A DNA stretch of 64,000 bases. Origin: Candidatus Poribacteria bacterium. Lineage in GTDB: Bacteria > Poribacteria > WGA-4E > WGA-3G. The notes under the pieces were generated by a model. It had not been told where the DNA came from, made no database searches, and saw nothing but the letters and a program-made list of their open reading frames with translations. The stretch lies in NCBI GenBank assembly GCA_963663765.2, contig CAXXUA010000004.1, positions 224,001 to 288,000 on the forward strand. The letters are read 5' to 3'. The stretch's first letter is position 1. Each line of letters starts with the position of its first letter. Below are positions 1 through 64,000 of this stretch, piece after piece. A program made the translations under genes and the position numbers.

Positions 1-547
1 TTATACCTTTTGTTTCGTGTGTGAATTCAGTTTCGCTTTCAACAACTTCATAACTACCCTTAACCTTGATCCTGACTTTATCAGTAGTCGTTAAAGATTT
101 ACCTGTTAACCATTTATATGTACCTTCACATACTTTCACCTTGAGAGCAATAGTAGTATGGCGAGGTACTGGGTCCCCATCAATAATATCATCAAAATCA
201 TAAAATGGTTCAAATCCATCAATACCAGTTATGTTTGAAGACGCCTCTGAAGGTACCCAGTGTCCTCTGCAATAAGCGACGCGTTGAAGGGTATCACGAA
301 ACCCTCTATTATTGCAACACCAACCATAAACAAATTGATTGTGATACCAGGTGTAATTTTCGACCATTATTGCCAAGTTAACAGTACCGAAAAGCGTTTC
401 TTGGCTCTCAGTATAACGATCTCTTACCAGAATACCCACACCTCCATATGCGCTAACATTTTTTGCATCCAAGTAACCAACGAGATACCAACTTTCATTT
501 TCAACTTCTTCTCTGGCGTAATAATTTGCAAAGGCGCCTTCATTCAT
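1..547 (-). CDS. Partial hypothetical protein running off the left edge (MNEGAFANYYAREEVENESWYLVG...KVRIKVKGSYEVVESETEFTHETKGI)
   Basis: Manual translation: ATG at 547 overlaps the stop of the upstream ORF, and the frame stays open for 182 codons to position 1; absent from the ORF track because no stop lies in the window. Confidence 0.65.
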   Translation of the reverse strand, partial: MNEGAFANYYAREEVENESWYLVGYLDAKNVSAYGGVGILVRDRYTESQETLFGTVNLAIMVENYTWYHNQFVYGWCCNNRGFRDTLQRVAYCRGHWVPSEASSNITGIDGFEPFYDFDDIIDGDPVPRHTTIALKVKVCEGTYKWLTGKSLTTTDKVRIKVKGSYEVVESETEFTHETKGI

Positions 548-1664
548 TTAATATCTTCGTTTTAATAGCTTGAGCGTCAGGACTACCCGGATCATAAGGT
601 GCCGGTTTTTCAGAAAGTAAATTGTAGTTCTCATCAATATAAACAATTTCTATGCCTTTCGGATGAATCCCATGCCGAATAAGATTTTCCTTATCTTTAT
701 CGGACAATGGTGTTCCCCATAGTGTTGTAGCAGGACCATTTCTACGTACATACGTAAGGTTTGGTTTTGTTGGTAGATAAGTATCACCTTCAACTATCAT
801 TCCTGTTACCTCTGGATTCTCTGCTTTCACATGTTTTAACGTCTCATGAAGCCAGATTTCTCGGTCAATAAAAGCGTTCTTATATTCTTCAAAAGTGGAA
901 GAGGGTTGTATACCGTATTTTCCAGATGCCCATATCTCAGGGGTCTTTGCACGTTGTTCTAGGACATGTCTTGCTCCTAAATAGACTTCATAATCAAGAA
1001 ATTCCTCAAATCGCGCACCTTTATCTAAGAAAGTTTGTATCCACTCTGATCGGGGATACTTATCATCTATTCCTTTCGCTTTAGCATCACTACCGCCGGA
1101 AAAACGGTTATACGTTTCATCAAATTCTTCCGTGATAGCTTGGGGCACCTGTGGGCCTTCGTAACGTGGTGACTGAACTACTCCAGGCGGATTATTTTCC
1201 CTTTCTATAGCTTCCTCAACGGGTCGAGCTTCCGCCGTTACTGGTACGCCCCATCCTTTTTTTCTCCAAAACTCAGCCGTACCAGTAAAAAACTTTCGGT
1301 ATTTTTCTTCTAGTTTTGCAAGTTTTTCTGGTGTATCAAATCCATTAATGTATACCTCACTAGGAATACCATCATTCCAACGGTTATATAATATCCGTGC
1401 GATAGATAATTTTACATTGGTGTCAATCCATTCTTTCCACGTTATTGTTGGTTTTTTTATTAACCTTTCAATAGTGCCAGGGGGAGATGGTTGTAAATGA
1501 GGATATTTTTTACGCAGAGTTTCTACTTTCGTATCTTCAGCAGAAGTAAGAGAACCTTTGTTTGCAAACGTGGATAATTTTGTATGATAGAAGAGAAAAA
1601 ATACTCCACCTACAATAAATAAAATAATAAGGATCGTAGAGAGCAAATGTTTCTTCAGTTTCAT
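540..1664 (-). CDS. Membrane-anchored hypothetical protein, paralogue of 37613-38965 and 40502-41911
   Basis: 374 aa ORF, AAGGAG RBS, N-terminal TM helix, shared motifs P..EW....L..G and L.......L...GI.PKG...VY.D. Confidence 0.85.
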   Translation of the reverse strand: MKLKKHLLSTILIILFIVGGVFFLFYHTKLSTFANKGSLTSAEDTKVETLRKKYPHLQPSPPGTIERLIKKPTITWKEWIDTNVKLSIARILYNRWNDGIPSEVYINGFDTPEKLAKLEEKYRKFFTGTAEFWRKKGWGVPVTAEARPVEEAIERENNPPGVVQSPRYEGPQVPQAITEEFDETYNRFSGGSDAKAKGIDDKYPRSEWIQTFLDKGARFEEFLDYEVYLGARHVLEQRAKTPEIWASGKYGIQPSSTFEEYKNAFIDREIWLHETLKHVKAENPEVTGMIVEGDTYLPTKPNLTYVRRNGPATTLWGTPLSDKDKENLIRHGIHPKGIEIVYIDENYNLLSEKPAPYDPGSPDAQAIKTKILNE

Positions 1665-1892
1665 GAATTTCTCCTTTCAAATTAACAAAATGTTGTGTCA
1701 ACTTTTCAAACTATTTTTCTGGTTTTGATGAATGAGTGCTGGTGTCTTGCCCATCAAAGCGACAAAACACCAGCATTAGTGAACCAACAATACAATAGAG
1801 TAGTTCGCTTTTTAACGAAAATACATACTAACTTTAGCAAAACAACACTTTCAACAGCAACTATTATTGATAATAGTTATCTATATAATCAT

Positions 1893-2453
1893 TAGTGTTG
1901 GTCACTTGCTTGCTTTGAAGTGAGCATACTTCCTTACCTGTTACTCCCATATCAAACGAATTCACAATTGCAATAGCTTTACCCCAATCACAATTTCCTT
2001 TAAACATTGCTTCTTTAGAGGGGTCAACTTTTACATCTACATATTCTCTCGTACCTTCTTCACCAATGGTTGCTTTCCAAGTTTTTCACTATTTTTGCAA
2101 ATTATACTATAGTTTCCTTGTTTTCGTCCAAACATGTCGGGATCCAGTTGATCAATGAGAGGTTATCAATCCCAGTCCCTATCTGATTTCAAAAGGGATC
2201 GAAAGGTCTCAAATCACGATACCCTACCTTTGAAACCCACATCATGACTGGGTACCAACATTTTCAAGGCATCTTTGTTATCGGAAAAAGCGATAAAATC
2301 GTAGTTTTTGTTTCCTTTTTCTTTGAAAGGTTCGTTCAAGTTCTGTGCTACCTTTTGAGGTATTATTTTCTCAATGCGGGTATGGGTTTGTGTGTGCTCA
2401 TAGTTGGTATGGTTTTCCACATTCATTGGACAAAAACAAGGTAGTTTGGACAT
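1893..2453 (-). pseudogene. Probable decayed gene fragments upstream of the membrane-anchored paralogue
   Basis: Short protein-like minus-strand pieces broken by stops (79 aa ORF plus a ...EEGTREYVDVKVDPSKEAMFKG... piece); no family recognised. Confidence 0.3.
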
Positions 2454-2765
2454 ATCCCGTTTGTTGCAAGTTAGTATTCAAAGGTGTTTCTATTTCTCTA
2501 CGAGTTTCACATATTCGTGAAACTGGAGAAAATACCGCACTCCAGCGTAGTGCTATGTGTTGGAACCCACATACCGCTCCGCTGGAGCGGAGTTGTTAGT
2601 TGACAATATGGCTATAAACATATTGCTCCGCTGGAGCAAAGAGAGATGCCGTTTTGTTCGTTGAGTATTGATTTGGTAACATAAGTGGTGAATCAATTTC
2701 GTATCAACTCATGATTGGAAAAAACTGCCTAAACGATAGTAAGTTATACACGCGAATTTAATTTT

Positions 2766-3070
2766 TATATAACGACTTGTGCCAGTTAACCCATTGTTTT
2801 CAAAGTTTTTACATATATTAGGTTTATAATGCACACATATCGTCCCTACCAAATCAACGCCAAATGCGCGTATGGCATTTGTCGGGACTAAAGAGGATGT
2901 ACTATGACGTTTTCTATAAACATATCGTCCCTACCAAATCAACGCCAAATGCGCGTATGGCATTTGTCGGGACTGAAGATCGTTTCAAACTATGAAAGAC
3001 ACCTGCGAAACGTCATACTTATGTGAAACAATGATTAACATATAGTTATTTAGCACAACTCGTTTATATA
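2766..3070. mobile_element. MITE-like element (ends TATAACGACTTGTGC / GCACAACTCGTTTATA) carrying CGTCCCTACGGGAC palindromes, with two 34-bp micro-inserts
   Basis: Near-identical to 16477-16711 except for inserts at 2850-2883 and 2935-2968. Confidence 0.75.
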
Positions 3071-3236
3071 GTGAAATATACAATTAAGTTTACACTTGTT
3101 CTGTAGGCGGGGAATGCCAATAGGCATTCATACAGTTGATTTCGATCTCCGAATCGCGACTGAACGCCTTGATAGTCGGGAATCGGAGTTCCCTCCTACA
3201 CCTGAATGTGTAAAAATAATTCTAAAATCTACTATA
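3068..3236. mobile_element. MITE-like element with TATAGT...ACTATA ends enclosing a GTAG-type REP doublet
   Basis: Inverted ends; a similar-ended element lies at 36116-36239. Confidence 0.5.
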
Positions 3237-3286
3237 AAATTAAATTCTAACAAACTTTTACAACGACATAAAAATTTTAATAGGGT

Positions 3287-3439
3287 CAGGACTTACGCAG
3301 TTTTCATGATTTGATGAAGAATTATGACGAAAATGGTGTAATTTTCAGCATTTTTTCGGTTTCCAGCGCCAAATCAAGAAATCAACGGTATGAATGTCAT
3401 TTAGGCATTCCCCGCCTACCGTTGGGTGCGTAAGTCCTC
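3287..3439. mobile_element. MITE family A (TIR CAGGACTTACGCA), 5-bp TSD AGGGT, inserted in the TIR of a family B element
   Basis: TIRs and direct repeat read from sequence; 10 complete copies in window. Confidence 0.85.
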
Positions 3440-3440
3440 A

Positions 3441-3623
3441 GGGTGTGTAAAGTCTTGGTTACTATGCGTAAGGGCGGGGTTTCCCCGCCCGATCAAAAAC
3501 TTTACACAGGCGAGGAAACCTCGCCCCTACGATGTCCACAGTTCGCTAACGTCCATCAAGTTTTGATAGAAACTTGATGGACTTCTTTTAATATCAGTGT
3601 TTCTACAAAAACTTTACACACCC
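3441..3623. mobile_element. MITE family B (TIR GGGTGTGTAAAGT), 9-bp TSD ATTTTAATA
   Basis: TIRs, internal GTAG/CTAC palindromes; a reverse copy begins at 24307. Confidence 0.8.
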
Positions 3624-3651
3624 ATTTTAATAAAATTCCTCTGATACTGTC

Positions 3652-5289
3652 TCAATTTACTCGAATGATTCGCCGACCTGTGAAAGTTTGACCAAACATA
3701 TCAGTTGTACGAACGTAGATCACATGTGTACCTTTAGGAACGTCCGCAGGAAGTGTAGCTTGCCAGATGTGCATTGACTTTGTAACACCGTATAGAAGTG
3801 CTTTTCCTGTTTGTGGTGATTCAATATCTTCTTTCAGTAATGATTTCATAGTTTCTCGGAAGGAATTAAACAGTTTCCGTTCACGGTGGATTGCATCATC
3901 TCGTGCCTTTAGTAATTTATAGTATGGGTCTTTCTGCGGTGTGAAAGACATCGGTTTCCATTCCCCACCTTTACCCAGACGAAATTCAACCTTTGAACGT
4001 TTGTTTCCACCAAATACGTTTACAAGTACATCTGTATCACCAGTTTTTGTAGAAGCAACTTCCCATGGTGCAAATATGTTCATCTGATAGTTAGCAGGTC
4101 GCCGCGCTGCCTTAAACCGAATTGAATATTTGTTGCCACTGAATGTGAAGATACCATATCCGTTGGGTGCCCCGTCTCTCATAGTTGTGTGAGGAATGCC
4201 TACTTCATCAAGTGCACCCTGCCACCAGGTACCGGAAGTGGTTGCATGATTGTGGTGATGATGCGGGTCGTCTTCATGCAAACCGTCTTCTGCGCCGATA
4301 AAGTCATCCCGTTGAAAGTGTGTATGCGCTGACAACGATAAGGTGTGAGGACGATCTTCAAGTAGTTCCATTAGTTTCTTCAAGTCTTGCATCTGGGTCA
4401 ACGGAATATGCATGGAAACAACAACAAGCTTTTCTTTTGGAACAAAAGCAAGGTCATTTCTAATGAACGTCAACTGCCTTTCTCCTACCTCACTTCTGTA
4501 GGGAGGATTATCTTCTTTATCGGGTAGAAAATGGACATTATCAAAGTTGATAAAATGGACAGGTCCCCAGTCAAACGAATAACATGTCGGACCGTAAACC
4601 CGTTCAAATGTCTCATCAGCATAACGGTCATCGGTTGCACGACGGTTCATATCATGGTTACCGTAGACGTTGTACCATGGTATCCCTACGGTAGCAATCA
4701 CTTCATTAAGGGGTTGAAACAGGTTTAAATTGTCACCTACCAAATCACCGAGACTGAGTCCGAAAACTGCATCCGTGCTGATAACTTCTTCAATCACATC
4801 ATGAGCTAACCATTCAATCTCTTGCATATTTCTGGGTTGTGTGTCACCGAAAACGAGTACCTTGAAGGAATCAGGTTCGTGTTGTTTAATGAGTGGAAAA
4901 TCAATGGAGTTAGGTAATGGACCTGTGGGAGCAATGCCTTCGTACTTTAGTCCTTTTGGTGAGCCGTTCGGTTTGTGAATATAGTAAAATTTTGGGAGAT
5001 GGTTTTCATCAGTTGGTGTCATGTACCCACGTGGCTTAATGACAAATAGAATTGTGTCATCACTGACTTCAAGCGAGTATTTCCCATTTGCATCGGTTTG
5101 AACAACTTCCTGTCCATTAGAGACGCGAACACCTGACAAACCTTTTTCATTGGCATCCATCACTTGGTTGTCATTTGTATCCAGAAAAACAGAGCCAGTT
5201 GCGGTTGAATTTGCTGTTACTCTGTTTCCAATACAAGAAAAAATCGAGACAATTAATAAAACTACAAAAATCCATTGTTTGTAAAGCAT
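3652..5289 (-). CDS. Secreted calcineurin-like metallophosphoesterase
   Basis: Signal peptide; GDTQ, GDLV, GNHD and AHTH motifs; SGTWW...DGAPNGY. Confidence 0.9.
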   Translation of the reverse strand: MLYKQWIFVVLLIVSIFSCIGNRVTANSTATGSVFLDTNDNQVMDANEKGLSGVRVSNGQEVVQTDANGKYSLEVSDDTILFVIKPRGYMTPTDENHLPKFYYIHKPNGSPKGLKYEGIAPTGPLPNSIDFPLIKQHEPDSFKVLVFGDTQPRNMQEIEWLAHDVIEEVISTDAVFGLSLGDLVGDNLNLFQPLNEVIATVGIPWYNVYGNHDMNRRATDDRYADETFERVYGPTCYSFDWGPVHFINFDNVHFLPDKEDNPPYRSEVGERQLTFIRNDLAFVPKEKLVVVSMHIPLTQMQDLKKLMELLEDRPHTLSLSAHTHFQRDDFIGAEDGLHEDDPHHHHNHATTSGTWWQGALDEVGIPHTTMRDGAPNGYGIFTFSGNKYSIRFKAARRPANYQMNIFAPWEVASTKTGDTDVLVNVFGGNKRSKVEFRLGKGGEWKPMSFTPQKDPYYKLLKARDDAIHRERKLFNSFRETMKSLLKEDIESPQTGKALLYGVTKSMHIWQATLPADVPKGTHVIYVRTTDMFGQTFTGRRIIRVN

Positions 5290-5311
5290 ACGAACCCTCC
5301 TTATAAATGCA

Positions 5312-6253
5312 TTATTCCAATCCCCACTCTTTGCGAAGTTCCAGCATCGGTTTGTATTTCACACCTTTGTTGTAAAAATTACCCAGCCAACTACCATCTT
5401 CTCGGAAAAAGAAGCGATCGTCCTTTTCTTCTTTAGCAAGTTGATACCGTGTATCAATACTAATGCGGTAACGGTGAGATCGATTGGGAGCACTGCTGTG
5501 CATCATGTATAATCCAAAAATTACCACGTCACCCGGTTGGAAATGTGCAGTTGCCAGCGTGAATTCGAATTTGTCAACCATCTCACGCGGATTGGTACTG
5601 AACACGGCATCTGTCAAATCACTATCCATATCGGTCGCGCCGTAAGTAGACTTTATCTTATCATGCTGATGGGAACCGAGGCAGATGACGAGTGGACCAT
5701 TTTCCAGACCGATGTCTGTCAATGCACTCCACATCGTGTACCGGTTCTGTGTGCCGCGCCCAACGTATACGGTATCGTAGTGGAAATGGTTATGTCCACC
5801 TTTCGCCATACAACGCAGCCATCGTTTATCAAAGGTTATGACTGGTCCACCGAGAAATATTTCATAGAACCGCATTGTTTGCTTGCTATCAACAACATCA
5901 AGAATCGGTTTGGCATGCGCCACATCTGTTTGTCGAAAGAAGCTAAATGACCGATTTTCTTCACCAATTAAACCCTCTTCAACTGTCGTATCTGACTTTA
6001 ACCCACCACGTTGTTCAATAGCTTGTAATGTCCAATGTGCTGCTTTTTCAGCTTGTTCACGCTGATGGAAACCTCGTATAAAGAGATACCCATCCTCACG
6101 CATCCTTTCTTTTAGCGCATCAAGATTATTGAGAAGCGACGAAGAATCAACTAATTCAACTATGTCCTTACCAAATTGAAAACGATGCTCACCGAATTCA
6201 AATGATGTTCCTATTGGAATTTTTTCTGGCTTGTTCAATATCAATTTCGTCAT
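5312..6253 (-). CDS. Phytanoyl-CoA dioxygenase (PhyH) family 2OG-Fe(II) oxygenase
   Basis: DGYL motif, HYD...H facial triad, GDVVIF...H...N....RISID. Confidence 0.9.
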   Translation of the reverse strand: MTKLILNKPEKIPIGTSFEFGEHRFQFGKDIVELVDSSSLLNNLDALKERMREDGYLFIRGFHQREQAEKAAHWTLQAIEQRGGLKSDTTVEEGLIGEENRSFSFFRQTDVAHAKPILDVVDSKQTMRFYEIFLGGPVITFDKRWLRCMAKGGHNHFHYDTVYVGRGTQNRYTMWSALTDIGLENGPLVICLGSHQHDKIKSTYGATDMDSDLTDAVFSTNPREMVDKFEFTLATAHFQPGDVVIFGLYMMHSSAPNRSHRYRISIDTRYQLAKEEKDDRFFFREDGSWLGNFYNKGVKYKPMLELRKEWGLE

Positions 6254-6309
6254 AATTCTTTATTAAATTATGAAAACTACGTAAGTCCTGATTAATAGAA
6301 TTAAGGTTT

Positions 6310-7113
6310 TCAATCATAGTTGCTTGGTCGGTGATCACCGAGGAGCCTTCTCTGTCGTGGGTTCGCCTGTGCGAGAATCGATGCATCAAACTGAAATTTA
6401 TTGAGATACGGCGGGTATTTCTGTGTAATCATCCGCTGTGCATAGTGTACCTGCAAAAGATAACGGGTTTCGTCACTCGTATTGGCAGAACCGCGATGCC
6501 AAACTTCACTGCGAAAAAGTACCACGTCCCCTGATTTGCACAAAATACTCTCTTCCCCCCGATTATTCCACTCGGTTGCACCATTGGGTGAGCAACCAGA
6601 GAAATGGCTGCCCGGGACAAACTTTGTTGGTCCTAATTCCTCGGACATATCATTGAGATAGTAATGTGCGGTGGTAATGAAGATTGGGACTTTGACGCGT
6701 GGGTCAGAACGGATATCTGTTGGCAGAGAGATTGGAAGCCAATCTGTATGTAACCCCTGATCTGGACGCCCGGGGCCTGTCAACCACGATTGCATACCGA
6801 TACAATGACAATCGCCGCCATGCACTGCTTCGGCAACTTCAACAATCGGTGATTTGTCAAGGAATTGGAGATACAACACGTCTCGATTAAACGAGTTATT
6901 GATGATTTTATTGAGGAATCCATCACCATTTTGAGGTTTTTGGTGCCGATCCAAACATTCTGGAATCGCCTTTAAACGATCCATAGTAGCTCGCAATTCA
7001 GCGACTTCCTTGGCATCAAGTACATTGGGAAAATAGACATAACCATCCCTTTCCAGTGCATCAACTTGGCTTTCTAAATCGTTGTATGCAATGAGTGATA
7101 GTTCCTTCGCCAT
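6310..7113 (-). CDS. Phytanoyl-CoA dioxygenase (PhyH) family protein
   Basis: RDGYV, HTD, PGSH, GDVVLF...WHRGSAN; start placed at the ATG after AGGAGG. Confidence 0.9.
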   Translation of the reverse strand: MAKELSLIAYNDLESQVDALERDGYVYFPNVLDAKEVAELRATMDRLKAIPECLDRHQKPQNGDGFLNKIINNSFNRDVLYLQFLDKSPIVEVAEAVHGGDCHCIGMQSWLTGPGRPDQGLHTDWLPISLPTDIRSDPRVKVPIFITTAHYYLNDMSEELGPTKFVPGSHFSGCSPNGATEWNNRGEESILCKSGDVVLFRSEVWHRGSANTSDETRYLLQVHYAQRMITQKYPPYLNKFQFDASILAQANPRQRRLLGDHRPSNYD

Positions 7114-7238
7114 TTTTAGTCCTCCTTGAGGATTTAAAATTGTACAAAGTTTATTAATTAAACAAACGGACTGCTGCCTGTCCAATCGCCTGAATACAGC
7201 AAAACACCCTCAAAAGGTAGAGGTTAAGATTATTACCG

Positions 7239-7814
7239 TTATTCTGCTAATACAATGACACCGCAACCGATACGCATACCCGCAGCACCAGAAGGTTGTG
7301 AGGTAAAATCGTCCGCATCAGCATGGACTATAATACCTTTACCTACAACATCAATATCAGAACCGGTGCCGATTTCCCATAGATCAGAAGTCAATGTAAT
7401 ACTACCTGTTCCATCTTCTCCGACTGAGATATTCCCAATGTCTCCAAGATGAAACTCAGCTTCTCCCCACTTTCCGTGCGCAACACCTGTGGGATTCCAG
7501 TGGCCACCAGCAGATGTACCGTCGGGTGAGCTGCAATCACCGTTTTCGTGTATATGAACCGCATGAAGACCGGGGGATGCTCCCTGAATCTCAATCATGA
7601 GTGTGATTTGGTCGCCGTTTTGTGTGAAGATAGCTTCACCAGTTACACCACTGTCGTTTGATGAACCAATCATAGCGTTTGCTTGCTTTGCTGGCTCGGT
7701 TGTAATAACACCAGTCTGTCGGTGTACTCTTTCACAACCCACCAATATGACTGAAATACTAATAAATAGAAGAAATATAGACTTTACATATTTGGAAATT
7801 AATCCTATTTTCAT
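7239..7814 (-). CDS. sodC: Cu/Zn superoxide dismutase, lipoprotein
   Basis: Lipobox LVGC; HAVHIH, SAGGHWNP, HLGDIGNI, IVHADADD, RIGCGVI. Confidence 0.95.
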   Translation of the reverse strand: MKIGLISKYVKSIFLLFISISVILVGCERVHRQTGVITTEPAKQANAMIGSSNDSGVTGEAIFTQNGDQITLMIEIQGASPGLHAVHIHENGDCSSPDGTSAGGHWNPTGVAHGKWGEAEFHLGDIGNISVGEDGTGSITLTSDLWEIGTGSDIDVVGKGIIVHADADDFTSQPSGAAGMRIGCGVIVLAE

Positions 7815-7920
7815 TGTTTTTCCTTTGTTAGAGTATGTTAATCTAACGTGTGTTAGACATTAAAATTGTTAAACAAACTGCTTTAAGTTATGAAATGTTT
7901 CTAAAAGACCTCACTCATAT

Positions 7921-8322
7921 TTACTTGAGGGGTGTGCATAAGTAAATATAATTTTAAGCTTAAATCGTAGGTCGGGTGGAACGCAGTGTAACCCATAGGT
8001 GTCAACTTAAGAAAATATTGTTTGCATTTTCTCTTGTGGGAGGGGTTTTCAACCCCGATTTGAGCGGAAATGCACTAAAAAATCGGGGTTGAAAACCCCT
8101 CCCACAAGAGGTAAAATCCTTAAGTTGACACCTATGGGTGGAACGCAGTGTAACCCGACACAATCGTATCCAGTCTTACATGTCGGGTTTCGCAAACTCT
8201 ACACGACCTAAAAAATCTTGTCTTTTTGCACTAAGAGCGGTGTTCATCCACATATAGAAGTTTGTGACGTGTGTCACCATCTATGTTGATCCACAAGTTA
8301 TTTATGTACACCCCTCAAGTAA
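7921..8322. mobile_element. MITE-like element (TIR TTACTTGAGGGGTGT) hosting a nested family C element
   Basis: About 25-bp imperfect inverted ends. Confidence 0.65.
7995..8135. mobile_element. MITE family C (TIR ATAGGTGTCAACTTAAG) flanked by 21-bp direct repeat GGGTGGAACGCAGTGTAACCC
   Basis: Perfect 17-bp TIR; direct repeats at 7974-7994 and 8136-8156. Confidence 0.85.
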
Positions 8323-8479
8323 TTGGACCTTTCTATAGCACAACCTGTTAGGTTGTGCTACAACACACGCAGTGTCTTAAGTTTGCTAAACACATAGATC
8401 ATAGTGTTCAGGTAAATCTAAAATTTACTATAAATATATACGCTCCTTGAAAAAAAGGATTTCTTGTGTATATTATTCA

Positions 8480-10687
8480 TCAGAATTTTACTGACAATTT
8501 CGAACCGAATGTTCTGGGTAAACCGTAATTAGCGAAACCTCCTACACCAGCAAAATTATGACCGTAACTGTAATAGGTTTCATCAGTCAAATTTTGTCCC
8601 CATAAGATTAGGTCAACCATTTCAATGTTTATTACAAGACGTGTATTTAACAAGCCATAAGCATCCTGCTGAATTGTATTTTCTGGATCAAAGAATATAT
8701 CTGTTTGAAATTGGTAGTCTGCTGTTGCTATAAGTGTAAGCAGGTCGTTAATAGGTATTTCATAGTTGAGTCCAAAATTCCCATTGAATTGGGGTGAATA
8801 ACCTTGTTTATTCCCTGAATAGTCTATTACTTCTACTTCTAATTCACAATCAGTAGTAATTGCTTTAATTGTTTTGTATTCTGTGATCTCTGTATCTAAA
8901 ACCCCAACATTAAGGGTTGCTGTTAATCCTTCTAAAAGTGCCCATTTAGTTTCTAATTCTGCCCCTATGCTAACACTACGACTCAAATTGTCACGACCAA
9001 TATTGAATGTTGCAATATCCATAATGGTATATAGTTGTTGGTCTTGATAGTCAATATAGAAACCGGTAAGATTAACTCTGATACGATTTTGCATGAGAAT
9101 TGATTTTATTCCAGCTTCGTAGTTCCAACTATATTCTGGGTTGAATTTAGCGGCATCTTCATTAGCTGCAAAAGAATTAAACCCACCCGGCCGGTACCCG
9201 CGTGTGATATTGCCATATAACATTACATTATCTATGACATCATAAGAGAGTCCGACTTTTGGAGAGACAGCGGTAAATGTCTCAGTATCTTCAATTGTAG
9301 CGGGGAATACACCTAAATTCGGATATTGATAGTTGTCATTTCCATCTTTGGTATAAGATCGACTCACATCTGCTTGAGCTTCCTCTATCTCAAAACGAAC
9401 ACCGCCATTTACTCGCAGACTTTTCGTGATCATATATTCAGCGTTTCCAAAGATAGAAAAACCTGTGTGTTGCTGTTCTGATACAGTAATTAGCGTATAG
9501 GGGAATTGCGTTGCTGCGTCTGGATCAGTTACGCAACCTGCATTGGCTATGCCAAATTCATTATCTTCCTGTCCATCTATATTGAAGTTGTATACAAAAA
9601 CACCTGCTAACCACTGAAGATTTTTCCATTCGGAATTAATTCTTAATTCTTCTGATAAGGTTGTAAATGTTCTTGAGAAATATTTCCTTGTATTGAGTTC
9701 AATAGGTAAGAAATCTAACTCATCGTCATGACCTGTATTGTCAGTGTATTGTAGTGATGTTATTGACATAATAGACAGATTATCAGTTTGATAGCCTATT
9801 TTCAAAGCGTTATTTGACACTAATGTTTCGTACGTTCCTTGCGTATTGAAGGATACCTTATAAGGTTTTTCTTCCAATTGTGCGATAATATCTTCACCAG
9901 ACGCACCAGCACCACCAACGAATGCTTGAGCATCTACCTCTTTTTGATTCAATGAAGAGTTTAATGAGAATGTGAGTTTGTCGGTTGGGAGATAGGTTAG
10001 TTGTAAATTGCCACCGTATCTTTGGTGTTCTAATAGATTGTCGGTTTCTAATAGGGTATTCTCAATATACCCATCTCTAAGTCTTGCATTCACACCAAGT
10101 CGGGTAAACAGTACATTTTCTATGAAGGGTAGACTAATACCAGCATTTGCTTCAATCTGATTTAGGTTTCCGTACCCAAACGATGCAAATCCTGTGGTTT
10201 GATTAGTTGGTGTTTTGGTTATTATATTGATTGCACCTGCCAAAGTATTTCTACCATATAAAGTGCCTTGGGGACCTCTTAACACTTCAATTCTTTCAAT
10301 ATCTGATAACACGCTTGGAAAAGCAGATGTGTTAAACATTGGAATATCGTCTACATATACGCCAACAACTGGTATTTCATCAATAGTGAAAATGCCTCTA
10401 CTGGAAATCATAGTATAAAGTCCACTACCATCATTATATGAGTTGAAATTTGGTGAAATACGTCCGACTTCTTTGATGTTACCAATTTGTAATGCTTCTA
10501 TTCTTTTGCTGTCTATAGATGAAACTGCAATTGGCACCTTTTGAAGTAACTCTTCCCTTTTTTGAGCAGTTACTGTTTGTTTTGGAAGTGCATAATCATC
10601 TGTTTCTGTATCTTCATTATCTTGTGCATAAGACATAAAGTTAAAAAATGAAAGGATTAGGACATAAATGTAGAATCTTTTTAGCAT
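8480..10687 (-). CDS. TonB-dependent receptor
   Basis: Signal peptide, TVTAQKRE...LQKVP, IERIEVLRGPQGTLYGRN plug motif, C-terminal F. Confidence 0.95.
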   Translation of the reverse strand: MLKRFYIYVLILSFFNFMSYAQDNEDTETDDYALPKQTVTAQKREELLQKVPIAVSSIDSKRIEALQIGNIKEVGRISPNFNSYNDGSGLYTMISSRGIFTIDEIPVVGVYVDDIPMFNTSAFPSVLSDIERIEVLRGPQGTLYGRNTLAGAINIITKTPTNQTTGFASFGYGNLNQIEANAGISLPFIENVLFTRLGVNARLRDGYIENTLLETDNLLEHQRYGGNLQLTYLPTDKLTFSLNSSLNQKEVDAQAFVGGAGASGEDIIAQLEEKPYKVSFNTQGTYETLVSNNALKIGYQTDNLSIMSITSLQYTDNTGHDDELDFLPIELNTRKYFSRTFTTLSEELRINSEWKNLQWLAGVFVYNFNIDGQEDNEFGIANAGCVTDPDAATQFPYTLITVSEQQHTGFSIFGNAEYMITKSLRVNGGVRFEIEEAQADVSRSYTKDGNDNYQYPNLGVFPATIEDTETFTAVSPKVGLSYDVIDNVMLYGNITRGYRPGGFNSFAANEDAAKFNPEYSWNYEAGIKSILMQNRIRVNLTGFYIDYQDQQLYTIMDIATFNIGRDNLSRSVSIGAELETKWALLEGLTATLNVGVLDTEITEYKTIKAITTDCELEVEVIDYSGNKQGYSPQFNGNFGLNYEIPINDLLTLIATADYQFQTDIFFDPENTIQQDAYGLLNTRLVINIEMVDLILWGQNLTDETYYSYGHNFAGVGGFANYGLPRTFGSKLSVKF

Positions 10688-10730
10688 ATATTCTCCTTAC
10701 AGAATGTTTATAGTAGATTAGAGGTTTAAT

Positions 10731-10870
10731 TGTATACTAATTAGTTGTATACTATTGGAGTGTATGTAAATAATTTCTCATGACGGATTATTTCTCATCA
10801 TATTCGCAAGTTGCATTTATCAGTATATTAGACCAACATGTAATGTTTTTGTGCGAGGATTTCTCATCAA
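10731..10870 (-). promoter_or_regulatory. Possible operator region of the TonB receptor (3x ATTTCTCAT, 2x TTGTATACTA)
   Basis: Short repeated words in AT-rich upstream DNA; loosely Fur-box-like. Confidence 0.3.
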
Positions 10871-11058
10871 GTTTTCAATAAAAAGTGGGATAATGATTTG
10901 AGGATGAACCTCATAAAATATAATCAAATGAAGACATATTTCGTTTTTTTGAAAACTTTTTATTTTTTATTTAATCTCAGTCATTGTAATAGTATTGTAG
11001 CAGTAAACTGTTTGAGTTAATTAGACAATGCTAACAGGACATTGTATTAAGGAAACAA

Positions 11059-11080
11059 GGCGGGAACACTCATCCCGCCC
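11059..11080 (-). terminator. Hairpin GGCGGGA...TCCCGCC downstream of the small basic ORF
   Basis: 7-bp GC-rich stem; weak U-tract. Confidence 0.4.
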
Positions 11081-11101
11081 AACAAAATATAAACATTATT
11101 C

Positions 11102-11215
11102 TTAGCGATTTTGTAAACGTTCTTTCAACGCAGCTTTTTTCTTTTTCAAACGACGCAACTGACGTTGACGTATTTGTGTGCGTCGTCTGACCTGACCGCT
11201 TTTACTCCGTGGCAT
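11102..11215 (-). CDS. Small basic protein, 37 aa: MPRSKSGQVRRRTQIRQRQLRRLKKKKAALKERLQNR
   Basis: AAGGAGGT Shine-Dalgarno 7 nt before the ATG; overlaps the upstream stop; below the ORF-track cutoff. Confidence 0.75.
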   Translation of the reverse strand: MPRSKSGQVRRRTQIRQRQLRRLKKKKAALKERLQNR

Positions 11216-12347
11216 CAGTTTTACCTCCTTCTTCATAAGTTTTTGCGAGATACATTATTGACGATTGACATTGTGACTCCAGGTTTTTCATTGCGGTTGT
11301 TAGTTTTTCTTCTGAATGTGCATGTAGATGTACTCGATTTTCAGTTACAGTGATACATAGTTCTTGATCATATGTATAAAAATCAAGTTGTTTTGGTGTT
11401 ACATTATCAAGAATATTGTTGTTCATTCCATTCAATACATCCTTAATTGCCAACCCATCAAAGTTTTTATAGATAGCTTTTGCGGGAAGTGTTTCCAGAT
11501 CAGGTTTCTTTGGTAACACACGTTTTGGTGGTTCTATATCTGACACTAAAATGTTTCCATTGTCAACAATATCACTTTTAGTCACAACTGATTCAGTATT
11601 TTTTTCCATATTTTTAGTATACATATCTGATAATTGATCATCTTGGTTGTCAGTTTTTTTATTTTCAAGCAAACTTGAAAAAAGCTCTTTTATAAAAGGT
11701 TTTTCAAGATCAAGTGGTAATGGATTTTCAATAACAATACGTAATGTTTGGATACCTATTTCCTGAATTATTGGGTGTTCAACATAGACATTTGGTGGAA
11801 CGACTTCAAACAGTGATTGAGCGACAAAAACTATCTCTGCACGATCCCGATTTCCTGTTTGTTTTAAACGGTTCTCACATGCACTTAACGCAGAAAACAG
11901 TGAACGTACAAATCTTGGTGTCACCAGACTTAGAATTACTTCTGTGCAAAACTTTTCATGTATTTCAGAAAAATATGTTTCAAATTGTTTAATGTTACTG
12001 TCTTCGTTTATAATCGTATCATCTGGCTCAGATATGACATTTTGTTTCTTCTGCTCATCAAATTTAGCCTTTTCTTTTATCAATATGTCAACGACCAATT
12101 CTGCCATCTTATCGCTCATCAGTTCTAAATCAAAGTGGAGTTCTTTGATTTCTGGTTCGTTGATTAGATCATGGGTTTGCATTAGAAGTGCATGCAAACG
12201 TTCATCATCCATCTTCCCAAATGCAGGTTTTCGTTGTTTTTCTGCTGCGATTTTTTTCTGTTTTGATTTACTGTTCCGGTTGCGTTTTTCGCGCTTGCGT
12301 GCAACATTTGCGGACCTACTTTTTTTCTTTGCCATGAGTAATACCAC
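11202..12347 (-). CDS. Hypothetical protein with K/R-rich N-terminus (start possibly at MAKKK)
   Basis: 381 aa ORF with consensus promoter upstream. Confidence 0.8.
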   Translation of the reverse strand: MVLLMAKKKSRSANVARKREKRNRNSKSKQKKIAAEKQRKPAFGKMDDERLHALLMQTHDLINEPEIKELHFDLELMSDKMAELVVDILIKEKAKFDEQKKQNVISEPDDTIINEDSNIKQFETYFSEIHEKFCTEVILSLVTPRFVRSLFSALSACENRLKQTGNRDRAEIVFVAQSLFEVVPPNVYVEHPIIQEIGIQTLRIVIENPLPLDLEKPFIKELFSSLLENKKTDNQDDQLSDMYTKNMEKNTESVVTKSDIVDNGNILVSDIEPPKRVLPKKPDLETLPAKAIYKNFDGLAIKDVLNGMNNNILDNVTPKQLDFYTYDQELCITVTENRVHLHAHSEEKLTTAMKNLESQCQSSIMYLAKTYEEGGKTDATE

Positions 12348-12408
12348 ACTGAAAGCGATCTGATAACAATATGAACTTTTGATACAATTATCATTAAATG
12401 TTTATAAA

Positions 12409-12437
12409 AGTATACATGCCAAATTTACTGATGTCAA
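12409..12437 (-). promoter_or_regulatory. Sigma70-type promoter TTGACA-17-TATACT
   Basis: Consensus match on the minus strand. Confidence 0.65.
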
Positions 12438-12495
12438 GGTTTTATTTGTATGTGGGTGTGTAAAGTTTTTGTTACTTGTCTGAACAAGGATTTTC

Positions 12496-12660
12496 AAATC
12501 AAGAAATCAAGAAATCAAGAAATCAACGGTATGAATGCCAAAAGGCATTCCCCGGGTATGAATGCTAAAAAGCATTCCCTGGGTTTGAACGCCAAATTAA
12601 GACTAATTTATTAATCAGGTAATCATATATTTATCCAACGTTATGCATTCCCCGCCTACC
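12496..12660. repeat. Expanded micro-insert: GAAATCAA tandem plus tandem GGTATGAATGC...GCATTCCC hairpins
   Basis: Read directly; same module as in family A MITEs. Confidence 0.7.
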
Positions 12661-12807
12661 AGGGTGGGTTTAGAATTACCTAAACATTAATTTATTACTT
12701 TTCATTCAAGGGGGAATGCATAAGTCTTGTTCAATAATCATCATAACTAACTTGATGGTTTTACCAATTATATTTGCAATCAGTATCCAAATTGTTCATA
12801 ATATTAG

Positions 12808-12973
12808 CAGGACTTACGCAGTTTACTTGATTTAATCAAGAATTGTGATGAAAATGATGTAATTATCAACATTTTTTGGGTTTCCAGCGCGCTTACAAAG
12901 CACCAAATCAAGAAATCAACGGTATGAATGCCGTTTAGGCATTCACCGCCTACCGTTTTTTGCGTAAGTCCTG
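12808..12973. mobile_element. MITE family A, TSD ATTAG, with micro-insert
   Basis: TIRs and 5-bp direct repeat. Confidence 0.85.
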
Positions 12974-13068
12974 ATTAGTAATTAATATATGTCAGCAAGG
13001 TGAACATCAGGGGTTCATCTTATAAAAAACTAATGAAAAATCATTATTATTTCCTAAGGAGCAATTTA

Positions 13069-15870
13069 ATGCTATTTTCAGATAAAGAAAGTCAATATTG
13101 GTATGTTGTTATATTTTTGTTTGGTATCATATCAATATTACCAATGAATGCAAATGCCGATACTCTAAAGGTTGTCGTTCAAGACCAAGATACCGATGCC
13201 ATACCTTCAGCGAAGGTAGTGATTGGTGGTGAGGAACAGACAACAGATGATAACGGGACGGTCATGTTTAGTGATGTGACGGGTGCACAGACGGTGCAGA
13301 TTTCTGCTATCGGTTATGCTGCAAGACGGATTAATACCAGTGCTGGACAATCGGAATTGACTGTAATGCTTGCACCGATTCAAACCGTTGATACAGTAGT
13401 TGTAGTAGGTACAAGGAGTATTGGGAGACGCGCATTGCAAGCACCAGTACCGATTGATGTGGTTGAAAGAGAACAACTCAGTCTAACTGGTCAATCAGAA
13501 ACTGGTCGAATACTTCAGATGTTAGTGCCATCCTTCAACTTTGCGAGTTCGTCTATTAGTGATGGAACGGATGCATTACGTCCGGCAACTTTGAGAGGTT
13601 TGGGACCTGATCAAACACTGGTACTCATCAACGGAAAACGTCGTCACAAGAGTGCTTTAATTCACGTCAATACTTCAGTAGGACGCGGTACAGCAGGAAC
13701 TGACTTCAATGCTATTCCGTCCTCTGCGATTAAAAGAATTGAGGTACTTCGTGATGGAGCTGCAGCGCAATATGGTTCAGATGCAATTGCTGGAGTCATT
13801 AACATTGTGCTGAAAGATGATGTTGATACTGGTGATGCAAACCTGTATTGGGGACAAAATTATGAAGGAGATGGAGATACTTGGATCGGTAATGCCAATT
13901 ACGGTATGAAGGTTGGTGAATCCGGTTTTCTCAATTTAACAGCAGAATGGCGCGACAGATACCGCTCAAACCGAGCTGGACTCACAGGCGTTCAACAATA
14001 TAACTTGGTTAGTGAAGATGTTTGGCAAAAGTTGGGAATAAACCCTCCTGGAGACCCAATAGAAACAGTTGAAATTACGAATGTGGATGGTACGGTGACT
14101 GAAGAAGGCAGATGGTATGATCCGCGTGAATACGATTTCGAACGGCAAAATTTCCGTATCGGAGATGCTGATTCCACACAAAAAGTCGGGTTTTACAATT
14201 TTGGATTACCTATAATTGGTGGGATGGAACTTTATTCATTTGGTGGATATTCCACACGACAAAACAACAGTGCTGGTTTTTATCGTAGAGCCAATCAAGC
14301 AGATAGAACGGTCACTGATATTTATCCTGATGGTTTCCTACCTGAAATTAACACAGGTATTGAGGATGTGTCATTAGCATTAGGTGCAGCATGGACTCAC
14401 GAAGCAACCGATCTAAATGTTGATGTAAGTGTCAATCATGGATTAAATATGTTTGACTTCTTTATTTCCAACTCCATGAATGCAACCTATGGTGCAGCAA
14501 GTCCAACTGAAGCGGATGCAGGAGGATTTGAACTCTCGCAAACAGCATTTAATTTGGATGTTGTCTATCCTATAGAATATCAATCATCGTTGATTAATTT
14601 GGCTGGTGGTGTAGAATTTCGTCGAGAAGGATATGGTATACATGCTGGAGAAATAGTGTCTTGGACTGATGCTGGACTTGGTGTTGATGGTGCATCTAAG
14701 GGTATTCAAGTTTTCCCAGGTTTCAAACCAGAGAACGAAGTAGATGAAAGTCGTACAAATATTGCGGGTTATGTAGACTTTGAGTCATATCTGAGTGGTC
14801 AACCCGGAAGTGGGCTACTTGTTGGTGCTGCAGTGCGTGGAGAACAGTATAGTGACTTTGGCACAACAGTTACAGGTAAAGCAACAGCGCGGTATGACAT
14901 TACACAACAATTTGCCGTTCGTGCTGCGGGTAGTACAGGTTTTCGAGCACCTTCCTTGCAACAACTCTACTTCAATAACATCAGTACACAGTTTAAGTTT
15001 GACGAAATAACGGGTGAGCAAGTTGCACTTGAAGTTGGTACGTTCCGAAATGATAGCGAAGCTGCACGTGCACTCGGTATACCAGAGCTTAAAGAGGAGA
15101 CGGCATTCAATGTATCTGGTGGTGTAGTATTGAGACCGATTGATAGGTTTTGGGTTTCTGTTGATGGGTTCCTTATCCAGATAGATGATCGCATTGTTAT
15201 CAGTGGTAGTTTTAGTGCGGAAACGATTCCAAGCTTAGCCGAGGCAGGAGCAAACAGCGCACAAGTGTTCACAAATGTTGCACAAACAAGAACAACTGGT
15301 GTTGATGTTGCTGCTGGTTATCTCCACGCTTTTGATAACGAATCACTTCTCAATCTAAAGGCTGCTCTTACTTTTGCAGACACAGAGGTGATTGGCGATG
15401 TTGAAGCACCAGAAATGCTGGTTGGATTAGATTTAGAAGATACGCTTTTTCCATCACAGGAACGGTCTATGATTGAAGAGTGGCAACCGAATACCAGAAT
15501 TAATCTCAGTGCAGATTATATGGTTGGTGATCTTACTCTTAGTGGTGCTTTACGTTACTTCGGTGAATATACCATTCAAGAAGGAAGTGGTGAAGAACCT
15601 GACCGTCAAACCTATGGTGGTAAATGGCTTACCGATATACAAGCGAATTATCGCTTGAATGAAGGTCTTTCACTCACAATCGGTGCGAATAATCTATTAG
15701 ACCAAGTTCCTGATGAGAATTTGATTGGTCAGTCGAGAACTGGTGAATTAGTAGATGGCGCTGGTACAGTGATTGTTAACTCTCCTGGTATATTTACCTA
15801 TTCAAGAAGGTCTGCTCCGTTTGGTTTCAACGGCGGACTCTACTACGCCAAGCTTACTTATAGTTTCTAA
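13069..15870 (+). CDS. TonB-dependent receptor with N-terminal carboxypeptidase-regulatory-like domain
   Basis: AAGGAG RBS; LRGLGPDQTLVLINGKRRH, IEVLRDGAAAQYGSDAIAGVINI; C-terminal F. Confidence 0.95.
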   Translation: MLFSDKESQYWYVVIFLFGIISILPMNANADTLKVVVQDQDTDAIPSAKVVIGGEEQTTDDNGTVMFSDVTGAQTVQISAIGYAARRINTSAGQSELTVMLAPIQTVDTVVVVGTRSIGRRALQAPVPIDVVEREQLSLTGQSETGRILQMLVPSFNFASSSISDGTDALRPATLRGLGPDQTLVLINGKRRHKSALIHVNTSVGRGTAGTDFNAIPSSAIKRIEVLRDGAAAQYGSDAIAGVINIVLKDDVDTGDANLYWGQNYEGDGDTWIGNANYGMKVGESGFLNLTAEWRDRYRSNRAGLTGVQQYNLVSEDVWQKLGINPPGDPIETVEITNVDGTVTEEGRWYDPREYDFERQNFRIGDADSTQKVGFYNFGLPIIGGMELYSFGGYSTRQNNSAGFYRRANQADRTVTDIYPDGFLPEINTGIEDVSLALGAAWTHEATDLNVDVSVNHGLNMFDFFISNSMNATYGAASPTEADAGGFELSQTAFNLDVVYPIEYQSSLINLAGGVEFRREGYGIHAGEIVSWTDAGLGVDGASKGIQVFPGFKPENEVDESRTNIAGYVDFESYLSGQPGSGLLVGAAVRGEQYSDFGTTVTGKATARYDITQQFAVRAAGSTGFRAPSLQQLYFNNISTQFKFDEITGEQVALEVGTFRNDSEAARALGIPELKEETAFNVSGGVVLRPIDRFWVSVDGFLIQIDDRIVISGSFSAETIPSLAEAGANSAQVFTNVAQTRTTGVDVAAGYLHAFDNESLLNLKAALTFADTEVIGDVEAPEMLVGLDLEDTLFPSQERSMIEEWQPNTRINLSADYMVGDLTLSGALRYFGEYTIQEGSGEEPDRQTYGGKWLTDIQANYRLNEGLSLTIGANNLLDQVPDENLIGQSRTGELVDGAGTVIVNSPGIFTYSRRSAPFGFNGGLYYAKLTYSF

Positions 15871-15885
15871 ATGTTTCTATACAAC

Positions 15886-16078
15886 CAGGACTTACGCAGT
15901 TTTCATGATCCAATCAAGAATTAAGACGAAAACGATGTAATTTTCAGCATTTTTTTTGGTTCCGGCGCCAAATCAACGGTATGAATGCCGTTTGGCATTC
16001 CCCGCCTACAAAGCACCAAATCAACGGTATGATTGCCGTTTAGGCATTCCCCGCCTACCGTTGGGTGCGTAAGTCCTG
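15886..16078. mobile_element. MITE family A with two micro-inserts
   Basis: TIRs; inserts near 15969-16003 and 16017-16052. Confidence 0.85.
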
Positions 16079-16084
16079 AAAACT

Positions 16085-16130
16085 AACGTTATCTTGTCTA
16101 TCAAACTGGTGGATGGGATAACGTTTTTTC
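16085..16130 (+). terminator. Rho-independent terminator after the TonB receptor
   Basis: AACGTTATC...GATAACGTT stem followed by a T-run. Confidence 0.55.
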
Positions 16131-16169
16131 TTACTCTTAGGTGTCAATTTAGGGTTCTATTTCAAAGTT

Positions 16170-16324
16170 ATACCATTTTCATGTGATAATGTCTCATTAG
16201 CAGCGGAAATCTGGTAGGAGCGACCTCCCGGTCGCGACAGGGAGGTCGCTCCTACCGAGGAGAGTAACCCCCTGCCAGTAAACAGTAGAATTCCTTAATG
16301 AGACAAGATTTATTTGAATTGGTA
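16170..16324. mobile_element. MITE-like element with GTAGGAGCGACC REP doublet
   Basis: Reverse-complement copy at 59329-59483. Confidence 0.75.
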
Positions 16325-16476
16325 TTATGTTCAGTTTAGCAAAACCAACGTCGCCATCTTGATTTGGTGCTTTGTATGCGCGCAAGTATGTCAAAACCCA
16401 ATGGATATCTATTGGTAATCTATTGGAAAACCCAATAAACAGATACCCAAAAAACTTCAAAAACCATAAAAAATCA

Positions 16477-16711
16477 TATATAACGACTTGTGCCAGTTAA
16501 CTAATTGTTTTCAAAGTTTTTACATATATTAGGTTTATAATGCACACATATCGTCCCTACGGGACTAAAGAGGATGTACGTATGACGTTTTCTATAAACA
16601 TATCGTCCCTACGGGACTGAAGATCGTTCAAACTGTGAAGGACACCTGCAAAACGTCATGCTTCTGTGAAACAATGATTAACATATAGTTATTTAGCACA
16701 ACTCGTATATA
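16477..16711. mobile_element. MITE-like element, insert-free allele of 2766-3070
   Basis: Direct comparison of the two copies. Confidence 0.75.
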
Positions 16712-16722
16712 TAATATATACA

Positions 16723-17308
16723 CAGGACTTACGCAGTTTTCATGATGTGATGAAGAATTATGACGAAAACGGTGTAATTTTCAGCATTTTTTCGGTTTCC
16801 AGCGCGCTTACAAAGCACGCCTGCAGTGGGTGCCGCGCTTACAAGCACGCCTGCAGTGGGTGCCGCGCTTACAAAGCACGCCTGCAGTGGGTGCCGCGCT
16901 TACAAAGCACGGCTTGCAGTGGGTGCCGCGCTTACAAAGCACGCCTGCAGTGGGTGCCGCGCTTACAAGCACGCCTGCAGTGGGTGCCGCGCTTACAAAG
17001 CACGGCTTGCAGTGGGTGGCGCGCTTACAAAGCACGCCTGCAGTGGGTGCCGCGCTTACAAAGCACGCCTGCAGTGGGTGGCGCGCTTACAAAGCACGCC
17101 TGCAGTGGTAGGCGCGCTTACAAAGCACGCCTGCAGTGGGTGGCGCGCGGACAAAGCACGGCTTGCAGTGGGTGGCGCGCTTACAAAGCACACCTGCAGT
17201 GGTAGGCGCGCGGACAAAGCACTCCTACCGTGGCCGGATTAGTAGAATTACCCAAAGTATTTTTTAATCTTCATCAAAGCGCACCTACCGTTGGGTGCGT
17301 AAGTCCTG
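16723..17308. mobile_element. MITE family A expanded by an internal tandem array
   Basis: Both TIRs present 586 bp apart, versus 122 bp in basic copies. Confidence 0.85.
16802..17228 (+). repeat. Tandem array, 14 units of ~31 bp (GCGCTTACAAAGCACGCCTGCAGTGGGTGCC)
   Basis: Units counted by eye. Confidence 0.9.
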
Positions 17309-17651
17309 ATATACAAAAGAAATGCACACAACAAAAACCCAATGCAAAACCAACACCCAAACACAAAAAACACACAAACAAAAAACCGTACCAAAAAATG
17401 AAATTAATTTCTCCAAAAAACACAACAATACCCCAATAAAGGCTTATAGATACTGGACGTATAACGATTAAACAAAACCGTACCGCAAACCGAGAAAACC
17501 GTGCCGTTTGGTACGGTTTTAATAGTAGCAAATTCTTAGGAAATCTCAAGAAATATTCAAACAATTTGCAGTGATTCCTCACAGAAAAAAGAACAAAATA
17601 AATAGCAACGACACCATATTAAAACCTAAGTTGATACCAATGTAGCACAAT

Positions 17652-17774
17652 CTGCAGGGTTATTCAGTTTTAGATTTTTTTGCTGTTACCTGAGAAAATC
17701 GCGACCGGGAGGTCGCTCCTACCTGGGTTTCTTTTTCATAAATCCAAAAATTAGGAAAACTGAATAATCCTGCA
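17652..17774. mobile_element. MITE-like element (TGCAGGGTTATTCAGTTTT / AAAACTGAATAATCCTGCA)
   Basis: 19-bp near-perfect inverted ends with a REP arm inside; a similar left end lies near 63595. Confidence 0.6.
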
Positions 17775-17790
17775 TCTGGAAGCAAAAGGC

Positions 17791-17820
17791 TTGACATTGT
17801 TAACCCATTTAGGATATAGT
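17791..17820 (+). promoter_or_regulatory. Sigma70-type promoter TTGACA-18-TATAGT
   Basis: Consensus match upstream of the DUF4159 gene. Confidence 0.5.
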
Positions 17821-17837
17821 ACAATGAATAAATCCAA

Positions 17838-18629
17838 ATGGCACCTATTGAATTAAAGAATAAACTTTTCTTATTACTTCCATTCCGATTTCAAAAAGAT
17901 GTCTATAAAAACAATCAGGATATATTCGTGTTAGAAAATAATTGGAATCCCTCAAAAAAGTCTTTTTCAAAATGCGTTTTTGCAATCGTGTGTTGCATGT
18001 TGTTCCTTGCGTTGATAAATATTCAAGAAGCAGGAGAACGTTTTACAATTGCACAAGTCCAATATGGTGGTGGCGGAGATTGGTACGGTGATCCATCTGC
18101 TATCAACAATTGGCTTCGACTACTACGAGAACGGACAGAGATTGAAACTGCAGATGATCGTGTCATTCTCAAGTTGACTGATCATACCTTGTTTCAATAT
18201 CCGATGCTTTATCTTGTTGGACACGGCAATATAAGACTTACAGAGAATGAAGTTTCAGCTTTGAAAAAGTATCTCACTAATGGTGGTTTCCTTTTTGTAA
18301 ATGATGATTATGGATTGGATAAGAGTTTTCGTCGTGAAATAAGTCGGGTTTTTCCTAAGCAAGAATTACAACCGATACCCAATTCACATCCAATTTATCA
18401 ATGTTTTTATGACCTCCAAGGACTCCCAAAAATTCATGAACACGATGGTGACCCCGCACAAGCTTTTGGTTTGTTTCACGATGGCAGAATGGTCGTGTTT
18501 TACGCTTATAGTGCTGATATTGGTGATGGGTTGGAAGACCCACGTGTCCATCCAGAAGACACACCAGAAGTTCGTGAACTCGCTGCAAAAATGGCTGTGA
18601 ACTTAGCAATATATGTACTCACTCACTAA
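17838..18629 (+). CDS. DUF4159 domain protein
   Basis: YGGGGDWY..P, YL..GGFLFVNDDYG, GLPKIHEHD, DIGDGLED; start uncertain. Confidence 0.85.
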   Translation: MAPIELKNKLFLLLPFRFQKDVYKNNQDIFVLENNWNPSKKSFSKCVFAIVCCMLFLALINIQEAGERFTIAQVQYGGGGDWYGDPSAINNWLRLLRERTEIETADDRVILKLTDHTLFQYPMLYLVGHGNIRLTENEVSALKKYLTNGGFLFVNDDYGLDKSFRREISRVFPKQELQPIPNSHPIYQCFYDLQGLPKIHEHDGDPAQAFGLFHDGRMVVFYAYSADIGDGLEDPRVHPEDTPEVRELAAKMAVNLAIYVLTH

Positions 18630-18631
18630 AG

Positions 18632-18753
18632 CAGGACTTACGCAGTTTTCATGATCCAATCAAGAATTAAGACGAAAACGATGTAATTTTCAGCATTTTT
18701 TCGGTTTCCGGCGCGCTTACAAAGCACGCCTACCGTTGGGTGCGTAAGTCCTG
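18632..18753. mobile_element. MITE family A, basic 122-bp copy, TSD TAAAG
   Basis: TIRs and direct repeat. Confidence 0.9.
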
Positions 18754-18765
18754 TAAAGGAAGAAT

Positions 18766-21700
18766 ATGGCAAATCACAACACCAATCAGATTTACCAGTC
18801 TATCATCAACAAGCTCAGTGCTGTCAGGAGAACCTGGCGTTGGTTGATCGTTACCGAAAACTGCCTCAAATGGATTAGTATACTTGCATTTGCTATGACG
18901 ATAGTGCTTCTGTGTTTTCAGATACCGCTACCACACTTTCTCAGAGGAAGTATAGTCGTTCTTGCATTTGGTTCTGCGTTATATTTCACATTTCGCATTC
19001 TTGTGCGTCCATTACTGCGTAAACTGACTTATACGTCAGTTGCTTCACATCTTGAAAAAGCTTATCCAAATATTGAAAATAGGATTCTGAGTACGGTTCA
19101 ACTCAAACCGATACTTGAAAACAATCCGTTAGGATACGCTCAGGATTTCGTTGAAATGCTGATCTCTCAAACACAAGACGATGTTGAAAAGATTGAATTG
19201 AAAAAGATTTTTCATAATGAATATGTCAAAATCAGAAAGTTTGCTGGTGTCGCTGCAGCTGCAGTTGGAATTTTGTTGCTAACTAATTTCCTATTACCAT
19301 CAGCGTTAAAGGGTTTCACAAATACAATAGATTCTTTACCCAAAACACCAATGGAAGGATTTTCTGCACAGATTGATGAAGTCAGGCCGGGAAATATCAA
19401 TGTAAAAGTAGGTGATGATGTCAACATTACCGCAAAGGTCAGTGGACATCTTGATGCTACTGTCTATGTTTACTATCGTTTGGCAGAAACGGACAAGACC
19501 GAAAATGATAATACAGAAAATATTCGTAAAAATGGTAAACATCTACCACATTTGCAAGATAGTAATTCATGGCAATCATTGTTAATGAACCGAGAACCGT
19601 CTGATATTCCATACAGTTCCACGCTTGAAAACATTGACCGATCACTGCAATATTATGTTTCAACTAAAGACATTGCATCTGATGTATTTCACATTACGGT
19701 AGTACATGAACCGATTGTAAAAACTTTTCAAATTGAGCTCAAATATCCAGCGTACACTCAACTCCCATCCCAAACGCTTGAAGCAAATACAGGAGACGCA
19801 GAAGTGCTTTATGGAACAGAAATTGAATTTAATGGAGAAAGCAATAAATCTCTATCGGAAGCACATTTGATTTTTGAAGGGACTGACCCAATACATCTCA
19901 ATATAGATGCTGAAACAAACTTCAATGGGAGTTTTGTAGCAAAAGAAGCCGGAACTTATCACATTCATATCCAAGATGTAGATGGTTTAGCCAATTCTGA
20001 TCCTCTCACTTATACAATTAATGTATTCAAAGATTCGCCTCCTCAAGTTGAGATTATTGAACCCGGTCGAGACATTGTGTTAGATAACGATATGCTGGTG
20101 AATTTGAAAGTTGAAGCAACCGATGATTACGGACTTCAGACTCTTCAGTTGGTTCACCGGATTCAAAAAGAGACTGCAAATGACAAAATTGTAACATTAA
20201 AGCAAGTACCTGCAACGACAACACCCCCGCAATCATCGCTTTTCATATCATATAGTTGGGATATTGACCCGATTGGACTATTCCCTGGTGAAACACTCTC
20301 CTATTATGTTCAGGCACTTGATACTGACGACGTTTCTGGTCCGAACATTGGTAAATCACGCACATTTACACTCCGTTTTCCAACGTTGGACGAATTGTAT
20401 GAAGACATTGCTGCAGAGCAGGAAACAGAACAACACAGTCTTGACGAACTCTTTGATGAACAGACAGAAGCAACAGGTATAGTTGACCAACTTCTTGAAA
20501 AGGTTCGGAAGTTCAAAGAGTTTTCGTTGACAGATAAGAAACTGATGCAACAGGTTGTCGCCTCGCAAAAAGAGATTGAACGTAAAGCCAATGAACTTAT
20601 AAACGAGATGGAACAGACAGCAACTGATATGGAGAAAAACCAACTCTTTGAACCTGAAACTATACAGAAATATCAAGAGTTACAAGAGTTGATGAAGGAA
20701 GCATTATCAGAAGAACATCAGGACCTCATGCAGAAATTGGCTGAAGCGATGGCTAAACAGCAATTGTCAGAACAAGAAAATGCGATGACTGAAGCTAATT
20801 TCAATCAGGAACAGTTCCAGCAACAAATTGAACGATTGAAATCGCTTTATGAACAACTCATTATGCAACAGAAGCTTGAAGCAGCAGCGAAACAAGCGAA
20901 GGAACTTGCTGAGCAACAGAAACAACTTGTTGATTCAATAGATCCATCTAATACTGAAGATCAATCTAATACTGAAAAAACAGAGGACACATCTGAATCA
21001 GGGACAACTGAATCTGCAAACAATGAACCCTCTGTAAAACCTGAACAAACACAAGAAGACCAGTCAAAGGGTATGTCCGATAAAACCGCGTTAAATGATG
21101 CTGCCCAAAAGGAACATCGAATCAAACAAGAATCTGAAAAACTCAGTAAGAAATTGGATACACTCAGTAACGAGATGACTGATATGGCAAAATCCCAGCA
21201 AAATGCTGCGGAGCAAGTCCAGAAAGTTGCTGATGAAATCAAGGAGTTAAATCAATATACCGAAGACCAGCAACTGAGCGAGAATCTTCAGAAAACAAGT
21301 GATAGTTTGCGCAATGACCAAAAACAACAAGCACAAGAAACTGGTAGACAAGCCGAGAAAACAATGCAAGATTTGGCACAAGGTTTAGACAACGCATTGG
21401 AGTTTATGCAGGGTTCTGGTGCTGAACAAGCATTAGCAGCGATGCAAGAAGCTGTCAAAAGTGGTTTGTATTTCTCACATCAACATGAAAAGGTTATCAA
21501 CAAGACAAGTGAACTGCTTATGTCAAGTACACAAGAGTATATTCCAAGTGAAATTAAACGGTTGCAGCAGCTTGCAGCAGAAGAGTTAAGTACATCTGAA
21601 GGACTATCGCAACTTGCAGAAAAACTTTGGGAACTCGGTAAGCAACAGATGCAGATTGATCCGAAGATCGTTTGGCGTTTGAATGCCTCCAGTGATGCAT

Positions 21701-22401
21701 TGAACCGTGCTGCCCGTGCCTTAGAAGATAGAGAAGCGAGTCTTGCTATTCCGATACAAAGACAAGGACTCGCTGACATCAATCAAGTCATTTTTGAGTT
21801 GCTCAATGCTATGGCACAAATGAATCAACAAATGGGTGCTGGTGGTTTGCAGAATATGCTTGAACAACTGCAACAGTTGGCACAAAGTCAAGAACAACTC
21901 AATGACATGGCACAGTCTCTTAGTAAGCAGATGCGTGAGGAAGGACGAACCCCAGGAATTCAACAACGGCTTGAGAGACTTGCTTCTCAACAGCAACTCA
22001 TCAGGGAAGCAACTGAAAGATTAGCAGAACTTGCTGAAAATGCATCAGAGATACTCGGAAATCTAAAGGACGTCGCATCGGAGATGGAGGAAGTTGAGAC
22101 AAAACTTGATGAAGGCACTCTGGATGATCAGGTAATTGAACAACAAGAACGTATTGTGACACGCATGCTCAATAGTCTGAAATCCCTTCAAAAACGCGAT
22201 GTCGGTAGACAACGTAAAGCAGAAGTTGCTAACAGACCTAACACACCACCTCAAGAAGTTCCACCATTACACCCTGAGTTATTGGAAGTTATCCGCAAGC
22301 TTGAGTCCACACCAAACGCGAAGGAATTGGAGAACATCCCTTTTCAATATCGTGAACAACTCAGACAATATTTCAAAGCGTTATCGCAAAAGACGCAATA
22401 G
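18766..22401 (+). CDS. Large membrane protein with Ig-like domains and Q/E-rich coiled coil (DUF4175-like)
   Basis: Three N-terminal TM helices, DDYGL motif, C-terminal P.QYRE...QYFK. Confidence 0.85.
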   Translation: MANHNTNQIYQSIINKLSAVRRTWRWLIVTENCLKWISILAFAMTIVLLCFQIPLPHFLRGSIVVLAFGSALYFTFRILVRPLLRKLTYTSVASHLEKAYPNIENRILSTVQLKPILENNPLGYAQDFVEMLISQTQDDVEKIELKKIFHNEYVKIRKFAGVAAAAVGILLLTNFLLPSALKGFTNTIDSLPKTPMEGFSAQIDEVRPGNINVKVGDDVNITAKVSGHLDATVYVYYRLAETDKTENDNTENIRKNGKHLPHLQDSNSWQSLLMNREPSDIPYSSTLENIDRSLQYYVSTKDIASDVFHITVVHEPIVKTFQIELKYPAYTQLPSQTLEANTGDAEVLYGTEIEFNGESNKSLSEAHLIFEGTDPIHLNIDAETNFNGSFVAKEAGTYHIHIQDVDGLANSDPLTYTINVFKDSPPQVEIIEPGRDIVLDNDMLVNLKVEATDDYGLQTLQLVHRIQKETANDKIVTLKQVPATTTPPQSSLFISYSWDIDPIGLFPGETLSYYVQALDTDDVSGPNIGKSRTFTLRFPTLDELYEDIAAEQETEQHSLDELFDEQTEATGIVDQLLEKVRKFKEFSLTDKKLMQQVVASQKEIERKANELINEMEQTATDMEKNQLFEPETIQKYQELQELMKEALSEEHQDLMQKLAEAMAKQQLSEQENAMTEANFNQEQFQQQIERLKSLYEQLIMQQKLEAAAKQAKELAEQQKQLVDSIDPSNTEDQSNTEKTEDTSESGTTESANNEPSVKPEQTQEDQSKGMSDKTALNDAAQKEHRIKQESEKLSKKLDTLSNEMTDMAKSQQNAAEQVQKVADEIKELNQYTEDQQLSENLQKTSDSLRNDQKQQAQETGRQAEKTMQDLAQGLDNALEFMQGSGAEQALAAMQEAVKSGLYFSHQHEKVINKTSELLMSSTQEYIPSEIKRLQQLAAEELSTSEGLSQLAEKLWELGKQQMQIDPKIVWRLNASSDALNRAARALEDREASLAIPIQRQGLADINQVIFELLNAMAQMNQQMGAGGLQNMLEQLQQLAQSQEQLNDMAQSLSKQMREEGRTPGIQQRLERLASQQQLIREATERLAELAENASEILGNLKDVASEMEEVETKLDEGTLDDQVIEQQERIVTRMLNSLKSLQKRDVGRQRKAEVANRPNTPPQEVPPLHPELLEVIRKLESTPNAKELENIPFQYREQLRQYFKALSQKTQ

Positions 22402-22434
22402 GTTCAAATAAACGTCTCAGCCTGGAGTATTAAT

Positions 22435-24090
22435 TTGCTTCTCAGATATAAAATCGTTTTATTCCTCCTATTATTTGTTATTGCTTGTGTGAATACCTAT
22501 GCACTCTCCGATGCAGAGATAGAGATACTCATAGGAAGTATGTCTGTTGAAGAACGAGTCGGTCAACTTCTGATGTATGGTATAGGTGGAAGAGAAGTTG
22601 GTCCTATTCCGAAAGGACATATAACCAGACGTTTTGTAGGTGGTATTATTCTCTATGCTCGGAATATCCAAACGCCTCAACAGGTAGCAGCGTTAACGAC
22701 TGGACTTCAGCAGTTAGCCCAAGAGACACCTAATGGTATCCCACTTTTTATAGCAATAGACCAGGAAGGTGGAATCGTCAATAGAATGACAAAAGGTGCG
22801 ACTGTTCTACCCGGTAATCTCGCTTTAGGCGCAACCCGTTCCAAAGAATTAGCAGAAAAAGCAGGTGAAATCACTGCAATAGAATTATCCACAGTTGGTG
22901 TTAATCTCAATTTTGCTCCTGTTTTGGATGTGAATACCAATCCGCTGAATCCGGTTATTGGGGTTCGTGCTTTTGGAGAATCTCCTCAGCTTGTATCTCA
23001 ACTTGGCACAGCATATATTCGCGGACTACAAGAAAATGGTGTGCTTGCGACAGCAAAACACTTTCCTGGACACGGTGATACGCATGTAGACTCACACAAG
23101 AATTTGCCGATAGTTACCCATAATCTCAAACGAGTCAATTCTGTTGAATTAGTTCCATTTCAAGCTGCGATTGAAGCGGATGTCGCTGCGATAATGTCTG
23201 CTCATATCCTATATCCCTCACTTGACACTGAGTATCCAGCAACGCTTTCATATAAAATACTGACTACTATCCTTCGTCGCAAACTCGGTTATGACGGTTT
23301 AATAATCACTGATGACATTGAAATGCAAGCGATTGATGCTAAGTATGATACGGGTGATGCGGCTGTCATGGCGATACAAGCTGGAGCAGATATTGTGATT
23401 ATCCCATGGACGTTGAAAAAGCAGCAACGTGCATACAATTCACTGCGACAAGCAGTTCAGACAAGAAAAATCACTGAAACACGTCTTAATGAATCTGTGC
23501 GGCGTATTCTCAAGACCAAAGTTTCTTGTGGTGCATTTGAGAAACCTTATGTACATATAGAAAACCCAAATGCCATAAACTCTCCTCTGACAAAGGTAGG
23601 CAGTGCGAAACACAGAGAAGTCGCACAAACAATAGCGAAACGAGCAATTACTCTTGTCAAAAGCACCCCCGGAATTCTTCCATTGAAGTCAGAACCTAAA
23701 GAACCCGTTCTTCTAATTAGTCCTTCCCGTGAATTCTCAAACACCTTCCTCAAAGCACATACAGATATTACTAATATCACCCCCGTACTGATTCCATTTC
23801 AAGTGAATCAAAAACTATTATTGCCACAGATGCTGCTATCAAAACCTTCACTGATAGTGGCAGGAATTGTGAATGCACAACAAGCAAACCTTGTTCACCA
23901 AATTAGCAAAAAGACAGATGTTCCGATCATCGTTATATCACTTAGGTCTCCTTATCTTCTGGGTAAGTGTCCTGATGTTGCTTGTTCGATTGCTGCTTAT
24001 GATGACAATTATTATTCTGTTCTCGCTGCTGTTGAGGTCTTACTTGGTAAACGAGAAGCAGTTGGTAAGTTGCCAGTTACAATTCCATGA
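22435..24090 (+). CDS. nagZ: GH3 beta-N-acetylhexosaminidase
   Basis: IAIDQEGG, FAPVLDV, KHFPGHGDTHVDSH, ITDD. Confidence 0.9.
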   Translation: MLLRYKIVLFLLLFVIACVNTYALSDAEIEILIGSMSVEERVGQLLMYGIGGREVGPIPKGHITRRFVGGIILYARNIQTPQQVAALTTGLQQLAQETPNGIPLFIAIDQEGGIVNRMTKGATVLPGNLALGATRSKELAEKAGEITAIELSTVGVNLNFAPVLDVNTNPLNPVIGVRAFGESPQLVSQLGTAYIRGLQENGVLATAKHFPGHGDTHVDSHKNLPIVTHNLKRVNSVELVPFQAAIEADVAAIMSAHILYPSLDTEYPATLSYKILTTILRRKLGYDGLIITDDIEMQAIDAKYDTGDAAVMAIQAGADIVIIPWTLKKQQRAYNSLRQAVQTRKITETRLNESVRRILKTKVSCGAFEKPYVHIENPNAINSPLTKVGSAKHREVAQTIAKRAITLVKSTPGILPLKSEPKEPVLLISPSREFSNTFLKAHTDITNITPVLIPFQVNQKLLLPQMLLSKPSLIVAGIVNAQQANLVHQISKKTDVPIIVISLRSPYLLGKCPDVACSIAAYDDNYYSVLAAVEVLLGKREAVGKLPVTIP

Positions 24091-24306
24091 ATTTTTTGGT
24101 TAAACCTTGTTTTTTGCATCTTTCATTAGAATTATATTTTGATTGAATCGCGTGTTGTCCTATTCGCAGATTACGATGATAAGTCCCCTACTGAAAATGT
24201 CTTATTTCGGTTTAGTGTTATCTTAAACACTGCAATTTAATGCTTGTGTCTTCTCCGCGTAATTCACGATTCTGACAGCAATAAACTTTACTCACCCGTC
24301 AACGAC

Positions 24307-25610
24307 GGGTGTGTAAAGTTTTTGTAGAAACACTGATATTAAAAGAAGTCCATCAAGTTTCTATCAAAGCTTGCTTGACGTTAGGGAACTGTGGACATCG
24401 TAGGGCCGAGGTTTCCTCGCCTGTGTAAAATTTCTGATCGAGCGGTGAAACCCCGCCCCATAGGCGTCAATTTAAGGATTTTGACCTCTTGTGGGAGGGG
24501 TTTTCAACCCCGATTATAGTAAAAGATATAATTATTTGGACAATTTGAGCATCAAACTTTATGATGATTAATTTATTAATTCGGTAATAAATTTTTCTCA
24601 CATTGTAGGCGTGCTTTGTAAGCGCGCTGTTGAGACTTGATGTGCCAGCGCGCTTACAAAGCACGCCTACCATCGGGGCGCGCTTACAAAGCACGACTAC
24701 CTTGAGTGTGAATGAAAACGGCGCGCTTACAAAGCACGCCTACCTTGAGTGTGAATGAAAACGGCGCGCTTACAAAGCACGCCTGCAAGACGGATAAGAG
24801 AGGCGCGCTTACAAAGCACGCCTGCAAGACGGATAAGAGAGGCGCGCTTACAAAGCACGCCTACCATCGGTGCGCGCTTACAAAGCACGCCTACCATCGG
24901 TGAGCGCGCTCACAAAGCACGCCTACCTTGAGTGTGAATGAAAACGGCGCGCTTACAAAGCACGACTACCATCGGGGCGCGCTTACAAAGCACGCCTGAA
25001 AGAGGGATAAGAGGGGCGCGCTTACAAAGCACGACTACCTTGAGTGAGAATGAAAACGGCGCGCTTACAAAGCACGCCTGCAGGTGGGGGGCGCGCTTAC
25101 AAAGCACGCCTGCAGGTGGGGGGCGCGCTTACAAAGCACGCCTGCAAGAGGGATAAGAGGGGCGCGCTTACAAAGCACGCCTACCTTGAGTGAGAATGAA
25201 AACGGCGCGCTTACAAAGCACGCCTACCTTGAGTGTGAATGAAAACGGCGCGCTTACAAAGCACGCCTGCAAGACGGATAAGAGGGGCGCGCTTACAAAG
25301 CACCATTGGCGTCAATTTAAGAAAATATTGTTGTCATTTTTCTTGTGGGAGGGTTTTTCAACCTCGATTTGAGAGGAAAAGCGCATAAATTCGGGGTTGA
25401 AAACACCTCCCACAATACGTGAAAATCCTTAAATTGACGCTTATGGGGCGTGGCAACCACGCCCCTACGAATACACAAAATACACAACTTGAACGTCAAA
25501 ACTCATTAGGGCTTTGTGCCCCGCAATCTCTCATTTAATCAGTTGGGGCGGGCACAGAGTCCCGCCCTACAATGAAGAATGAGTAGTTTTTGCAAAAATT
25601 TTACACACCC
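24307..25610. mobile_element. Composite family B element enclosing family C ends and a mosaic repeat array
   Basis: B TIRs at both ends with imperfect 9-bp flanks GTCAACGAC/ATCAATGAC; C ends near 24459, 25304 and 25445. Confidence 0.75.
24605..25303 (+). repeat. REP doublet followed by a mosaic array: 18 copies of GCGCGCTTACAAAGCACGCCT(A/G)C with four recurring spacer types
   Basis: Counted by eye; spacer order ABBCCAABACBDDCBBC. Confidence 0.9.
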
Positions 25611-25626
25611 ATCAATGACATTTTGG

Positions 25627-25655
25627 TTGACAAAATGTGAATATGATGGTAGTAT
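25627..25655 (+). promoter_or_regulatory. Sigma70-type promoter TTGACA-17-TAGTAT with extended -10 TG
   Basis: Consensus match upstream of dgoD. Confidence 0.55.
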
Positions 25656-25694
25656 AAATCGGTTCATGTATAATAATTGCCGAAGGAAACTTGT

Positions 25695-26798
25695 ATGAAA
25701 ATCACGAAGTTAGAGACATTTCTTGTTAAACCACGTTGGCTTTTTTTGAAGATCCACACGGATGAGGGTTTGGTGGGTCTGGGTGAACCCATATTGGAGG
25801 GTCGTGCAAAGACATGTGCGCAAGCGGTTGATGAACTTGGTTCTTACCTGATTGGAGAGGATCCGAGACGTGTTGTGCATCATTGGCAGGCGATGTATCG
25901 ACATGCTTTTTACCGTGGCGGTCCTATCCTCACAAGTGCTTTGAGCGGGATTGAACAAGCACTGTGGGATATAGCAGGAAAGTCATTGGACGTTCCAGTT
26001 TATCAACTTTTTGGGGGACCAACGCGTGATCGTATTCGTTTGTATAAGGGTGGTGGTGATCCGAAAGGTATTCGTGAGTGGATTGACAAAGGTTTCACGG
26101 CATTTAAGACAGGTGTTGCGGGTGGGAGACCTGCGCGTATCATTGAAAACATGGCATTTATTGATAAAGCAGTGGAACACTTTGCAGCATTACGTGAAGC
26201 TGCAGGTCCTGAAGTAGATTTAGCAATAGACTTCCATGGCGCTATCAGTCCACAAACAGCAAAAGTGTTGATAAAGGCGTTGGAACCGTATCAACCGATG
26301 TTCATTGAGGAACCGGTTCAGTGTCAAAATGTGGATACGCTTGCTGAAATCGCTCGGAGTACACATTTACCGATTGCGACAGGAGAACGGATTTTCACGA
26401 AATGGGGTTTTCGTGAGATACTGGAGAAACAGGCTGCATCTATTCTGCAACCGGATTTATGTCATGCGGGTGGTATCAATGAGGTGCGTATTATTGCGGG
26501 TATGGCGGAGGCTTATTATGGCGGTATTGCACCACATAATCCGTTAGGACCGATTTCGTTGGCTGCTTGTATTCAGTTAGATGCTTCTATTCCGAACTTT
26601 GTGATGCAGGAGCATACAACTTTGGGTGAAGGTTATCTTAAAAATCCGTTTGTTTTCAAAGATGGTTTTCTGGAGCTGCCTACAGGACCTGGTTTGGGGA
26701 TTGAACTTGATGAAGATGCGCTTGAAGATAAGATTGATCACGATTGGCAAAATCCGAGGTCGTTCCATCCGGATGATGGTTCTGTTGTTGATTGGTAA
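25695..26798 (+). CDS. dgoD: Galactonate dehydratase (enolase superfamily)
   Basis: PRWLFLKI.TDEG..G.GEP..EGRA, FYRGGPIL.SA, DFHG, APHNPLGPI, DGSVVDW. Confidence 0.9.
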   Translation: MKITKLETFLVKPRWLFLKIHTDEGLVGLGEPILEGRAKTCAQAVDELGSYLIGEDPRRVVHHWQAMYRHAFYRGGPILTSALSGIEQALWDIAGKSLDVPVYQLFGGPTRDRIRLYKGGGDPKGIREWIDKGFTAFKTGVAGGRPARIIENMAFIDKAVEHFAALREAAGPEVDLAIDFHGAISPQTAKVLIKALEPYQPMFIEEPVQCQNVDTLAEIARSTHLPIATGERIFTKWGFREILEKQAASILQPDLCHAGGINEVRIIAGMAEAYYGGIAPHNPLGPISLAACIQLDASIPNFVMQEHTTLGEGYLKNPFVFKDGFLELPTGPGLGIELDEDALEDKIDHDWQNPRSFHPDDGSVVDW

Positions 26799-26846
26799 GT
26801 AGTAGGTCTGTTGTGAATGATACATAATTAAAAAATTGATTTTATA

Positions 26847-26968
26847 CAGGATTTACGCAGTTTTCTTGATTTAATCATGAATTATGATGAAAATGATGGA
26901 ATTATCAGCATTTTTTCAGATTTCCAGCGCGCTTACAAAGCACGCCTACCGTTTTTGCGTAAGTCCTG
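26847..26968. mobile_element. MITE family A, TSD TTATA
   Basis: TIRs and direct repeat. Confidence 0.85.
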
Positions 26969-26991
26969 TTATATAAACGAATGGGAAATGT

Positions 26992-27792
26992 ATGAAATTT
27001 ATAATGTTTACGAAACACTTACAGGGGTTGGAAATACCAGAAATCATTGATGCGTTACATTCTGTAGGAGTGGAAGGTGCAGACCTTTGTGTACGCCCCG
27101 GTTATCCTGTGAATCCTGAGAATGCAGTGAAAGAATTACCTGCTGCAGCGAAACAGTTTTCGGATGCGAATTTGTCAATTCCGCTTGTGACTACACCTGG
27201 AGATTTCTTAGATCCTACAACCGAAGACGCATTGCGTATTTATTCAGCTGCGGGTGAAGCAGGTGTTGAAAATATCAAATTGGGTTATTGGCACTGGCAT
27301 GCAAATAATGGCGGCTATTGGTCTCAGGTTGATACGATACGCAAACAACTTGAGGGATTTGCACAGTTATCTGAGAAACACGGACCGAGAACTTGCATCC
27401 ACAATCATTCTGGGACATCCATGGGTTTGAATTCGTGTGCTGTGATGAATCTTGTGAAGGGATTTGATCCTCGTCATGTGGGGGTATTTTCGGATACGGG
27501 ACATCTATCAATCGTTGGTGAACCGATAAATATGGCACTTGATATTGTGAGTTCACACCTTGCTGTGATTGCGTTCAAAGACCTTGCGCGTTCGCCTGGT
27601 ATGCGTAGTGGTAAGGTTGTTCGTATGGGGAAAGGTTTTGTGGATTGGGAGACAACACTTGACACGCTTAAAACGATGGAATATTCTGGTTCAGTTACTT
27701 TTCATAGTGAATATAGCGGTGAACCGGTTGAGAGTGTGATTGATCTTGCACGTGTTGATGTGCGATTTATTAGAAGTTTGATGAACAAGTAA
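26992..27792 (+). CDS. Sugar phosphate isomerase/epimerase (xylose isomerase-like TIM barrel)
   Basis: HNH, DTGH, KD, G.G.VDW and HSEY motifs. Confidence 0.85.
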   Translation: MKFIMFTKHLQGLEIPEIIDALHSVGVEGADLCVRPGYPVNPENAVKELPAAAKQFSDANLSIPLVTTPGDFLDPTTEDALRIYSAAGEAGVENIKLGYWHWHANNGGYWSQVDTIRKQLEGFAQLSEKHGPRTCIHNHSGTSMGLNSCAVMNLVKGFDPRHVGVFSDTGHLSIVGEPINMALDIVSSHLAVIAFKDLARSPGMRSGKVVRMGKGFVDWETTLDTLKTMEYSGSVTFHSEYSGEPVESVIDLARVDVRFIRSLMNK

Positions 27793-27801
27793 GGAGATAG
27801 C

Positions 27802-28617
27802 ATGGGAGAATTTCAGTTAGGGTTGAATACAAGTACGATCCGTCCTGCAGCTTTGATGGACAAGATTCGGATTGCGGGAGAGACGGGTTATACAGCAATT
27901 GAGTTATGGAATAACGATCTGTCTGACTTTGAGGAGCAGGGGGGTTCACTGTCTGATGTAAAAAAAGCATTGGATGATCAGGGGCTTTCTGTGCCGACCG
28001 TTATTGCCTTGCATGGATGGCTAAATGCAACTGGGACTGATCTTCAAAATGCATTGGAGGATGCAAAGAAACGGATGGCACAAGCAGCTGCAGTCGGTTC
28101 GACCTATATTATTTCAAGTCCGCCGCGTGAGGTTGCTGACCTGCAATTAGGGGGTGAGAACTACCGGAAACTGCTTGAGTTAGGTCGTGAGTTCGGTGTT
28201 AAACCTGCGATGGAATTCCTCGGGTTTGTTGATGGAGTAAATCAGGTGAGACATGCGTTGGAGGTTATGGAGGTTGCCGACCATCCGGATAGCACGATTG
28301 TGCTTGATCCGTTCCACATCTACCGTGGGGGTGGAGAAATAGAGAATATAGAGGGTATCTCTGGCGATAAAATCGCAGTGTTCCATTTCAACGATGCCCC
28401 TGCTGAACCTTCACGGGCAGAACAGACTGATGCAGATAGGGTTTATCCAGGTGATGGTATCCTTGACTTGAAACGGATGATCTCTATATTGAAAGATGCT
28501 GATTTTTCGGGTGTTATCTCGTTGGAGTTATTCAATCCGAATTATTGGGAACAAGATCCGGTAGAGGTAGCGCGAATTGGATTGGAAAAGATGAAAACCG
28601 TGTTAGACAATTCTTGA
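27802..28617 (+). CDS. Sugar phosphate isomerase/epimerase (IolI-like)
   Basis: MEFLG, LDPFH, HFND, DRVYPGDG, SLELFN. Confidence 0.85.
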   Translation: MGEFQLGLNTSTIRPAALMDKIRIAGETGYTAIELWNNDLSDFEEQGGSLSDVKKALDDQGLSVPTVIALHGWLNATGTDLQNALEDAKKRMAQAAAVGSTYIISSPPREVADLQLGGENYRKLLELGREFGVKPAMEFLGFVDGVNQVRHALEVMEVADHPDSTIVLDPFHIYRGGGEIENIEGISGDKIAVFHFNDAPAEPSRAEQTDADRVYPGDGILDLKRMISILKDADFSGVISLELFNPNYWEQDPVEVARIGLEKMKTVLDNS

Positions 28618-28867
28618 TAATTTTAGTTTTATGTCGTTATATAACGACATAAAGTATTGAATTACAAATTTTGTGTTTCACTTGAGTTTTATGTTAAAAT
28701 ATGTCTCTTGTAATATATGCTAAAGATCTATGCAAAAGCGTTTTAGATTTTATTATAAAGAAACCGTCGGTAAATAATTCGAACCCGCACTCTGTTTTCC
28801 GTTGATTGAAGTTATATATAAAACAATAACTCTAAAATTTATTGACCAGTCTTCAATTAGGAGCAAA

Positions 28868-29833
28868 ATGGCAAGTTTTGACACTACGTCAAAGAAACAG
28901 ATTGAAACAAATCCTCAAGACTTTGTCCACCTTTGCTTCGGTTTTGAAACAACCGACATCACAGTACTGGAGCTTATAACCCCAGAACAACCTACTGTTG
29001 AAATGCACCAGGCGGATTCACTTATCAAAGCGGTGTACAACGGTAAAGAGGTTCTTGTACACTTTGAATTTCAAACTACCGATAGTTATGATCTGGAGAT
29101 GCCCCTTCGGATGGCTGGTTATATCATCAGATCGATTGAAGCATATCGTTTACCAGTTTATTCTAATGTGATTTACCTACGTCCAGATGCTGGCAAAAAC
29201 GATCCCGGTAAATATGTGCAAAATATTGAACATCATAACATCGCAATAGAATATCAAGTCTTCCGACTTATTGATCTTGATGGACAACAGGTACTTGATT
29301 CGAAACTTATAGGATTGGTACCGTTTACTCCGCTGATGGGACATAAAAAAGATGTAGATGCTGACCAATGGCTTCGGCGTTGTATACAAGTTGCTGATAG
29401 CATTGATGTGCCTAACAAGGCAGCATATCTTGGAAGTATGGCAATTTTGGGTAATATAATTTATGATTCAAAAACAATATTGGAAATTATATCGGAGGAA
29501 ACCATGCAACAACCAACCATTGTAGAATACGTGGCACCCCAGGCTCGCGAACAAGGATTCCAAGATGGCGTTGAACAAGGTATTGAACAAGGTATTGAAC
29601 AAGGTATTGAACAAGGTATTGAACAAGGTATTGAACAAGGTATCCAAGAAGGTACACGCAAACATATCCTTGAGATTTTAACGCTTCAATTGGGAGATGC
29701 GACCGCACTGAAATTTAAGGCATCCATAGAGTCAATCGATGATTCACATCGGCTTGAGATGTTATTTCGTGCTGCACTCCAGGCAAAACACGAAGAAGAA
29801 TTCAGACAAGTTATGAATGAAACCAGTGAATAG
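28868..29833 (+). CDS. Rpn/YhgA-like PD-(D/E)XK nuclease, full length
   Basis: AGGAG RBS; ADSLI, HFEFQ and MPLRMAGY motifs; (GIEQ)5 repeat; DUF4351-like tail. Confidence 0.85.
   Translation: MASFDTTSKKQIETNPQDFVHLCFGFETTDITVLELITPEQPTVEMHQADSLIKAVYNGKEVLVHFEFQTTDSYDLEMPLRMAGYIIRSIEAYRLPVYSNVIYLRPDAGKNDPGKYVQNIEHHNIAIEYQVFRLIDLDGQQVLDSKLIGLVPFTPLMGHKKDVDADQWLRRCIQVADSIDVPNKAAYLGSMAILGNIIYDSKTILEIISEETMQQPTIVEYVAPQAREQGFQDGVEQGIEQGIEQGIEQGIEQGIEQGIQEGTRKHILEILTLQLGDATALKFKASIESIDDSHRLEMLFRAALQAKHEEEFRQVMNETSE
29504..29833 (+). CDS. Putative intragenic small protein (RpnS-like antitoxin), 109 aa
   Basis: In-frame GGAGGAAACCATG just before the GIEQ repeats, as described for Rpn genes. Confidence 0.6.
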   Translation: MQQPTIVEYVAPQAREQGFQDGVEQGIEQGIEQGIEQGIEQGIEQGIQEGTRKHILEILTLQLGDATALKFKASIESIDDSHRLEMLFRAALQAKHEEEFRQVMNETSE

Positions 29834-29862
29834 CACCGAATTAACGCGATTTGTCCAGTCAG

Positions 29863-30589
29863 ACTACCGATAGTTATGATCTGGAGATGCCCCTTCAGAT
29901 CGATTGAAGCATATCGTTTACCAGTCTATTCTAATGTGATTTACCTACGTCCAGATGCTGGCAAAAAAGATCCAGGTAGATATATACAAAATATTGAACA
30001 TCATAACATCGCAATAGAATATCAAGTCTTCCGACTTATTGATCTTGATGGACAACAGGTACTTGATTCGAAACTTATAGGATTGGTACCGTTTACTCCG
30101 CTGATGGGACATGACAAAGATGTAGATGCTGACCAATGGCTTCGGCATTGTATACAAGTTGCTGATAGCATTGATGTGCCTAACAAGGCAGCATATCTTG
30201 GAAGTATGGCAATTTTGGGAAATATAATTTATGATTCAAAAACAATATTGGAAATTATATCGGAGGAAACCATGCAACAACCAACCATTGTAGAATACGT
30301 GGCACCACAGGCTCGCGAACAAGGATTCCAAGATGGCGTTGAACAAGGTATTGAACAAGGTATTGAACAAGGTATTGAACAAGGTATTGAACAAGGTATC
30401 CAAGAAGGTACACGCAAACATATCCTTGAGATTTTAACGCTTCAATTGGGAGATGCGACCGCACTGAAATTTAAGGCATCCATAGAGTCAATCGATGATT
30501 CACATCGGCTTGAGATGTTATTTCGTGCTGCACTCCAGGCAAAACACGAAGAAGAATTCAGACAAGCTATGAATGAAACCAGTGAATAG
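29863..30589 (+). pseudogene. Headless Rpn copy 2; intact RpnS-like ORF 30272-30589 (105 aa, GIEQ x4)
   Basis: Tandem duplicate lacking the catalytic N-terminus, with a ~20-bp deletion in the RMAGYII codons. Confidence 0.8.
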
Positions 30590-30618
30590 CACCGAATTAA
30601 CGCGATTTGTCCAGTCAG

Positions 30619-31332
30619 ACTACCGATAGTTATGATCTGGAGATGCCCCTTCAGATCGATTGAAGCATATCGTTTACCAGTCTATTCTAATGTGATTTAC
30701 CTACGTCCAGATGCTGGAAAAAAGATCCAGGTAGATATATACAAAATATTGAACATCATAACATCGCAATAGAATATCAAGTCTTCCGACTTATTGATCT
30801 TGATGGACAACAAGTACTTGATTCGAAGATTATAGGATTGGTACCGTTTACTCCGCTGATGGGACATAACAAAGATGTAGATGCTGACCAATGGCTTCGG
30901 CATTGTATACAAGTTGCTGATAGCATTGATGTGCCTAACAAGGCAGCATATCTTGGAAGTATGGCAATTTTGGGAAATATAATTTATGATTCAAAAACAA
31001 TATTAGAAATTATATCGGAGGAAACCATGCAACAACCAACCATTGTAGAATACGTGGCACCACAAGCTCGCGAACAAGGATTCCAAGATGGCGTTGAACA
31101 AGGTATTGAACAAGGTATTGAACAAGGTATTGAACAAGGTATCCAAGAAGGTACACGCAAACATATCCTTGAGATTTTAACGCTTCAATTGGTAGATGCC
31201 ACCGCACTGAAATTTAAGGCATCCATAGAGTCAATCGATGATTCGCAGCGTCTTGAGGTGTTATTTCGCGCTGCACTCCAGGCAAAACACGAAGACGAAT
31301 TCAGACAAGCTATGAATGAAACCAGTGAATAG
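30619..31332 (+). pseudogene. Headless, frameshifted Rpn copy 3; intact RpnS-like ORF 31027-31332 (101 aa, GIEQ x3)
   Basis: Same junction and deletion as copy 2, plus an indel near 30717. Confidence 0.8.
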
Positions 31333-31475
31333 GACCGAATACACGCTATTTGTCCAGTCAGACACTTGTGTCTTGTTCTACTGGCGGGACGAATGACAAC
31401 TATTCAAGTACACTCCAACGTCTAAATAAATAGATTTTTTTATCCTTGTTAGGAAAGGTTCCATATCATCTTTCT

Positions 31476-31713
31476 GTTCCATTGTAACGATACTCCTGCA
31501 GAACCTGCACGCGCAGAACAGACTGATGCTGATAGAGTTTATCCAGGGGATGGTATTCTTGATTTGAAACGGATGATCTCTATATTGAAAGATGCTGATT
31601 TTTCGGGTGTTATCTCGTTGGAGTTATTCAATCCGAATTATTGGGAACAAGATCCGGTAGAAGTTGCTCGGATTGGATTGGAAAAGATGGAAGCTATTAA
31701 ATCTGAATCATGA
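31476..31713 (+). pseudogene. Diverged duplicate of the 3' end of the IolI-like gene
   Basis: Matches about 28380-28593, with a different last few codons. Confidence 0.85.
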
Positions 31714-31759
31714 TAATGTTTCCATACTCTAAAGGTTAAATAAACCCTTTTGATATACA

Positions 31760-32614
31760 GTGAAAACTTTGTTTACATATATCCAACTTTCACGACCACT
31801 GAACGGAATCATTGCCTTTATATCTGCTGGGTTGGGTGGCGTGTTTGCGAGTGGATATGCAAATGAATCTATTCGTGATGTAAAACTACTGTATGTGTGT
31901 TTAGCTACGCTCCTACTGCTTTCTGCGGGTAATGCGATAAATGATTATTGCGACTATCACATAGATCTCATCAATAAACCGAAACGTCCGCTTCCTTCTG
32001 GACGCATTCCACGTAACCATGCGCTCATCTTTACAATAGTTCTTATAGGAATAGGTATAGGACTCGGTGTTCTTATCAACATATATGCTGTTGGAATTGC
32101 AATACTTGTGTCCGTTTTGCTTGTCAGTTATGCGATGTGGTTGAAACGCACACCTTTGATTGGCAATTTGGTGGTTGGGTGCTTGACTGGAATAACCTTT
32201 ATTTCTGGCGGCGTAGCGATTGGGACGGTTCGTGGAACACTCGTTCCTGCAGTTTTTGCGTTTCTGTTCACAACTGCCAGAGAAATTGTCAAAGACCTTG
32301 AAGATATTGAAGGGGATAAAAGGCAAAATATTAGGACACTGGCAATTCTCAACACACGTCTTGCAGTAATATTCGCTTTGAGTTTCATCGTTGCGGTTAT
32401 TGTCTTTAGTCCAATTCCATATATATTTGGATGGTATAGTTGGCACTATCTTGTTGTAATTGTGCTTGGAGTTGACTTGGTATTGATGCTGTTGGTAATA
32501 AGACTCTGTAAAGATGCGTCTAAACCTAGTTGTGCTTTTGTCCAACGATGTATGAAGTGGGACATTTTTGTTGGGTTAATGGCTATATATCTTGGTATGG
32601 TATTCAAGATCTGA
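31760..32614 (+). CDS. UbiA-family prenyltransferase, DGGGP-synthase-like
   Basis: GNAINDYCD...D.INKP.RPLPSG and REIVKDLEDIEGD; multiple TM helices. Confidence 0.85.
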   Translation: MKTLFTYIQLSRPLNGIIAFISAGLGGVFASGYANESIRDVKLLYVCLATLLLLSAGNAINDYCDYHIDLINKPKRPLPSGRIPRNHALIFTIVLIGIGIGLGVLINIYAVGIAILVSVLLVSYAMWLKRTPLIGNLVVGCLTGITFISGGVAIGTVRGTLVPAVFAFLFTTAREIVKDLEDIEGDKRQNIRTLAILNTRLAVIFALSFIVAVIVFSPIPYIFGWYSWHYLVVIVLGVDLVLMLLVIRLCKDASKPSCAFVQRCMKWDIFVGLMAIYLGMVFKI

Positions 32615-32668
32615 TGGATGAGTGGAAACTGTATTAAGAAGCAGTAGACCTAAGAATTAGGAAATAAA

Positions 32669-33904
32669 TTGATTAATTACGAAAAAGTAATCTCATTTTT
32701 GGATAAAGTTGACCCGAATTCGGAGGATGTTAGGAACTTCGTACAATCTTATGATACCTACAAAAGAACAGGTGAATGGCAACCAGAATATCAGGTGTTT
32801 ACATCGGAATGGATAACCATTGATGGTGTCATGTTGATGACACCTGAGACAGAGTATGATGCTGACTTTCGCGTATATGTCAATGCTACCACAGAACGAA
32901 GTTTAAGGGAGTTGATGCTTGCAATTCCCCGACAGGTTGTTGGTTTGTTTGTCATTCCAGAAAGTTGGATTGAGGAAAGAGTATTCAGCATCTTTGAATG
33001 TGAATCTATCCAGATAGATTCAAAAGTATATTTTCGGTGTATCAAAAGGGGTAGTGAAGGAAAGTTAGAACAGCGAACTGTCTCCAAGAGAAAAGATGAA
33101 ATTGCTACGCATTACCGCAAATTGTCAACATTAAAAGGGAAGATTGACAATTCTGCATTTATTGTTGAAGGAGAGTTGTTAGTTGACCGTGCTGTTCAAG
33201 ATGGACAACCTGTAAATTCAGTTCTCTATACAAATAATTTTGTTTCAACGTATGATGGAAAAGAGTTGCTTATGCAGATCATTCATCAGAATATATCATG
33301 CTTTTTAGTTAACGATGGTGTGATGGGATCAGTAACGACAACCCGACCTGTACCACATATTGTTGCTTCAGTTCAACTCAACTATCCTGAATTCTTATCT
33401 GAATCTGGTGATATGAATTTCCATTATAACTGTCAATGCGTCTTACTAATTGCTGAAGACGTTAGTAATCCCGATAATCTTGGTATGACCTTACGTACTG
33501 CGGACGCAGCAGGAGTTTCTGCTGTGTTAATATCTGGTGAAGGTGCAAGTCCATTACATAAGAATTGTGTTCGTGCATCACGTGGGGCGGTTGGTCGCCT
33601 TCCGATGTTTCATACGAGTCGGACAATCAATGCCATTGAAAAACTCAAGACGTGTGGATGGGATGTCATTGGTGCGACAGCTGGTGCAGACACTGACCTG
33701 TATAGTTTACGAGCAAAATTACCTACAGCGATTGTGGTCGGCAATGAAAATGCTGGGTTATCCTATGAAGTTCGCGAAGAATGCACAGAATTGGTGCGTA
33801 TTCCTATGGCTGCTGGTCAATCATCGCTTAATGTTGGTGTTGCAGCGGGTGTAGTGTTATTTGATTTTGTGAGACAAAAACTAAAATCTTCTGAAACAGC
33901 ATAA
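32669..33904 (+). CDS. TrmH/SpoU family RNA methyltransferase with N-terminal extension
   Basis: NPDNLG...RTADAAG, VGNENAGL, IPM....SSLNV. Confidence 0.9.
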   Translation: MINYEKVISFLDKVDPNSEDVRNFVQSYDTYKRTGEWQPEYQVFTSEWITIDGVMLMTPETEYDADFRVYVNATTERSLRELMLAIPRQVVGLFVIPESWIEERVFSIFECESIQIDSKVYFRCIKRGSEGKLEQRTVSKRKDEIATHYRKLSTLKGKIDNSAFIVEGELLVDRAVQDGQPVNSVLYTNNFVSTYDGKELLMQIIHQNISCFLVNDGVMGSVTTTRPVPHIVASVQLNYPEFLSESGDMNFHYNCQCVLLIAEDVSNPDNLGMTLRTADAAGVSAVLISGEGASPLHKNCVRASRGAVGRLPMFHTSRTINAIEKLKTCGWDVIGATAGADTDLYSLRAKLPTAIVVGNENAGLSYEVREECTELVRIPMAAGQSSLNVGVAAGVVLFDFVRQKLKSSETA

Positions 33905-33972
33905 ATATACAGAAATATTGAGTTTACATTATTTCAGTTGTTTGTTATTGTATACGTTATTGAGATTAAACT

Positions 33973-34398
33973 ATGAAATATAAACCTTTTGAATACATAG
34001 AACACACAGCAGATGCAGGACTATTTGTAAGAGGAGATTCCTTACAATCTCTGTTTACCAATGCCGCACAAGGTTTATTTGAGATGATTGCTGTTGTTGA
34101 CACAATTGATGAGAAAGAAACAATTGAAGTTAATGTCGTTGCAGATTCAGTAGATATGTTGTTAGTTTCTTGGTTAGATGAATTAGTTTTTAGACATGAA
34201 ACAGAAGAACTTTTCTTTAAACGAGTTGAAATAAGTAATATCAGTGAGACAGAATTAACCGCTAATGTATTCGGTGAAACTACAAACTATGACAAACACG
34301 TTGTATATACAGAAATCAAAGCAGTAACATATCATCAATTATATGTAAAACAGAAACCCGATGGAGATTGGGAAGCTCAAGTTATTTTTGATCTATAG
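33973..34398 (+). CDS. Archease
   Basis: EHTAD, EIKAVTYH, C-terminal IFDL. Confidence 0.92.
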   Translation: MKYKPFEYIEHTADAGLFVRGDSLQSLFTNAAQGLFEMIAVVDTIDEKETIEVNVVADSVDMLLVSWLDELVFRHETEELFFKRVEISNISETELTANVFGETTNYDKHVVYTEIKAVTYHQLYVKQKPDGDWEAQVIFDL

Positions 34399-34428
34399 TG
34401 AGTCATTGGTAACAAACATTTTGGCGTT

Positions 34429-36114
34429 CTAATCCTTAGTTTCTTCAATTTGAATTAATTGATTCGGTCTAACATTCTCAATTATATTAACATTTCCACT
34501 TGTCCATTCCACCCTAACAGTGTCAATTTTGGGGTCATCTGAAATACCAAAAAACGCTGTTAATTCGCTCTGCGAACAGTAGCTTGATCCACTTCTTACA
34601 GTTCTCGTTTGAGTGCTTATAGCTGAAGTAGTCTGTATACGTGCTCCAATTCCGTTCCGGTTTGACTTGTTTCCAACAAGTTGAATTTTGAGCCAATTAT
34701 TTTGGTTACCTACATCATTTCTATAGAGATGTGCTGGACCGTTGGAAGTGGAAATTAAAATATCTAAATCTCCATCATTATCATAATCTCCATAAGCAGC
34801 ACCTCTGCCAACGACTGGTACAGCTAAATCTTTACCAACTTTGCTTATTACATCAGTGAACTTACCTTCTGACATATTTTGAAATAGATGTAGGGGTTGT
34901 GCGTAAGTAACTTCGCTCTGAACTTTGTTTATATCGGTTTCAACATGACCGTTTGCAGCGAAGATGTCAATGTTACCATCAAGGTCAAAATCAAAGAAAA
35001 AGCAACCGAAAGTAAGTGTCAACAAACTTGGAATACCGAGTTGTGCAATGGGCGCATCATCAATAAAGAAATCACCTTCATTATGATATAGGTTCAACAT
35101 TTCGTTTGAAAAGTTACCGATAATGAGACTGTCTCTACCGATATTGTCGTAGTCAGAAGCATCAACACCCATTGCACCTGTTGCTACCCCACTTTCATTA
35201 TATGCTACACCTGCCAACATGCCGACTTCAATGAAAGTGCCATCCCCATTGTTTTGATAGAGTTTATTCGGTTGTGTGTCGTTTGCTTCAAAGATGTCTG
35301 GATGTCCATCTTGGTTATAATCAATGATGCAAACACCTAAAGATTTACTTGTCGGGTCACTTATTCCTGCAATGCGAGATACATCCAGAAATGTACCGTC
35401 ACCTTTATTCTGAAAAAGTTTACTTGCTTGTCCGGTATATGATTCAGGGGTACAATAGGATTTGTTTTTACCATCAAGTGTGCAAAATATATCTGTTCCA
35501 ATTGTCCATTCAACGTAATTTGCTACAAATATATCAAGGTGACCGTCCAAATTGTAATCAAACCACGCGCAACTTGTGCCGAATCCAGGATTATCAATTC
35601 CAGAAGATTCTGTGACATCAGAAAAAGTACCTTCACCTTGATTTTGAAAGAGTTTGTCGGCGTTTAGGCAGCTAATATAAATGTCGCAATCCCCATCGTT
35701 GTCGTAATCCGCAACTGCAACACCCATGCCATATAAAGGTATATCCAGCTTAGCAGATACTGTGACATCAGTAAAAGTTCCATCCTGATTATTACGGTAG
35801 AGTGCTAATGTTTGCCGTTTCCCAGTGGGGTGACCTTCCCAATCTTTACCATTTACAAGCAGGATGTCTTGCCAACCATCAAGGTTAAAATCAAGAAAAG
35901 CACAGCCTGACCCCATAGTTTCTGGCAAGTATTTTTTCCCGTAAGCACCGTTATTATGTCTGAAATCTATCCCCGCATCTTGTGTAACGTTTACAAATTG
36001 AGGTAGTGGTTCTGCAAATACAAAATTAGTGGTGATAATAAAAACAAAAGCACTTAAGTATGCTAACATTATCTGATGTATACTGCAGTAATTGGTAGTC
36101 AATGTAATAGACAT
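34429..36114 (-). CDS. CRTAC1/ASPIC-UnbV family FG-GAP repeat protein
   Basis: Repeated DYDNDGD.D motifs, GSSYCSQS, SNRNGIGARI; start may lie further downstream. Confidence 0.9.
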   Translation of the reverse strand: MSITLTTNYCSIHQIMLAYLSAFVFIITTNFVFAEPLPQFVNVTQDAGIDFRHNNGAYGKKYLPETMGSGCAFLDFNLDGWQDILLVNGKDWEGHPTGKRQTLALYRNNQDGTFTDVTVSAKLDIPLYGMGVAVADYDNDGDCDIYISCLNADKLFQNQGEGTFSDVTESSGIDNPGFGTSCAWFDYNLDGHLDIFVANYVEWTIGTDIFCTLDGKNKSYCTPESYTGQASKLFQNKGDGTFLDVSRIAGISDPTSKSLGVCIIDYNQDGHPDIFEANDTQPNKLYQNNGDGTFIEVGMLAGVAYNESGVATGAMGVDASDYDNIGRDSLIIGNFSNEMLNLYHNEGDFFIDDAPIAQLGIPSLLTLTFGCFFFDFDLDGNIDIFAANGHVETDINKVQSEVTYAQPLHLFQNMSEGKFTDVISKVGKDLAVPVVGRGAAYGDYDNDGDLDILISTSNGPAHLYRNDVGNQNNWLKIQLVGNKSNRNGIGARIQTTSAISTQTRTVRSGSSYCSQSELTAFFGISDDPKIDTVRVEWTSGNVNIIENVRPNQLIQIEETKD

Positions 36115-36333
36115 TTATAGTAGATTTTAGAATTGCTTGAACATTTTCAACAATCTCGGTTCCGTTTTCCCTCGCTTGCTGGGAAGATAAGTGAGTTGCA
36201 TAACGTACAGGTGCACAAATCATTATAGGTTCTACTATATCTTATCAAATGCTGTGGCAATTGGCAAGAAAAAAGGGGTGTGGGGAGTGTAAAGTTTTTG
36301 TTACTGTGCGTAGGGGCGGGGTCTCTGTGCCCC

Positions 36334-36473
36334 ATAAGCGTCAATTTAAGGATTTTGACCTCTTGTGGGAGGGGTTTGCAACCCCGAATTTATGCGCTTT
36401 TCCTCTCAAATCGGGGTTGAAAACCCCTCCCACAAGAGAAATGCTAACACTTTTTTCTTAAATTGACACCTAT
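36334..36473. mobile_element. MITE family C flanked by 21-bp direct repeat GGGGCGGGGTCTCTGTGCCCC
   Basis: TIRs; direct repeats at 36313-36333 and 36474-36494. Confidence 0.85.
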
Positions 36474-36579
36474 GGGGCGGGGTCTCTGTGCCCCGCCTTA
36501 CTGATTAAATGAGAAATTGCGAGGCATAGAGAACCATAGTTATCAATATAAGGAAATAATGTTATTATTAACCATACTC

Positions 36580-36740
36580 TTCAGTCCCGTAGGGACGATA
36601 TGTTTATAGAAAACGAATACCCTCTCCAATTCTTTAGTCCCGTAGGGACGATATGTTTATCCCTCTATATCGTTCCTACGCAACTCAAGAAAGGAGTGAT
36701 AACGTCTTTCTATAAAAATATCGTCCCTACGGGACTAAAG
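36580..36740. repeat. Cluster of GTCCCGTAGGGACG / CGTCCCTACGGGAC REP-like palindromes
   Basis: Same block at 42515-42670 and 53995-54190. Confidence 0.75.
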
Positions 36741-36899
36741 ATAACAAAAGTTTGAACCTCTGTGAAAAACTTGTTATTCTGTCGCGAGGTATTTCGGGTG
36801 GAATTGACGATTATCTCTACCTTTCGTAACTAAAGGTGCATGTCATGTATGATTTTTAATTTTTCTTTTATTTTATGTTATAGACTATATGTTTCTCTG

Positions 36900-37616
36900 C
36901 TAACGCTGTTGGAGATGCTTAAGTTTATTCATCATCTGCATGCGTTGTGTTTGGATTTCGTTGGACCTTTTCCTAAGCCGTTCAAGTCCTTCTTCGTAAA
37001 CGCGGGGCTGCTCTGTTTTGGTTGCAGTACCTTTTCTATATTTATTTTCCGGTATCGTTTTATTCATTTTAGTGTTTACAACCTGAAGTGGAGGTGCGTA
37101 ACTGCGACTGAATTGCGTTCTTCTCGGATTGAGAAATTGAGAACCATTGAGACTTAGTTTCAACGGTTCTCCTTTTTTTGTAATTAGAGTGGTCCGCTTC
37201 TCTGTAATTTCTTGTACGGTCATATCACCAATCTGATCACTTAAGTTAACATCGTGAAATTGGTTAGACTCGCTTTCTTGAATATATGCTGTAGCACTGC
37301 TACCATCAGCAGCTATCGCGGTACCGAGAAGTGTATAAGCAGATTCGCGCTGTGGTGGTTCCCAGTTGAGCGGTCTGAAGATATTATTATCAATAATCGT
37401 TTGATAGAACGCATCAGGATCAACTTGTTGTATATCGGTCTGTTTTGAGAAACGCGCCCGTCTTTCATCCTGCTTTACAAGAGTTGCCTCAGCAGGAATA
37501 TTGGGAGAGGTTATAGATGTATCAGGACTCTGCGCATCAGGTTTCCAGAATAACCATACCCCTCCGAAAACACACACAATGGAAACAATAAAGGTGAATA
37601 TCAGGATGGACCTCAT
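36900..37616 (-). CDS. Membrane-anchored protein, possibly GspC/PilP-like
   Basis: N-terminal TM helix; IIDNNIFRP...YTLLGT......TAYI........V...DQIG...VQEI pattern resembles the GspC HR domain; family call tentative. Confidence 0.6.
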   Translation of the reverse strand: MRSILIFTFIVSIVCVFGGVWLFWKPDAQSPDTSITSPNIPAEATLVKQDERRARFSKQTDIQQVDPDAFYQTIIDNNIFRPLNWEPPQRESAYTLLGTAIAADGSSATAYIQESESNQFHDVNLSDQIGDMTVQEITEKRTTLITKKGEPLKLSLNGSQFLNPRRTQFSRSYAPPLQVVNTKMNKTIPENKYRKGTATKTEQPRVYEEGLERLRKRSNEIQTQRMQMMNKLKHLQQR

Positions 37617-38965
37617 TGTTCCGATGATTTATTATTCGGGGGTGTAGGACGTTCTGGTGGAAGCGGTGGCCGCTGTGGTACCATTTCTCTACCTATTTTG
37701 CGGATTGCTTCCAGTTCCTTGATTACCTCTTGTAAATCTTTTAGGTCGTTTGGTAATTCACCACCGTGGATTATTTGAAGCATTTCAAACCACTGCTGGA
37801 TGTTATGAGGACCAGGGGGTTCGAGTGGTAGAATTTCAGGAGAAAATTGCCTCTTTGGTTCGGAATCTCTGGGACTTTTTACAGTTTCTTGCGTGTTTAA
37901 CTGATCATCCGGATGTGTATGCGTGGGTGGATGTTTATCCTGCTGTTGAACTGGTGCGATCTTGTCCGGGACAACTTGCTGTGTTTGTTCAGGTATAGAG
38001 TTTATGAATGTTTCATGGTCTGCAATCATTTTTTTAACATTTGCTTGTGCTTCTTCTAAAGCTTTCATTCTCCTTTCATAAAATCGAGGAAGCGAATTAC
38101 TCGTAGGTAAGGGATTCCCTTTTTCGTCTGTATAAACAACTGTAATTCCTTTAGGAGCAATACCGTACATTGTCAACTTATTTTTCTGTTTTCGGGTTAG
38201 CTGCACACCAGTAAATTTGGAAATTCGTTTATCCTCTGAAATATAGACATTCACAGTTTTTTCTGAAAACGGGGTGAACACACCATCAAGGTTCGTGACA
38301 CCACCAGCAAAAGATGGATTCGCATCACGCGCTCGTTGGTTGTAGATTCTCGCAACAATAAAATACTTGATAATTACCTCCTCAAGTTCTTCCCATGTCG
38401 CATCTGAAGGTAATCTATAACCACTAAGCACATTAGCCCTACCTCCCAGTTTGTCAAAATCTCTTTTTGCCCACAGCATTCCATATCGTTTACTTACTGC
38501 CATTTTGTAGTGCCCAAAATCAAGGAAGGGGTTTCCCCAATTTCTCAAGTGTTCAAGCCATTCATTCTTTGGATTGAGACTTTCAACAGATGCCGCAAGT
38601 GCACCTCCTCCTTCGTAAAACTCATACTTTTCATCCCATTTTTCTATCATCTCTGAGACGGTGAAGGGTTGATAATTCTTTCTAATAGCTGCAAGGTCAA
38701 GGTCTTTCCACTGCCTAAGCATAGGATGCTTCTCCGATATGATATCGGAAGAGTGAGGTTTAAAAACACCTTCATCTGAAGTCAGATGATATGTGTGTGT
38801 ATGCTCAACTATGTTACCCTCAGGTCCTTCATGTTGATGTGGTTTAGATGTAGAAATCTTTAGATCTGACTTTGTTTCTTTCTTTTGTAGAACTACAAAA
38901 TAGATAGTAACTCCGATAACGATGACAAAGATTGATATCGAAATCAAGACGATCTGTTTTTTCAT
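37613..38965 (-). CDS. Membrane-anchored hypothetical paralogue with HxH...HxH motif and Pro-rich tail
   Basis: 450 aa ORF, RBS, family motifs. Confidence 0.85.
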   Translation of the reverse strand: MKKQIVLISISIFVIVIGVTIYFVVLQKKETKSDLKISTSKPHQHEGPEGNIVEHTHTYHLTSDEGVFKPHSSDIISEKHPMLRQWKDLDLAAIRKNYQPFTVSEMIEKWDEKYEFYEGGGALAASVESLNPKNEWLEHLRNWGNPFLDFGHYKMAVSKRYGMLWAKRDFDKLGGRANVLSGYRLPSDATWEELEEVIIKYFIVARIYNQRARDANPSFAGGVTNLDGVFTPFSEKTVNVYISEDKRISKFTGVQLTRKQKNKLTMYGIAPKGITVVYTDEKGNPLPTSNSLPRFYERRMKALEEAQANVKKMIADHETFINSIPEQTQQVVPDKIAPVQQQDKHPPTHTHPDDQLNTQETVKSPRDSEPKRQFSPEILPLEPPGPHNIQQWFEMLQIIHGGELPNDLKDLQEVIKELEAIRKIGREMVPQRPPLPPERPTPPNNKSSEQ

Positions 38966-39219
38966 AATTATTCCCCTCCCTGTTTTTCCTTATTTAGATT
39001 TTCTCCAACATTATACCTCGTGTTGGTATACATGGCACAAGCCATGTATACCAAAATATTGTAGAACTGGAATCAGAGATTGTCGCTATAGAAAAGGCAT
39101 GTACTGTAGAAGAGATCTCCGATTCCAGACTATTGGCACAACACACAATTTAATGGTGGACACAACAATCTATTATGGACATCAACGCTTATTTCTTCCA
39201 CGGATACGACGCATTAATT

Positions 39220-40061
39220 TTTAACGGCTACTATTGTACCCATGTAACCTTGGGATATTGCAGTTTTACTTTGTCGGACAGACAAATTCACTGCAAAGTC
39301 AGCTATAGGATTACCACTCAGATTAGCTTTAATTCCATAGGATTATGAATGAACAACGCCTACTCTTTCAACATCCGTACCTGTAGCATAGGTAACTGAA
39401 AGACTCACAGGAACTTCATGTATTCCTGCAGTAAATTCCCCTGATTTCTTATCAGTAATTTCTGTATCCGAAACCTCAATTCGAATATCTGCATAGTCGG
39501 TATCGTATGTCGTTTCAGGTAGATCAAGTTTTATACGTATAGGAGCAAGGGGAATCCTAACCCACACACCTTGCCTTTGAATAAACCTAAGTTGTATCTT
39601 TGCCTGTCCTGCCCAACCCGGTAAGTCTGAAGTAAATCTCATGTCATCAGTTAGCTCAGGAATTGCCGATCCCCTACAAGAACATTCAACTGCAGAAGCT
39701 TTAGCATCAACTCTCGCTCCAAAACCATATTGGTTTCATTTATTCCACCATCTCCGTTTATTAGTGGTGAGGCTTAATACCTAAGTGCCCACGAAGAACA
39801 AGACTTTCCATCGTTTTCTCTCACATTATCGGAATAATCACGATGCTCTTCTTTTCTTGGATCTTTAGCATCTGGATGATTCTCCCTATTATTACCAAGA
39901 GATTTTCCCGTAACATCATGGACCCAAAATTCAGGATTGTGGTCCATGATCGTGTGGTTTTCCCCAGCTTCATGCCCAAATCCACTTGGTGACTGAGCCA
40001 TAAAAACAGCAGACATCACAAAAACAAATAAAATTCCCAATTGAATCAGCTTGAATTTCAT
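39220..40061 (-). pseudogene. Disrupted secreted protein gene
   Basis: Signal peptide and RBS; in-frame TAA at 39774, frameshift near 39730, TAA at 39343, frame continues to about 39220. Confidence 0.7.
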
Positions 40062-40127
40062 TCTTTCTCTCCTTGTGCCACTCAGTTGTGGTGTTCAGAT
40101 GTAGTTTACACATACATCCTATTGTCA

Positions 40128-40157
40128 ATTATAGTTCTAACCCATCGTAGTTGTCAA
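40128..40157 (-). promoter_or_regulatory. Sigma70 promoter TTGACA-18-TATAAT
   Basis: Perfect hexamers upstream of 40061. Confidence 0.7.
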
Positions 40158-40382
40158 ACAAAAATTAACAATATGTGCTGCTACAAGCCGAACAACACAA
40201 CGGTCACATATTAGGTACACCCAATGCAACATAAAAACCCCCGCAACGAAACATTTCGTCTAATACGAAGGGCGCGAGCAAAGACAAAATAAGATTATCA
40301 ACGTTACTTTTTCGGAACGTGCTATATTATTAACGTATGTAGGGGTGGGACAATAATTTTGAGTAAGAATGCAAATATCCGC

Positions 40383-40505
40383 AGCAGGAATATTGGGAGA
40401 GGTTACAGATGTATCAGGACTCTGTGCATGAGGTTCCAGAATAACCGTACCCCTCCGAAAACACACAATGGAAACAATAAAAGTGAATATCAGGATGGAC
40501 CTCAT
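40383..40505 (-). pseudogene. Truncated, frameshifted copy of the 5' end of 36900-37616
   Basis: Near-identical to 37490-37616. Confidence 0.85.
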
Positions 40506-41911
40506 TGTTCCGATGATTTATTATTCGGGGGTGTAGGACGTTCTGGTGGAAGCGGTGGCCGCTGTGGTACCATTTCTCTACCTATTTTGCGGATTGCTTC
40601 CAGTTCTTTGATTACCTTTTGTAATGCCTTAAGGTCTTTTGGTAAATCTCCACCGTGTAGGAGTATCAATTCCTCAAACCATTTTTTGACTTGCTCTGGA
40701 CTGGGTGGTTCTGGTGGCTGTGGCGGATGTCTGTTTTTCCCAACTTGAGAAGGTATTTTCCGCTGTACATCCGATTTCTTTGCAGTATCTTTAGGTACCC
40801 CCACTTCCTCGTGTGGATGCGAGTGGTCTTGTTGAGTGTCTGCTACGTTGGGTCTTGTTACCTGAAAGGTTTCGTTTTTTGGTTGGTTAAAAAGCTCATC
40901 GTGAGCAGACACCAGCTTTTCAATTTGCTTTTCCGCTTGCTCCAATTCTGCCATACGCTTCTCAAAAAAACGTGGTTTTGAGACATCATCTGGTAAAGGA
41001 TTCCCATCCTTATCCCTATACACAATGTGCATTCCTTTCGGAATGATACCGAACATTATTAGGTCTTCTCTTTCTTTATCCGTGAGTTTCGCACCGATAA
41101 CTCTGACATAACCTGTGTTCGGATCAAGATGGACATGTGCAGAATCTTTGTGAAAAGCTGTGAAAACACCGGTTGCACTGACGCTACCTCCAATGTAATC
41201 AGGGTTTGTCCTGTATTCTTGTTCAAGAATATTTGCAGCAATAACTTGCGATTTTAGAAAGAGATCTTCATACTCTTCCCATGTTATAGCCGTATCTGCT
41301 GGAATTCCTAGCTCTGAAAGAACAGAAGTTCTTCCAGTGAAACCCGGGTCTTTAGGGTGTAACGGTTCCAAATTATCAAATTCCTTCTGTTGATTGTTTA
41401 AGCGACTTCGCTGCCTTAAAGCAGATCTATAGTTATAACCTGTAAGTAAAGGATATCCAAGGTCCAAGCAGCGTTGTAACCATTCATCGCACGGATAGAT
41501 ATCTTCAATCCACCCATGGTGTTTTTGCCAATGAATCCCTAACTCTTGATCCCACCACATTTCATTCATTTTTGCAACGGTGTAGGGCTGCAAATTTCTT
41601 TTTATTGTCGAGAGATCAAGTTTTTCCCATACTTTTTGGATTTGATGTTTCGTTTCTCCCTGAGTGGCAGCAGTGTCGTGTAGTATGATGGATGGTGACA
41701 TACTGAACTTATCTTGTTCTGGTTTATCATAAATATGGATATGAGAGACAACATCACCATCTGGAGAAAAATGTTGATGCGGTTTCGATTCTGGCAAACG
41801 AGTAAAATGATCATGAACACCAGAGTGCCGCGGTTTGGTGACAAAGAAAGTGAACCCGAAAATAATAACGACAAAAACGGATATGGTATAATAAACACTT
41901 TTTCTTTTCAT
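40502..41911 (-). CDS. Membrane-anchored hypothetical paralogue; C-terminal 37 aa identical to 37613-38965
   Basis: Start set at the ATG after AGGAGG; family motifs. Confidence 0.85.
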   Translation of the reverse strand: MKRKSVYYTISVFVVIIFGFTFFVTKPRHSGVHDHFTRLPESKPHQHFSPDGDVVSHIHIYDKPEQDKFSMSPSIILHDTAATQGETKHQIQKVWEKLDLSTIKRNLQPYTVAKMNEMWWDQELGIHWQKHHGWIEDIYPCDEWLQRCLDLGYPLLTGYNYRSALRQRSRLNNQQKEFDNLEPLHPKDPGFTGRTSVLSELGIPADTAITWEEYEDLFLKSQVIAANILEQEYRTNPDYIGGSVSATGVFTAFHKDSAHVHLDPNTGYVRVIGAKLTDKEREDLIMFGIIPKGMHIVYRDKDGNPLPDDVSKPRFFEKRMAELEQAEKQIEKLVSAHDELFNQPKNETFQVTRPNVADTQQDHSHPHEEVGVPKDTAKKSDVQRKIPSQVGKNRHPPQPPEPPSPEQVKKWFEELILLHGGDLPKDLKALQKVIKELEAIRKIGREMVPQRPPLPPERPTPPNNKSSEQ

Positions 41912-42469
41912 TGAGGTTCCTCCTGATCCTGAAAGAGAAATAAGTATATACGGACCTATTTTATAAAACAACTATAATCTTAGTTAACGTGGGTTTGATA
42001 ATTATATAGGACAGACGCATTCCCCCTTGATAAGGGGGATTTAGGGGGTTAAAAACGCCAAAATAACGATTTTTTTCAGCAAATATCCGCTGTTCAGATG
42101 GTAAATATCTTAAACGTTTATTTAAGTAATAAAGCGATTTCACTTGGAAGCGTACCATTGTCAAACTCCTGATATTAAAGTTAAATCCCTAATATTAAAG
42201 AATAAATGCGCGGTAACATAGTTTTTCGTTCACACCACGCGACTCCTCAAATATTTTTACTCTAATAAAAGGCATGTCAAATTAACTCTGAAATATCGTG
42301 AAATATTGGAAGTGATACGATATTCTATTTACAATTATACACACAAAATTCTTTTATACAGAACTTGTAGCGAGTAAGAGCTAAGAATTCAAAGTAAATG
42401 GAGATCTGAAGCAGAAAGAAAAGGACAAAAATTACCTCTCTTTCTTTTCTTATTTCACCACAAACTTAT

Positions 42470-42819
42470 GGGTGTGTAAAGTTTTTGCACAAAGGTACAA
42501 ACTTTTGTTCTCTTTAGTCCCGTAGGGACGCAATGTTTATAGATAGGTGTAATCACCCTCTCTTGAGTTCCGTAGGAACGACATAGAAGAATAAACATAT
42601 CGTCCCTACGGGACTAAAGAACTGGTAAGGGCACTTGTTTTCTATAAACATATCGTCCCTACGGGACTGAAGAGTATGGTTGATATTAACAATATTTCCT
42701 TATATTGACACATATCGGTCTCTGTACCCGCAATCTCTCATTTAATCAGTTGCGGCGGGGCACAGAGATCCCGCTCTACAATGGAGAATGTGCAGTTTGT
42801 GCAAAAACTTTACACACCC
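42470..42819. mobile_element. MITE family B, flanks CAAACTTAT/CATACTTAT
   Basis: TIRs, near-perfect 9-bp TSD, internal REPs. Confidence 0.8.
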
Positions 42820-42961
42820 CATACTTATGTCTTACTCACTATGACTTCACACACAAAATTCATTTTTGTCAAATCTTTTTTTGTAAATTCTAACAGGGCT
42901 TATGCATTTCCCTTATCAAAGAGGCTATAAGAGGAAAAGGAAATGCGTAAATCCTCACAAT

Positions 42962-43672
42962 TTAGTAAATGGCCTTATCCCTTTTAAGTTTTCCCCAAGT
43001 CGTTGAAAGTTTTTCAGTTGGTTCAACAGCAAATGATTTTGCTGGTCCACCGTTTGGTATATTCTCACCAGCAACTTGGAAATTATCAAACCTTACTCGT
43101 GCATTTCTAACTACGAGTCCGACCTTTCCTCCATCTAATGGATTGCTATCTGATGCAGCGAAAATGAAATTATCAATCTGAAAAGAGAGAGAACCCTCAT
43201 CCATGACTGTTGCAGTCAGTGTATACCATGTATCTAATTCAGGAGTAAAAGTGCGTACAACATATCCATTTCCTGGTGCCCAACGTTCAATTGAAGCGGT
43301 GTTTCTTTCATAATCCAGCAAGAACATGTATCTACTGTCCTCGTCTTCCCTATCATGTAGGCTTAGTCCGACAATAGGTGTTCCAAAACCATCTTTAACC
43401 AACTTGACCCTGCACGACACGGTATAATGTTCCCAGGATAGTTCCCCAGTATTCCATATACTATAAAATGGATCTTCAAGTATTTCACCGACTGCCTCAC
43501 CATCATCAATCCACCATTTTTCAAATTGTCGATTTAGGTTATAGATTTCCCATTCCTTTATATTATCGTCTTCAAAATCATCTCTCCATGTTCCAGCGAA
43601 AGATGTGAAAATGGTATACAAAGTAAAGAATACTATGACGATATACTTAGATGTATTAAATGAATTTTTCAT
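42962..43672 (-). CDS. Secreted beta-sandwich (DUF1080/concanavalin-like) protein with conserved C-terminal tail
   Basis: Signal peptide, WRDDFED, GKVGL......RFDNF, AVEPTEKLSTTWGKLK. Confidence 0.8.
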   Translation of the reverse strand: MKNSFNTSKYIVIVFFTLYTIFTSFAGTWRDDFEDDNIKEWEIYNLNRQFEKWWIDDGEAVGEILEDPFYSIWNTGELSWEHYTVSCRVKLVKDGFGTPIVGLSLHDREDEDSRYMFLLDYERNTASIERWAPGNGYVVRTFTPELDTWYTLTATVMDEGSLSFQIDNFIFAASDSNPLDGGKVGLVVRNARVRFDNFQVAGENIPNGGPAKSFAVEPTEKLSTTWGKLKRDKAIY

Positions 43673-43682
43673 TTTTCTCCCC

Positions 43683-46600
43683 TTAAGCTTCTTTGACAAT
43701 ACATTGATTCACAGAGTCTGAATATATACAGAATCTGCAGTGGTTAATATTTTTTATATATTTACCTTGTTGTAATGAATTTATATTTTGAACACATGCA
43801 TTTGATATTTCAGGACAGTGTTTTTCATCAATGCACATTTTTTCACAATTGCCACTATTAGTAAAAAAATAATTAATATTTACTTTTGGAGTATTTGGAT
43901 AGGCTTGATGAATAAGTAAACCCATTAGCTCCATCTCATATTTGTAGTATTCACGTTGTTCTTCCTTAGATGTAACGAAATTAATTGCATGTAGTTGACC
44001 TGTATGATCAAAAAAGAGTCTATCAATCTTCCCTGAAAGAATGTGTCCATGTATTTCTGCAGTTATTCTATGATTGATAAAATGCTTGGATGCAGAAATA
44101 GCGTTCTGTGCTAAGTCTGTATCGGAAAAGTTGCTAATATGAAATCTTACAATATCAAATAGTTCGGACGAATTATCTTCTCCTTTAAATGCAGAAATAA
44201 ATTTTAGTGTTTGTGTGATCAAATTGTCTGGATTATGTATATGTGACGGATGTTGAATTCGGGAAAGAACACGGAGAATTGTTGATTCCAACTCATCTTC
44301 ATCTTTATCTGTTTTACTCTCACCTATAGGTTGAATTTGTAAGACATTTTCTAACTGATATCGTAGCGGACAACATCTATAGTTAGCAAGTTCATTGAAT
44401 GTATAGGAAGCAGGAATAATAGAATGTTGAATTTTTTTGAAAGGTTGTATTGAAAAATCTTCTGCATTTGGAACATCCATCTTATCATCTATTTCTATTT
44501 CATCAATCTGATTGATGATAGGTATCTGTAATTCATGAGAATGAGTTATAGTTTCTTCATTGAAATATTCAAGAGAATTAACTTGCTTTGAAAAAGCCTC
44601 ATCATTGTCACTGATTTCAAGTTTTTCAAATAACCACTTGAGCATGTTATCAAATTTACCCCAAGCATTTAGTGAACCAGATAGGATTAGACGGTCTTTT
44701 GCTCGGGTGGCTCCAACATAAAATAATCGTTTTTTCTCAGCTTCGTCTTTAGCTTTTGCACGATCTTTCATCAATGTTATAATCTCAGGAGAAGTTTTTG
44801 TGTAAGCATCCTCAGGATTGCGTGGACTAAAACCTATTCCGAGTAGATCGTCAATAAACGGTTCTTGTGTAAACCTTCCTGATCTATTGAGAGACGGGAG
44901 TATAACGATTGGGAATTGTTTTCCTTTTGCAGAATGGATAGTCATTATTTGAATAGCTTCACTACTCTCTTCAATGGGTGCTTGTCCTTCACGTGGTTCT
45001 TCAGTAATCAGTATGTCAAGAAATTCTATGAAATCTGATAATGTTGGCTTATTTTCATCTCCATCAAAATTTCTTGCAAGGTCTATTAGTTTCTGGTAGT
45101 TCGCCCATTTTTGCTGTCCTTGATGACCGATTTTTAATGTTCCTATCAACCCAGTTTGATTTACAATAGTCATGATAAACTGACTGATGGATGAACGCAT
45201 TGCAATCTGCCTGTGATTACTTATTTTTGCTATTGAGTTTTTGAGTCTTTCAGAAGCGTTTTTATAATTCATAACTTTATGCCAGAAATCATCACCAGTC
45301 TGTCGTGATATTTCAAAAAGTTCAGTATCAGAAATAGCGAAAGCTGGTCCACGTAGAATTCCAATGAGTGATGTATCATTTTTTGAAGGATTATTTAAGA
45401 AACTGATATAATTCCAGATGTCGTAGATTTCCTGTCTTTGATAAAACCCAACTCCTCCTGTCGTCAAATATGGTATATCTGCTGAGATAAGCGCTTGTTC
45501 CATTTCAGGTAGAACACTTCTACTACGAATAAGGATAGCAATATCACCATATTCAATAGGACATGGTATTTCATCCTCACCATCCGTTCTAATCCGAATA
45601 GTTTCTTTATTATCAATCATTCTTCTAATGTGTTGAGCTATGAGTACATACTCATTTCTTGTCTCATCTCTCTTGTCTCCTATCAGGATTTCAACTACAC
45701 CATTATTTTTACTATCACGTGCATTGGTAAGGGCATTAAATTCAACTTCATATTCAGATTCTGTTCCATCTCCCATAAGTCGATAAAAAAAGAAATTTGT
45801 AAATGCAAGCGGATTGCGTAACGAACGAAAGTTTTCGCTGAGAATTATATTTTCACCTTCATTCTCAATCTGTTGTTGCGTTCTGTCAAATACGCGTACA
45901 TCAGACCCTCGAAACCCGTAAATACTTTGCTTTGGATCTCCAACTATAAAAACATTGCTTGCTTGAAAGTCTTTTGTAAGAAGTTTCACTATCTCATGCT
46001 GCAACTCATTTGTATCCTGATATTCGTCAACCATGTAATACTTATATCTTTTGATTAATTCCTCCCGGATAACATGGTTATTTTTAAGCAAATCTCTTGT
46101 TTTCAGTTGTAAATCCTCAAAGTCAAGTTTACCTTGTGAATATTTATGGTTTTGATAATCGTTAAGAACTCTCTTATATAGAGAAAACAGATGTTTCGTA
46201 GTGTCAATTAGATAACGATCATCTGTATCGGTATTATCAGTTTCCAACGGTGTACTTGATTTAATATCCTTTGATGCAGTTACCAAGAATTTGATTTCTT
46301 TATCATAACCGGAAGTATTATTTCCTCTACCAATAAAATCATTTTTTGCAATACTTCCACCTTTTGTTGTAATTAATTCTGCAATTTTCCTTCGTAATTT
46401 GTGCGCTTCAATGGAGTCCTTTATTGTTGATAATTTAGTTGTTAAGATATTTACTTCAGATGCGTTCGGACCTTGTGCAATGTTTAATACGGGTGTCAAA
46501 CACTCTAACCATCTTCTCGTAATATGTTGATTCCAAAAGTCGTATATATCATTGCCAGAATTATTGTAGCGTTCTAATATAAGCGTTGATACCATATCCC

Positions 46601-47120
46601 GTTTTCCAACCATTGTTGAAAAAAATTCTGTAAGTTTCGTCCGATTGTTGTAACGTTGCAGTGAATGTTTTAGATCCGTGTAGTGCGAATCTTCAGGATT
46701 ATATGCAATTTCATCAAGTGTTTTCTTGATAGTGTGTCGTAACAGCAGTGTCTGATCAATACCTTGTAATATGCTAAAGTTGGCGGGGATTCCAGCTTGA
46801 AATGGAAATTCTCTTAGAATTCGCGAACAAAATGCATGAATAGTTGAGATAGGTGCAACATTCATCTCCTCAAGGAATGTTTCGCGCAAGGCACTATCTT
46901 CAATTTCCTTGATTTTATCTATGATACGTCCCTTCATTTCTGCAGCAGCCTTTTCGGTAAATGTAATAGCAACGATTTCACGCGGTCTAGTTGTACCTTG
47001 TTTCAGTATTTCGGAATAACGCGCAACTAATACAGTTGTCTTACCGGAGCCTGCGCCCGCTGTAACGCAAATATTTTCTTTTATGTTGATAGCATGTTGT
47101 TGGTTTTGTGTAAGTTTCAT
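43683..47120 (-). CDS. UvrD/AddA-like helicase with degenerate C-terminal nuclease domain
   Basis: AGAGSGKT, TFTEKAA, DEYQDT, VGDPKQSIYGFRG, TIHSAKG, YVGATRA. Confidence 0.9.
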   Translation of the reverse strand: MKLTQNQQHAINIKENICVTAGAGSGKTTVLVARYSEILKQGTTRPREIVAITFTEKAAAEMKGRIIDKIKEIEDSALRETFLEEMNVAPISTIHAFCSRILREFPFQAGIPANFSILQGIDQTLLLRHTIKKTLDEIAYNPEDSHYTDLKHSLQRYNNRTKLTEFFSTMVGKRDMVSTLILERYNNSGNDIYDFWNQHITRRWLECLTPVLNIAQGPNASEVNILTTKLSTIKDSIEAHKLRRKIAELITTKGGSIAKNDFIGRGNNTSGYDKEIKFLVTASKDIKSSTPLETDNTDTDDRYLIDTTKHLFSLYKRVLNDYQNHKYSQGKLDFEDLQLKTRDLLKNNHVIREELIKRYKYYMVDEYQDTNELQHEIVKLLTKDFQASNVFIVGDPKQSIYGFRGSDVRVFDRTQQQIENEGENIILSENFRSLRNPLAFTNFFFYRLMGDGTESEYEVEFNALTNARDSKNNGVVEILIGDKRDETRNEYVLIAQHIRRMIDNKETIRIRTDGEDEIPCPIEYGDIAILIRSRSVLPEMEQALISADIPYLTTGGVGFYQRQEIYDIWNYISFLNNPSKNDTSLIGILRGPAFAISDTELFEISRQTGDDFWHKVMNYKNASERLKNSIAKISNHRQIAMRSSISQFIMTIVNQTGLIGTLKIGHQGQQKWANYQKLIDLARNFDGDENKPTLSDFIEFLDILITEEPREGQAPIEESSEAIQIMTIHSAKGKQFPIVILPSLNRSGRFTQEPFIDDLLGIGFSPRNPEDAYTKTSPEIITLMKDRAKAKDEAEKKRLFYVGATRAKDRLILSGSLNAWGKFDNMLKWLFEKLEISDNDEAFSKQVNSLEYFNEETITHSHELQIPIINQIDEIEIDDKMDVPNAEDFSIQPFKKIQHSIIPASYTFNELANYRCCPLRYQLENVLQIQPIGESKTDKDEDELESTILRVLSRIQHPSHIHNPDNLITQTLKFISAFKGEDNSSELFDIVRFHISNFSDTDLAQNAISASKHFINHRITAEIHGHILSGKIDRLFFDHTGQLHAINFVTSKEEQREYYKYEMELMGLLIHQAYPNTPKVNINYFFTNSGNCEKMCIDEKHCPEISNACVQNINSLQQGKYIKNINHCRFCIYSDSVNQCIVKEA

Positions 47121-47153
47121 TTTATTTTGTCTTATGAAATAATTAGTCAATGG

Positions 47154-48227
47154 CTATTTGTCTATGGGTAATGGGACGATAGCTTTTGGAGATATAGAGA
47201 CATTAATTGTATCACCAGGTTGCTTTATTTCAGTTCCAGGATCATAAATGAGAGCTTTCAGTTTCAAGTCATCACCAATTTTCAATTCGTATTCTTCAAC
47301 TCTACCCAAATATGTTACATTTCCAACCTTTGCGGAAAATTGATTAGTTGACGTTTTTCCATTCAGGTGGATCATCTCAGGACGAATTGAACACTTTACA
47401 TTCTGTCCCTGCGTGAAGTCATGGTGAACACTTTCTGTATGAAGCACACCAACGGAGGTTTGGATTGCTGCTTTACCTTCTGTGATTTCCTGTATATTAC
47501 CATTTATGAAGTTTGTTTCACCTACAAAACTGGCAACGAATGGGTCAACAGGATTTTGATAGATTTCACGCGGCGTACCAACTTGTACAAAGACACCATC
47601 TTTCATTATAGCCATTCTGTCAGCCATGGAAATAGCCTCTATTTGGTCGTGAGTGACATAAATTGTGGTGATGTTTGTCCGTTTTTGTATTTCTTTGATT
47701 TCGTTTCGTAGACTTTGACGAAGTGCAGCATCCAAATTACTCAGCGGTTCGTCAAGTAACAACACACTCGGTTCAATGACTAACGCCCGTGCTAACGCTA
47801 TACGCTGTTGTTGTCCTCCTGAGAGTGTATTAACTGGACGGTCTCTGTATTCTTCCATTTGCACCATTTCAAGAACAGTATCAATTTTTTCTTTTCGTGT
47901 AGTTTTGTTTAGTTTACGTAGAACAAGACCGTAATCAATGTTTTCTGCAACGGTCATGTGTGGCCAGAGTGCATAGTTTTGGAATACCATGCCAGTATTG
48001 CGTTGATGAGGGGGAACATTATTCACTACTTCGTTATCAAAATGTAGTAGTCCAATATCTGGGTGATAGAATCCTGCAATCACTCGAAGTAAAGTAGATT
48101 TACCACAACCAGAGGGACCGAGTAGGAAAAACAGTTCACCACGTTCAATCGTCAAGGAAACATTATTGACTGCAATCGTGGTATCAAATGCTTTAGTAAT
48201 TTGATTTAATTCTACACTAACTGACAT
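47154..48227 (-). CDS. ABC transporter ATP-binding protein (PotA/FbpC-like, TOBE domain)
   Basis: GPSGCGKS, LSGGQQQR, LLDEPLSNLD. Confidence 0.92.
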   Translation of the reverse strand: MSVSVELNQITKAFDTTIAVNNVSLTIERGELFFLLGPSGCGKSTLLRVIAGFYHPDIGLLHFDNEVVNNVPPHQRNTGMVFQNYALWPHMTVAENIDYGLVLRKLNKTTRKEKIDTVLEMVQMEEYRDRPVNTLSGGQQQRIALARALVIEPSVLLLDEPLSNLDAALRQSLRNEIKEIQKRTNITTIYVTHDQIEAISMADRMAIMKDGVFVQVGTPREIYQNPVDPFVASFVGETNFINGNIQEITEGKAAIQTSVGVLHTESVHHDFTQGQNVKCSIRPEMIHLNGKTSTNQFSAKVGNVTYLGRVEEYELKIGDDLKLKALIYDPGTEIKQPGDTINVSISPKAIVPLPIDK

Positions 48228-48263
48228 AAATTATATACCTAACCAGATACTTGATTAATTTGT

Positions 48264-48458
48264 CAGGACTTACGCAGTTTTCTTAATTTGATCAAGAAAT
48301 TTGATGAAAATGATGTAATTATGAGCATTTTTATGTGTTTCCAGCGCGCTTACAAAGCACCAAATCAAGAAATCAACGGTATGAATGCCATTAAGGCATT
48401 CCCCGGGTATGAATGCCATTTAGGCATTCCCCGCCTACCGTTCGGTGCGTAAGTCCTG
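48264..48458. mobile_element. MITE family A, TSD TTTGT, with a doubled hairpin micro-insert
   Basis: TIRs and direct repeat; insert at 48361-48432. Confidence 0.85.
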
Positions 48459-48467
48459 TTTGTAAAT

Positions 48468-49280
48468 CTATTCTTCAATATCTTTAACACATCGAAACCC
48501 AATGGTGCTACCAGATGATAGATGATACCATCTATCCGTTACTCGCAAGTCGTCAATGCTTCCACTCCAACCACCACCACGTAATACTCGGAAGTTTTCA
48601 TTCTGCGGAACAGAGGAACTTCCATAACGCGGGTTGTTGATTGGTGACACACTATAGAAATCCGAATTGTAGACATCATAGCACCATTCCCAAACATTTC
48701 CAACCATATCGTATATGCCGTATCCGTTTGGTGAAAAGCTACCAACAGGTGCTGTCCATTTCCACGTGTCTTTTCCTTCAATGCTGGCATAGTTTGCATC
48801 ATTTCTGGTAATTATATCCCCTGAAGGATATGTTTTTCCACATAGATTTCCGCGGGTAGCATATTCCCATTCCGCTTCTGTTGGTAACCGTTTGTTTGCC
48901 CAGTTTGCATACGCTACAGCATCATTCCAAGACACGTTCACTACAGGATGTTCAGGTTTATTGAATCTTGTGTCATGCCAAAGCGGTGGTAAAGCGTATC
49001 CTGTTGCTGATACAAACTTTTGGTATTGTGAATTCGTTACCTCATATATATCAATGTAAAACGCATCAATAAAGACTTCATGAACTGGATATTCGTCAAA
49101 ATCACCATTGTTACTATCAGAGTCACCCATCAGAAATGTGCCTGCGGGAATAAATCGCATTTTTGCATGATCTATATTGGATACAATTGTTTCCTCAAAT
49201 TCCTTTGTTGTTATTACCTCTTGAGAAGAATCCATACACGCCCATAAAAAGATTATTGAAATTAGAAAAACAACTTTCAT
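48468..49280 (-). CDS. FGE-sulfatase (SUMF1) domain lipoprotein
   Basis: HPVVNVSW.DA, RLPTEAEWEYA, DMVGNVWEW, RVLRGG; FGE catalytic cysteines absent. Confidence 0.88.
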   Translation of the reverse strand: MKVVFLISIIFLWACMDSSQEVITTKEFEETIVSNIDHAKMRFIPAGTFLMGDSDSNNGDFDEYPVHEVFIDAFYIDIYEVTNSQYQKFVSATGYALPPLWHDTRFNKPEHPVVNVSWNDAVAYANWANKRLPTEAEWEYATRGNLCGKTYPSGDIITRNDANYASIEGKDTWKWTAPVGSFSPNGYGIYDMVGNVWEWCYDVYNSDFYSVSPINNPRYGSSSVPQNENFRVLRGGGWSGSIDDLRVTDRWYHLSSGSTIGFRCVKDIEE

Positions 49281-50728
49281 GCTGATATATTTTTACTATT
49301 TTCTATCGTAGAAACTACCTCTGTTGCAGCCTGAACCAACAGTTTTTGCTCATTCTCAAACAAAGTACGTACATCAAACCATAGTTGATCGTTTTCAATT
49401 CTTCCAATGATTGGGTTGCTGCAATCTCTAAAATACTCCGACAATTTTTCCACAGAAACCTTTTCAGGAGTAAGTACAACTGCAATACTTGGTATTGTTT
49501 CAGTAGGTAATGAACCGCTTCCAATCTCTGACTGTGTTTCAGTAATTGCAATTGAGATATTCTTATCAAAAATTGCTCGTAACTTGTCAGATAGCTGTTC
49601 TGCTGTTGTCTTTAAATCTTCAATTGAACGTGTGTATCTTTTTAGCATTGGTAATTTATCTGAAATATTATCCTGAATTAGATATGTCTGTAAGGTAGCT
49701 GAAAGTGCTGCGATTGTTAGTTTGTCAACACGAAGTGCACGCATCAAAGGATTCTTACGGATCTGATGTATCCATTCTGCTTTACCTACAATAATTCCAG
49801 CTTGTGGACCGCCAAGAAGTTTATCTCCACTGAAAGTAACAATGTCTACACCCGTTTCAATTCGATCAGCGACAACAGGTTCTTTAGGCAGTCCAAATTG
49901 GGAAAGGTCAATCAATGCACCGCTACCTAAATCTTCCATCGTTGGTATACCGCGTTCATTACCGAGTTCGGTCAATTCTTGCATTTCTGGTGTTGAGGTA
50001 AAGCCTACAACTTTGTAATTACTTGGATGTACCTTTAGTAGGAGTGCAGTATCTTCATTAATTGCATTTGCATAATCACGTAAATGAGTTCGATTTGTGG
50101 TTCCTACTTCTTTTAGAATCGCACCGCTTGCTTCCATCACATCAGGAATACGAAATGAACCACCGATTTCAATAAGTTCACCACGTGAAACGATTACCTC
50201 TTTCCCTTGTGCAACAGTTTGCAGTGCAATCAAAACAGCAGCGGCATTGTTATTTACGACTGTTGCTGCTTCACAACCTGTCAGTTGTTGTAGCATCGGT
50301 TCTGTAATACGGTCACGATGGCCACGTTTACCTGTGTCAAGATCATATTCAAGGTTGACATAATTTTGGGCTGCTTCTTGTAGGCTTTTACAAACTGAAG
50401 GAGACAGTAATGAACGACCTAAATTGGTGTGTGTTATTGTGCCTGTTGCATTAATAACAGTACGTAGGGGTGGTCTCGTTTTTTCTTTAATCCATTTGTG
50501 GACTAATGTTGGGTATTCTGACGGTTCTGGTAGGATAACATTTTCATCGCCCTGCAGAATTTGTTCGCGAAGCTCTGAGACCACTGATCTGAGTGCTGCG
50601 GTAACATACCTCCGAGCATAAATTGTATGCAGTGCTTGCATCTCTGGTAGTGATAGCAGTTTTTCGATCGACGGTAGTTGCCGCAGCAAGTTTTCAGTGG
50701 TGGATTGTTTTTCAGTGTTTGTTGACAA
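49277..50728 (-). CDS. selA: L-seryl-tRNA(Sec) selenium transferase
   Basis: INATG...HTNLGR, VNNNAAA, SRGELIEIGGSFRIPDVM, FSGDKLLGGPQAG. Confidence 0.97.
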   Translation of the reverse strand: MSTNTEKQSTTENLLRQLPSIEKLLSLPEMQALHTIYARRYVTAALRSVVSELREQILQGDENVILPEPSEYPTLVHKWIKEKTRPPLRTVINATGTITHTNLGRSLLSPSVCKSLQEAAQNYVNLEYDLDTGKRGHRDRITEPMLQQLTGCEAATVVNNNAAAVLIALQTVAQGKEVIVSRGELIEIGGSFRIPDVMEASGAILKEVGTTNRTHLRDYANAINEDTALLLKVHPSNYKVVGFTSTPEMQELTELGNERGIPTMEDLGSGALIDLSQFGLPKEPVVADRIETGVDIVTFSGDKLLGGPQAGIIVGKAEWIHQIRKNPLMRALRVDKLTIAALSATLQTYLIQDNISDKLPMLKRYTRSIEDLKTTAEQLSDKLRAIFDKNISIAITETQSEIGSGSLPTETIPSIAVVLTPEKVSVEKLSEYFRDCSNPIIGRIENDQLWFDVRTLFENEQKLLVQAATEVVSTIENSKNISA

Positions 50729-50853
50729 AATCTTATACCGAAATAGATTATTGATTGGGTTACCATGTTATCTGTTTTTGCATTTTAGTCAAGAAAAAAA
50801 TAGGCAGATACCCAAAAAGGATACCTACCTGTGATAAAATACGTCGAGGGGTG

Positions 50854-52194
50854 TTATTCTTCAACGTCCGGTTCCAACGCCTTCAGCACCGACTCTGCAA
50901 ATGACTTCTCATAGTTGGCAGTGACTAACTCTCTTGCAAGCTGCTGTCGCTGCTCTGGCGTTGCACCCTTTACCCCCGATACCACTTCTCGAACCTTAGA
51001 TACAACCGACTTTTGCAGCTGCGATGTCCGAAGTTTCAAGGCATCCCGATCTTCTTGTGTCGGAAAAAACTCATCAAACTCCGCAGTGGTCATATATTGA
51101 GAGACCACCACATCAAAGTATTTCTTATCTAAATCTACACGAAATGGACGAAATGAAGCATACACAGCAGACACAGATTTAACAGGATCAAGGGTGGTAA
51201 CAGTAGACTGTTGTGAAACTGCTACGTCTTCGGGTGCGTTTGACGAAGTATCTATATCCCTCGAAGGCGAAACAAGGGATTCTGATGGAACTGCAGGCTC
51301 AGCAAGTCCTGATTCTGCAGGCACAAAATTCTTTAACTCCGCAAGAAGTTTATCCGCTTCTGCCATCGCTTGCTGATACGGTTTCAGCCACTCTGGCGGG
51401 TTCTTCTCCCATTCCTCCATCTTTCGCTGAACGGTTTCCTGTATCTCAACTTCCAGGTTCTGTTCCCGGTTCTGTTCCCATTTGAGGTCTTCAATACGTT
51501 CATGGTAACCTGCCAAAAAGTCGCGCAAAGTATCTGCATACTCGGAATCTCCTTTCGCTTCAGCTTTTTGAATTCGTGCTTCCATTTCAGGAATCCCCGA
51601 CTCCCACTTTTGAATTTCCTTTGCGTAATACGCATCGGGGTCAATCCGTTTGAGCTCCTCATCTCTTTGCCCCTTTGCTGCAACTTTTTCTTCTATTTCA
51701 CGCATCGTTGACACATCTTCTTGTATAACATTAACCAGTTTAAGAGCTTTTTGTTCTTTCTCTTCTGGCGAGTAAAGATTATCTAAGATCCGATAATATT
51801 GAAGGAGAGACGCAAATATACCCTCAACACGAGCGTTTTCAGGATAAAAACCCATCAGGATTCTGACTATCTCCTTGTCACTTTTTTCTTTAATCGGAGC
51901 CAGTTTAGCGAGCATGTGTGCCATTTCCGACCTGTCTGATGCAGTAATAGGTTCTGAACGACCGATTGACAAGTCTACGTCTATATTCTCATGTGTTTCA
52001 AGCAAGAGTTTTGCTTCCATGATCGCTGCTTCTGTTGGCATGTTTTCCTCCTGTTCTGGATTCGCTGTGCTTGGCGTGGAGACATCGGGATCTGGATTGT
52101 GTTGATACAATAACCAACCAAACACACCCAGCATCAATAACAGAATAACAATGGCACCTCTGATAATTTTCTGTCTTATATTCTCATTCCTCAT
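50854..52194 (-). CDS. Membrane-anchored helical hypothetical protein
   Basis: 446 aa ORF, GAGGAGG RBS, single N-terminal TM helix. Confidence 0.85.
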   Translation of the reverse strand: MRNENIRQKIIRGAIVILLLMLGVFGWLLYQHNPDPDVSTPSTANPEQEENMPTEAAIMEAKLLLETHENIDVDLSIGRSEPITASDRSEMAHMLAKLAPIKEKSDKEIVRILMGFYPENARVEGIFASLLQYYRILDNLYSPEEKEQKALKLVNVIQEDVSTMREIEEKVAAKGQRDEELKRIDPDAYYAKEIQKWESGIPEMEARIQKAEAKGDSEYADTLRDFLAGYHERIEDLKWEQNREQNLEVEIQETVQRKMEEWEKNPPEWLKPYQQAMAEADKLLAELKNFVPAESGLAEPAVPSESLVSPSRDIDTSSNAPEDVAVSQQSTVTTLDPVKSVSAVYASFRPFRVDLDKKYFDVVVSQYMTTAEFDEFFPTQEDRDALKLRTSQLQKSVVSKVREVVSGVKGATPEQRQQLARELVTANYEKSFAESVLKALEPDVEE

Positions 52195-53095
52195 GGTTTA
52201 ATACCTCCTCAATTGCTCTTTTCAGTTCAGGGCTATTGTCAAGAATTCGTTGCTATGCTTCAGGTACCAGTTCACGAATCTCCTCAATTTTACTCTTAGC
52301 AGCAGTGATTTTATCCTCGGTTACCAGTTGTCGTGCTTCTTCTAAAGCACGTTCTATCCGCTTTGCATCGAGTTCTAAGATTTTGGCTTTATGATCTTTA
52401 GTGAGTTTTCTGGCTATAGCTAACTGCTCATTCGCCCACCTGTTCCAATTATCACGATTAATTTGGGCAAAGCTAACGGTTCTCATTGCATCGCCTTCCT
52501 CAGACTTTCTAACTTTCACCGCTTCTTCTGCAGTGGTAATCGCATTTAAAGCTTCCGCAGTTTTGCTTTCCCACTGTTGCCATTCGCTATGCAGACGTGA
52601 ACCTTCACTGCAAAGAAAATCCTCATCACACCAATCACAATAATGCACATGATTGTTATACGCATTATTTTTCAATTGCGTATCCTCTTTTGTAGTCTGA
52701 TGCTTCGACTTTGCTATGCTTACTGCTGTTTTCGCATCAGTGACGGCTTGTGTTGCAGCAGTCAACGCATCCTCTGCAGTCTCAAGCGCGGTTTCAGCTG
52801 TTATTAATTTAGTATTCCATTCCCAAAAGATATCCCAAGCACTCCTTCTTTGATTATACAGTTTGCTAACTTCTTTTTCAAGAGCCTTGATTTGTTCATC
52901 AAGGTCTTTTATCATATCATCAATCAGGTAGTAGAGTGTTATTGCCGTTGACGCTACACCAACAATAGTCCAAAGCAGCTTACCAGTTATAGCTACGGTT
53001 GCAATAATGGGAACGGGAGCTGGAGCGTACAGGGGAAAAATGATACATAATAAACTGACATTTATCACAAGGTTGTTTATACTGCTAACAATCAA
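52184..53095 (-). pseudogene. Coiled-coil protein with hydrophobic N-terminus and H..YC..C....C motif; probable premature stop
   Basis: TAG at 52253 is followed in frame by QRILDNSPELKRAIEEVLNHEE-stop overlapping the next start; 5' end lacks a clean start. Confidence 0.55.
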
Positions 53096-53284
53096 TATAT
53101 AGAAGGGATAGTGTTATGAAAATGCGATTTGATTTTATAGATTTATCTTGACTTTTAGCACATGAGATATCATCCTAATTTAAAAAACTTATGACATATT
53201 CATAAAATAGGTGGCTATCTCATGCAAAATCATATTATCACTTCTGTAAAGTTTTTTCAAACACTTCTCTACTCTAATTTTTAT

Positions 53285-54230
53285 GGGTGTGTAAAGTTTT
53301 TGCACCATAGGCGTCAATTTAAGGCAGCTAATCCTCGCACACATCGTAGGGGCGAGGTCTCCTCGCACACATCGTAGGGGCGAGGTCTCCTCGCACACAT
53401 CGTAGGGGCGAGGTCTCCCTCGCACACATCGTAGGGGCGAGGTCTCCTCGCCCGTGTAAACGAACTTCCAATCGGGCGGGGAAACCCCGCCCCTACAATA
53501 AAGGTGCCATCTGAAGGAATTAGAACATCCAAGGTTTCACTTACACAAGAATAGAGAACTTCTTACTTAAACAGGACTTACGCAGTTTTCACGATCCAAT
53601 CAAGAATTAAGACGAAAACGATGTAATTTACAGCATTTTTTAGGGTTCCGGCGCGCTTACAAAGCACGCCTACCGTTGGGTGCGTAAGTCCTGTTAAATT
53701 GACGCCTATGGGTGTGTAAAGTTTTTGCACAAACATCCCACTCTCCATTGTAGGTCAGGTCTCTGTGCACCGCGGCAACTGATTAAATGAGAGATTGCGG
53801 ACACAGAGTCCTAATGAGTTTTGACGTTCAAGTTGTGTATTCGTAGGGGTGTGGTTTCCACACATGAATCTACGCAAACTCAAAAACCAAACGGGTTGGG
53901 GAACCCAACCCCTACGAATTCAACTACCAATTTTGATTGTCAAACTTCATTAGGTGTCAATATAAAGAAATATTGTTAATATTAACCATATTCTTCAGTC
54001 CTGTAGGGACGATATGTTTATAGAAATACATATCCCCACGTCTTTTTAGTCCCGACAAATGCCATACGCGCATTTGGCGTTGATTTGGTAGAGACGATAT
54101 GTTTATCCTTCTATGTCGTTCCTACGGAACTAAAGAGAGGGGATGTGATAACGTCTTCTATAAACATTGCGTCCCTACGGGACTAAAGAGAACAAAAGTT
54201 AGTACCTCTGTGCAAAAACTTTACACACCC
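53285..54230. mobile_element. Nested elements: family B containing family C (53307-53709, ~20-bp duplication of the B end) containing family A (53572-53693, TSD TTAAA)
   Basis: All TIRs and duplications readable in sequence. Confidence 0.85.
53333..53452 (+). repeat. Four tandem ~28-bp units CCTCGCACACATCGTAGGGGCGAGGTCT
   Basis: Read directly. Confidence 0.85.
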
Positions 54231-54275
54231 TTTTTTATGGTAAAACGACCTAAATTGTGATATACTATTTATATC

Positions 54276-56081
54276 ATGTCTATAAAACTTCACCACATAC
54301 GTAATTTCTGTATATTAGGACACATAGACCACGGAAAAAGCACACTAAGTGATCGCCTTTTAGAGCATACAAACACTCTTGAAGAAAGAGATATGCGCGA
54401 ACAAGTTCTTGATCTGATGGATCTGGAGCGGGAACGTGGGATCACCATTAAAGCTACTGCAGTAAAACTACAATATCATTCTGAAGACGATATACATTAT
54501 GAGCTTAACTTAATTGATACACCAGGACATGTGGATTTTACCTACGAAGTTTCGCGGAGTCTTGCAGCTTGTGAAGGTGCAATACTAATCGTTGACGCAG
54601 CACAAGGTGTTGAAGCACAAACATTGGCAAATGCGTATCTTGCAATTAATAACGACCTTGAGATTATACCAGTAATAAATAAAATTGATCTTCCTGCTGC
54701 CCAACCCGATGAAGTCAAAAGACAAATAGAAGAGGTAATTGGTATACCAGCAGATGATGCGTTATTGGTGAGTGCAAAGACTGGAACAGGAATCCCTGCC
54801 ATTTTAGATGCAGTTGTAGATCGAATACCCCCACCTGAAGGACTCTCTGTTGCACCGTTGAAAGCACTTGTATTGGACTCTGTATACAACAACTATCGCG
54901 GTGTGATTATGTATACACGCATTTTTGATGGTTACGTTGCACCGGGTGACAAGATTCAATTGATGCAATCAAGAAGGTCTTATGAAGTTGAAGAAGTCGG
55001 AATTTTCACACCACAAATGCAACCAACGTCCGAACTAAAAACAGGTTCGGTGGGTTATCTCATCGCAGGTATTCGTGACATAGATAAGGCAAAGATCGGT
55101 GATACCATTACAAGTCATCTACATCCTACCGAATTACCACTCCCAGGCTATCAAGAAATAAAACCGCTTGTATTTAGTGGACTATATCCTGCGGATACAG
55201 ACCATTTCCATTCTCTTCGTGAAGCTCTGGAAAAACTTCGTCTAAATGATGCTTCATTTACCTTTGAACCTGAAACTTCTGTGGCACTTGGATTTGGCTT
55301 TCGGTGTGGGTTCTTAGGCCTACTGCACATGGAGATTATTCATGAAAGACTTGAACGAGAATTCAAACTGGCTCTTATTCGCACTGCTCCCAGTGTGAAA
55401 TATAGAGTGTATCTTAAATCAGGTGAAGAAGTGTTTGTTGAGAATCCAACACTTTTACCTGAAGTACAAGATATTGAACGAATTGAAGAACCGTATGTCA
55501 ATATTGATATAATAGTACCGCGTCAATATATAGGCAACGTAATGGAACTTAGTCAGAAACGACGGGGTGTGTATAAACGGATGAACCAATTGGATGTAAG
55601 TCGAGTTCAATTGCTATATGAGCTGCCACTGAGCGAAATGCTGATGGACTTTTATCCAAAACTGAAGTCTCTTACTCGCGGGTATGCTTCATTGGAATAT
55701 GATATTGGTGAATACAAAACAGAAAAACTTGTGAAGTTAGATGTACTTCTGCATGGAAAACCTGTTGACGCGTTATCTACCATTCTACCACGTGAAAATG
55801 CTGAGTCGCGTGGAAAGAATTTAGTTCATAAACTACGTGAATTGATACCAAGACAGATGTTTGAGATACCAATTCAAGCAGCGATAGGAAATAAGGTTGT
55901 CGCACGTGAGACTGTCAGAGCACTACGGAAAAACGTAACTGCAAAATGTTACGGTGGCGACATTACCAGAAAAAGAAAACTATTGGAACGACAAAAGGAA
56001 GGCAAAAAGAGACTCAAACAGATTGGTAGTGTAGATGTTCCACAAGAAGCATTCATGGCAATGCTGGAAACTGAAGAATAA
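54276..56081 (+). CDS. lepA: Elongation factor 4 (LepA)
   Basis: [43 protein letters not shown]. Confidence 0.98.
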
Positions 56082-56128
56082 TAATAGATAGAAAGAAATA
56101 AAATTTGTCTAAACGCAAGAGATATACC

Positions 56129-57502
56129 ATGCTTCTGATTAGAAAATCCATCAAATTATTTACGTTTATTCTATTATTGTCTTTATTGTGTCCGCTTACT
56201 TATGCAGCAACAATTAATGTTCCAGCAGATCAACCTACAATTCAAGCCGGTATTAATATAGCACAAAATGGTGACACTGTTTTAGTAGATGATGGCATCT
56301 ATAAAGGTGAAGGAAATGTAAATATAGATTTTAAAGGAAAACGTATTACCGTTAAATCTCGTAATGGTGCTGTAGAAACGATTATTGTCTGTGAGGAGAA
56401 AACTGGTACAGTAGGATTTAATTTCAATAATAATGAAAAAGATACATCTGTATTAGAAGGATTTACAATCAGAAATGGATTTCATGATATGGCTGGTGGA
56501 ATCTTGGTAGAATATTCATCCCCTACTATAAACAACTGCGTGATTGAAGGAAACACCGAAAAGACAGGAATAGGTATATGGTGCTATAATTCAGATCCTA
56601 TCATAACCGGCTGCATAGTAACACATAGCTCTTATGGAATACACACTTGGGGTGTTGAATACGAGAATTTAGTTAAATTAATAGAAGATGATTTACAACC
56701 CATTATCAAGGATTGTACTATATCTAACAACTCAGGCGTTGGCATATCCTGCTTGCAAGATGTTAATGTTTCAATAGAAAACTGTACTATAATTAATAAC
56801 GATAAAAGAGGTATTAAATTCATCTATTTTGCAAGTGGAGATATAACTAATTGTCATATAACCCAGAATTCTGGTGGAGGTTTAGAATGTGTAGAATATT
56901 CTCGTATGACAATTAAAGACTCAAGAATAGATCATAATACTGCAAAAAATGGTGGTGGAATATCCCGTGGTCCAACATCAAGATTGAATGTAACCAATAG
57001 TCTAATTGTTAATAATACAGCATTATATTATGGTGGTGGTATTGAGTCTATAGGAAAAACTGGGATTGTAGAGATTAAAAATTGCACAATTTCAAAAAAC
57101 ACAGCAGGTGTTAGAGGTGGTGGGGTTTTTGTTAGTTTATTTGGTAGTACATTTACTATAGCTAATTCAATAGTTTGGGGTAATTCTTCCAATGGTACGC
57201 ATGCGGAATTCTTCACTTCAGGTAGAGGTGTAACTATTCAATCATGTAATATTAAAGATGGATTAGATGGAATTGGTCAAAATCCTGATGAAGGGGATAT
57301 TATCTACGAAAACAACATAGATGAAAACCCATTGTTCGTTGATGAAGATTCTGGTAATTTTCGTCTTAAGGCTAATAGTCCAGCGGCGAATATGGGTGCT
57401 TATGTCCGTGAGGGTTCGTTAAGTGTTACTCCATCTGGAAAACGTATTGTTAAATGGGGTGACTTAAAACGTAAGTCACGCTCCTCATCATTCTTTAAAT
57501 AA
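56129..57502 (+). CDS. Secreted right-handed beta-helix (pectin lyase-like) protein
   Basis: ATINVPADQPTIQAGI, repeated N.A..GGG units, tail SVTPSGKRIVKWGDLK. Confidence 0.85.
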   Translation: MLLIRKSIKLFTFILLLSLLCPLTYAATINVPADQPTIQAGINIAQNGDTVLVDDGIYKGEGNVNIDFKGKRITVKSRNGAVETIIVCEEKTGTVGFNFNNNEKDTSVLEGFTIRNGFHDMAGGILVEYSSPTINNCVIEGNTEKTGIGIWCYNSDPIITGCIVTHSSYGIHTWGVEYENLVKLIEDDLQPIIKDCTISNNSGVGISCLQDVNVSIENCTIINNDKRGIKFIYFASGDITNCHITQNSGGGLECVEYSRMTIKDSRIDHNTAKNGGGISRGPTSRLNVTNSLIVNNTALYYGGGIESIGKTGIVEIKNCTISKNTAGVRGGGVFVSLFGSTFTIANSIVWGNSSNGTHAEFFTSGRGVTIQSCNIKDGLDGIGQNPDEGDIIYENNIDENPLFVDEDSGNFRLKANSPAANMGAYVREGSLSVTPSGKRIVKWGDLKRKSRSSSFFK

Positions 57503-57503
57503 A

Positions 57504-57668
57504 CAGGACTTACGTACCGAACGGTAGGCGTGCTTTGTAGGCGGGGAATGCCAAAAGGCATTCATACCGTTGATTTCTTGATTTGGCGCTGGAAACCGAA
57601 AAAATGCTGAAAATTACATCATTTTCGTCGTAATTCTTGATTAAAACATGAAAACTGCGTAAGTCCTG
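57504..57668. mobile_element. MITE family A, reverse orientation, with micro-insert
   Basis: TIRs present; flanks do not form a clean TSD. Confidence 0.8.
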
Positions 57669-57714
57669 AATAGAGTAAGGTAGTAATTAGTCTGTTTGTA
57701 AAAAAGGAAACATC

Positions 57715-59091
57715 GTGCAGAGCAAAGTTTATATCAGCTTAACACTCATTACTTGTTTCTCTATTTCTTGTCAACTAACTTTTGCAGCAACAATTAATGT
57801 TCCAGTAGATCAACCTACAATTCAAGCGGGTATTGACTTTGCAAATAGTGGTGATACTGTTTTAGTAGATGATGGCATCTATAAAGGTAAAGGAAACATA
57901 AATATAGATTTTATGGGTAAAAGTATAACCGTAAAATCTCGCAATGGTGCTGAAACAACAATTGTTGACTGTGAGAATAGGTTTTTAACCAGAGGCTTTA
58001 TCTTCAAAAACAACGAAACTGAAACTTCTGTATTAGATGGATTCACAATAAAAAATGGGATGCATGAAATTGGTGGAGGTATATACTGTGTTTTAGCGTC
58101 ACCCACGATAAAAAAATGTATCATTTCACATAACCATGCAACTTCAACTGTGGAAGATGTTGGAGGTGGCGGTGGAATGTATTTTAAACAATCATCTGCG
58201 AAGTTAATTGACTGTCAAATCTCTCATAATATTGCGGATTCTACACGTGGGAGCGGCATCCTTTTTGACACGATGGTTTTAGAAACAGAACAAGAAATCA
58301 TTATCTTTGAACCTGTAATCGCAACTAAATGCATTATTTCAGATAACACTGGTATTGGTGTTTTTTCCTATAGATCTGCTCCGATATTACGAGACTGCAC
58401 AGTATCAAAAAACAGTGGACGAGGTATTTTATGCGATCATATCTCACGCGGTGTTATGGTTGATAATTGTCTAATTGAACAAAACAATGGTGGTATTGAA
58501 TGTATACGAAGTTCATTGATGGTTATCAATAATTGTTTCATAAAACAAAATAATGCTTATATCGGTGGTGGAATTCTATGTTCACCTTCATCTGAAGTAA
58601 ACGTTGTAGGTTGTATAATATATGAGAACACAGCAGATGTAGATGGTGGTGGAATTTATATTGACTCAAGACAAGGAAGTGCATTGATTAAGTTTTGTAC
58701 TATTGTTAACAATTACGCAGCTGATAGAGGAGGGGGTGTTTTTTCAATTACTTTCACTTCTATTTTTACATTAACTGATTCAATTATTTGGGGTAACGAA
58801 TCTGGTAATACCCAATCTCAAGTCCGAATTACATCCAAAGGAACAGTAAGAAATTGTGATATACAAGGTGGTATTGACGAAATTGACTTGGAATCTGATG
58901 GAAAGCATTTTATCTATGAAGACAACATTGATGCGGATCCTATGTTCTTCAATATAGACTCTGGCAATTTTCGGTTAAAGGTAAATAGTCCGGCTTCAAA
59001 AATGGGTGCTTATGCACCACGTGAGGGTTCATTAAACATCAATCTCACTGGCAAACGGATAGTTAGATGGGCTGACTTGAAACGTAAATGA
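57715..59091 (+). CDS. Secreted right-handed beta-helix protein, tandem paralogue
   Basis: Near-identical mature N-terminus; tail NLTGKRIVRWADLK. Confidence 0.85.
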   Translation: MQSKVYISLTLITCFSISCQLTFAATINVPVDQPTIQAGIDFANSGDTVLVDDGIYKGKGNINIDFMGKSITVKSRNGAETTIVDCENRFLTRGFIFKNNETETSVLDGFTIKNGMHEIGGGIYCVLASPTIKKCIISHNHATSTVEDVGGGGGMYFKQSSAKLIDCQISHNIADSTRGSGILFDTMVLETEQEIIIFEPVIATKCIISDNTGIGVFSYRSAPILRDCTVSKNSGRGILCDHISRGVMVDNCLIEQNNGGIECIRSSLMVINNCFIKQNNAYIGGGILCSPSSEVNVVGCIIYENTADVDGGGIYIDSRQGSALIKFCTIVNNYAADRGGGVFSITFTSIFTLTDSIIWGNESGNTQSQVRITSKGTVRNCDIQGGIDEIDLESDGKHFIYEDNIDADPMFFNIDSGNFRLKVNSPASKMGAYAPREGSLNINLTGKRIVRWADLKRK

Positions 59092-59191
59092 GCCTTCTTT
59101 GCTGACAACAGTACCAAGAAACTGAAAATATATAATAATCAATCAATAAGAAAAAATACTACTGACAATAAGACATTGTTTTAGATTAAAT

Positions 59192-59313
59192 CAGGACTTA
59201 CGCAGTTTTCATGATTTGATGAAGAATTATGACGAAAATGGTGTAATTTTCAGCATTTTTTCGGTTTCCGGCGCGCTTACAAAGCACGCCTACCGTTGGG
59301 TGCGTAAGTCCTG
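59192..59313. mobile_element. MITE family A, basic copy, TSD TAAAT
   Basis: TIRs and direct repeat. Confidence 0.9.
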
Positions 59314-59328
59314 TAAATAATAAATAAT

Positions 59329-59483
59329 ACCAATTCAAATAAATCTTGTCTCATTAAGGAATTCTACTGTTTACTGGCAGGGGGTTACTCTCTTCGGTAG
59401 GAGCGACCTCACGGTCGCGACCGGTAGGTCGCTCCTACCAGATTTCCGCTGCTAATGAGACATTATCACATGAAAATGGTATA
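59329..59483. mobile_element. MITE-like element, reverse copy of 16170-16324
   Basis: Direct comparison. Confidence 0.75.
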
Positions 59484-59524
59484 ATAAGAAAGGACTTCCG
59501 CATCGTTACGGATTACTATTTATC

Positions 59525-60322
59525 ATGAGTACTGAAGTACAATTATCAAAATGGCAGAAATTCAGAAATACAGTTGTCTGGGAATACACCCAAGTTATTG
59601 TCGTTGCTCTTATTCTTGTTTTCGGATTCATTCGTCCCTTTGTAGTTGAAGCATTTAAGATACCTTCCGGATCTATGAAGGATACACTCCTAATCGGTGA
59701 CCGTATACTTGTCTGTAAATTCATATACGGATTCAAAATACCAGGAACTGATATAAAAATATTTGATTTTCATAAACCTGCACGCGGTGATGTTTTTGTG
59801 TTCATTCCCCCGCATGAAACAAACCGAAACTTCATCAAACGTATTGTTGCTATTGAAGGAGATACAGTACATACAGAAGACAATATTCTTTATGTAAATG
59901 GAATAGCAGTTAAAGATAGTGAATATGCAAAGTATACTGCTAACCATTTAGTCAGACGGAATAATTTTCCACCGTTCCGAAAAATGGAAAAATATATGCG
60001 AGGTAATGATTTCTACAGTGATTACACATTGACCGAAACTCAATTCAAACGTAAATTTCCTGAGGGCAAACCTTTTGTTGTACCAAAAGGCTATGTTTTT
60101 GCAATGGGAGATAATAGAGACCAAAGCAGCGATAGTCGCACTTGGGGACCTGTCCCTGTTGATAGCATCAAAGGACAAGCATTTATGGTATATTGGTCAT
60201 TCCGAGATTTAACAGACGAAAAATTTCATAATGCAAAAATATGGGAATTCTGGAAAATGATTGGTAATATAAGGTTCAATCGTATCGGAAAACTGATCCA
60301 TACATACCCCGGAATCGAATAA
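59525..60322 (+). CDS. lepB: Signal peptidase I
   Basis: IPSGSM..TL.IGD, FIKRIV, MGDNRDQSSDSR.WG. Confidence 0.95.
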   Translation: MSTEVQLSKWQKFRNTVVWEYTQVIVVALILVFGFIRPFVVEAFKIPSGSMKDTLLIGDRILVCKFIYGFKIPGTDIKIFDFHKPARGDVFVFIPPHETNRNFIKRIVAIEGDTVHTEDNILYVNGIAVKDSEYAKYTANHLVRRNNFPPFRKMEKYMRGNDFYSDYTLTETQFKRKFPEGKPFVVPKGYVFAMGDNRDQSSDSRTWGPVPVDSIKGQAFMVYWSFRDLTDEKFHNAKIWEFWKMIGNIRFNRIGKLIHTYPGIE

Positions 60323-62256
60323 TGTTTCAAGATAGACGAAATCTTATCATCGGTACTGCTGGACATGTTGATCACGGAAAAACTGCTCTGGTTGGTACTT
60401 TGACAGGTATTGAGACTGATAGACTCAAAGAGGAACGCGAACGCGGTCTGTCCATTGAACTGGGTTTTGCCTATTTTGACCTACCTGACAACTCACGTGC
60501 AGGTATAGTCGATGTGCCTGGACACGAAAAATTCATTCGCAACATGCTTTCTGGTGCTTATGGAATGGACATAGTCCTTTTCGTTGTGGATGCAAAAGAG
60601 GGGGTACAGGAACAGACACTTGAACACTTAGCAATTTTAGATTTACTGAGTATCTCAAACGGCATTCTCGTCATGACAAAGTCTGATTTAGCAACACCAG
60701 ACGAATTGCAGGAAGCAACCGAAATGACACAGGAAATACTTGTCGGTACTTCACTTGAGGGAATTCCTTCAGTTAGTGTTTCATCTATCACAGGGGACGG
60801 TATTGAAAAATTAAAACGGATGATAGTTGAACAAGTAAACATTGCCACAGATAAACAAATAATTGATGGGATACCTCGTCTATATGTTGATAGGGTTTTC
60901 TCAATACAAGGTTTTGGCGCGGTTGTAACTGGTACACTCATTGGAGGAACAGTCAATAAAGACCAGAGAATGGTTATTTTACCACAAGGAGACATCGTTC
61001 GCGTACGTGGTATCCAAGTACATAATGAACCTGCAAATGTCGCACAAGCTGGACAAAGAACAGCCCTAAACCTATCAGGTATTACTGCACAAAAAATACA
61101 ACGCGGGGATGTCCTATGTCCTATAGAGTATTTGAAAGTAACAGAGAACATTGATGTTTCGTTAAACGTGTTGTCCTCATTTCCAAGAATGCTTGAACAT
61201 TGGGGACGTTTCAGACTATATCTTGGTACACGAGAACTATTCTGCAGATTAATTCTATTGATTGATGAAGCAATACTACCCGGTGACGCCGTTCAAGTTC
61301 AACTGCGGTTGGAACACCCGATACTCACTTTCAGAGGTGATAGGATCATTATACGTGATTTTTCTGCTCAACACACTGTCGGGGGCGGTCAGGTAATTAA
61401 TCCTTTTGCTCCGAAACACAAACGTTTCACTCAAGATACAATAAACACTTTAGCAAAATGGGAAGAAGCAGACAACACACAAGTAGTAAATGCCGTCTTG
61501 GAAAATAGTCAGACTCTGTGTGTTGAAGAATCATTGCTTTTTTACTATATACCTTATTCTCAATCCGAAATAAATACCATTTTGAATTCATTAGAATCTG
61601 AAGAAAAAATCATCCGATGGGATAAAACTGGAAGAAATCCACTTGTTTCTGATGCTGCACGAACAAACCGTGTAATAGAAAAATTTCTAATCACATTGTC
61701 TAAATTTCATGAAACACATCCATTGCAAGTAGGTCAAAACGCTTCACAAATCTGCAGAGAACTCAAACTTGATGAGGTAGCTTTTGAGAAAATCACAAAT
61801 CAACTTATTCGGTCAAAGAAAATAGCTAAACATGGAAACCTGCTTAGGTTAGAATCTCATGAGATCCAGTTTTCTGAAGAGGAGTCATCTGCTAAAGAAA
61901 CACTTGAACAACTTTATTTAAATGCTGACATCAATACACCCGCACTAAAAGAATTGAACGCATTATTACCTGATTTTACACCACAACAGATTGAATCAAC
62001 TTTTTATGCTTTGTTAAATCTCGGTATGTTTATAAAAGCAGCGGATAATTTCTATCTTCACAAGGATGTTTATGAAAAGAAAAAAGAACTATTAACTAAT
62101 TTTCTACGAAAAAACGGTACGATCACAGTTGCAGAATTTCGTGAATTGGCACAGACATCTCGGAAATATGCTGTACCATTCCTTGAGTATTGTGATACAC
62201 AAAATGTTACAGTCCGTGATGGAAATGTACGGAGATTGTCAACAAAATATAGTTAA
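60322..62256 (+). CDS. selB: Selenocysteine-specific elongation factor
   Basis: GTAGHVDHGKT, DVPGHEKF, C-terminal SRKYAVPFLEY.D; adjacent tRNA-Sec. Confidence 0.96.
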   Translation: MFQDRRNLIIGTAGHVDHGKTALVGTLTGIETDRLKEERERGLSIELGFAYFDLPDNSRAGIVDVPGHEKFIRNMLSGAYGMDIVLFVVDAKEGVQEQTLEHLAILDLLSISNGILVMTKSDLATPDELQEATEMTQEILVGTSLEGIPSVSVSSITGDGIEKLKRMIVEQVNIATDKQIIDGIPRLYVDRVFSIQGFGAVVTGTLIGGTVNKDQRMVILPQGDIVRVRGIQVHNEPANVAQAGQRTALNLSGITAQKIQRGDVLCPIEYLKVTENIDVSLNVLSSFPRMLEHWGRFRLYLGTRELFCRLILLIDEAILPGDAVQVQLRLEHPILTFRGDRIIIRDFSAQHTVGGGQVINPFAPKHKRFTQDTINTLAKWEEADNTQVVNAVLENSQTLCVEESLLFYYIPYSQSEINTILNSLESEEKIIRWDKTGRNPLVSDAARTNRVIEKFLITLSKFHETHPLQVGQNASQICRELKLDEVAFEKITNQLIRSKKIAKHGNLLRLESHEIQFSEEESSAKETLEQLYLNADINTPALKELNALLPDFTPQQIESTFYALLNLGMFIKAADNFYLHKDVYEKKKELLTNFLRKNGTITVAEFRELAQTSRKYAVPFLEYCDTQNVTVRDGNVRRLSTKYS

Positions 62257-62291
62257 CTCTCAATGATAAGATAATATCCATAACTGACAAT

Positions 62292-62385
62292 GGGGGAGGA
62301 TAGGGTCTGGTGTCCCTACCGGTCTTCAAAACCGGCTTGTCCATGCAAGTGGATAGGTGGGTTCGATTCCCACCCTCTCCCGCCA
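62292..62385 (+). tRNA. selC: tRNA-Sec (anticodon UCA)
   Basis: 8-bp acceptor stem, CCGGT-CTTCAAA-ACCGG anticodon arm, long variable arm, GTTCGATTCC, 3' GCCA. Confidence 0.95.
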
Positions 62386-62413
62386 TTCAAACTATCTACC
62401 AATTACAATACAA

Positions 62414-63343
62414 ATGAATAATAATTCAGTAATTACCCTTCCAATTGTTACTCCAAAAATACACAAACGTAGACATCCATCATGGATAAAGGCGCGTGTT
62501 CCTAGTGGTAAAAACTACACAGACCTAAAACAACTCATGCGTAATTTAAAACTACACACAGTCTGTGAAGAAGCAAAATGTCCCAATATCGGTGAATGTT
62601 GGAATAGTCGTACTGCTACATTTATGATTTTAGGAGATGTCTGCACACGTCGGTGTATGTTCTGTGCAGTAAAAAAAGGGAAGCCAAACGGTAACGCAGA
62701 CAAAGATGAACCCAGAAGACTTGGAGAAGCTGTAGGCTATTTGAAACTAAATCACGTTGTCATCACTTCTGTCAATCGTGACGATTTGTCTGATGGTGGA
62801 GCAACAGTATTTGCAGAATGTATCTCCGAAGCGCGGAAAAACCGTCCAACTTGTACCGTTGAAGTTCTTATACCTGATCTTGAAGGAAACTGGGACGCAC
62901 TTGAAGTGATCATACAAGCACAACCAGAAATACTAAACCACAATACCGAAACTGTTAAAAGACTCTATCGTCGTGTCAGACCTTATGCAAATTACCAACA
63001 ATCTTTAAATCTCTTAAAACTTGGTAAGAAAATGAATCCTAAAGCTCTTACAAAATCGGGACTTATGGTAGGTTTAGGTGAAACAATAATTGAACTCTTA
63101 GAAACTATGCAAGATATTCGTAACACGGGATGCGACATTCTTACAATCGGGCAGTATCTATCTCCATCCGCACGGCACCTTCCTATTCAACGTTATTATA
63201 CGCCTGAGGAATTCAATGAGTTAAAAGATGCAGGCTATGATATGGGTTTTCGCCATGTAGAATCTGGAGCCTTGGTTCGTAGTTCATACCACGCAAAAGA
63301 ACAAGCACAATTATCATTATTGAATTTAGCAGCCAAATCATAA
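62414..63343 (+). CDS. lipA: Lipoyl synthase
   Basis: CEEAKCPNIGEC, CTRRCMFC, VRSSYHA; start moved past the tRNA. Confidence 0.97.
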   Translation: MNNNSVITLPIVTPKIHKRRHPSWIKARVPSGKNYTDLKQLMRNLKLHTVCEEAKCPNIGECWNSRTATFMILGDVCTRRCMFCAVKKGKPNGNADKDEPRRLGEAVGYLKLNHVVITSVNRDDLSDGGATVFAECISEARKNRPTCTVEVLIPDLEGNWDALEVIIQAQPEILNHNTETVKRLYRRVRPYANYQQSLNLLKLGKKMNPKALTKSGLMVGLGETIIELLETMQDIRNTGCDILTIGQYLSPSARHLPIQRYYTPEEFNELKDAGYDMGFRHVESGALVRSSYHAKEQAQLSLLNLAAKS

Positions 63344-63729
63344 TTTATCCCAGTGGTGTTTAAAGTTTGGTATTATTTATCCTGAAAATCTTGGTACAGA
63401 CGGAATAGTATTCCGCTCAAGCAGCCATCAGCAAACCACAGAAACCAAAAGTCATCATACCCTCAATCTCATTGGATATATATTGGATATATATTGGGAA
63501 TCCCCAAAGACAATCACACAAAAAACAACAAATCCCATTTAAAATCACAAAATATATCATATCTAAATGATTATGTAGCATTATTTCGTAGGTCGCAGGG
63601 TTATTTAGTTTTCAATATTTTTGGTATTATCTTGCTATGTCGTTAATTTTATGGGATACCATCTTGTCTCGTTCTTTAGTCCCGTATGAAGATTAATTTA
63701 TTAATCGGGTAATAAATATTTTTCAGATT

Positions 63730-64000
63730 GTAGGTGTGCTTTGTAAGCGCGCTCTTGGGACTTGATGTGCCAGCGCGCTTACAAAGCACGCCTGCAGGTG
63801 GGTGGGGGCGCTTACAAAGCACGCCTGCAGGTGGGGGGCAGTTGGAGGGCGCGCGGACAAAGCACGCCTGCAGGTGGAGGGCAATTGGAGGGTGCGCGGA
63901 CAAAGCACGCCTGCAGGTGGGGGGCAGTTGGAGGGCGCGCGGACAAAGCACGCCTGCAGGTGGGGGGCAGCTGGAGGGCGCGCGGACAAAGCACGCCTGC
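63730..64000 (+). repeat. REP doublet plus tandem array (GCGCGGACAAAGCACGCCTGCAGGTGGGGGCAGTTGGAGG), runs off the window
   Basis: Same upstream flank and doublet as 24570-24670. Confidence 0.85.

Follow-up and report, generated by a model that had tools for sequence, protein, structure and literature searches.

The window analysed here, by which we mean the whole stretch of 64,000 nucleotides (G000:C4:224001-288000), belongs to a poribacterial assembly (G000) of 6.35 Mb with 41% G+C. Among its genes are those for TonB-dependent receptors, and a tRNA-Sec gene (62292-62381, forward strand; 78.5 bits) lies directly behind selB (60322-62256, forward strand), indicating that this poribacterium has a selenocysteine decoding system. 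The window also holds short repeats, several of which are interrupted by still shorter modules that we call A and B. Three exact matches to module A were found in the window, against 0 expected from 100 shuffles, and each of them splits CGTC(C/T)CTAC^GGGAC (the caret marks the junction), as a sequence-only reading of this DNA had proposed for all three positions. Two of them, at 2850-2883 and 2935-2968 on the forward strand, lie in the two REP1 hairpin units of one host element, MITE-1 (about 2781-3075), and the third, at 54054-54087 on the reverse strand, interrupts a variant form of REP1 (CGTCTCTAC^GGGAC) that is located upstream of lepA. The same reading had called the paralogous MITE-1 at 16477-16711 (235 bp, forward strand) empty, and we found both of its REP1 hairpins uninterrupted. 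There, CGTCCCTAC and GGGAC are joined directly at 16552-16565 and 16604-16617, and the empty sites that correspond to the first and the second module fall between 16560 and 16561 and between 16612 and 16613, respectively.

Module B is present at all seven positions at which it had been reported in the window and at one that the earlier list lacked. The copy at 3109-3143 (reverse strand, formerly given as 3108), with the leader GAAATCAAC and the loop TATT, sits in a REP3-type host and is followed by a GCCTAC of its own. The next one, at 3370-3413 (forward strand, two leader units), is located in the host element MITE-2, from which the host segment GCTTACAAAGCAC is absent in this copy; it looks like a deletion between two B copies. 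MITE-2 offers two sites within its repeat REP2, and site 2 (AAGCAC^GCCTAC) is occupied at 12904-12947 and at 48361-48404 (both forward strand, two leader units each), the latter with a leaderless extra B hairpin unit in tandem behind it (48405-48432, forward strand). Site 1 is occupied at 57543-57585 (reverse strand, two leader units) in a copy whose site 2 is empty. One MITE-2 copy is doubly filled, with a module at 15969-16003 in site 1 (GGCGC^GC..TAC), where the downstream flank reads GCCTAC, not GCTTAC, and another at 16017-16052 in site 2 (both forward strand). The copy missing from the earlier list, at 12495-12553 (forward strand), has four leader units in a REP5-type host (CAGGATTTT^GGG...) and is followed in tandem by a leaderless extra B-type hairpin unit (12554-12580, forward strand). 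The four MITE-2 copies that had been described as lacking the module, at 18632-18753 (forward strand), 26847-26968, 53572-53693 and 59192-59313, are unfilled at both possible sites.

The modules follow a common plan, in which a leader of 9 nt (NAAATCAA one to four times, then C) is directly followed by one hairpin; they are bounded by CAAATCAA... at one side and by ...CCCC or ...TTTGTC at the other. For the whole assembly, a catalogue made by BLAST and regular expressions comprises 82 simple copies of A and 408 of B. Module A (34 nt, CAAATCAACGCCAAATGCGCGTATGGCATTTGTC) consists of the leader CAAATCAAC, found in 81 of the 82 copies, and a 9-7-9 hairpin (9-bp stem, 7-nt loop, 9-bp stem) with the loop GCGTATG in 55 copies. 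Module B (35-60 nt) has 1-4 leader units of 8 nt, a C, and then a bulged hairpin with the arms GGTATGAATGCC-loop-GGCATTCCCC, whose loop occurs in some five variants (ATTTA in 134 copies, TTTT in 99, ATTAA in 55 and the GCGTATG type in 40). The size of the modules is thus 34 to 60 nt and not the 34-45 bp given earlier. The B variant with the GCGTATG loop (40 genomic copies) looks like a chimera of a B stem and an A loop. A third type, module D (34 nt), has the leader of A, the same 9-7-9 plan and nearly the same loop, but its stem differs from that of A in a compensated way (GTCAGAAGC...GCTTCTGTC); it is found at AAAATC^GGGGTTGAAAACCCC. Among 19 distinct A-type modules taken from other MAGs, both sides of the stem change in five of the nine pairs and 92.4% of the cells pair, a level that none of 500 shuffles reached, and a C.T mismatch frequently replaces one of the pairs close to the foot (10 of the 19). 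The stems thus covary while the leader and the loop are fixed, and the shape of the hairpin is kept. As DNA, the modules are predicted to fold into modest to good hairpins (-5.4 kcal/mol for A; -8.3 kcal/mol, z = -4.1, for canonical B). They are intergenic: long open frames (stop-free, at least 200 codons), which cover 75.5% of the assembly, hold one of the 82 A copies and 12 of the 408 B copies. We also considered two known site types for this layout and rejected both, an integron attC because, by inspection, the leader resembles half an R box but the other end has no pairing partner, and a tyrosine-recombinase core site for the 9-7-9 palindrome because the arms covary and the spacer is fixed.

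Module B is itself found interrupted, truncated or in tandem arrays at several places in the assembly. A leaderless A-like hairpin (GGCGAATGC or GAGCATGC, then GCGTATG) lies reversed inside the B stem in at least 38 copies (e.g., C15:51449 and C6:26067, on the reverse strand of B). Its junction does not follow the C^G pattern, and this hairpin may represent an additional type of module that obeys other rules. Two further elements are seen at C2:212034, C5:1056026, C10:15830, C11:176980 and C13:6187: an AT-rich larger element (ATGAAGATTAAT...) that interrupts the B loop at several places, and a GGGTGTGTAAAG... element that truncates B in four copies. Tandem arrays at C6:322382-323444 and C6:327186-327572 have a unit of about 80 bp made of REP2 and the B variant with the A-type GCGTATG loop.

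In the assembly, the hosts of the modules are REP1, two sites of REP2, REP3 to REP6, the loop of module A and the end of module B. REP1 (GTCCC-TAC-GGGAC, with GTAG on the opposite strand) is part of MITE-1, an element of about 220 bp that contains a minisatellite of 1-12 tandem 52-bp units, each with a REP1 hairpin; about 65-90 copies exist in the genome and all fill states are seen. One MITE-1 copy has a DDE transposase gene (IS4-like, PF01609) inserted in it (C6:358862-360178). REP2 (GGCGC^GCTTACAAAGCAC^GCCTAC, with the two sites marked) is carried by the 122-bp MITE-2, which has CAGGACTTACGCA ends and about 331 copies in G000. The site for B in the loop of A is ATGCGC^GTATGG and the site at the end of B is CCCC^GGGTATG. 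A REP1 site can be empty, can hold A, can hold A with B in its loop, or can hold these plus an extra leaderless B hairpin, which means that nesting reaches up to three levels. The orientation relative to the host repeat is fixed, with none of the 82 A copies reversed.

To find empty counterparts, 30 nt of each flank were joined and sought in G000, requiring a gapless match with at least 12 nt on each side of the junction. The sequence-only reading had suggested such a catalogue of filled and empty sites, and in G000 it pairs 80 of the 82 simple A copies and 259 of the 408 simple B copies with gapless empty paralogues; most of the others have further units behind them. At least eight contexts in G000 occur in filled and empty form with nothing in common but C^G, and further contexts were found in other MAGs; the same B loop variants recur across most contexts. 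A C precedes the module in 80 of the 82 A copies and in 330 of the 408 B copies, and a G follows it in 79 and 363 of them, respectively, so that the proposed entry at C^G steps stands as a strong preference but not as a rule. There is no fixed 4-5-nt target, as the tetranucleotides upstream of the junctions include CTAC, GCGC, GCAC, CCCC, CCGG, TTTT and GATC. Essentially no duplication had been reported, and every inspected junction is ambiguous by 0 or 1 nt, the single nucleotide arising because flank and module both end in C. The placement of B just before GCCTAC, by contrast, was borne out for two host types only, and in two contexts GCCTAC appears to arrive with the module. As judged by comparing sequences, these pairs show that the modules entered many unrelated sites with identical boundaries, nearly all of them at C^G in or beside the hairpin of another repeat.

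To see how often this happened within one host family, we tabulated the 211 MITE-2 copies in which both REP2 sites could be scored. All four combinations occur (site 1/site 2: 127 empty/empty, 56 empty/filled, 17 filled/empty and 11 filled/filled). On a host tree built from the left arm, which is only 66 nt long, the 28 filled copies at site 1 require 24 changes of state (24.2 with shuffled labels) and the 67 at site 2 require 49 (49.6 with shuffled labels), and 11 of 20 groups of copies with identical host arms contain mixed fill states. The earlier reading had named passive spread of one ancestral insertion with the host as the finding that would speak against it; on this 66-nt tree filled copies are dispersed no differently from randomly assigned labels, which refutes a single ancestral insertion. 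Its other reservation, that the empty alleles are derived deletions, is unlikely, and with a flanking repeat of 0-1 nt the loss would also need a precise, element-specific cut. Within a single host-repeat family, then, entry or loss has evidently occurred many separate times, as far as the genomic copies record it.

Passive multiplication also occurs, through amplification of the host MITEs and REPs, duplication of 52-bp units and conversion-like copying that drags a flanking base along. Only three of the 490 modules have two unique 40-nt flanks and 487 lie in repeated flanks, implying that most of the spread could be recombinational. Paired units within one MITE-1 usually agree in fill state and in B loop variant. 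At REP2 site 1, empty copies carry GCTTACAA (GCTTAC) in 183 of 191 cases and GCCTACAA in one of 191, whereas 24 of 28 filled copies carry GCCTACAA (GCCTAC); the module thus brings a flanking base from site 2, the signature of a templated, gene-conversion-like process. In the REP3 context, which looks like one event (17 copies; of the 14 simple ones tabulated, 13 have the loop TATT), the host tag GCTCCTAC is replaced by GCCTAC in the filled copies. Together, the flanking base at REP2 site 1 and the replaced tag in REP3 favour templated copying over clean cut-and-paste. At orthologous unique sites, no polymorphism between filled and empty forms could be shown because the relatives are too diverged and short-read contigs break at repeats. 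For the B copy with unique flanks at C5:500155, we sought an orthologous empty site in 39 congeners, in which the locus is not conserved and the module alone matches. Six public sequencing runs, all stored as contigs, contain the locus of the window; the four compared break at every repeat cluster, e.g., at 2130, 12506 and 15915, with joints from other genomic copies, and thus say nothing on filled against empty forms.

We next asked how the modules are distributed among genomes. G000 holds 77 A copies (up to three mismatches) and 468 B cores, the most B cores among the 151 genomes searched. Module A (up to three mismatches) is present in 22 of 24 other genomes of the genus and in none of 16 from other genera of the order. 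The B core is present in all 37 genomes of the genus (g1), in 50 of 57 of its sister genus (g9), in none of five from three other genera of the family and in one of 51 from other families, and a congener may hold as few as 2 or as many as 468 copies of it. In species-representative genomes, a scan with a generic A-type pattern gave at least 93 loci, and among the matches listed all were from Candidatus Poribacteria or from MAGs named 'uncultured bacterium'. A collection of plasmids gave no match to the composite element, and viral contigs gave no exact B core. Host and module can occur apart: one congener (G008) has 23 REP1 and no A, and another (G024) has 10 A and a single REP1. Module B is 100% identical across 40-45 nt in many species whose genes are 70-88% identical to those of G000, implying that something must select or regenerate the exact sequence.

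For an enzyme that could move the modules, we examined the Y1 genes of G000, of which four are IS200-like and two RAYT-like. One RAYT-like gene (C4:621598-622074) lies between long REP3 (GTAGGAGGGAACTCCGATTCCCGAC) arrays in a REPtron-like arrangement; the other (C10:24997-25277), at a contig end and apparently in two frames, lies behind a REP2 array with the tag variant GCAG, and this array includes a single REP2::B copy. Neither the leader nor the hairpin of a module was found within 1.5 kb of the four IS200-like genes or the C4 RAYT-like gene. The sequence-only reading had proposed to look for a Y1/HUH gene bounded by the leader and the hairpin; no coding element so bounded is present in G000, where no CAAATCAAC leader is followed by an open reading frame and any CAAATCAAC without a module hairpin lies either in a gene by chance or in an interrupted module. 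PF01797 (Y1_Tnp) had no match in three genomes, G024 (one contig), G001 (four contigs) and G010, which contain 63, 109 and 63 B copies (up to three mismatches), respectively; the G010 copies include 28 exact ones and 30 with a single mismatch. Across 111 genomes of the family the presence of RAYT does not track B, since the RAYT query is unmatched in eleven B-bearing congeners and, conversely, the searched genomes of one genus (g12) contain RAYT and lack B. The kinship with IS200/IS605 elements and their short derivatives that had been proposed earlier is therefore not supported: there is one hairpin, no fixed target and no element with these ends, and congeners without Y1 genes carry 63-109 B copies. 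Next to the clusters in which modules are densest, the genes encode ordinary enzymes, WD40 proteins and a single DDE transposase, none of them suspicious. The raw counts on the two replication strands are 50:19 for A and 177:109 for B, and with tandem copies merged they are 36:27 for filled REP1 against 111:101 for empty hosts, a control against which no clear strand bias is left; the GC skew is weak.

We conclude, with a probability of about 60%, that A, B and D form one poribacterial family of tiny insertion modules, non-coding and non-autonomous, that enter other repeats. Several other accounts have to be weighed against this one. The modules may be immobile now, either because one ancient insertion per context rode along with its host or because the filled form is ancestral and was lost precisely. 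The REP3 context with its uniform loops and the clearly duplicated filled tandem units are what such a passive history predicts, and no present-day polymorphism could be shown with public short-read contigs or with 39 congeners; but the random placement of filled copies on the MITE-2 tree, the identical arms with mixed states, the four REP2 site combinations and the several loop variants per context argue against it, as does the occurrence of REP1 without A in one congener, and deletion by slippage needs flanking direct repeats where only 0-1 nt is present. We consider this account quite improbable. It is unlikely, though less so, that no transposition is involved at all and that the modules, after a few founding events of illegitimate recombination, spread among related hairpin repeats by gene conversion or by template switching guided by microhomology, at stalled DNA that forms hairpins. 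Such a route is consistent with the flanking base transferred at REP2 site 1 and the tag replaced in REP3, with the homogenised neighbouring units, with the repeated flanks of nearly all modules and with their persistence in Y1-free genomes. It does not readily explain why the boundaries are identical in at least eight contexts of G000, and in more elsewhere, with a flank homology of only C/G, or why three module types have one leader in common, and a letter-perfect sequence across species needs selection or a recognising factor.

In the third alternative, a Y1 HUH enzyme encoded in the genome (a RAYT or an IS200 TnpA) would move the modules as single-stranded DNA hairpins, and these would serve it as minimal IS200/IS605-like or REP-like substrates. 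The absence of target duplication, the terminal hairpin and the fixed orientation relative to host hairpins fit this idea, the hosts are GTAG-tagged REPs, and the two RAYT-like genes stand in a REPtron arrangement, one of them behind the REP2 array with its REP2::B copy. TnpA-REP is known to act on single-stranded REPs, which it cuts and rejoins next to their hairpin at CT or CA (PMC8266576). The module junctions, unlike these, follow C; a fixed 4-5-nt target, a second hairpin and an IS with these ends are lacking; and the abundance of B in genomes without PF01797, together with the failure of RAYT to track B, weighs further against a Y1 enzyme. A HUH/RAYT-type enzyme is still the best known candidate for a mover, but from the genomic comparison it now appears doubtful, and we regard this alternative as improbable. 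The Y1-free congeners make another enzyme, or a template-switch route in replication or repair, at least as likely. Finally, the modules might be cis-acting elements selected by the cell, such as protein-binding hairpins or hairpins at RNA ends, with dispersal as a by-product. They are intergenic and letter-perfect across species with 70-88% gene identity, and the leader unit AAATCAA(G/C) contains an ATCAA core that presumably resembles the IHF consensus; one class of E. coli BIMEs carries an IHF site. A copy number that varies between 2 and 468 among congeners is hard to reconcile with this function, and the placement in selfish repeats, not at fixed positions relative to genes, fits selfish spread, so that we hold a cis-acting role to be very unlikely.

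Returning to a family of insertion modules as the preferred reading, we infer that a trans-acting activity moves them. This activity would cut and join single-stranded DNA and would recognise the leader, the shape of the hairpin and the loop, which would account for the covarying stems, the fixed leader and loop and the letter-identity across species. In a more specific form, the modules would be substrates of a Y1-independent single-strand insertion activity of one poribacterial family, which would recognise the leader (9 nt) and the loop and place the module at C^G of extruded hairpins; we put this forward tentatively, as possible but on balance doubtful. As the sequence-only reading had supposed, the data describe a very small unit that parasitises other repeats, supported by precise filled and empty pairs in at least eight contexts, by nesting and by the scattered filled state.

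To our knowledge, hardly any mobile DNA shorter than about 50 nt has been documented, the small dispersed repeats (SDRs) of Nostoc being the main case, and the 34-60-nt modules described here are among the smallest mobile-looking DNA units known. The family offers clean and numerous copies whose boundaries are exact; its three module types have one leader in common, and its nesting is up to three levels deep. As a single genome contains several hosts in both empty and filled form, and relatives with and without Y1 genes are available, the question of what moves such units is testable and could be addressed by comparative genomics and simple oligonucleotide assays. A Y1-independent activity, if real, would define a new class of minimal mobile DNA and give a handle on the unexplained mini-repeats of cyanobacteria. 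On the practical side, the modules cause breaks when genomes of sponge symbionts are assembled from short reads, and they make intergenic regions look more diverse than they are.

Among known systems, IS200/IS605 HUH transposases insert without duplication using hairpins, and their short non-autonomous derivatives are called PATEs. The modules have in common with both the lack of target duplication, the hairpin end and the strand-specific orientation, but IS200/IS605 elements have a 4-5-nt target, left and right hairpins and a parent IS, all three of which the modules lack, and the modules are several times smaller. A classical MITE has terminal inverted repeats and a target-site duplication, and the modules have neither. 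REPs, BIMEs and REPINs are likewise short, intergenic, high-copy hairpins that form mosaics with other motifs and are conserved over long times within a lineage. However, a REP or REPIN carries a GTAG/CGTC tag at its 5' foot, whereas the modules have no tag of their own, the 5' flank of the hairpin being CAAATCAAC and GTAG belonging to the host REPs; REPINs are inverted pairs, whereas the modules are single hairpins that sit inside other REPs. In REP/RAYT systems the cognate gene is flanked by the repeats, whereas the REPtrons here are flanked by REP2 and REP3, with one REP2::B copy, and the modules persist in Y1-free genomes. The junctions of TnpA-REP are CT or CA, and those of the modules, as inferred from the junctions alone, follow C and precede G. 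A literature search on Poribacteria with REP, MITE, REPIN or RAYT elements found no paper describing these repeats.

The closest likeness is to the SDRs. SDR4, SDR5 and SDR6 were reportedly described by Elhai and colleagues in 2008 (Genome Res 18:1484) as small dispersed repeats of Nostoc punctiforme and its relatives. SDRs are 21-27 nt long, and nesting is a defining feature of them; we know of no enzyme that mobilises them and of no mechanism proposed since 2008. Among the papers that cite Elhai 2008 (PMC5861425, PMC4390886, PMC3116915, PMC3733652), one describes a precise insertion of SDR5 within HIP1, after its third base and before its fourth, and the restriction of SDRs to one lineage, the Nostocaceae, is stated in PMC5861425. 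As far as the likeness can be judged from these descriptions, both are very small, non-coding, lineage-restricted units that interrupt contiguous repeats at a precise point, although the SDRs belong to the Nostocaceae and are 21-27 nt long, and the modules belong to Poribacteria and measure 34-60 nt. The modules likewise nest, with B in the loop of A and A in REP1. Unlike SDRs, they have an iterated 8-nt leader followed by a hairpin, and they target C^G steps of REP hairpins instead of HIP1, of which there is no enrichment here (58 copies). A cyanobacterial origin of the window, which the resemblance to SDRs might suggest, was rejected on this account and because of its tRNA-Sec, selB and TonB receptor genes. 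In summary, the modules represent a new family within a kind of repeat that is already known but mechanistically unexplained, distinguished by their leader architecture, their depth of nesting and their independence of Y1 genes.

Follow-up and report, generated by a model that had tools for sequence, protein, structure and literature searches.

A gene-less miniature element in a poribacterial genome duplicates 19 or 20 bp of its target and shares its ends with IS4-family insertion sequences

The stretch of Candidatus Poribacteria DNA analysed here, a window of 64,000 nucleotides (contig CAXXUA010000004.1, positions 224,001 to 288,000), contains copies of a short repeat, family C, which is best explained as a gene-less miniature element (MITE) of an insertion sequence (IS) of the IS4 family with IS231-signature ends, an IS carried by related bacteria of the sponge-symbiont type, whose DDE transposase would move the MITE in trans with the duplication of 19 or 20 bp of target. 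The probability of this reading is put at roughly 85%. That family C is a MITE follows from its properties, as it is small and multi-copy, has inverted ends, is flanked by duplications, contains no gene and has its ends in common with an autonomous IS.

Flanking direct repeats are present at three places in the window (7974-8156, 36313-36494 and 53286-53730), which share one layout but differ in the repeat itself, exactly as an earlier sequence-only reading had described them. At the first site the 21 bases GGGTGGAACGCAGTGTAACCC stand at 7974-7994 and again at 8136-8156, enclosing a 141-bp core ATAGG...CCTAT; GGGGCGGGGTCTCTGTGCCCC is found at 36313-36333 and 36474-36494, and GGTGTGTAAAGTTTTTGCAC at 53286-53305 and 53711-53730. 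That reading had put the length at about 19-21 bp, dependent on where the ends of the element are drawn, which was a fair estimate, the duplications being 19, 19 and 20 bp once the ends are corrected as set out below. With the corrected ends, copy 1 is a 143-bp MITE (7994-8136) which begins with CATAGGTGTCAACTTAAGAAAATATT, ends with CATAGGTGTCAACTTAAGGATTTT (given as the reverse complement), has a long internal hairpin and no ORF, and has on either side the 19-bp duplication GGTGGAACGCAGTGTAACC, the left copy at 7975-7993, preceded at 7974 by G, the preferred base at position -1, and the right at 8137-8155, followed at 8156 by C, the preferred base at position +1. Elsewhere in the genome it recurs five times with 100% identity, along the whole 141-base query or from the second base of the query onwards. 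Copy 2 is 142 bp long (36333-36474), has CATAAGCG as one of its ends and is flanked by the 19-bp duplication GGGCGGGGTCTCTGTGCCC at 36314-36332 and 36475-36493, whilst the third site holds a longer relative of 405 bp (53306-53710) in which the family C ends are kept and the inner sequence is different, including short tandem repeats; the 20 bp duplicated there are the terminal repeat of another MITE family. A fourth MITE copy (25304-25445) is without a duplication; the target-like sequences that adjoin it on the left and right differ from each other. The remaining traces in the window are a lone end of a longer member (family C terminal repeat at 24459-24477, + strand), followed by an array of GCGCGCTTACAAAGCACGCC-like units, and two lone degenerate ends with two mismatches each, one at 42699-42715 on the - strand within a composite of nested small repeats and the other at 16137-16153 on the + strand. 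Comparison of the element with Rfam returned only sub-threshold microRNA-precursor look-alikes, which stem from the hairpin.

When up to two mismatches are allowed, the window has 11 matches to the end motif ATAGGYGTCAAYTTAAG, where shuffled sequence would lead one to expect 0.05. The 6.35-Mb host genome has 489, which form 176 consecutive +/- end pairs, mostly of 138-142 bp; 147 pairs span 260 bp or less, and the inverted ends are at least 18 bases long. Eight of 131 well-aligned host copies are at least 99% identical to copy 1 of the window, which looks recent. The length of the duplication turns on a single base at each end. The ends had been drawn in the sequence-only reading as ATAGG(T/C)GTCAA(C/T)TTAAG, and with the boundaries ATAGG...CCTAT exact flanking repeats of 21 or 22 bp are seen in 43/176 pairs, and repeats of 20-22 bp with up to two mismatches in 79/176. 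Irrespective of the target, the base adjoining ATAGG/CCTAT is C/G in 139 of the 176 pairs and T/A in 12; another 12 pairs have C/A. Where the flanking repeat stops short of ATAGG/CCTAT the odd base always adjoins the element, as C before ATAGG and G after CCTAT (T and A in the variant). Since this base is C or G even beside targets without G or C in that position, it belongs to the element, which is CATAGG...CCTATG, one base longer at each end than had been proposed, and the duplication is therefore 19 or 20 bp and not 21-22. It is very unlikely that the ends are ATAGG...CCTAT after all and the duplication 21-22 bp long. The 43 pairs with exact repeats of that length speak for such boundaries, as does the presence of G at -1 and C at +1 in about three-quarters of the targets, but at those sites both ways of drawing the boundary yield the identical string. 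The targets that lack G at -1 and C at +1 decide the matter, for even there the core is preceded by C and followed by G (in the variant family, by T and A); IS copies in non-G/C targets behave likewise (at locus L039 in genome G001, the target ACACGAATACGGCGACACC has A on both sides and the element still reads C...G), and a CAT start is found in all relatives and in the IS231 signature as given in the consulted part of the IS4-family description (PMC2266710).

When all 176 pairs were tabulated with the ends CATAGG...CCTATG, exact duplications were of 19 bp in 38, 20 bp in 31 and 21 bp in one, and were absent from 106; allowing one mismatch, the corresponding figures were 59, 42, one and 74. 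Duplications are thus present in 70/176 pairs when exact and in 102/176 at up to one mismatch, all of 19-21 bp. In 200 shuffles in which left flanks were re-paired with the right flanks of other copies, matches of at least 17 bp numbered 0.78 on average and three at most, against the 70 observed. Setting aside 25 of the 70 exact sites which lie within tandem arrays leaves 45, and for 15 of these an exact uninterrupted paralogue (10 bp, one copy of the segment, 10 bp) exists elsewhere in the genome, so that the flanking repeats are duplications of one site. This bears on a further explanation, in which the repeats were there beforehand, the element having inserted between tandem REP-like units, or were brought together by recombination. 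The targets are indeed members of repeat families, and there are 20 tandem arrays, mostly of one orientation, for which unequal crossing-over is a possible alternative source; however, the single-copy paralogues of the 15 non-array sites, the constant length over unrelated target sequences and the duplication of unique, non-repeat targets in the relatives make it scarcely credible as a general account. An orthologous empty site, which the sequence-only reading had suggested seeking in related genomes, was not recovered when 2.5 kb around copy 1 was compared with 40 congeners, in which the flanking genes are at most 85-86% identical and lie on different contigs or in different places.

Amongst the 74 pairs without a duplication at up to one mismatch, 22 have one at up to three mismatches, and the rest mostly have target-like but unlike flanks; 50/74 left flanks end in CC or AC and 52/74 right flanks begin with GG or GT. 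In 18 pairs without a duplication the left flank equals the right flank of another copy. Recombination between copies, or neighbours within an array, would give such a pattern of unlike flanks.

Targets with a G-rich start and a C-rich end, lying mostly in other repeats, had been noted at the three sites of the window, and this holds genome-wide. In the 32 distinct targets of 19-bp duplications, position -1 is G in 24 and positions 1-3 are G in 28, 25 and 27, whilst at the far end C stands in 25, 24 and 28 of them at the three closing positions and in 27 at +1. The target motif can be written G|GGG N13 CCC|C for duplications of 19 bp and G|GG N16 CC|C for those of 20 bp (24 distinct targets), and many targets are part of a REP-like hairpin or of another MITE's terminal repeat. 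The sequence-only reading had proposed a structure-targeting enzyme, and one may imagine that the structure of the DNA picks the target, the transposase attacking where an extruded hairpin or cruciform leaves the duplex, with the length of the duplication set by the palindrome and not by the enzyme. We consider this improbable, although it is the alternative to which we would give most room. Besides the REP-like hairpin repeats, it could call upon targets that are near-perfect palindromes, e.g., GGGGTTGGGTAACCCAACCCC, and upon the GGGG/CCCC ends of the target being complementary to each other. Against it, the duplication is 19-20 bp regardless of stem length and clearly non-palindromic targets are used in the relatives, e.g., ACACGAATACGGCGACACC and GGTATGATTATATAACGCAC; moreover, a complementary pair at -1/+1 is absent from 22/57 distinct targets and 51/57 have four pairs or fewer inward, four being the number that the motif by itself supplies; the counts are rough in that they assume a hairpin centred on the duplication and pass over off-centre ones. 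Targeting does not depend on a centred hairpin of this kind. Judged from the sequences of the targets, what is recognised appears to be a sequence motif, an extended form of the GGGN5CCC of IS231A, whose target GGGNNNNNCCC gives an 11-bp duplication (PMC2577343, citing Hallet et al., 1994); the GGG/CCC half-sites are the same, but the spacer is 13-16 bp here and 5 in IS231A.

The long element with the same inverted ends, for which the sequence-only reading had proposed a search, is found in congeneric genomes but not in the host assembly. In the congeners it takes the form of insertion sequences of 1446-1470 bp with family C ends, 17-20-bp duplications and an IS4-family DDE transposase. The complete genome of one relative (G005) has 43 + 43 end-motif matches, with ten pairs of perfect ends exactly 1444 bp apart, and all ten copies carry as a single ORF the same stop-free frame, which is 462 codons long and gives 438 aa when read from its first ATG. 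Its product matches Pfam DDE_Tnp_1 with an E-value of 2e-27 and NCBIfam transpos_IS4_1 with 216.9 bits (cut-off 115), reads YSIRWQVELMFKSFK at the Y-2-R-3-E-6-K motif and has the D, D and E residues; the close homologues are named “IS4 family transposase [Candidatus Poribacteria bacterium]” in the database, and RefSeq calls those of cultured relatives merely “IS4 family transposase”. By comparison with these relatives, the enzyme that mobilises family C would be an ordinary single-ORF IS4-family DDE transposase, and neither the unusual integrase that had been supposed nor a Cas1-like one.

The ends of the MITE differ from each other, as do those of the IS in genomes G002 and G001, and each has its counterpart there, one over 26/26 bases and the other as AAGGATTTT or AAGGATTCT; the MITE is therefore derived from this IS lineage, with its interior replaced. 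The MITE is present in 16/18 congeneric genomes searched and in 1/12 genomes from other genera of the order, and relatives of the transposase (46-63% identity) are present in 14/18 congeners, with up to 46 matches per genome, and in 0/12 outside the genus. Duplications of the IS, scored for the ends CAT...ATG with up to one mismatch, were 18 bp in 8/10 copies of G005 (the other two have unlike flanks), 19, 19, 19 and 20 bp in G001 (one copy with none), 19 and 19 bp in G002 (two with none), 19, 20 and 20 bp in G003 (two with none), 17 and 18 bp in G007, and 20 bp in G008. Over 42 distinct poribacterial places this amounts to 17 bp at one, 18 bp at nine, 19 bp at ten, 20 bp at eight and none at 14.

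That the element is moved in trans, as had been proposed, agrees with its being non-autonomous and without a gene in a host which has no matching transposase. In the host assembly (97.8% complete, 15 contigs) tblastn found nothing at E 1e-3, a protein search gave no matches and there was no transpos_IS4_1 match above the cut-off; no autonomous element turned up amongst end pairs with flanking repeats of 20-23 bp and a spacing of at most 12 kb, and family C ends were on none of the 14 multi-copy IS/ORF families read in the genome. The mobilising gene for the host copies must therefore be inferred from the relatives. The copies in the host are orphaned members of an IS lineage found in most congeners, and the IS has either been lost recently from the host or lies outside the assembly.

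Other host elements proved not to be the partner. A 1805-bp “long copy” (G000 C4:1180655-1182459) with an exact duplication and a frame of 436 codons (416 aa from GTG) is a MITE with a nested Tn5-like IS; the latter is 1656 bp long and present in four copies, with its own ends and exact 9-bp duplications at three of the four. As this Tn5-like IS makes 9-bp duplications in the same genome, the long stagger is a trait of the lineage and not of the host. A multi-copy ORF of 510 codons situated 284 bp from one end motif belongs to a separate IS of 1460 bp (ISKra4-like relation) beside another repeat, and a 1537-bp host IS with weak IS4_1 similarity has ends that differ from those of family C.

Other enzymes known for long duplications were also considered as their source, namely those of IS1202, of IS1634/IS1549 and of casposons, and were excluded. 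Casposons use a Cas1 integrase and produce duplications of 14-15 bp. They resemble family C in their long duplications and terminal inverted repeats, but the enzyme found here is of the DDE type and no element with family C ends contains Cas1. A Cas1-type integrase, casposase-like or from the CRISPR adaptation complex of the host, for which the target would be the counterpart of the duplicated CRISPR repeat, would suit the long duplications and the partly palindromic targets, and the host genome has four cas1 genes. Of these, the two loci that were inspected adjoin CRISPR arrays with repeats of about 30 and 37 bases and the other two are a duplicated pair, whilst an IS4-family DDE gene is present in every full-length element found; the chance that Cas1 is responsible is close to nil. 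It is little more plausible that the transposase comes from another long-duplication family (IS1202, IS30/IS1630 or IS1634/IS1549). Duplications of 15-28 bp, or long and variable ones, are given for such families in the parts consulted of bioRxiv 10.1101/2022.12.17.520857 and PMC2266710, and six IS1634-type ORFs are present in the host genome; yet the sole rve-domain gene of the host above the cut-off is that of an IS3-type element, and CATAGGYGTCAA ends are borne by none of the 14 multi-copy families. The IS1202 family is instructive for another reason, as in the excerpt consulted it comprises subgroups with duplications of 27-28, 15-17 and 5-6 bp, with TGT ends and an enzyme related to those of IS481/IS3 (bioRxiv 10.1101/2022.12.17.520857). 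There too the members of one DDE family differ by clade in how much they duplicate, with values far above 10 bp, but the enzyme lineage is different, the ends begin with TGT and not with CAT as here, and no such gene was found in the host.

For the IS4 family, the consulted part of the published description (De Palmenaer, Siguier and Mahillon, 2008; PMC2266710) distinguishes seven subgroups with duplications of 7-13 bp and names a duplication of “approximately one DNA helix turn” as a hallmark. The IS231 subgroup is there characterized by the ends CAT-------AA--TAA--- and by duplications of 10-12 bp (PMC2266710). Transposases of the family are encoded by a single ORF without frameshift and are marked by the DDE triad and by Y-(2)-R-(3)-E-(6)-K, the latter in region C1; within the IS231 subgroup many pairs of them are more than 50% identical. 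The ends of family C and of its IS, CATAGGTGTCAACTTAAG, have CAT at 1-3, AA at 11-12 and TAA at 15-17, and so fit all the fixed positions of the signature; a Bacillus mycoides plasmid copy beside an IS4-family gene has the end CATGCCCATCAACTTAAG. Whether a described family with such inverted ends already shows this behaviour, one of the two points on which the sequence-only reading would have fallen, has a divided answer, in that the ends are those of the IS231 signature but duplications in that group are of 10-12 bp in the same partial source. With IS231A and the IS231 subgroup, known from the Bacillus cereus group and including IS1151 of Clostridium perfringens, the lineage shares the single-ORF DDE transposase, the YREK motif, the CAT-------AA--TAA ends and the symmetric GGG...CCC target; it differs in its duplications of 17-21 bp, in an identity of only 25-28% and in its hosts, which are Poribacteria, Chloroflexota, Planctomycetota and others and not Bacillota. 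In the plasmid collection the best named matches of the transposase were IS1151 (28%) and Bacillus IS4-family genes (25-28%), with two Chloroflexota plasmid genes higher at 32-34%. At such identities the lineage stands too far from the IS231 subgroup to be placed within it. Judged by its sequence features (DDE, YREK, single ORF), the element belongs to the IS4 family whilst departing from the family's range of duplication length.

The MIC231 mobile insertion cassettes are non-autonomous elements with IS ends but no transposase gene, mobilised in trans by the cognate IS4-family IS231 enzyme. Family C is like them in consisting of IS ends without a transposase gene and in its presumed mobilisation in trans, but is only about 143 bp long, has no cargo gene, exceeds 100 copies per genome and is often without a cognate IS in the assembly. 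Tn5/IS50 and Tn10/IS10 belong to the same NCBIfam/Pfam family, with DDE and YREK, and their hairpin-mediated cut-and-paste movement is presumed to apply here; their duplications are of 9 bp, as stated in the part consulted of PMC2266710, as opposed to 19-20 bp for family C.

Long duplications are not confined to Poribacteria. A scan of the genomes of 185,579 species with an alignment of eight transposases gave 78 loci; together with loci fetched earlier, 112 were examined and ends could be placed in 81, duplicate places being removed before the tally. In Chloroflexota (19 places) the duplications were of 19 bp at two, 20 bp at five, 21 bp at two and none at ten, and in Planctomycetota (ten places) of 20 bp at six, 21 bp at one, 13 bp at one and none at two. 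Single places in an Acidobacteriota genome, a Clostridia-labelled MAG and a Rhodoferax-labelled MAG showed 21 bp, 20 bp and none, respectively, and the four places in a Ca. Bandiella record showed 12 bp (three) and 11 bp (one). Modal lengths vary with the lineage (18 bp in G005, 19 bp in G001 and G002, 20 bp in Planctomycetota), and the targets in other phyla are also GGG...CCC, e.g., GGGTGCTAAAACCAGTGCCC on a Ca. Chlorohelix plasmid.

Among 32 proteins placed in a quick maximum-likelihood tree, those with short duplications, the Bacillus IS231-like proteins, IS1151 and Bandiella, group together (SH-aLRT 94) and the long-duplication proteins make up the rest; owing to the very long branches of L120 and L115 a midpoint root is meaningless, and no direction of change was drawn from the tree. 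A 16-residue insertion of IS231/IS1151 was considered as the determinant of length and is absent from the long-duplication proteins, but in the 11 sequences compared it is missing from the 12-bp Bandiella protein as well and so does not explain the length of the duplication. We lean, by a small measure, towards a large IS231-related clade of the IS4 family which has lengthened its stagger from the 11 bp or so of a single helical turn to 17-21 bp, two turns, whilst keeping the GGG/CCC half-sites, which would span Poribacteria, Chloroflexota and Planctomycetota together with the one Acidobacteriota and the one Clostridia-labelled record, and whose own end bases would complete the target and may seed arrays. 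A long duplication does not appear in the published description of the IS4 family, as far as the consulted part of it goes (PMC2266710), and no description of IS4-family elements with 17-21-bp duplications was found in the literature (ISfinder and the end-alignment supplements of PMC2266710 lying outside that scope).

The MITE, about 143 bp long, keeps just the two distinct ends of the IS (some 24-26 bp each) around an unrelated hairpin. How it moves, by what geometry it inserts and how its arrays arose we infer as follows. The DDE transposase encoded by the IS (D, D, E; Y-2-R-3-E-6-K) would mobilise it in trans, probably by cut-and-paste as in IS231A and Tn5. The transposase would select a symmetric target, GGG(G)...(C)CCC, and join each end of the element to one of the target strands, with 19 or 20 bp (some two helical turns) between the points of joining, after which gap repair would duplicate the 19- or 20-bp stretch. 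After insertion the left target copy has the terminal C of the element at its preferred +1 position and the right copy has the terminal G at -1, which makes each duplicated copy a full target again, and targets renewed in this way may help to explain the tandem arrays of element, target and element. The 20 host arrays consist of two to four elements with one target copy between them; their members are mostly in the same orientation and of similar divergence, and unequal crossing-over would yield arrays of this kind as well. A few have unlike members or opposite orientations (e.g., C13:303665-303968, C6:20522-21191 and C3:39657-39993), and there independent insertions are needed.

The published IS4 hallmark of about one helical turn agrees with the solved Tn5 and Tn10 complexes, and a reliable 19-21 bp in a sister lineage of IS231 implies either active sites that are two turns apart on the target or a target that is strongly deformed. 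As close relatives with 11-12 bp are at hand (IS231 from the literature and the Bandiella copies found here), the two can be compared and the determinant of the stagger is open to experiment; if the present reading is true, these elements would form a natural series for finding what sets the stagger in a Tn5-type synaptic complex. There are practical consequences too, as annotation pipelines which seek duplications of 15 bp or less will miss these elements or misplace their bounds. They are abundant in the genomes of Poribacteria, with more than 100 MITE copies in the host, where their nesting in repeats and their arrays hamper assembly.

The insertions of family C, the miniature element of ~143 bp, lie among other small repeats in the window. 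A composite of nested small repeats occupies positions 42471-42820 and is bounded by GGGTGTGTAAAGTTTTTGCAC...GTGCAAAAACTTTACACACCC, the terminal repeat of another MITE family; this terminal repeat is repeatedly targeted by family C, as for example at position 53286. A long irregular array, with units built around GGCGCGCTTACAAAGCACGCC, extends from 24580 to 25300 within an element which starts with a family C end at 24459, and similar arrays fill many "long" family C members (400-1200 bp) throughout the host genome.

Family C itself houses two of the four near-identical copies of a Tn5-like IS of 1656 bp in the host genome, three of the four being flanked by exact 9-bp duplications. One copy (locus L001, 392-2047; contig C4, 1180691-1182346) encodes a transposase of 470 aa between ends CTTWCTTTTACCCATAAGT and the other three are located on contigs C5 and C6; this IS is probably the neighbouring family B of the sequence-only reading. 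The genome as a whole is rich in mobile elements, including 27 copies of an IS605-type TnpB ORF, 13 ISAs1-like, 12 ISKra4-related, 12 IS630, 10 IS4/IS701-like and six IS1634 copies, and several of its multi-copy ORFs (443, 507 and 330 aa) had no Pfam match. It also carries two CRISPR loci (L022, 677-7464; C4, 126677-133464; and L023, 11329-15856): one is a large array of 37-base repeats, adjoined by a 601-aa Cas1-containing ORF, and the other an array with repeats of roughly 30 bases, which appears split into separate blocks, as if insertions had interrupted it.

Many homologues of the IS4-family transposase associated with family C ends were found in the protein database on contigs of only 1.4-1.6 kb. 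In metagenomes this IS is often assembled as a lone collapsed contig, which binning would leave behind, so that failure to find it in a metagenome-assembled genome carries little weight.

The complete congeneric relative contains a second non-autonomous family, of 292 bp (L035 and L036; contig C1, 291194-291483 and 4394244-4394533), flanked by 18-bp duplications, which shares its ends with the host's 143-bp family C but differs in its inner sequence. Relatives of the transposase (32% identity), at four loci of a single Ca. Bandiella record (L131-L134), belong to elements with ends CATACGCGTCAAGTTAAG which share one recurrent target, GTTGAAATGAAC, and generate duplications of 11-12 bp; these form a short-duplication branch beside the long-duplication clade, whose members duplicate 17-21 bp of target.
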